NCBI RefSeq assembly: GCF_000008565.1
Contig: NC_001263.1
Coordinates: 2,003,533 to 2,035,532, forward strand
Direction: 5' to 3'
DNA length: 32,000 nt
From: Deinococcus radiodurans R1 = ATCC 13939 = DSM 20539
GTDB lineage: Bacteria; Deinococcota; Deinococci; Deinococcales; Deinococcaceae
Made by a program: the position numbers and the translations under genes
In this document: piece after piece, positions 1-32,000 of the stretch
Layout: the number at the start of each line of letters is the position of its first letter
Numbering within the stretch: position 1 is the stretch's first letter
The notes under the pieces: generated by a model
Told to the model about the DNA's origin: nothing
Database searches by the model: none
What the model saw: the letters and a program-made list of their open reading frames with translations, nothing else

Positions 1-66
1 GCCGCCTTCAACCTGCCGCTGCACCGCTTGCAGGACCGGCTGCCGTACATCGTGGACCGGAAATAA
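1..66 (+). CDS. 3' end of an unidentified CDS (last 21 codons AAFNLPLHRLQDRLPYIVDRK*), truncated by the window edge
   Basis: Frame 1 is open from the window edge to TAA at 64-66 and is followed by a strong hairpin terminator. Too short to assign a family. Confidence 0.35.
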   Translation, partial: AAFNLPLHRLQDRLPYIVDRK

Positions 67-75
67 CCCCGCAGC

Positions 76-116
76 AAACACCGCCCGGAACATTCGCGTC
101 CGGGCGGTGTTTCTTT
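76..116. terminator. Hairpin terminator shared by convergent genes
   Basis: aaacaccgcccgg (76-88) pairs with ccgggcggtgttt (100-112), a 13-bp stem. T-rich tail ttctttc on the + strand and tttgctg on the - strand. Lies between the + CDS end (66) and the - CDS end (120). Confidence 0.65.
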
Positions 117-119
117 CGG

Positions 120-644
120 CTATTCCAGCTCGTCGTAATGGTGCAGCAGCGCCGCTTCCGGGTCCCCCACCGAGGCGTGGTGCCGGGCCACGAGTTGCGC
201 GACGCGAGGCCGGGCACCCGCGTAGGCGAGCAACTCGGCCCCCAGTTCAGGGTGTGCCGCCCGGATGCCCAGCGCCCCGGCAGGCGGCAGCAGAATGCTC
301 AGGCGGTGGGGAATCAGGCCGACCAGCACGCGTTCGGCGACATGGTAGGGGCGCACGCTTTTGCCGCAGTCGTGCAGCAGCGAGGCGGCGATCAGCTCGG
401 GGCTGGCGAGGGGATGATCGCCCAGCAGGTGCCGGGTCACGCGGCAAGCGTGTTCACGGTCACGCGGGTCCATGCTGCGGTACACCAGCCGCTCGCCGGG
501 GTTGAGAAACTGCTCGGCCCAGCGGTCGTCGGGGTGGGCGGCGTCGGCCCGCAAGCTGCGCGACAGCCGCCGGACCTTGCCCACGTACCCCCCCAGCTTG
601 CGCCGCAGCCGGTCAGGAAGAGAAAGCCGCAACATGACCGTCAT
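120..644 (-). CDS. HD-domain phosphohydrolase family protein
   Basis: The ORF contains LLHDCGK (the H..HD metal-binding motif) and a later ARHH. Start is uncertain: ATG 644, or ATG 635 with a TACGAT box 7 nt upstream, both more likely than the ORF-maximal 674. Confidence 0.8.
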   Translation of the reverse strand: MTVMLRLSLPDRLRRKLGGYVGKVRRLSRSLRADAAHPDDRWAEQFLNPGERLVYRSMDPRDREHACRVTRHLLGDHPLASPELIAASLLHDCGKSVRPYHVAERVLVGLIPHRLSILLPPAGALGIRAAHPELGAELLAYAGARPRVAQLVARHHASVGDPEAALLHHYDELE

Positions 645-776
645 CGTACCGCCTGCCGCCGAGCGCGCCCGCAAGGCTCACCGGAAGCTCAAGATGGTAG
701 ACAGATCAAGCAGACAAAGAAACCGGAGCGCCACGGTCACGCAGCGCTCCATTCGAGTCAAACAACTCAAGACAGT

Positions 777-1754
<978 letters not shown>

Positions 1755-1761
1755 GCGTCTC

Positions 1762-1770
1762 AGGGTAGCA
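1762..1770 (-). promoter_or_regulatory. Extended -10 box (TGC-TACCCT) 7 nt upstream of the trxB ATG; implies leaderless trxB mRNA
   Basis: Minus strand reads GGTGCTACCCTGAGACGCATG. An AT-rich tract lies upstream (1790-1845). No Shine-Dalgarno sequence. Confidence 0.45.
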
Positions 1771-1835
1771 CCGGGAGGGAGACACAAAAGCGATTTCCAG
1801 TTTATTTTTTAAAGCAAGAAGTGCGACGAAAGACA

Positions 1836-1866
1836 ATAAAAAAGAGAGAAGCTGCGTGAGCTTCTC
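1836..1866 (-). terminator. Intrinsic terminator downstream of tRNA-Gln
   Basis: Minus strand: GAGAAGCT-cacgc-AGCTTCTC (8-bp stem, 1846-1866) followed by TCTTTTTTATT. Confidence 0.65.
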
Positions 1867-1874
1867 CCTCCTTC

Positions 1875-1948
<74 letters not shown>

Positions 1949-2142
1949 ACGACCTTCTCTGGCTTAGCCTCTTGCAAGGCGGGGGGAAGTATAACGGGAG
2001 GCCGTGCGCAACGTCAAGCCCTGAGCCGCTGCCTTTGGGACACCTGCGGCTGTCGCCTTGTCCCCCCCTCAGGAACGGCCAGTCGCCAGAAAATCGAGCC
2101 GGACAGCGCCTTTTCAGTGCTCTCTCTTCTTGCGCTTCCGTG

Positions 2143-2172
2143 TTGCCCCTCGTGAAATATTTCTGATAGAAT
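2143..2172 (+). promoter_or_regulatory. Candidate rpsA promoter (-35 TTGCCC, 18-nt spacer, extended -10 TGa-TAGAAT)
   Basis: TTGCCC at 2143-2148 and TAGAAT at 2167-2172 preceded by TG at 2164-2165. This would give a 5' UTR of about 190 nt. Confidence 0.5.
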
Positions 2173-2368
2173 GAGGTGTTGCCGTGCGCATACCCTCGAA
2201 GTTGCCGCTGCTGTCTGGGCCGCCTTCCGGCGCCGCTCCCTGCCAGGAATCCGCTGGTCGGGAGGCAGGTGCCCCGACAGGCGCCGACAGAGAGGAATGC
2301 AGCACAGGTATCAGGCAAGGCCCGGAGCGTTCCAACGCGAAGGTTTCAGGCCAGGAGGACAGGAGTTC

Positions 2369-4186
<1,818 letters not shown>

Positions 4187-4205
4187 GCTTCGCCGCTGCA
4201 CAAAG

Positions 4206-4233
4206 AACCGCCTCCCCGTGAGGCGGTTTTTTG
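4206..4233. terminator. Intrinsic terminator after rpsA (between convergent rpsA and tdk)
   Basis: ccgcctc (4208-4214) pairs with gaggcgg (4220-4226), followed by tttttt (4227-4232). Confidence 0.8.
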
Positions 4234-4250
4234 TTGGGCGCTGAAAAAGC

Positions 4251-4889
4251 TCAGGAGGCGAGAGGAGAAGGTGTCGTCACTCCTCCCTGAGCACGATGTG
4301 GTGCACGCGGCAGCGCCTCGTAGCTCTCCTGAGCACCGACCAGCACCACCGGGTCGTCGAAGCGGGCGGGCTGGCCACCGATGAGCCGCTGGGTACGGGT
4401 GGCGGGCGCACCGCACACCGTGCAGATGGCCGTCAATTTGTCCACGCTTTCGGCGCGGGCGAGCAACTCGGGCATGGACCCGAACGGCTCGGCGCGGAAA
4501 TCGAGGTCGAGCCCGGCGAGGACCACCCGCACGCCCGCGTCGGCAAGTTCAAGGACCAGCGGCACCAGCTCCGGGCCGAAAAACTGCGCTTCGTCGATGC
4601 CGATTACGTCTACCCCTTCAGGAGCGGCGCTGAGCAGTTCGCCCTGACCGGAGAGCTGGGCGCGGATCGCCTGGGCATCGGGCACCGCCACCGCTTCGAG
4701 CGTGCGCCCGGCATGGCTAGCGACCTCGCTGGCGTGGTAGCGGTTGTCGATGGCCGGCTTGAACACGGCGACCCGCTGCCGGGCGATCAGGGAGCGGGTC
4801 AGGCGGCGAATGAGTTCTTCACTCTTGCCGCTGAACATGGGACCGACAACCACTTCGAGGTGGCCGCCGGAATAGGGAGAACGTAACAC
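4251..4889 (-). CDS. tdk: Thymidine kinase
   Basis: P-loop [20 protein letters not shown], and a C-terminal zinc-ribbon-like [16 protein letters not shown] start at 4889 with a CATACT box 6 nt upstream. Confidence 0.9.
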
Positions 4890-4942
4890 CTGCGGAGTAT
4901 GCCAGAGACGCCGGGGGGCTGGGCAGTTCAGGGGCAGGGCAC

Positions 4943-6217
4943 TCAGGGCCGGTCTTGCTGGGCGGCCTTCACGGCGTCGGCCTTGGCACGCTCGGCGGGG
5001 GTGTCGGTGGGCAGCGGGATGGCGGGCGCCTTCTGGGGCCGCTGCTCGCCCAGCACCTCGTCCACGGCGGCATTGATCCAGGCGAAGGCGCGGCGGGTAT
5101 TGGGCATGGTGTAGGTCTCGTCGGCGCCGTGCTGCATAAAGGCGTACACCACCCGGCGCCCGTCCTTGGTCTGGAAATAGCCGCTGTAGGTCAGCAGTTT
5201 CCAGCCGTTGCCGCCCTTACCGCCGAAAAAGTCGATGTTGCCCGCGTGCTGCGCCTTGAGGGCCGAGCGTCCGAAGCCGGTTGCCATCACCTCGCGCTGC
5301 CAGTTCTGGGCGCGGGGCGAAAGGCCGGGGCGCAGGAACTCGTGGGTGACCAGCGTGGCGAGCTCGTAAGGGGTGCTGAGGTTGTGGACCTTCAGATCGT
5401 CGGCGGGGTCATAGCGGTGGTCGAAATAGTCGTCGAGCCGCCGCTGCAACTGGTCGTAGCGCTGCCGCTGGGCGTCGGCGTCAATCTGCCGGGCGAGTTG
5501 CAGGCGCTGCAAGCCACTGGTCGTGCCCCAGTCGCGGTTGCTGGTGAAGGCCGGTGAGAGCCCCGTCTCGGCCACCCACCACGCCTTGGTCGGCAGAATC
5601 AGGCGGGTGTGGCACAGGTGCAGGCGGTCAGCCACGTCCTGCACCCGTTGCAGCCCGATGCGGCGGTGGAGGATGTCGGTGGCCGTGTTGTCGCTGAACT
5701 GCACCATGCGCTGCGAGAGCTCGCGCACATTGGAGCCGTCGTAGGGGTAATCGCCCAGGCTCTGGTTTTGCGGCGTCACGTCGAAGCGCTCGTTCGGTGA
5801 GATTCTGCCCGCGTCGAACTCGCGCAGCAGCGCCCAGAGCACGGCCTGCTTGTAGGTGCTCGCCAGGGGAAACACGCCGTCGGGGTTGAAGGCCACCGCC
5901 CGGCGCGGCTCCAGCGTGCGGGGGTCCACCTCGGCCACCCACAGGCCCAGCCGCCCGCTGAGGGGTTGTGGCGGACGCGGCGCTTGAGTGACAGCCGGGG
6001 CAGCGGGAAGGCAGCCGTCAGCCGCCGGAGCTGAGACTGCCGGTTCTGTTGCTGTGGGCGCAGGACTTGATGCGGAGGCAGCCTTCCGTGGGGCAGCTTG
6101 TGACTGCGCCGCAGCGGCGGCGGGCGGGGCCGTATCCTGAGCTTCCCGGTTGCGGCAGGCGTTGATGCCGGCCCCCAGCAGCAGCAGCGCCAGGGTCAGA
6201 CGAATGGTGCCGCGCAC
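4943..6217 (-). CDS. Class-A beta-lactamase-like serine hydrolase, probable lipoprotein
   Basis: SxxK (ASTYK), SDN (FSDNTATD) and a KTG-like GKGGNGW motif. N-terminal signal sequence with Cys ([11 protein letters not shown]) followed by an Ala/Pro-rich linker. GTG start. Confidence 0.75.
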
Positions 6218-6219
6218 GC

Positions 6220-7065
6220 TCAGGCGCTCAGGGGTTCGAGGGCCACCCCGACCGCGCCCGGCCCCGCGTGCACCGTGACCACGGCGCCGATTTCATGGTC
6301 GCCCATGTCCTGAAAGTGCAGGTCGCTGAGCTGCGCCCGGACGGCGGCGCGGTCCTCTTCCCCACCCACCGTCGCCAGAAACGCCACCCGCGCCCCGCCA
6401 TGCTGGCTCACGTAGCGGCGCACATGCTCGGCGAGGTCGGCCAGCGCCTTTTTCTGCCCGCGCACCCGGCCCCCGGCGTCCACCCGACCCCCGCGCACGA
6501 CGAGCAGCGGCTTGATGTTGAGCAGCCCGCCGAGCAGCGCCGACGCGCCCCCGATGCGCCCGTTAAGTCGCAGAAAATCCAGCGTGTCCACCGTAAACCG
6601 CAGGTCGGCTTGCGGGTAGACGCGTTCCAGGGTCTGCACGATCTGGGGCACGCTCTGCCCCGCCCGCACCAATTCGGCGGCGCGCAGCACCTGAAGGCCC
6701 AGCCCCAGCGTCACGGTATGGGTGTCCACCACCGTGACTCGGCCTCCGAACTCCTGCGCCGCCAGCCGGGCACTGCCGACCGTGCCCGAGAGCTGACCGC
6801 TGATATGCAGGCTGAGCACTTCGTCGGCGTGTTCCAGCGCTTGAGCGTAGGCCTGGGCAAACTCGGCGGGGCTGGGCTGCGACGTGCTGGGGATCGCCTT
6901 GCCGGCGCGCACCCCCTCCACGAGCTGCCGGGCGCTGAGTTGCACACCGTCCTGATAGAGCTGACCTTCGAACAGCACATAAAGCGGAACACCCGTCACG
7001 CCCAGGGCGGCGAGGTGTTCCGGTGTCAGGTCACTCGTGGAATCCGTGACGATGGCAATCGACAT
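6220..7065 (-). CDS. DegV family fatty-acid-binding protein
   Basis: [14 protein letters not shown]-terminus and overall DegV-like sequence, 281 aa. TAACAT box 6 nt upstream of the ATG. Confidence 0.9.
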
Positions 7066-7131
7066 TACCGGATGTTAGCGTCAAACACAGGCCTGACATA
7101 TGGAGTGCGCCGCCCGGACGCCAGGAACCAC

Positions 7132-7158
7132 AAAAAACCGGCCCCCGCAGGAACCGGC
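7132..7158 (-). terminator. Intrinsic terminator after the Gly/Thr-rich protein gene
   Basis: Minus strand: GCCGGTTCC-tgcg-GGGGCCGGT stem (including G-U pairs) followed by TTTTTT. Confidence 0.55.
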
Positions 7159-7177
7159 TTGCTCAAAAGAGCGGACT

Positions 7178-7825
7178 TTAGCTGTTGAGGATTTCGCCGC
7201 CGTGCTTGTTGACGGCGTCCATCAGCACGTCCTGGGGCACGTTGTCGTCCACGGCCACCGCGCGGCCACCAGCGTTGACGCTTTCGTTGACGCGGTTGTA
7301 GTAGGCGTCGTCGGCTTCGTAGTTGGTGGTGTAGGAGTCGCTGTAGCTGTCATAGCTGGTGCCGCCGGTTTCATCGACGCCCGCGGCGCCGCCCACAGCG
7401 CCCACCGCCGCGCCGACACCCGAACCCAGGGCCGTCATGCCGAGGATTACGGGGAGGGCGAGGCCGCCGGTCGCCACTGTGGCGGCGGTGCCGATCACAG
7501 CCGCCGCCGCGCCGGTCAGGGCGCCCGCAACGGTGCCCTTGACAGCGCCCGCACCGGCGTCTTCAGCGGTGCCGCCGCCGTCCACGTAGCCGCCGTCAGC
7601 GTAGCTGGTGGTGTTGGTGGTCGTCGTGGTGGCGGCGGGGGTCGTCACGGTGCCGGTCGTGGTGCCGGTGCTCATGGTGTCACCGGCAGCCTGCTGCACG
7701 CGGCGGCTCATGTTCATGGTGCCCACCTGGGGCTGCACCACACCACGGCTTTGCAGGTCGGCGATAAAGGCGTCGGCGGCAGACACGGTCGGAAACAGAA
7801 TGTGCTTCATAGGTGTCAGTGTCAC
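7178..7825 (-). CDS. Hypothetical Thr/Gly/Ala-rich protein with a central glycine-zipper hydrophobic segment; termini resemble general-stress (YflT-like) modules
   Basis: Start is either GTG 7825, 7 nt downstream of GGGAGG, or ATG 7810. Central segment is [54 protein letters not shown]. The family assignment is from memory of similar stress proteins and is tentative. Confidence 0.6.
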
Positions 7826-7949
7826 AGTTACGCCTCCCACTCAAATGAGAGTTCAGACAATGTGGCTTGGTTTGCCGGGGAGACGCCGTTTAAGGAGCGG
7901 GGGCTCACCCAGCACCCGTCACCTTCTTGTGCGGCATTTCATAGCAGAT

Positions 7950-7976
7950 GAACCCGCGCGGGTCAGGCGCGGGTCC
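7950..7976 (-). terminator. GC-rich hairpin downstream of phoH (possible terminator, weak U-tract)
   Basis: acccgcgc (7952-7959) pairs with gcgcgggt (7967-7974). On the minus strand it is followed by TTCATCTG only. Confidence 0.35.
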
Positions 7977-8001
7977 ATCTGCGGTGAGGCTGATGTTTTG
8001 T

Positions 8002-9051
<1,050 letters not shown>

Positions 9052-9260
9052 CTTATCTCCTGTCCTGGCCCCCGCAGGGGCACAGTCCTCCCCTAGGGGC
9101 CGGGGAGGGAAAGGGGGCGAAAAAAGGCATTCGGATAGCGCCATTGTGTGACGCCGGGCGCCGGGCCTGGGTATGCCGGTCCACATTTACGGCTGCGAGG
9201 CTGCCCTCGGCCCGCAGGATGGCACCCGGCAACGAGCCGCACATCGGCCACCTGGCGGAG

Positions 9261-9695
9261 TCAAGATTCTGTTACAAGCACCGCCCAGAAGCGCTCGACA
9301 GGCCCCGGCAACCAGACGAGGTTCACCTGAGAGTCGGTGCCCCACAACACGGCTTTTTGCCCAAACGTCTCGCCCCAGTCCCGTGCCTTCTCCAGAGGTG
9401 CCCCCGGAATGAGCAGGCTGTCCTCGGCCCACTCGCCGTTGCCGTTGCGAGCGGGATGTGGGGAGAAACCCGCCTGCGTCACAGCAGCCAGCAACTCACC
9501 CTGCCGGGCATGGTTCTCGGCGTCCGGGGCCTGCTGAGCGTCCGGGTTCCAGGCGGTGACGATGGCCCAGGGACCGTGTGCCCAGCGGGGAGCAGGGCCG
9601 GGAACGGGGCTGAGGCACATACGCTTGCCGGGCGGGCCGTAAAGCGTCGCCAGGAACGCGGCCCGCAGCTCGGGGTCGGGCGTGGGGCCGGTCAA
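9261..9695 (-). CDS. Conserved hypothetical protein (resembles the DUF3293 family, IVTAWNP motif)
   Basis: 144-codon ORF. The TTG start overlaps the stop of the upstream gene (TTGA). High GC3. Family recalled from memory only. Confidence 0.55.
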   Translation of the reverse strand: MTGPTPDPELRAAFLATLYGPPGKRMCLSPVPGPAPRWAHGPWAIVTAWNPDAQQAPDAENHARQGELLAAVTQAGFSPHPARNGNGEWAEDSLLIPGAPLEKARDWGETFGQKAVLWGTDSQVNLVWLPGPVERFWAVLVTES

Positions 9696-10081
9696 CGCGT
9701 GACCACCGCCTGGGCATTGAGCGTCTGGCCGCTGCGCAGGCGCAGGGTGAGCATCACCCGCTGTCCGGGGCGAAACTTGCCGCCGAGCACCACCCGGTAC
9801 GCCGAGCCGCTGCCCAGCATCAGCGTGCCGGAAAGCGGCAGGGCGGCGGTGGTCACGCAGCGCGGGGCACAGCGCAGCAGTCGGGCACGGCCCACAGTGC
9901 TCCAGACGCCGGTCAGGGCGTCGTGCGGCGCGCCGCGCACCTGCCCTTGCAGCAGCGCCCCGCCGTAGGAGAGCCGCAGCCCGAGCTGCGCGGCGGGCGC
10001 GGCCTGCCCGGTGCCGAGAAAGCCGCCAAGGAGGCCAGCGAGCAGCGCCGACAGCGCCAGCATCCGGGCAGGGCGCTTCAT
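9692..10081 (-). CDS. Secreted hypothetical protein (signal peptide)
   Basis: N-terminus [29 protein letters not shown] is a typical Sec signal. Its ATG overlaps the truD stop (ATGA). Confidence 0.6.
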
Positions 10082-11139
10082 TCGCCGTCCCCCGCTTCGC
10101 CCTCGTCGGTCGTGTCTGGGCCGGCGCCTGGCGCGTCCACCTCGGTCTTCATCACCTCGCGCAGCACGCTGGTGGCGAAACTGCCCTTGGGGAGGGTGAA
10201 GGCGAGCACGTAACCGTCGTCCTCAGGGCGCACTTCAGCCTCAGCGGGAAAGACGCGAATCAGGCGGCGGTCGCCCTTGCGCGAGGCGAAGACCTGCGGG
10301 GACAGGCCGAACAGCGCGAGGGCCTCGGCCTCCAGGGCGCCCGCGTCGGCGGTGAGGGGCTTGACCTTGCGTCCGAAGAGGGTTCCGGTCGCGCTGACCT
10401 CGCCGCGCTGCGCTCTGGGGGTCTCGGCCCCGGCGTCCTCCACCAGAAAGACGCCGCCCGTGTCGTGCTTTTTCGCCATGTCGCCGGTCAGCAGGCGGTC
10501 GAAGACCTCGCGCTCCAGCCGCAGGCTCACCAGTGCGTTGAAGATGGCACTCTGCACGCTGCTCGTCAGGAAGCGGCGCACGCGGGGGTCGCGCAGTTCC
10601 GACTCGCCGCGCAGCACCCGCAGGCCCTCCTCGGCGTTGAGCCCGCCGAGGCCGAAGCGCTGGGGGCCGAAATAGTTGGGCACGCCGCCCTGCGCGAGCG
10701 TCGCCAGCGTCTCCCCTGCCTGCTCGGCCATGCCCGCCGCGCCGCGCACCCGCACCACGAAGCGGTTGCCGTGCAGGTGGCCCATGCCGAGCTTGTTGGT
10801 GTGGCGCGAGGTTTCCAGAATCCGCACGCCGGGCAGCGAGAAGTCGCCCATGCGCGGCTCGACTTTGGCGGGGAGGCTCAGCCACTGGGTGGTCACGGCG
10901 TGGCGGTCCTTGAGGCCGGCGACCCCCACGTCGCGGTCACGCACGCCGAGCTGCGCGCACAGCTCGCGGACCACGTGCGCGGTGGTGTGGCGGGTCTTTT
11001 CCACGTGCAGGTACAGGTACTCGCCGCTGCCGCCGGGCAGGTAGGCGGGCACCTCCTGCACCTGAAAGTCGGCAGGCTCGGCCCGCAGGCGGCCCCCGGT
11101 GCCGGGAGAAGTCGTTCGCTCGCAGCGCCGACCAGTCAA
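10078..11139 (-). CDS. truD: tRNA pseudouridine(13) synthase TruD
   Basis: [14 protein letters not shown]-terminal motif, catalytic-Asp motif [13 protein letters not shown], 353 aa. TTG start at 11139 is the only in-frame start and is uncertain. Confidence 0.9.
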
Positions 11140-11209
11140 AGATGAGGCTCATTGCGCCCGATTGTAAGCGCCCGTTGCCAGGGCTGCCGGCAAACGCGCG
11201 CCGCGCTGC

Positions 11210-11908
11210 ATGAACGGCCCCTCGCCCGCGCCGCATTTTTCTTTTCCCCCGGCGGCGGACACTGGGGGCATGACGCGCCCGCCTCCCCCACGCCCCACCT
11301 CCTTTCTGGACCCGCCCCCACGGGCCGTTTCGCCGCTGGCGCCGGGCCGCCCGCACGTCAAGGCCGCGGCGGGGGTGACGGCGGGCCTGATCGCGCTGCT
11401 CTGGGGGCAGGAGGTGGCCGACCAGTTTCTCTTCGGCACCCGGCTGGACGGGTACGGCATCGAGCCGCGCCAGGTGGGAACCTTCTGGCACGTGTTCACG
11501 GCGCCCTTTTTGCACGCGGGGTTTCCGCACCTGATCGCCAACACGGTACCGCTGGCGGTGTTGGCCTTCATGACCGCCGTGCGCTCGGTGAGCCGCTTTC
11601 TGGTCGCCACCTTCCTGATTGCCCTGATCGGCGGCGGGCTGGTGTGGCTGTTAGGGCGCAGCGGCTCGGTGCATCTGGGGGCGAGCGAACTGGTGTTCGG
11701 CTACCTCGCGTACCTGCTCGGCGTGGGCTGGTGGGAACGGACGCCGCTGTCCGTCGTGATCGCGGTGATCGCCTTCGCGCTCTACGGCGGCGTGCTGTGG
11801 GGCGTGCTGCCGAGCAACCCCGCCATCTCGTGGGAGGCGCACCTCTTCGGCTTTATCGGCGGGCTGGTCGCGGCGGCGCTGCTGCACCGGAAGGTGCGTC
11901 GGGCATGA
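11210..11908 (+). CDS. Rhomboid family intramembrane serine protease
   Basis: [25 protein letters not shown] (GxSxxxxG, catalytic Ser) and HLFGFIGG (catalytic His), with multiple TM segments. The start could be ATG 11270 instead. Confidence 0.85.
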
Positions 11909-12009
11909 AGGGTGGGCTAAACGGCGTGACGGTTCCGTCAGCCGGAGCGTGTCAAACTGCACGGCACGTCTCCGGCCACTGACCGGGGAGCCTGCCGAGG
12001 GGCCTGCCT

Positions 12010-12834
12010 ATGCGCTGCGAAATCCGACACACCACCGAGTATCACTACCCCAAACCCGCCTGGGACTCGTTCAATGAAGTCCGCCTGCATCCGGTGCAGG
12101 AGGTGCGGCAGACGCTGCGTTCCTTTCACCTGAACGTGACGCCGGAAGCCGAAATCACGTCCCACAAGGACTATTTCGGGACGCTGGTGCACCATGTCCA
12201 CGTGCATGAGGCGCACACCGAACTGCGGATCGAGGCGCAGGCCATCGTGGACACCCACGCCGTGACGCTGCCGCTGCCCGCCCCCATGAGTGTGCTCGAA
12301 GACGTGCGGCCCAGGAACATCGAGTTTCTGGTGCCGTCTCCGCGCGTGCCTGCCGGAGACTGGCCGGAAATCTTCGAGGTGCGCCGTCCGGGGCCGAAGG
12401 ACGACCTGCCGAGCTTTCTGAGCGACCTCAACACCTTCCTCTACCACCGCTTTACCTACGACGCCAAGGCGACCGGCGTGAACACTCCGCTCGCTGAGTT
12501 CGCGCGGCACGGACGGGGCGTGTGCCAGGACTTTACCCACGCCATGCTGGGCATCTTGCGTCAGCTCGGGATTCCGGCCCGCTACGTCAGCGGCTACCTC
12601 TACAGCGGCGGAGAAATGCGGGGCGCCGAGGCCACCCACGCCTGGGTGGAGGCGCTCATTCCGGGCTACGGCTGGCTGGGCTACGACCCCACCAACAACC
12701 GGCTGGCCGGCGAAAAACACATCAAGATCGCCCACGGGCGCGAGTACAGCGACGTGTCCCCGGTGCGCGGCACCTACTACGGCGGCGGCCAGGGCAAGCT
12801 GGACGTGGCGGTGCACGTGTACGGGGAGCAGTAA
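12010..12834 (+). CDS. Transglutaminase-like (Cys-His-Asp) family protein with bacterial TGase N-terminal domain
   Basis: GVCQDFTH (Cys), THAWVE (His), GYDPTN (Asp). N-terminus RHTTEYHY. GAGGGG lies 8 nt upstream of the ATG. Confidence 0.9.
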   Translation: MRCEIRHTTEYHYPKPAWDSFNEVRLHPVQEVRQTLRSFHLNVTPEAEITSHKDYFGTLVHHVHVHEAHTELRIEAQAIVDTHAVTLPLPAPMSVLEDVRPRNIEFLVPSPRVPAGDWPEIFEVRRPGPKDDLPSFLSDLNTFLYHRFTYDAKATGVNTPLAEFARHGRGVCQDFTHAMLGILRQLGIPARYVSGYLYSGGEMRGAEATHAWVEALIPGYGWLGYDPTNNRLAGEKHIKIAHGREYSDVSPVRGTYYGGGQGKLDVAVHVYGEQ

Positions 12835-12867
12835 AACAAAACTCCCCCCGCCGGTCAGCGAGGGGAG
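12833..12867 (-). terminator. Hairpin between convergent genes, U-tract on the minus strand (Yip1 gene terminator)
   Basis: ctcccc (12842-12847) pairs with ggggag (12862-12867). The minus strand continues TTTTGTTTTAC. Confidence 0.5.
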
Positions 12868-12882
12868 GGTGTTCAGGAAGAC

Positions 12883-13467
12883 TTACAGCCCGAACAGTGA
12901 GCGGAGCAGCACCGGCTCGACGATGCTATAGGCCAGTGCCGAGAGCACCAGTGTCACCCCGGCCTTGACCGGGTCGCGCAGGTTCATGCTCGACTGCACG
13001 GCGAGAAAGCCGAAGAAAGCCAGCGCCAGCGCAATCACCACGCTCTGCACGAACCAGCCGAAGATGGGAATGATGCCGAGCAGGGTGCCCACGATGCTCA
13101 GCGGCACGAAGAACAGGGCAAAGGTGTAGGCGACTTCCGAGTAGCGGCCCGTGCCGCCGAACAGGTAGCGGCCAATCAGGTACACCGCGCCGGTAAAGAC
13201 GAGGAACTGCGCCGGAATCCCGATGAGGCGCGAGAACAACTGGCCGAAAAAGGTCACGTCGCTGTGAAAGACCGAGAACAGCGCGGCAATCACGCCCGAG
13301 ACGGCAGCGGCGAGCAGGACATACATCAGCGCTTGCCCGGTGCCGCCCCGCCGCTCAAAGCGCTCGAAGGTGCTGGGCGCAGGCCGGGCCAGGACCGCCG
13401 TGCTCTGGGCGAACATGTCCGAAATCTGGCTGGGTGCGCTGGGCGTGGAAAAGGGGGAGCGGGTCAT
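12883..13467 (-). CDS. Yip1-family integral membrane protein
   Basis: 194 aa with a soluble N-terminus followed by 4-5 hydrophobic helices. Resembles the Yip1 domain architecture. Confidence 0.7.
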
Positions 13468-13517
13468 GCCTTCAATACGCGCCCTGTGCCCCGGCGGTTG
13501 CCCCCCGCCGCCCTGAG

Positions 13518-14798
<1,281 letters not shown>

Positions 14799-14837
14799 GG
14801 GCCTTACTGTGCCATGTCCGGCGCAGGCCAGGGGGAT

Positions 14838-14886
14838 AGAAAAGCGAGAGGGCCGGGAAGGGCATTTCCCATGACCTCTCGCCTTT
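14838..14886 (-). terminator. Structured terminator downstream of plsX
   Basis: Minus strand: GCGAGAGG (14882-14875 region) pairs with CCTCTCGC, with an inner GGGAA/TTCCC stem, followed by TTTTCT. Confidence 0.5.
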
Positions 14887-14914
14887 CAGAGTGAGCCGGG
14901 CGGCTCAGCCGTTC

Positions 14915-15968
14915 TCAGCCCTGCGGCCCCGCGAACGCCGCTTCCAGGCGCTCGACCAGCCGCGCTTCGTGGGCGCGGGCGGCACGCAGCACGGCGTTTT
15001 TGACGGCGCGGGCGTCGGCGCTGCCGTGGCCGATAAAGGCCAGCCCCCGCACCCCGATCAAGATGCTCGCGCCGTAAGGTGCTGGGGTCCATCCGCTCGG
15101 CCAGCCCGCGCAGCGAGTCGCGCACCAGCAGGCCGCCGAGTTTGCTCTTGACGTTGGAATTGAGCGCTTCCTTGACCCAGCCGAGCAGCACCCGCGCCTC
15201 GCCCTCGGCGAGCTTGAGGACCACGTTGCCGGTAAAGCCGTCGGTCACCACGATGTCGGTGGTGGATCTGAAGATGTCGCGCCCCTCCACGTTCCCGTAG
15301 AAGGTGATGCCCTGGCCGTCGAGCGCCCGCAGGAGGGTGTGCGCCTCGACCACCTGCTGGCTGCCCTTGTGGTCCTCTTCGCCGATGGAGAGCAGGCCCA
15401 CGGTGGGGTTGTCGCGGTCTTCGAGGACTTTGAGGTACACCGTCGCCAGCCGCGCCCACTGCGCGAGGTAGGCGGGTTTGACGTCGGCGTTGGCCCCAGC
15501 GTCGAGCAGCGTGGTAAAGCCGCCCTGCGCGGGCAGGTGCGCCAGAATGGCGGGGCGGTCCACACCCTTGATGCGCCCGAGCGTGAGCAGCGCCGAGGCC
15601 ATCGTCGCGCCCGAATGCCCCATGCTGACGGCGGCGGCGGCGCGGCCTTCCTTGACCAGCCGGGTGCAGACGTTGATGCTCGCGCCGGTGCGGCTGCGCA
15701 CGTCGCTGGCGTGCTCTTCCATCCCGATCACGTCGGGGGCGTCCACCACCTCGATGGGCAGGCGGCTGCTTCCCTCGTGTTTGCCGAGTTCGGCGTGCAG
15801 CTTGACCCGGTCGCCCACGAGCAGCACCGACACCCCGCTGCGGGCGGCCTGCACCGCGCCGTCCACGTTGGGCGTCAGGCCGTGGTCGCCGCCCATCGCG
15901 TCGAGCGCCACCGGCAGGCGCCCCGCCGCTTTGGCGCTCAGATTCGCCGGGCTCGCCTCAGCGCTCAT
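14915..15968 (-). pseudogene. plsX: Phosphate acyltransferase PlsX, reading frame broken by an apparent 1-nt insertion near 15076-15077
   Basis: The N-terminal 297 codons are canonical PlsX (ALDAMGGDHG, GHSGATMA, TDGFTGNV). After MDPST the annotated frame becomes Arg/Pro-rich. The adjacent frame reads YGASILIGVRGLAFIGHGSADARAVKNAVLRAARAHEARLVERLEAAFAGPQG*, the canonical C-terminus, with its stop at 14915-14917. Confidence 0.85.
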
Positions 15969-16560
15969 CGCCTGCTCCAGCTCCGTAGAACGACGCACGC
16001 AGGTCGCGGTCCTGGGTGCGGCTCGCCCCGTCACGCCCGCTGCCTTCGCTCGGCAGGCGGTAGCCGGGGCGCTCGACCTGCTCACGGATGCTGGCGAGGT
16101 CCACGTACTCGTCGGCGGCGTTGCGCAGTTCGGCGCTCGTCATCTCGGGAATGCTCGCCACGATGACTTTCTTGCCCCGGGCGCGCAGCACCTCCACCGG
16201 GCGCTCGAAGTCGCCGTCGCCGGAGAGCAGCACCGCCACGTCGTAGCGGCTCTCGGTGGTGAGCAGGTCGGTCACCAGTTCGATGTCGAGGCTGGCGCGG
16301 CGCGAGGTGTCGCCGTTCTCGTCGGTGTTCTCGCGCAGCGGGCGGGTGCGGACCGTGTAGCCCATGTAGGTCAGGGCGTCCACGAAGCGCTTTTGTTTGT
16401 CGTCCACCGGCCAGGGCACGGCGGTGTAGTAAAAGGCGTTATACAGAGCGCCGAGCCCCGCAAAATGTTCGAGAATCTTGCGGTGGTCGAAGTTCCAGCC
16501 GAGCCGTTTGGCCGCGGCATAGACATTCGCGCCGTCAATAAAGAGTGCAATACGTTCCAT
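15958..16560 (-). CDS. NYN-domain (LabA/DUF88-like) protein, putative RNA-binding or ribonuclease
   Basis: MERIALFIDGANVYAAAKRLGW...VLLSGDGDF matches the NYN/LabA pattern. AGGAG lies 4 nt upstream of ATG 16560. The stop overlaps the plsX start by 11 nt. This is only the C-terminal 200 codons of the 720-aa ORF in the track. Confidence 0.85.
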   Translation of the reverse strand: MERIALFIDGANVYAAAKRLGWNFDHRKILEHFAGLGALYNAFYYTAVPWPVDDKQKRFVDALTYMGYTVRTRPLRENTDENGDTSRRASLDIELVTDLLTTESRYDVAVLLSGDGDFERPVEVLRARGKKVIVASIPEMTSAELRNAADEYVDLASIREQVERPGYRLPSEGSGRDGASRTQDRDLRASFYGAGAGDER

Positions 16561-16644
16561 GAGTCTCCTGTCCCGCGCAGGATAGCGGATGCCCCGGCGC
16601 AGCGCGGTGTCCTGCTGCTCTGCCCCCCCCTGCGCCTTCTTCTT

Positions 16645-16686
16645 GAACCCACTGCACAGAACCCACTGGACAGAACCCACTGCACA
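16645..16686. repeat. Three tandem 14-bp direct repeats (gaacccactgcaca / gaacccactggaca / gaacccactgcaca)
   Basis: Read directly from the sequence. Lies in the divergent intergenic region between the NYN gene and the catalase gene. Confidence 0.95.
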
Positions 16687-16704
16687 GCCGCCGCGAGGGC
16701 CTGA

Positions 16705-18423
<1,719 letters not shown>

Positions 18424-18449
18424 GACAAGCTGAGCACGGAAACTGAAAG

Positions 18450-18477
18450 AGTCGCCCCGGTGTGGGCGGCTTTTTTT
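18450..18477 (+). terminator. Intrinsic terminator after the catalase gene
   Basis: gtcgcccc / gggcggc imperfect stem followed by ttttttt (18471-18477). Confidence 0.6.
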
Positions 18478-18548
18478 ATGGTCCTCTGAAGCTGTTTTTC
18501 ATTTCCCAGCAAACAGCCCAAAGCCCCCGAATCCCGCTACAATCAACC

Positions 18549-19187
18549 ATGATCGACCCCCACCAGTACGGTGCTTTTCTGGTCGCTGCCGTGGTGCTGG
18601 CCCTGCTCCCCGGCCCCGGACTGATGTACATTCTCGCCCGCAGTCTGGGGGGTGGGCGTTGGGCCGGGATTCAGAGCGCCCTCGGCACCGGAGCCGGCGG
18701 CATGGTGCATGTGCTGGCCTCGGCGGTGGGGCTCTCGGCGCTCATCATGGCGTCGTCGCTCGCTTTCAGCGTCGTGAAGTACGCGGGGGCGGCGTACCTG
18801 ATTTATCTGGGCCTGCGCGTGCTGCTGTCCAAAGAGGCCCTGTCGTCCAAAGAGGAAGCCAGCCTCGCTGCCGCCGCGCCCGAGCGTCAGAGCCGCCTGT
18901 TCACGCAGGGCGCCATGACCGAACTGCTCAATCCCAAAACGGCCCTGTTTTTCCTGGCGGTGATTCCCCAGTTCGTGAAGCCTGCAACGGGGCACGTCTT
19001 CGGACAATTTCTGCTGCTGGGCACGACTTCGGTGGTGGTCAACACGCTCAATGCCATGCTCGTCGCCACGCTGGCCGGGTTTCTGGGCGCGCGACTGCAA
19101 GGCAACCCCCGCTTTCAACGCGGGCAAAAGGTGGCGAGCGGCGGGGCGATGATCGCCCTGGGCACTTACGTCGCGGTTGAAAGGTAA
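18549..19187 (+). CDS. LysE/RhtB family amino-acid exporter
   Basis: N-terminus MIDPHQYGAFLVAAVVLALLPGPGLMYIL (PGPG motif) and 6 TM helices. TACAAT box 5 nt upstream of ATG 18549. The ORF-maximal start at 18462 overlaps the terminator. Confidence 0.85.
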   Translation: MIDPHQYGAFLVAAVVLALLPGPGLMYILARSLGGGRWAGIQSALGTGAGGMVHVLASAVGLSALIMASSLAFSVVKYAGAAYLIYLGLRVLLSKEALSSKEEASLAAAAPERQSRLFTQGAMTELLNPKTALFFLAVIPQFVKPATGHVFGQFLLLGTTSVVVNTLNAMLVATLAGFLGARLQGNPRFQRGQKVASGGAMIALGTYVAVER

Positions 19188-19197
19188 AACGGTGGAC

Positions 19198-20243
19198 ATG
19201 TCCCCTTCCGCTCAGTCCATCAGGCTCCCATTCGTCAGGCCCCAGCCCCTCGGCCCCGGCGCCCGCGTGGCGGCGCTCAGCCTCAGTGGGGGCTTCGTGA
19301 CCGAGGTGCCGCACCGGTACGCGACCGGGGTGCGGCAGGCCGCCGAGTCTCTCGGCTGGGAGATCGTCGCTGCGCCGAACGCCTTTCGTGGCCCCGATTA
19401 CCTCTATGAAAATCCGCAGCCCGCGCCGACGACCTGCACTGGGCGCTGCAAAATCCCGAGATTGACGGGATGGTCAGTGTCATCGGCGGGGACGATTCGA
19501 TTCGGCTGCTGCCCCTGCTGGACGCTGACCTTATTCGGGCGCATCCGAAAGCCTTTGTGGGTTACTCCGACAGCACCGTCACGCTGATGCAATTCCTGAA
19601 AGCGGGCGTGATGGCCTACCACGGCCCCGCCGTGCTGACTGATCTGGCGGAGAACGGCGGCATTCATCCCTTCACCCGGCGCGGGCTGGAACAGGCGTTC
19701 GGCACCGAGCCTTACGACCTCTCCCCCGCCCCCGAGTGGACCGAGGCGGGGCAGGACTGGGAGGACGTGGCGGCGCAGGAGATTCGCCGCGAATTTCAGC
19801 CCGGCGACGGCTGGACGTGGCTCCAGGGCGACGCCCCCGGCGAAGGGCACCTGCTCGGCGGCTGCGTGGAGATTCTGGACATGCTCAGCGGCACGCCCGG
19901 CGAACTGCCGCCCGAGCTGTGGCACGGCGCGGTGATGGCGCTGGAAACAAGCGAAGACGTGCCCAGCCCCGCGCAGGTGGGCTACTGGCTCCGCAACTGG
20001 GCGGCCAAGGGCGTCTTGCAGCGCCTCAGTGGGCTGCTGCTCGCCCGGCCCCGTGACTACACGCCGGAGATGACCGCGCAGCTTTATGTCTGGGTGCGCC
20101 GGGTGCTGAAGGAAGCGGGGCGCGAAGACCTGCCCGTCGTCGCCAATGTGGATTTCGGTCACACCTCGCCCCAGCTCACGCTGCCGCTGGGCGCACAGGT
20201 GCGACTGGACCCGGTGGCAGGGCGGGTCACAGTTTGGCCCTAA
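19198..20243 (+). pseudogene. S66 peptidase (LD-carboxypeptidase / MccF-like), frame broken by an apparent 1-nt deletion near 19420
   Basis: The N-terminal part (frame of 19198) reads ...GARVAALSLSGG...YLYENPQ. The downstream part (frame of 19470) reads ARADDLHWALQNPEIDGMVSVIGGDDS..FVGYSDSTV (nucleophile Ser)..DFGHTSPQ (His). TGA at 19407-19409 in the second frame confines the shift to 19410-19424. Confidence 0.8.
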
Positions 20244-20252
20244 CCCCCAGAA

Positions 20253-20564
20253 TCAGGGAAACGCGGGTTTCCCCGGCTGCCAGCCGCCCTCCGGCCCCCC
20301 GGCCCAGTGCCACTGCCCGCCAGCAGGTCTGAGGTCCAGCGCCGCGCGAATGTCGGCCAGCGGCACCCGGCGGGCGAAGCGGGTGCGGGCGTGCCACGCG
20401 GCGAGCGCGTCGGCCCCCGCCTGTGAGGACAGACCCACTCCACGCACGGCAGCGGTAGCCCGGTTCACCGCGAGGTCAAACAGCGTGTCCGGCACCGCCC
20501 CCGCCGCGTCTTCCCCCGCCGGATTCGGCTCGGAGAGGGCGAGAAAGGGACGCTCCTCGGGCAC
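20253..20564 (-). CDS. Hypothetical protein (103 aa)
   Basis: GTG start immediately follows the DinB-like gene stop. Strongly G/C-biased third codon positions. No recognisable domain. Confidence 0.4.
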   Translation of the reverse strand: MPEERPFLALSEPNPAGEDAAGAVPDTLFDLAVNRATAAVRGVGLSSQAGADALAAWHARTRFARRVPLADIRAALDLRPAGGQWHWAGGPEGGWQPGKPAFP

Positions 20565-20954
20565 CTAAGCGCTCCGCACCCGGCCCGCGAGCGCGGCGAG
20601 TTGCCCGGCGTGCCACACGCTGTGGCGGGCATTCAGACGCAGAAGTTCGGCCACTGTCATGGTCTGCTCGCTGTAGGTGAGTTCGGTGGACAACTGCTCG
20701 GGCGAGAGCTGCCGCGTTTGCTCCACTTCCCAGCCCATCAGGCGGCGCAATCCGGCGTCGTCGGGGGGTGGGAGGTCGCCCGTCGCCCCAGCAATGGCGG
20801 CCCAGTACCCCCGCTTGGTCTGTGTCAGGTGGGTGGTCAGCCAGCCGATACGCGGGTGAGTTGCCCCGTCCACCATGTCCAACGCACTCTGCACACTTTC
20901 CCAGGGGGCACTGTTGGCCTCCTGAAGCAGCAACGCGAGGTCGGCGGCATTCAT
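20565..20954 (-). CDS. DinB/YfiT-like (DinB_2) four-helix-bundle protein
   Basis: 129 aa with a conserved His pattern (...THLTQTKRGYW..., ...NARHSVWHAGQL). This family is expanded in Deinococcus. Confidence 0.75.
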   Translation of the reverse strand: MNAADLALLLQEANSAPWESVQSALDMVDGATHPRIGWLTTHLTQTKRGYWAAIAGATGDLPPPDDAGLRRLMGWEVEQTRQLSPEQLSTELTYSEQTMTVAELLRLNARHSVWHAGQLAALAGRVRSA

Positions 20955-20961
20955 GCCTGCC

Positions 20962-21474
20962 TCAACGCAGCAGACGGTAGCCGTCGCCGTCGCGCTGAAG
21001 TTGCCCGCGTTCGAGCATCCGGCCCGTCACCTCGCGGGCCTGCTCGAAGCTCAGTGGGCTTTTTTCTTCCAGGTCACGCAGGGTGAAGTGCCCGCCGCTG
21101 CGGTAGGCGTATTTCAGGACCATGCGCTCCTGCACGTCGGCCCGCTCGCCGCCCTGCTCGACCCGCTCCAGCCGGCGCCCGAACAGCGTCCAGACGAGCG
21201 CTGCCACCCCTATGCCAATCAGCAGAGCCACCGGCAGCATCTGGGTGGCGAAGGCCGGGTCCGCGACGCTCTGGGCGATTTCCAGCGCCCGCGCTTTGGC
21301 CGCCGCGATCTGCTCGGCGCCCGCGCCCGCTGCTTCGAGTCGCCGCACATCGCCGCGCGCGTGCAGAAAGCGGAACACGCCGCCGGTGTCGCCCCGCGTG
21401 TAGAACGCGGAAAAGGCGATCAGGGCGGCGGACGCCCCAGCAATCAGCGAGAGAAGGAAGCGGGCAAGACTCAT
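20962..21474 (-). CDS. Hypothetical membrane protein with two TM helices and a C-terminal winged-helix-like domain
   Basis: ATG 21474 (MSLARFLLSLIAGASAALIAF) with a TATTCT box 7 nt upstream. C-terminus FTLRDLEEKSPLSFEQAREVTGRMLERGQLQRDGDGYRLL. Confidence 0.6.
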   Translation of the reverse strand: MSLARFLLSLIAGASAALIAFSAFYTRGDTGGVFRFLHARGDVRRLEAAGAGAEQIAAAKARALEIAQSVADPAFATQMLPVALLIGIGVAALVWTLFGRRLERVEQGGERADVQERMVLKYAYRSGGHFTLRDLEEKSPLSFEQAREVTGRMLERGQLQRDGDGYRLLR

Positions 21475-21523
21475 GGCAAGGAGAATAGTCCAGAGGCGGG
21501 TGCCGGAGACGGACCGGAAGCAC

Positions 21524-21553
21524 AAAAAAACTGCCCCCACTTGGGAGGCAGTT
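21524..21553 (-). terminator. Intrinsic terminator of the rpmI-rplT transcript
   Basis: Minus strand: AACTGCCtCCCaagtGGGGGCAGTT followed by TTTTTTT. Confidence 0.75.
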
Positions 21554-21655
21554 CCTGGCCAGCTTTTACGGGTTCCGTCTGCTCCGTTGACCAACTGGAA
21601 CAGCGCCAGTTGACCAACTCCACGTCCGGAACCCGCTTGGCTCCTACTCGCTTCG

Positions 21656-21689
21656 CTCGGATTGAATCACCTTGGCGATTCAATCCGAG
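21656..21689 (-). other. Perfect 13-bp stem / 8-nt loop hairpin starting 6 nt after the rplT stop codon (no U-tract)
   Basis: ctcggattgaatc (21656-21668) pairs with gattcaatccgag (21677-21689). It is relatively AT-rich for this genome. Confidence 0.85.
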
Positions 21690-21695
21690 GAGGTC

Positions 21696-22052
<357 letters not shown>

Positions 22053-22055
22053 GGT

Positions 22056-22256
<201 letters not shown>

Positions 22257-22345
22257 GGAGAGCCCTCCTTCGTAGTCCAGTCGCGCTCCCTGGGGAGGCT
22301 TCTGTCTGGGGTTCGGGCCGCTCTCTTGTTGAGAAAGTTCTCAAA

Positions 22346-22380
<35 letters not shown>

Positions 22381-22383
22381 AAG

Positions 22384-22413
22384 ATTTTACACGATGAAGC
22401 CCTGGCAGAACAA
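22384..22413 (-). promoter_or_regulatory. Candidate rpmI-rplT promoter (-35 TTGTTC, 18-nt spacer, -10 TAAAAT)
   Basis: Minus strand reads TTGTTCTGCCAGGGCTTCATCGTGTAAAAT. It predicts a leader of about 120 nt. Confidence 0.55.
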
Positions 22414-22434
22414 GGGCCGCGGGGTCAGCCGCCG

Positions 22435-22908
22435 TCAGGCCGGGGGCAGTCCCGCTGCCAGCCCCTCCGGCAGCGCCTTCGCCACGCGCTCCAGCGTCCG
22501 GCCCGCCGCCGCCTGCACCATCTTTTCAAAGGCCGCGCCGCCCCAGCCCTCGGCCTCGGGCGTAGCGAGGTGGGCCTGAAACTGAAAGGCGAAGGCCATC
22601 TCGCCGCCCTCAGCCGCCGTCGCCTGCCCCGACACCGCGACCCAGGCGCGTTCGCCGGTCAGCGTGAGCGGACGCAACTCGGCGCCCTGCGGCGTGCGGA
22701 CAATTTCGCTGCGAAAGGGCAGGTCCACCTCGCCCAGCAGCGGCACCGTGACCAGCAGTTCGCCCCAGACCTGCTCGCCGTCCGAGTCCAGCCCGCGCAA
22801 AAAGCGCACCCCGGCGAGCGCGGCAGCGGGTTCACGTACGAAGGCGAGCGCCGCCGCCTGCCCGTGGGGGTGGCGCAAGGTAAACGACTGCTCGGCACTC
22901 AGAATCAC
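22435..22908 (-). CDS. Conserved hypothetical protein (157 aa)
   Basis: GTG 22908 with AGGTG 5 nt upstream. Follows the 79-aa gene after a 10-nt gap. The upstream part of the 314-aa ORF in the track is rejected. Confidence 0.6.
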   Translation of the reverse strand: MILSAEQSFTLRHPHGQAAALAFVREPAAALAGVRFLRGLDSDGEQVWGELLVTVPLLGEVDLPFRSEIVRTPQGAELRPLTLTGERAWVAVSGQATAAEGGEMAFAFQFQAHLATPEAEGWGGAAFEKMVQAAAGRTLERVAKALPEGLAAGLPPA

Positions 22909-22918
22909 GCCCGCACCT

Positions 22919-23158
22919 TCAGTCCACCCACTCGATGACGAGCCGCCCGGTTTGTGCCGCTTCCTGCACCTCGGCGTCACCCGCGCTCCGGAGCCGGGGC
23001 AGGTGGGCAAAGCGTGGCGTGGCCGAGGCGTAGCCCAGGCGAACCACCACGTTGTCGCTGAGTTCGTCCTTGCCGATGCGCCACACCAGTTGCCCGCCGA
23101 GCGCTTCCAGTTGCCGCGAGAGTTCGGGGGGCAGCTCTGCAAAAGCCATGAGCGCCAT
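22919..23158 (-). CDS. Small conserved hypothetical protein (76-79 aa)
   Basis: ORF MALMAFAELPPELSRQLEALGGQLVWRIGKDE..., with start at ATG 23158 or 23149. Appears co-transcribed with the 157-aa gene. Confidence 0.55.
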   Translation of the reverse strand: MALMAFAELPPELSRQLEALGGQLVWRIGKDELSDNVVVRLGYASATPRFAHLPRLRSAGDAEVQEAAQTGRLVIEWVD

Positions 23159-23215
23159 TGTACGCCCCGCGCCTTCGCTGCCTGCTCTGCTTCTCTTCTG
23201 ATGCCCGGTGTCCCC

Positions 23216-23244
23216 TTGACCCCCCGCAGCTCACCCTCTACCCT
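23216..23244 (+). promoter_or_regulatory. Candidate promoter of the asd leader (-35 TTGACC, 17-nt spacer, -10 TACCCT)
   Basis: TTGACC at 23216-23221 and TACCCT at 23239-23244. The predicted TSS coincides with the ATG at 23251. Confidence 0.55.
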
Positions 23245-23250
23245 GACCGC

Positions 23251-23283
23251 ATGAGTGCCTTGATTGCCACCACGACCCCTTGA
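23251..23283 (+). CDS. Candidate leader peptide MSALIATTTP (three consecutive Thr codons ACC ACG ACC)
   Basis: ATG lies 6 nt after the -10 box (leaderless). The stop TGA abuts the first GGGCGG segment of the attenuator. Confidence 0.45.
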   Translation: MSALIATTTP

Positions 23284-23300
23284 GGGCGGTGCGTCAGGCA

Positions 23301-23334
23301 GCCGCCCCGTAGGACATACGCGGGCGGTTTTTTT
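23301..23334 (+). terminator. Intrinsic terminator (attenuator) 20 nt upstream of the asd start
   Basis: CCGCCCcg (23302-23309) pairs with cgcGGGCGG (23319-23327), followed by T7 (23328-23334). The alternative pairing is GGGCGG 23284-23289 with CCGCCC 23302-23307. Confidence 0.7.
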
Positions 23335-23353
23335 GTCGTAAGGAGGAGCAAAG

Positions 23354-24370
<1,017 letters not shown>

Positions 24371-24481
24371 CGCTTACAACATGGGGCCGGGCCGCAGCGT
24401 AGGTTGCCGCCTGGCCTCTGGTTGTGGTGGGTCCGCTGACCTTCCGGGCCGCCGGGGGCCGGCTGCTCTACAATGCCCGCC

Positions 24482-24721
24482 ATGAAAACTGACCCCGCAG
24501 ACCTCACCCTTTTTCTGGCGCAGAGCGTGGTGGATCAGCCCGCGCTGGTGCGCGTGAGTCGGCGTGGCCCGACCGTGCTCGTGCGGGTGGCCCCCGGCGA
24601 GGAAGGCCGCTTTATTGGCAGACAGGGCCGGGTGATTCAGGCGATTCGCACCCTGGTTCGGGCCGCCGGCGACCCCCGCGAGCGCGTGAACGTGGACCTC
24701 GACGCGCCGCGCAAGGCATGA
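24482..24721 (+). CDS. KH-domain RNA-binding protein (UPF0109/YlqC-like)
   Basis: GRFIGRQGRVIQAIRTLV (GXXG loop). TACAAT box 7 nt upstream of ATG 24482. The ORF-maximal ATG 24473 lies inside that -10 box. Confidence 0.85.
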   Translation: MKTDPADLTLFLAQSVVDQPALVRVSRRGPTVLVRVAPGEEGRFIGRQGRVIQAIRTLVRAAGDPRERVNVDLDAPRKA

Positions 24722-25284
24722 CGCGCCCCGAAGCGAGCGGCCCGCCCGACGCCACGAGACTGGGGCACCTGCTGGGGCCGCACGGCGTGCAGGGCGGCAT
24801 CAAGCTCTACGTGCTGGGCGACCCGGCGCAGGTGCTGGCGCTGAAACGAGTTTATGTGGAGTCGCGCGGCTGGCTGAGTCTTCGCCGCGCCGAGGGGATG
24901 CCCCCGAACCTCGTGTTGTACCTCGCGGGCGTGTCCTCACGCGAGGGAGCCGAAGAATTGCGCGGCCTTCAGGTCTACGCTACCGACGCCGAGCTGCCCG
25001 ACCTGGAAGAAGGCACGTTCTACTACCACGACCTGCGCGGCCTGGAAGTGTACGGCGCGGGCGGCGAACGCCTCGGCACTGTCAGCGACGTGATGGACGC
25101 CGGGCACCAGGACCTGCTGGTGGTGGACTACGGCGGGGGCACGTCGTTCGTGCCGCTGCAAGCGCCTTACGTGGAGGTGCCGCTGGCTGGCGGCAAACCG
25201 GGCGCGGTTCACCTGACCGCCGACGCTCCCGCCGGGCTGATCGGGCCGGAGCCCGGCGAAGAAGACGGCGCGGCGGAGTCCTGA
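24718..25284 (+). CDS. rimM: Ribosome maturation factor RimM
   Basis: [17 protein letters not shown]-terminal barrel and a PRC-barrel C-terminus. The ATG overlaps the KH gene stop (ATGA). Confidence 0.9.
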
Positions 25285-25288
25285 GCGA

Positions 25289-26128
25289 GTGCTGACCTTT
25301 TCTTTTTTGACGCTCTTTCCCGAACTGCTCACCCCCTTCGCGCAGGAAGCCATCGTGGGCAAGGCGCGGGAACGGGGTCTGATAGACGTGCGGCTGGTCA
25401 ACCTGCGCGACTACGCCCAGAACAAGCATCTCAAGGTGGACGACACGCCCTATGGCGGCGGCGCGGGCATGGTCATCCGGGTGGACGTGGCGGCGCGCGC
25501 TCTGGACGCCGCGTGTCAGGCGGGGCCGCGGCCCGACGAGGTGATTTTGTTCACCCCAGCGGGCGAGCGCTTTACCCAGCAGGTGGCCGAGGAGCTGGCG
25601 AACAAACAGCACCTCGTCTTTCTCTGTGGCCGTTACGAGGGCTTCGACGCGCGGGTCGAGGGACTCGTCACCCGCGAACTGAGCCTCGGCGACTTCGTGA
25701 TGATGGGCGGCGAGGCGGCGGCGGCCTGCGTGCTCGAAGCGGTGGCCCGGCTGCGGCCCGGCGTGCTCGGCGACGAGGCGTCGCACCAGCAGGACTCCTT
25801 TTCCAGCGGTTTGCTCGACTACCCCGAGTACACCCGTCCCCCTGAGTGGGAAGGCCACAGCGTGCCCGACGTGCTGCGCGGCGGCAACCACGCGGCGGTG
25901 GCCCGCTGGCGGCGCGACCAGGCGTTGGAACGCACCCTGCGCCGCCGTCCCGACCTGCTGCCCGGCGCCGGCCTGACGCCGCAGGACAGTGCGGCCCTGC
26001 TGGCACTGGGCGTGACCCCCGAACAGCTCAGCATCTGGGACGCGCCGCCCCCACCCGCGCCAAAGGTTCGCCGCAAAAAGAAGCCGTCGGCTGAGGACAA
26101 GGCCCCGACGGACACTTCTAGCGAGTAA
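25289..26128 (+). CDS. trmD: tRNA (guanine37-N1)-methyltransferase TrmD with a Pro/Lys-rich C-terminal tail
   Basis: [35 protein letters not shown] start at 25289. About 45 extra C-terminal residues ([19 protein letters not shown]). Confidence 0.95.
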
Positions 26129-26131
26129 GAA

Positions 26132-27505
26132 TCAGCGCCCAAACAGCAGCGTACTCAGACGACGCCCGCTCAACAGCCGTCCAATCACTGCCGGAATCAT
26201 CAGCACGACGAGGCCGTAGAGGACCGAGAGCGCGATGGTCAGCCCGACGGGGTCGCTGCGCTCGGGGGCGTACCAGTTTTCCAGCACCTGAAGCAGGAAG
26301 GGGTGAATGAGGTACACCTGCAAGCTGACCGTGCCCAGTGTGGCGATCAGGATGCGGAGTGGGTGCGTCGAGCGCTGCCACTGGTAGGCGAGGCCGAGCA
26401 GACCCAGGGCCATCAGGGCGCTGTAGCCCCAGCTCAGGGCGTGGTAGGCCACCGAGTCCACCGACTCTCCCAGCATCTGCCGGGTGGTGACCGTCAGGTA
26501 GGGCGGAAACACCAGCACCAGCAGGCCCAGCACCCACCAGCGCGACTTGCGGAACCACTCGGAAAATTCGCCCAGGCGCGCGCCCACGCTCACGCCCAGC
26601 ACGATGGGCAGGACATACCACAGCACGGTGCTGCCCGGATACGGCGTCTGCAACACGTTGCGGTTGAGTAGGTACGCCCCCGCCTGCAGCGCGGCCCCGA
26701 GCACGAAGGCCAGCCAGATGGGCGGGCGGCGCCGCGCCAGGGGCAGCAGCAGCGGCAAAATCAGGTACACCTGCAGCGCCACCAGCATGAAGTACAGGTG
26801 GTAACTCGCCTTGCCGTAAAGCAGGTAAAACGACCATCGCTCGGGGTCGGTGAGCACTTCCGGGGGCCGGCGTCCGCTGGCGACATACCACAGCACGTAC
26901 AGCACGCTCCACAGCAGGTAAGGCCAGCCGCCGCGAATCAGCCGCCGCGAGTAGTAGCGCAGGGGCCGGAAGTCCTTGAGCAGACTGCGCGTGAGCACCG
27001 TTGCCGACAGGAAAATAAACGCCGGCACCGCGAAGTGCAGCGTGCGGTTGACCCCAGCGGTGATCAGATACGCGGTGCTGCCTTCGGGGAGGTGGCGCAG
27101 CGTCACGGCGGTGGTGTGGTGGGTGACCACTTCCAGAATCGCCAGCCCCCGGAAAAAATCCACCGCACTCAGCCGCGCCGTGGAGACGGCCTGCCGCGAC
27201 ACCGTGACCGGCGCGTGGGCACTCGGCAGGGCAGGCGAGAGGGCGCCGACCCCCACGCCGGCCAGCGCCGCCTCGTGGGGGCGAACCAGGGCCATCGCCC
27301 CGTGCTCGGGCAGACCGGGAAGCTCGTAGGGCGAGTCGAGCAGTTGCTGACGCAGACCGGGCTGCGAGCCCGTCTGGCGGGCGAAATAATTGAGCGCCTT
27401 GTCGAGCCGCACCAGCCCCAGGCGGCGCAGCAGCGACGGTGAAGAACGCCACGCCGTGGTCACGGGCGCAGGCGGCTCAGGAAACGCACTGGCCGGGTGC
27501 GGCAA
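26132..27505 (-). CDS. Acyltransferase-3 family integral membrane protein
   Basis: [19 protein letters not shown] motif followed by about 10 TM helices. The start is uncertain (TTG 27505, or ATG 27295). Confidence 0.8.
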
Positions 27506-27696
27506 AGACAGGTGCGGCAGGAAGACGAAGAGCGCCGTGCGCTCCGGGACAGAAGAACCATTCGATTCGTCAGCATACCGGCTGCGGCGCCCGGGGGCGT
27601 GAGGGTTTCCCGGCGTGAGGACCGCCGCGCTGTCACCCGAAGGGTCCTTTCAAGGGTGGAACCGCTCCCAGCGCCTCCCGGCAGGCGCCGGCGTGT

Positions 27697-27705
27697 TAGC
27701 GTTCA
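27697..27705 (+). promoter_or_regulatory. Extended -10 box TGt-TAGCGT 7 nt upstream of the glpX ATG (leaderless-type)
   Basis: gTGTTAGCGTtcagggcATG. No SD sequence. Confidence 0.4.
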
Positions 27706-27709
27706 GGGC

Positions 27710-28709
<1,000 letters not shown>

Positions 28710-28743
28710 GGCCATAAAGCAGAAAGTGTAAGAGAGGGGAGGC

Positions 28744-28762
28744 GAAGGGACCTTCCCTTTTT
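28744..28762 (+). terminator. Weak hairpin plus T-run after glpX
   Basis: gaaggg-acctt-cccttt followed by tt. The stem is short. Confidence 0.35.
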
Positions 28763-28953
28763 CGTGTCTACAACGCCCAGCGCCCCGCCGCTACCCCACG
28801 CCGCACTTCCTCCACCAGCCGCGTCTGAGACCCCTCACCCCTGCCTTCGGCAGGCCCTCTGCTTCGCAGCTTTGCAAGTCTCCCTTTGGTAGAGGGTCAA
28901 CCGGTGCAAGGCAATTCTTTTGTCAAATGCTTTAGGAAGGCCAGCGGGTCGGA

Positions 28954-29000
28954 TATAAAAAGAAGCGTCGGGCACGGCAACTTGGAGCTGGACATGCCGT
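28954..29000 (-). terminator. Possible terminator after the VOC-like gene
   Basis: Minus strand: ACGGCA...TGCCGT stem (29000-28974), then GCCCGACGC and TTCTTTTTAT. Confidence 0.35.
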
Positions 29001-29624
29001 TCACAACGTCACCAGCCCCCCCGGCGTTTCCAGTTGCGCGGCCAGTTCAGGCTGCGGCGCCTCGTACACTTCCACCTCGCCCACGAAGTTCAGGGCATTG
29101 AGCTGCCCGCGCAGGGCATCAGGGTGAGGCGTACCCAGCCGCAGCGTGAGCAGCCGCACGCCCGCGTCGGGCAGCCGGGCCGGAGGCGCGGGGGTGTCCC
29201 AGACAATCAGGGAAGGCTCGACTCCGCCGCCGGGCAGCTCGCCAGTTGCCGGCACCGTCAGCCGCCAGCGATTCTCGCCCCGGCTCACGGACAACACGTC
29301 GGGGCGCTGCGGCAACTCGCGCACCGCCGCCACCCAGTGAATCAACGCTGGGCCATCGGCCAGCCGCTCGCGCATCTGCGGGGTGTCCAGCCCGAACCAA
29401 CGCGGGCGCGGCGGGGCGGGGGCTACCGGGTTGATGGCGATGACCTCCAGATAAGCCGTCCCCAGCGACAGCAACCGGTTGTGGGTGCCGAACGCGGAAT
29501 GCTCGCCGCCGGGTTGCAGCGGTACGTCCAGGCGGCCTTCGAGCCACGCCACGCCTTCTTCCAGCGTGCGGGCAGCAATGACGAGGTGGTCGAGGTGGGC
29601 TGGTGTGTATGAAGTGTCGGTCAT
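29001..29624 (-). CDS. VOC / glyoxalase-like domain protein
   Basis: [23 protein letters not shown]...[28 protein letters not shown] resembles the Glyoxalase_3 domain. ATG 29624 has AGGAG 6 nt upstream. An alternative ATG is at 29642. Confidence 0.75.
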
Positions 29625-29643
29625 GGCAGGCTCCTGGGGCATC

Positions 29644-30921
29644 TCAGGCCCCCCGTGGGCGGCTCAGCGCCGCGAGGTCGCCCAGCACGATGGCCGCCGC
29701 CTTTTCGCCGCTTTCCAGGGCGCCCTGAATGCCGCTCATGGACGTGATTTCGGAAGCGAGGAGCACGCCCGGCAGACTGGTGGCGTGCCCCGGCAGCGTG
29801 GCCGCGTACCCGGCGGGCTGCTCGAACTGCGCGTAGGGAATGCGTTCGAGCATAAGCAGCCGCAGCGTGCCGACCGCCTCCGCGCCGTACCAGCGGGTCA
29901 ATTCGCCGCGCACGCGGGCGTCCAGAGACGCATCGTCGAGGTCCGGCAGCCCCAGCACCGTCACCGTCAGCAGGTGCTGTCCGGTGGGAGCACGGCCCGG
30001 CACCGCGAGACTGGTCCACTGGGCGTTGTTGATGAGGCCCGTTTCGGCGTTCAGCAACAGCCGGTGCTGCCCGGAAATGCGCTGCGGAGTCGCGTAGTAC
30101 AGGTAGGTGCTCGACAGGGCGCCCCGGCTGAGCGCCTCGCCGGTCAGGTCGCTGGCGGTCGGTGCCTCGGTCGCCACGATGACCTGCCGGGCGTCTATCT
30201 CGCCCGCGCTCGTCACGGCGGTTACGTAACCGGGCCGGGGCAGCAGCCGCGACACCCGCACGCCGGTCAGGAGATCGCTCCCCTGCGCGAGCTGCCGGCT
30301 GAGTTCGCCCATGCCGCGCCGGGGAAGCGCCGCGCCGCCGTCCATCAGCATCCGGAAGTAGTAGCGAAACAGCCGCGCCGAGGTCGCCAGGTCACGCCGC
30401 AGGAAAATGCCGCCGAAAAAGGGCCGGAAAAAATGGTCGAGCGCCGCTTCCGAAAAGCCCTGACCGCGCAGAAAGCTCTCGGTACTTTCGTCGGAACCAA
30501 TCAGCAATTCGTGGGCGGCGGGCGTGCGGAGCGACGCAGCGAGACGTGCCACCCGCAGCTTGTCGCCCAGCGTCAGGGCGCCCGATTTCAGGGTGCTGGG
30601 CAGACTGGCGAGGTCGTCGAGGGGGCTGCCGAGCACGTCCTCGCGTGCCCCGCGCCGCAGCGCCGCCGCCGAGGGCAGAGGCACGAGGTCGAGCGCGTCG
30701 AGGTTCAGTTGCCGCCGCACCGCCGGATACGCAGGAAACAGCACCTGAAACCCGGCGTCGAGGGTAAAGCCCTCCAGCTCACGCGAGCGCACCCGGCCCC
30801 CCACCTCGGGCGCTGCTTCCAGCACGCGCACCCGCCGCCCGGCCCGCGTGAGCACCCGCGCCGCCGTCAGGCCCGCAAGCCCGCCCCCGACCACCAGTCC
30901 GTCCAACATGCGCCCCAGCAT
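29644..30921 (-). CDS. NAD(P)/FAD-dependent oxidoreductase (amine-oxidase / phytoene-desaturase-like fold)
   Basis: N-terminal dinucleotide-binding motif [15 protein letters not shown]...[13 protein letters not shown] and C-terminal [10 protein letters not shown]. The start is 30921 or 30909. Confidence 0.85.
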
Positions 30922-30995
30922 AAGAGGATCCCCGGTATCAAAGGATGAAGTGCAGGAGAATAGTTCTGTCAGAAGCGGGCCTTTACCCTGAGCCC

Positions 30996-31184
30996 ATGTT
31001 CGGTCGCCGCGTTCCCCCCAACGTCGTCTTCATGCTGAGTCTGCTGCTGGCGGTCGTGTGCGGCCTGATCTGTTACAAGGCCCTCAGCGTGAACAACATC
31101 GTGGGCGGCGTCATCGCGGGCCTCTTCGCCCTGTGGTTCGCGGTGGACGCGGTGCGCTCGTTCGGCTGGACGCGGCAGAAATAA
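30996..31184 (+). CDS. Small membrane protein (62 aa, two TM helices)
   Basis: [28 protein letters not shown]...[23 protein letters not shown] box 6 nt upstream of ATG 30996. Confidence 0.5.
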
Positions 31185-31227
31185 ATTGGTGGGAGCGGCT
31201 CCGCTTTCCCGGTGCTAGCCTCGCCGC

Positions 31228-32000
31228 ATGACCGACAAGCTGGAACACCATGTGGCACGGGGCCTGGACGACCTGCGGGCGCTCGTCGCCCTGCCGAGCG
31301 TTTCGGCGCAGGGCCGGATGCTGCCCGAAACCGCCGACGCCGTGGCCGGGCTGCTGCGGGCCGAGGGCTTCGGCGTGCAGCAATTCCCCGGCACGGTGGC
31401 GCCGGTGCTGCTCGCCGAAGCGGGCGAGGGCCCCTTCACCCTGCTGATCTACAACCACTACGACGTGCAGCCCGAGGACCCGCTGGAACTGTGGGACACG
31501 CCGCCCTTCGAACTCACCGAGCGAGGCGGGCGGCTTTACGGACGTGGCGCCAGCGACGACAAGGGCGAACTCGCCTCGCGGCTGGCGGCGGTGCGGGCAG
31601 TGCGCGAGCAGCTCGGGCACCTGCCGGTCAAGATCAAGTGGCTGATCGAGGGCGAGGAAGAAGTCGGCAGCCCGACCCTGGAACGCTTCGTGGCCGAGCA
31701 CGCCGCCGAGTTGCAGGCCGACGGCTGCTGGTGGGAATTCGGCGGCATCAGCCCCGAGGGACGGCCCATTCTCTCGCTGGGGCTCAAGGGCGTGATGTGC
31801 CTGGAACTGCGCTGCCGGGTGGCCGACAGTGACCTCCACAGCAGCCTCGGGGCCGTGATTGACAACCCGCTCTACTGCCTCGCCCGCGCGGTCGCCAGCC
31901 TGCGCGACGAGCAGGGCAACGTCACCATCCCCGGCTTTTACGACGACGTGCGGGCGGCGAGCGGGGCCGACCGGCAGGCCATCGCGCAGATTCCCGGCGA
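31228..32000 (+). CDS. M20-family metallopeptidase (dipeptidase / ArgE-DapE-CPG2-like), 3' end outside the window
   Basis: My own translation from ATG 31228 gives MTDKLEHHVARGLDDLRALVALPSVS...LLIYNHYDVQPEDP...LYGRGASDDKGE...WLIEGEEEVGSP. It is absent from the ORF track because no stop lies in the window. TGc-TAGCCT box 6 nt upstream. Confidence 0.85.
   Translation, partial: MTDKLEHHVARGLDDLRALVALPSVSAQGRMLPETADAVAGLLRAEGFGVQQFPGTVAPVLLAEAGEGPFTLLIYNHYDVQPEDPLELWDTPPFELTERGGRLYGRGASDDKGELASRLAAVRAVREQLGHLPVKIKWLIEGEEEVGSPTLERFVAEHAAELQADGCWWEFGGISPEGRPILSLGLKGVMCLELRCRVADSDLHSSLGAVIDNPLYCLARAVASLRDEQGNVTIPGFYDDVRAASGADRQAIAQIPG

Follow-up and report, generated by a model that had tools for sequence, protein, structure and literature searches.

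A probable leaderless leader-peptide attenuator, keyed to threonine and isoleucine codons, upstream of asd in Deinococcus radiodurans and its relatives

Among the closest described systems are the leader-peptide attenuators of Escherichia coli, thrL (Thr_leader, RF00506) and the trp attenuator. In trpL the regulatory Trp codons stand at positions -5 and -4 relative to the stop codon, and the antiterminator arm begins a few bases past that stop. The asd RNA motif (Rfam RF01732) is a structured RNA of Lactobacillales with no known leader peptide. In the phylum to which Deinococcus belongs, the lysine (aminoadipate) cluster of Thermus thermophilus is reportedly controlled by leader-peptide attenuation. 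Differential RNA-seq of D. deserti placed a TAnnnT -10 motif directly 5′ of the AUG of leaderless genes (PMC4007540), and the main text of that study predicts 14 leaderless leader peptides for attenuation, those of cysS and trpEGD being shown (de Groot et al., 2014). Eight leaderless leader peptides, including trpL, ilvL, leuL and thrL, are described for Streptomyces lividans (PMC8079986), and leaderless polycysteine short ORFs have been tested for function in mycobacteria (bioRxiv 10.1101/834739). Both the attenuator principle and the leaderless leader peptide are therefore already known, and the initial annotation of the locus treated here, which was aware of no Thr leader-peptide attenuator described for Deinococcus or translated from a leaderless mRNA, is superseded on that point by these three precedents.

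We examined the DNA upstream of asd in a 32,000-nt stretch of the D. radiodurans R1 chromosome (the window). Direct reading of positions 22900-23700 located every element that the initial annotation had named: the promoter, with TTGACC and TACCCT separated by 17 nt; a mini-ORF encoding MSALIATTTP whose ATG lies 6 nt past the -10 box; and the succession of GGGCGG, CCGCCC, GGGCGG and T7, followed by the Shine-Dalgarno sequence and ATG of asd. The features are as follows.

22919-23158, opposite strand to asd: upstream neighbour, gene for a DUF3248 protein, divergent
23216-23221, + strand: -35 box TTGACC (sequence; TTGAC is equally spaced in 34 of 36 orthologous leaders)
23222-23238, + strand: 17-nt spacer between the -35 and -10 boxes (sequence)
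23239-23244, + strand: -10 box TACCCT, of TAnnnT type (sequence; ortholog comparison)
23251-23283, + strand: leader ORF MSALIATTTP, 10 codons plus TGA (a short ORF stands here in 45 loci)
23263-23277, + strand: putative regulatory codons, Ile5 ATT (23263-23265) and Thr7-Thr9 ACC ACG ACC (23269-23277)
23278-23283, + strand: Pro codon (CCT), then the TGA stop
23284-23292, + strand: segment A, GGGCGGTGC, antiterminator 5′ arm, from the first base past the stop
23284-23289, + strand: first GGGCGG, within segment A (sequence)
23298-23311, + strand: segment B, overall (folding energies)
23298-23307, + strand: part of segment B, GCA(G)CCGCCC, pairing partner of segment A
23301-23311, + strand: part of segment B, GCCGCCCCGTA, the terminator 5′ arm
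23302-23307, + strand: CCGCCC, in segment B (sequence)
23317-23334, + strand: terminator 3′ arm TACGCGGGCGG(T) and T7 run (sequence, folding)
23322-23327, + strand: second GGGCGG, in the terminator 3′ arm (sequence)
23328-23334, + strand: T7 run (sequence)
23340-23348, + strand: Shine-Dalgarno sequence AAGGAGGAG of asd (sequence)
23354-24370, + strand: asd, aspartate-semialdehyde dehydrogenase, 338 aa, the putatively regulated gene (Pfam, homolog names)

The asd product matches Semialdhyde_dh (PF01118) and Semialdhyde_dhC (PF02774) in Pfam (E 2e-51), and its homologs carry the name aspartate-semialdehyde dehydrogenase. The protein is 99% identical to metagenomic proteins and 87% identical to that of D. 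aquaedulcis. The combination of promoter, leaderless short ORF, hairpin and T-run occurs at one site only, here, on the two strands of the 32-kb window. We considered whether hairpin and T-run might be the terminator of an upstream gene, and rejected this: the DUF3248 gene is divergent and lies on the opposite strand, so no preceding gene ends there.

A scan with E. coli-consensus rules called neither a promoter nor a terminator at the locus, the promoter because TACCCT agrees with the E. coli consensus at only 3 of the 6 -10 positions, and the terminator because its stem carries a bulge. We judge the missed calls to be a limit of those rules, not evidence of absence. The codons of the leader ORF are ATG AGT GCC TTG ATT GCC ACC ACG ACC CCT TGA, and its ATG at 23251 is 6 nt 3′ of the -10 box; across all 36 Deinococcales leaders the gap between the TAnnnT box and the start codon (ATG or GTG) is 6-7 nt. 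For some orthologs with the 6-nt gap the -10 box itself (TAGGCT, TAGCCT or TAAGGT) doubles as an in-frame stop, which excludes an ORF start farther upstream in them. A mechanically called 41-aa ORF at 23158-23283 was rejected, as it covers the conserved promoter and its frame is closed by the -10 box in several orthologs. The promoter spacing thus fits the ORF at the RNA 5′ end that marks a leader-peptide attenuator. We infer that transcription starts at or adjoining the A of the leader ATG, which would make the ORF leaderless, and predict a terminated leader RNA of about 80-84 nt.

A scan with the asd protein, taking one genome per species, gave 80 loci, 41 of them from Deinococcus or Deinococcales, and the window was compared with 53 related asd loci (the retrieved loci do not include asd of D. 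deserti). With the window counted, 36 of 42 Deinococcales loci have the same architecture before asd; so do all 4 of the additional Deinococcus loci, which were retrieved on protein identity, and 5 of 8 loci from Thermaceae, which brings the carriers to 45. Common to these 45 loci are a promoter of TTGAC/TAnnnT type, a start codon lying 6-9 nt past the -10 box, an ORF of 8-18 codons, a hairpin beginning at the stop codon, and a U-run terminator just 5′ of asd, usually 10-62 nt from U-run to asd start codon. Deinococcales leaders carry a G-rich segment directly 3′ of the stop, and a GC-rich terminator with T-run. The genes 5′ of the element vary between species, so the element travels with asd. 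It is absent from 5 Deinococcales loci, and in 2 of these the asd start codon itself is 7 nt past a TAnnnT box. The two closest relatives, whose asd is 92% and 95% identical, have lost none of the RNA segments, but their runs are eroded: the peptides read MSASAVTVTP (2 Thr) and MSASAVTVAP (1 Thr).

These loci bear on whether the unit might be an independent small gene, giving either a small RNA or a leaderless mRNA that encodes a 10-residue peptide, with asd served by its own promoter. The unit does have a promoter and a terminator of its own, and RNAs derived from attenuators are reported to act in trans elsewhere among bacteria (PMC7968998). Yet it is linked to asd in 45 loci despite the varying upstream genes, no second promoter-like site was called in the usually short interval of 10-62 nt before asd, and the peptide is not conserved outside its run of Thr, Ile and Met (T/I/M). 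Moreover, two of the loci without the unit show another promoter solution, with asd placed 7 nt past its TAnnnT box. An independent gene is for these reasons very improbable.

We tallied codons over 35 distinct leader ORFs. Thr, Ile or Met accounts for 94% of residues at position -4 before the stop, and for 91% at both -3 and -2. T/I/M makes up 60% of the last six codons but 13% of the asd proteins from those loci, which served as background (binomial 5e-57, a value that overstates independence because the sequences are related), and in the other two frames of the same DNA the share is 1-2%. The initial expectation of a Thr run conserved in orthologous leaders is borne out, in the form of a T/I/M run near the stop; Ile and Met replace Thr in some leaders, Met for instance in MNARMMTMTP, and conservation does not extend to the N-terminal residues. 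The rare codon ACT supplies 22 of 94 leader Thr codons but 9 of 554 in the asd genes (18-fold enrichment, Fisher 2.5e-13), and ATT is enriched 3-fold in leaders relative to asd genes (p 0.004). Position -1 is Pro in 19 of the 35 leaders; such a Pro-stop ending may slow release and park the ribosome over segment A. Lysine appears as only 4 residues in all the leader peptides together. The ancestor of Deinococcus-Thermus had lysine synthesis by the aminoadipate route, without the DAP pathway (PMC3356886), and asd should therefore feed only Thr, Ile and Met, the amino acids whose codons are enriched. The threonine sensing first proposed thus stands as far as Thr is concerned but was drawn too narrowly, the set being Thr with Ile and, in some species, Met.

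The same tally bears on the idea of a terminator that is constitutive, or controlled by a protein or metabolite, with no need for translation of the mini-ORF and with Thr codons as a by-product of nucleotide constraints. ACC/ACN repeats could in principle act as RNA sequence, and the ORF region does pair with segment A in the minimum-free-energy fold. Against this, the bias is specific to one frame and free at the wobble position (Thr codons are ACC 58, ACT 26, ACG 18 and ACA 3), and the replacement of Thr by Ile and Met is sensible only at the level of amino acids. The start codon is also fixed 6-7 nt from the -10 box, and no riboswitch or leader family of Rfam matches. Searching 23100-23420 against Rfam with E up to 10 gave nothing relevant (suhB and isrK at E 6-9), Thr_leader and the asd motif being absent, and 14 orthologous loci, searched at the gathering threshold, gave only tRNAs. 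We regard a translation-independent terminator as extremely improbable.

Folding of the window gives two strong alternative helices. The terminator stem, 23301-23328, has -19.3 kcal/mol and is followed by U7. The antiterminator, 23284-23307, pairs GGGCGGUGC with GCA(G)CCGCCC through 9 bp and a 1-nt bulge, at -17.3 kcal/mol. Bases 23301-23307 are common to both, so that the two helices are mutually exclusive in the window. The comparison of energies proposed in the initial annotation thus agrees with its statement that the central CCGCCC can pair with either GGGCGG.

Terminators were found in the orthologs too. Over 20 aligned leaders the core GGCGG of segment A is at least 90% identical, and the spacer after the core is variable. 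Measured from the first base of the stop codon, the 5′ edge of the post-stop hairpin is at a distance of 0-4 nt in 34 of 35 leaders; in 33 of 35 the hairpin is more stable than shuffled sequences. In the RNA made before the terminator 3′ arm, the A:B helix is the consensus structure (RNAalifold). The strand shared by antiterminator and terminator measures 6-11 nt in leaders of type A and 2-3 nt in those of type B. Covariation was examined for terminator and antiterminator with MAFFT and RNAalifold. The compensatory changes that had been looked to in the three GGGCGG/CCGCCC segments did not appear in the GGCGG/CCGCC core (RNAalifold, 0 compensatory pairs), because that core is nearly invariant; outside it, covariation was sparse. 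Double changes fall in 4 and 6 cells, numbers reached by 1-3 of 500 shuffles, in an alignment with an invariant core and with gaps misplaced between subgroups. The case for alternative helices is therefore one of conservation, position and energy.

The minimum-free-energy fold of 23251-23353 (-38.2 kcal/mol, z -1.7) combines the terminator with a helix between the ORF and the post-stop segment. This ORF:segment A helix, within 23256-23300, has -16.8 kcal/mol, and its pairing might complete a full 1:2, 2:3, 3:4 scheme in the window. Against codon-order shuffles across species it scores a mean z of only -0.7, for which reason we keep the four-segment extension as a hypothesis. Before the terminator 3′ arm is made, 6 of the 11 bases of the terminator 5′ arm pair upstream in the window, with a z of only -1.2 relative to shuffled spacers. 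In GC-rich Deinococcus leaders the C-rich terminator arm is sequestered at about the same frequency whether the spacers are real or shuffled, and we did not use this sequestration as support.

Taken together, the conserved leaderless geometry, the T/I/M run, the G-rich segment past the stop and the terminator support the attenuator logic that was first proposed. We put at about 0.8 the probability that the element is a ribosome-mediated (leader-peptide) transcription attenuator through which asd transcription depends on charged tRNA-Thr and tRNA-Ile. The RNA would start at or adjoining the A of ATG 23251, so that its 5′ end would be the leaderless 10-codon ORF itself. Counting from the first base of the codon in its A site, a ribosome covers some 11-12 nt of mRNA in the 3′ direction. 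With Thr and Ile plentiful, the ribosome would reach the Pro-TGA ending and cover segment A (23284-23292); CCGCCC at 23302-23307 would then pair with the second GGGCGG, and the terminator 23301-23328 with its U7 would stop transcription before asd. With tRNA-Thr or tRNA-Ile scarce, the ribosome would wait at codons 5-8, 12-21 nt 5′ of segment A. Segment A begins at stop+3, and codons -4 and -3 lie 15 nt and 12 nt farther 5′, so a ribosome with Thr7 or Thr8 in its A site would end at or before the stop codon and leave segment A free. On its emergence CCGCCC would be captured by the free segment (23284-23307), no terminator would form, and RNA polymerase would read into asd. At Thr9 the ribosome would already stand over part of segment A, and hence only the first regulatory codons should be effective. 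The two decisive ribosome positions would be 2-4 codons apart. Were no ribosome present, the ORF could pair with segment A (the 1:2 helix) and termination would again be allowed. The sequence geometry fits a choice of helix made by ribosome position, at a regulatory codon or at the stop; what we infer in this scheme is where transcription starts, the stalling and footprint of the ribosome, the effect of the Pro-stop and the 1:2 helix.

The unit also occurs beyond Deinococcus, and asd of the most divergent locus is closest to that of Thermaceae. Leaderless-type ORFs with a Thr run precede asd in Meiothermus ruber (MVWYTTTTS), M. granaticius (MVWYTTTR), two Meiothermus-like contigs (MVWYTTTT) and Calidithermus timidus (MSLARTTTT), each peptide ending at a stop codon; no such leader precedes asd in one Thermus genome, in Marinithermus or in Oceanithermus. 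These 5 Thermaceae leaders and 5 from Deinococcales MAGs make up a set of 10 of Thermaceae type. In all 10 the terminator is a helix apart from the post-stop hairpin, with no shared bases and a linker of 0-3 nt, and compensatory changes occur in 10 of the 18 pairs of the two helices. When the ribosome footprint was masked at codons -4, -3 and -2 and at the stop, no classical antiterminator appeared in these leaders and the terminator was always intact. Since masking never removes it, the classical switch cannot by itself account for all leaders of the phylum. The reading of the window is unaffected, since its helices do share a strand.

The variant brings up another kind of translation-dependent attenuator, one in which the hairpin abutting the stop is decisive and competition for a shared strand is not, the sharing seen in the window being a derived reinforcement. 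In its favor, the 10 leaders of Thermaceae type share no bases yet always hold hairpin and terminator 0-3 nt apart, and both of their helices are backed by the compensatory changes. What all 45 leaders have in common is an ORF rich in Thr codons with a hairpin that begins 0-4 nt from its stop, and in the type B leaders of Deinococcus hairpin and terminator share a mere 2-3 nt. One route by which it may act is a clash of the helix with the RNA exit channel that prevents the bottom pairs of the terminator. However, we know of no precedent for a steric antiterminator, a steric route is made less plausible by the leaders whose linkers measure 2-3 nt, and the window shares 6-7 nt of GC core, enough for the classical mechanism. 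For these reasons we hold it quite unlikely that the abutting hairpin is what decides at this locus. Unlikely, too, is a broader proposal, that the phylum-wide unit is a leaderless Thr-run mini-ORF whose stop abuts a stable hairpin, that leaders of Thermaceae type (Meiothermus, Calidithermus and several MAGs) control the adjacent terminator by a non-classical means, for example a steric one, and that the strand sharing in the window arose by later fusion.

The preferred reading, a switch between two helices governed by the ribosome, would give a concrete regulatory element to the branch-point enzyme of Thr, Ile and Met synthesis in Deinococcus, conserved across the genus and reaching Meiothermus and Calidithermus. 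Its regulatory codons track the metabolism of the lineage, Thr, Ile and Met being enriched and Lys, which is made by the aminoadipate route, not. With a predicted transcript of about 84 nt and 10 codons, the asd leader is to our knowledge among the most compact attenuators. This compactness, the spacing of 2-4 codons and the frequent Pro-stop ending should make it well suited to studies of how leaderless translation is coupled to transcription. RNA-family and genome-annotation resources are today without this element, which is a candidate for addition.

Several known systems resemble the asd leader in part. The lysine cluster of T. thermophilus shares the phylum and the ribosome-mediated attenuation of an amino-acid pathway, but it uses Lys codons and is a different operon, and the Thermus genome that we examined has no leader before asd. 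The asd RNA motif also lies upstream of asd genes, but gave no match in the window or the 14 orthologous loci. The actinobacterial systems likewise place a leaderless short ORF that contains regulatory codons, and then hairpins and U-runs, before amino-acid genes; they belong to another phylum and have other target genes, with no asd attenuator reported there, and thrL of S. lividans precedes thrS and is without a clear terminator. The D. deserti set is from the same genus and alike in design, with a -10 box, a 5′ AUG and a peptide of about 10 residues rich in one amino acid, before an amino-acid biosynthesis or tRNA synthetase gene led by a Shine-Dalgarno sequence. The main text of that study gives no alternative-structure or comparative analysis and names only cysS and trpEGD, with asd (Deide_15740) unmentioned, the full list being its Table S9 (PMC4007540). 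Our literature search returned no report of a Deinococcus asd leader, nor of an sRNA adjoining DR_2008. The asd attenuator is new, or at least not demonstrably described. The comparative sequence evidence strongly supports a genuine ribosome-mediated attenuator of asd that is conserved among relatives and keyed to Thr, Ile and, in some species, Met.

The E. coli thr and trp attenuators provide a parallel in logic. Like them, the Deinococcus element has a short ORF and a terminator before a biosynthetic gene, its codons being Thr and Ile as in thrL. In both, the antiterminator shares a strand of the terminator, the regulatory codons stand a few codons before the stop, and the antiterminator 5′ arm comes just past it. 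There is no sequence or structure homology between them, as judged by the lack of an Rfam match with E up to 10, and the Deinococcus ORF is predicted to be leaderless where theirs is started from a Shine-Dalgarno sequence. Compared with thrL, the ORF is half as long, has only 3-4 regulatory codons, with Met codons among them in some species, and would control the branch-point gene asd in place of thrABC. Segment A, finally, starts at the very base that follows the stop codon.

Codons were counted in the leader ORFs of 35 loci (the window ORF at 23251-23283 and its orthologs) and compared with those of the asd genes. The rare threonine codon ACT accounts for 22 of 94 Thr codons in the leader ORFs vs. 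9 of 554 in the asd genes, an 18-fold enrichment, and ATT is enriched 3-fold relative to asd. In 19 of the 35 leaders a proline codon directly precedes the stop. The threonine run itself (ATTTP in the window) has eroded in the two closest relatives, to two threonines in L081 and one in L082, yet both retain all of the RNA segments.

Leaders of the closest relatives
L081, about 1400-1432: peptide MSASAVTVTP; asd 92% identical
L082, about 1400-1432: peptide MSASAVTVAP; asd 95% identical

Other loci carry the leader in degenerate or displaced form, or lack it. The D. taklimakanensis locus (L006 2415-2503) has the promoter, hairpin and T-run and no Thr-rich ORF; reading from the ATG that follows the -10 box, the frame crosses the hairpin and matches that of the asd ATG. 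D. murrayi (L023 2360-2500) has a degenerate version without Thr codons or a proper T-run; its promoter and ATG can still be recognized, as can its G-rich and C-rich segments. In a further asd locus, L030, the leader is complete (MSLHTTITS*, hairpin and terminator, about 2221-2297) and lies about 200 nt farther from asd than in other species, which suggests an insertion between attenuator and gene. Two Deinococcus MAGs have no leader and carry a TAnnnT box just before asd, whose own mRNA appears to be leaderless in both.

Apparently leaderless asd starts
L033 2480-2503: TACTCT box 7 nt before the asd start
L040 1184-1207: TAGTCT box 7 nt before the asd start

The gene order DUF3809, DUF3248, asd, khpA, rimM, trmD is preserved in the nearest relatives.

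Genes after asd in the window (Pfam)
24473-26128: KhpA-like KH-domain gene, rimM and trmD, in that order

A generic scan of the window called no terminator-like site between asd and the KH gene; its sole terminator-like match (23150-23167, minus strand) overlaps the DUF3248 gene start codon and is probably a chance match.

Thermaceae-type asd leaders come from Meiothermus, Calidithermus and deep Deinococcales MAGs.

Thermaceae-type leaders
L085 1100-1200: leader
L089 1094-1200: leader
L090 906-1000: leader
L091 911-1000: leader
L092 906-1000: leader
L034, L035, L036, L039, L041: leaders upstream of asd

In the four Meiothermus-type leader ORFs (L085, L090, L091, L092) the Thr run is preceded by a common N-terminus, MVWY, for which close relatedness alone may be the cause.

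No classical antiterminator was found in the Thermaceae-type asd leaders. Their hairpin, which abuts the stop codon, and their terminator have zero overlap and are separated by a linker of 0-3 nt, and compensatory changes occur in 10 of 18 pairs, covering both helices.
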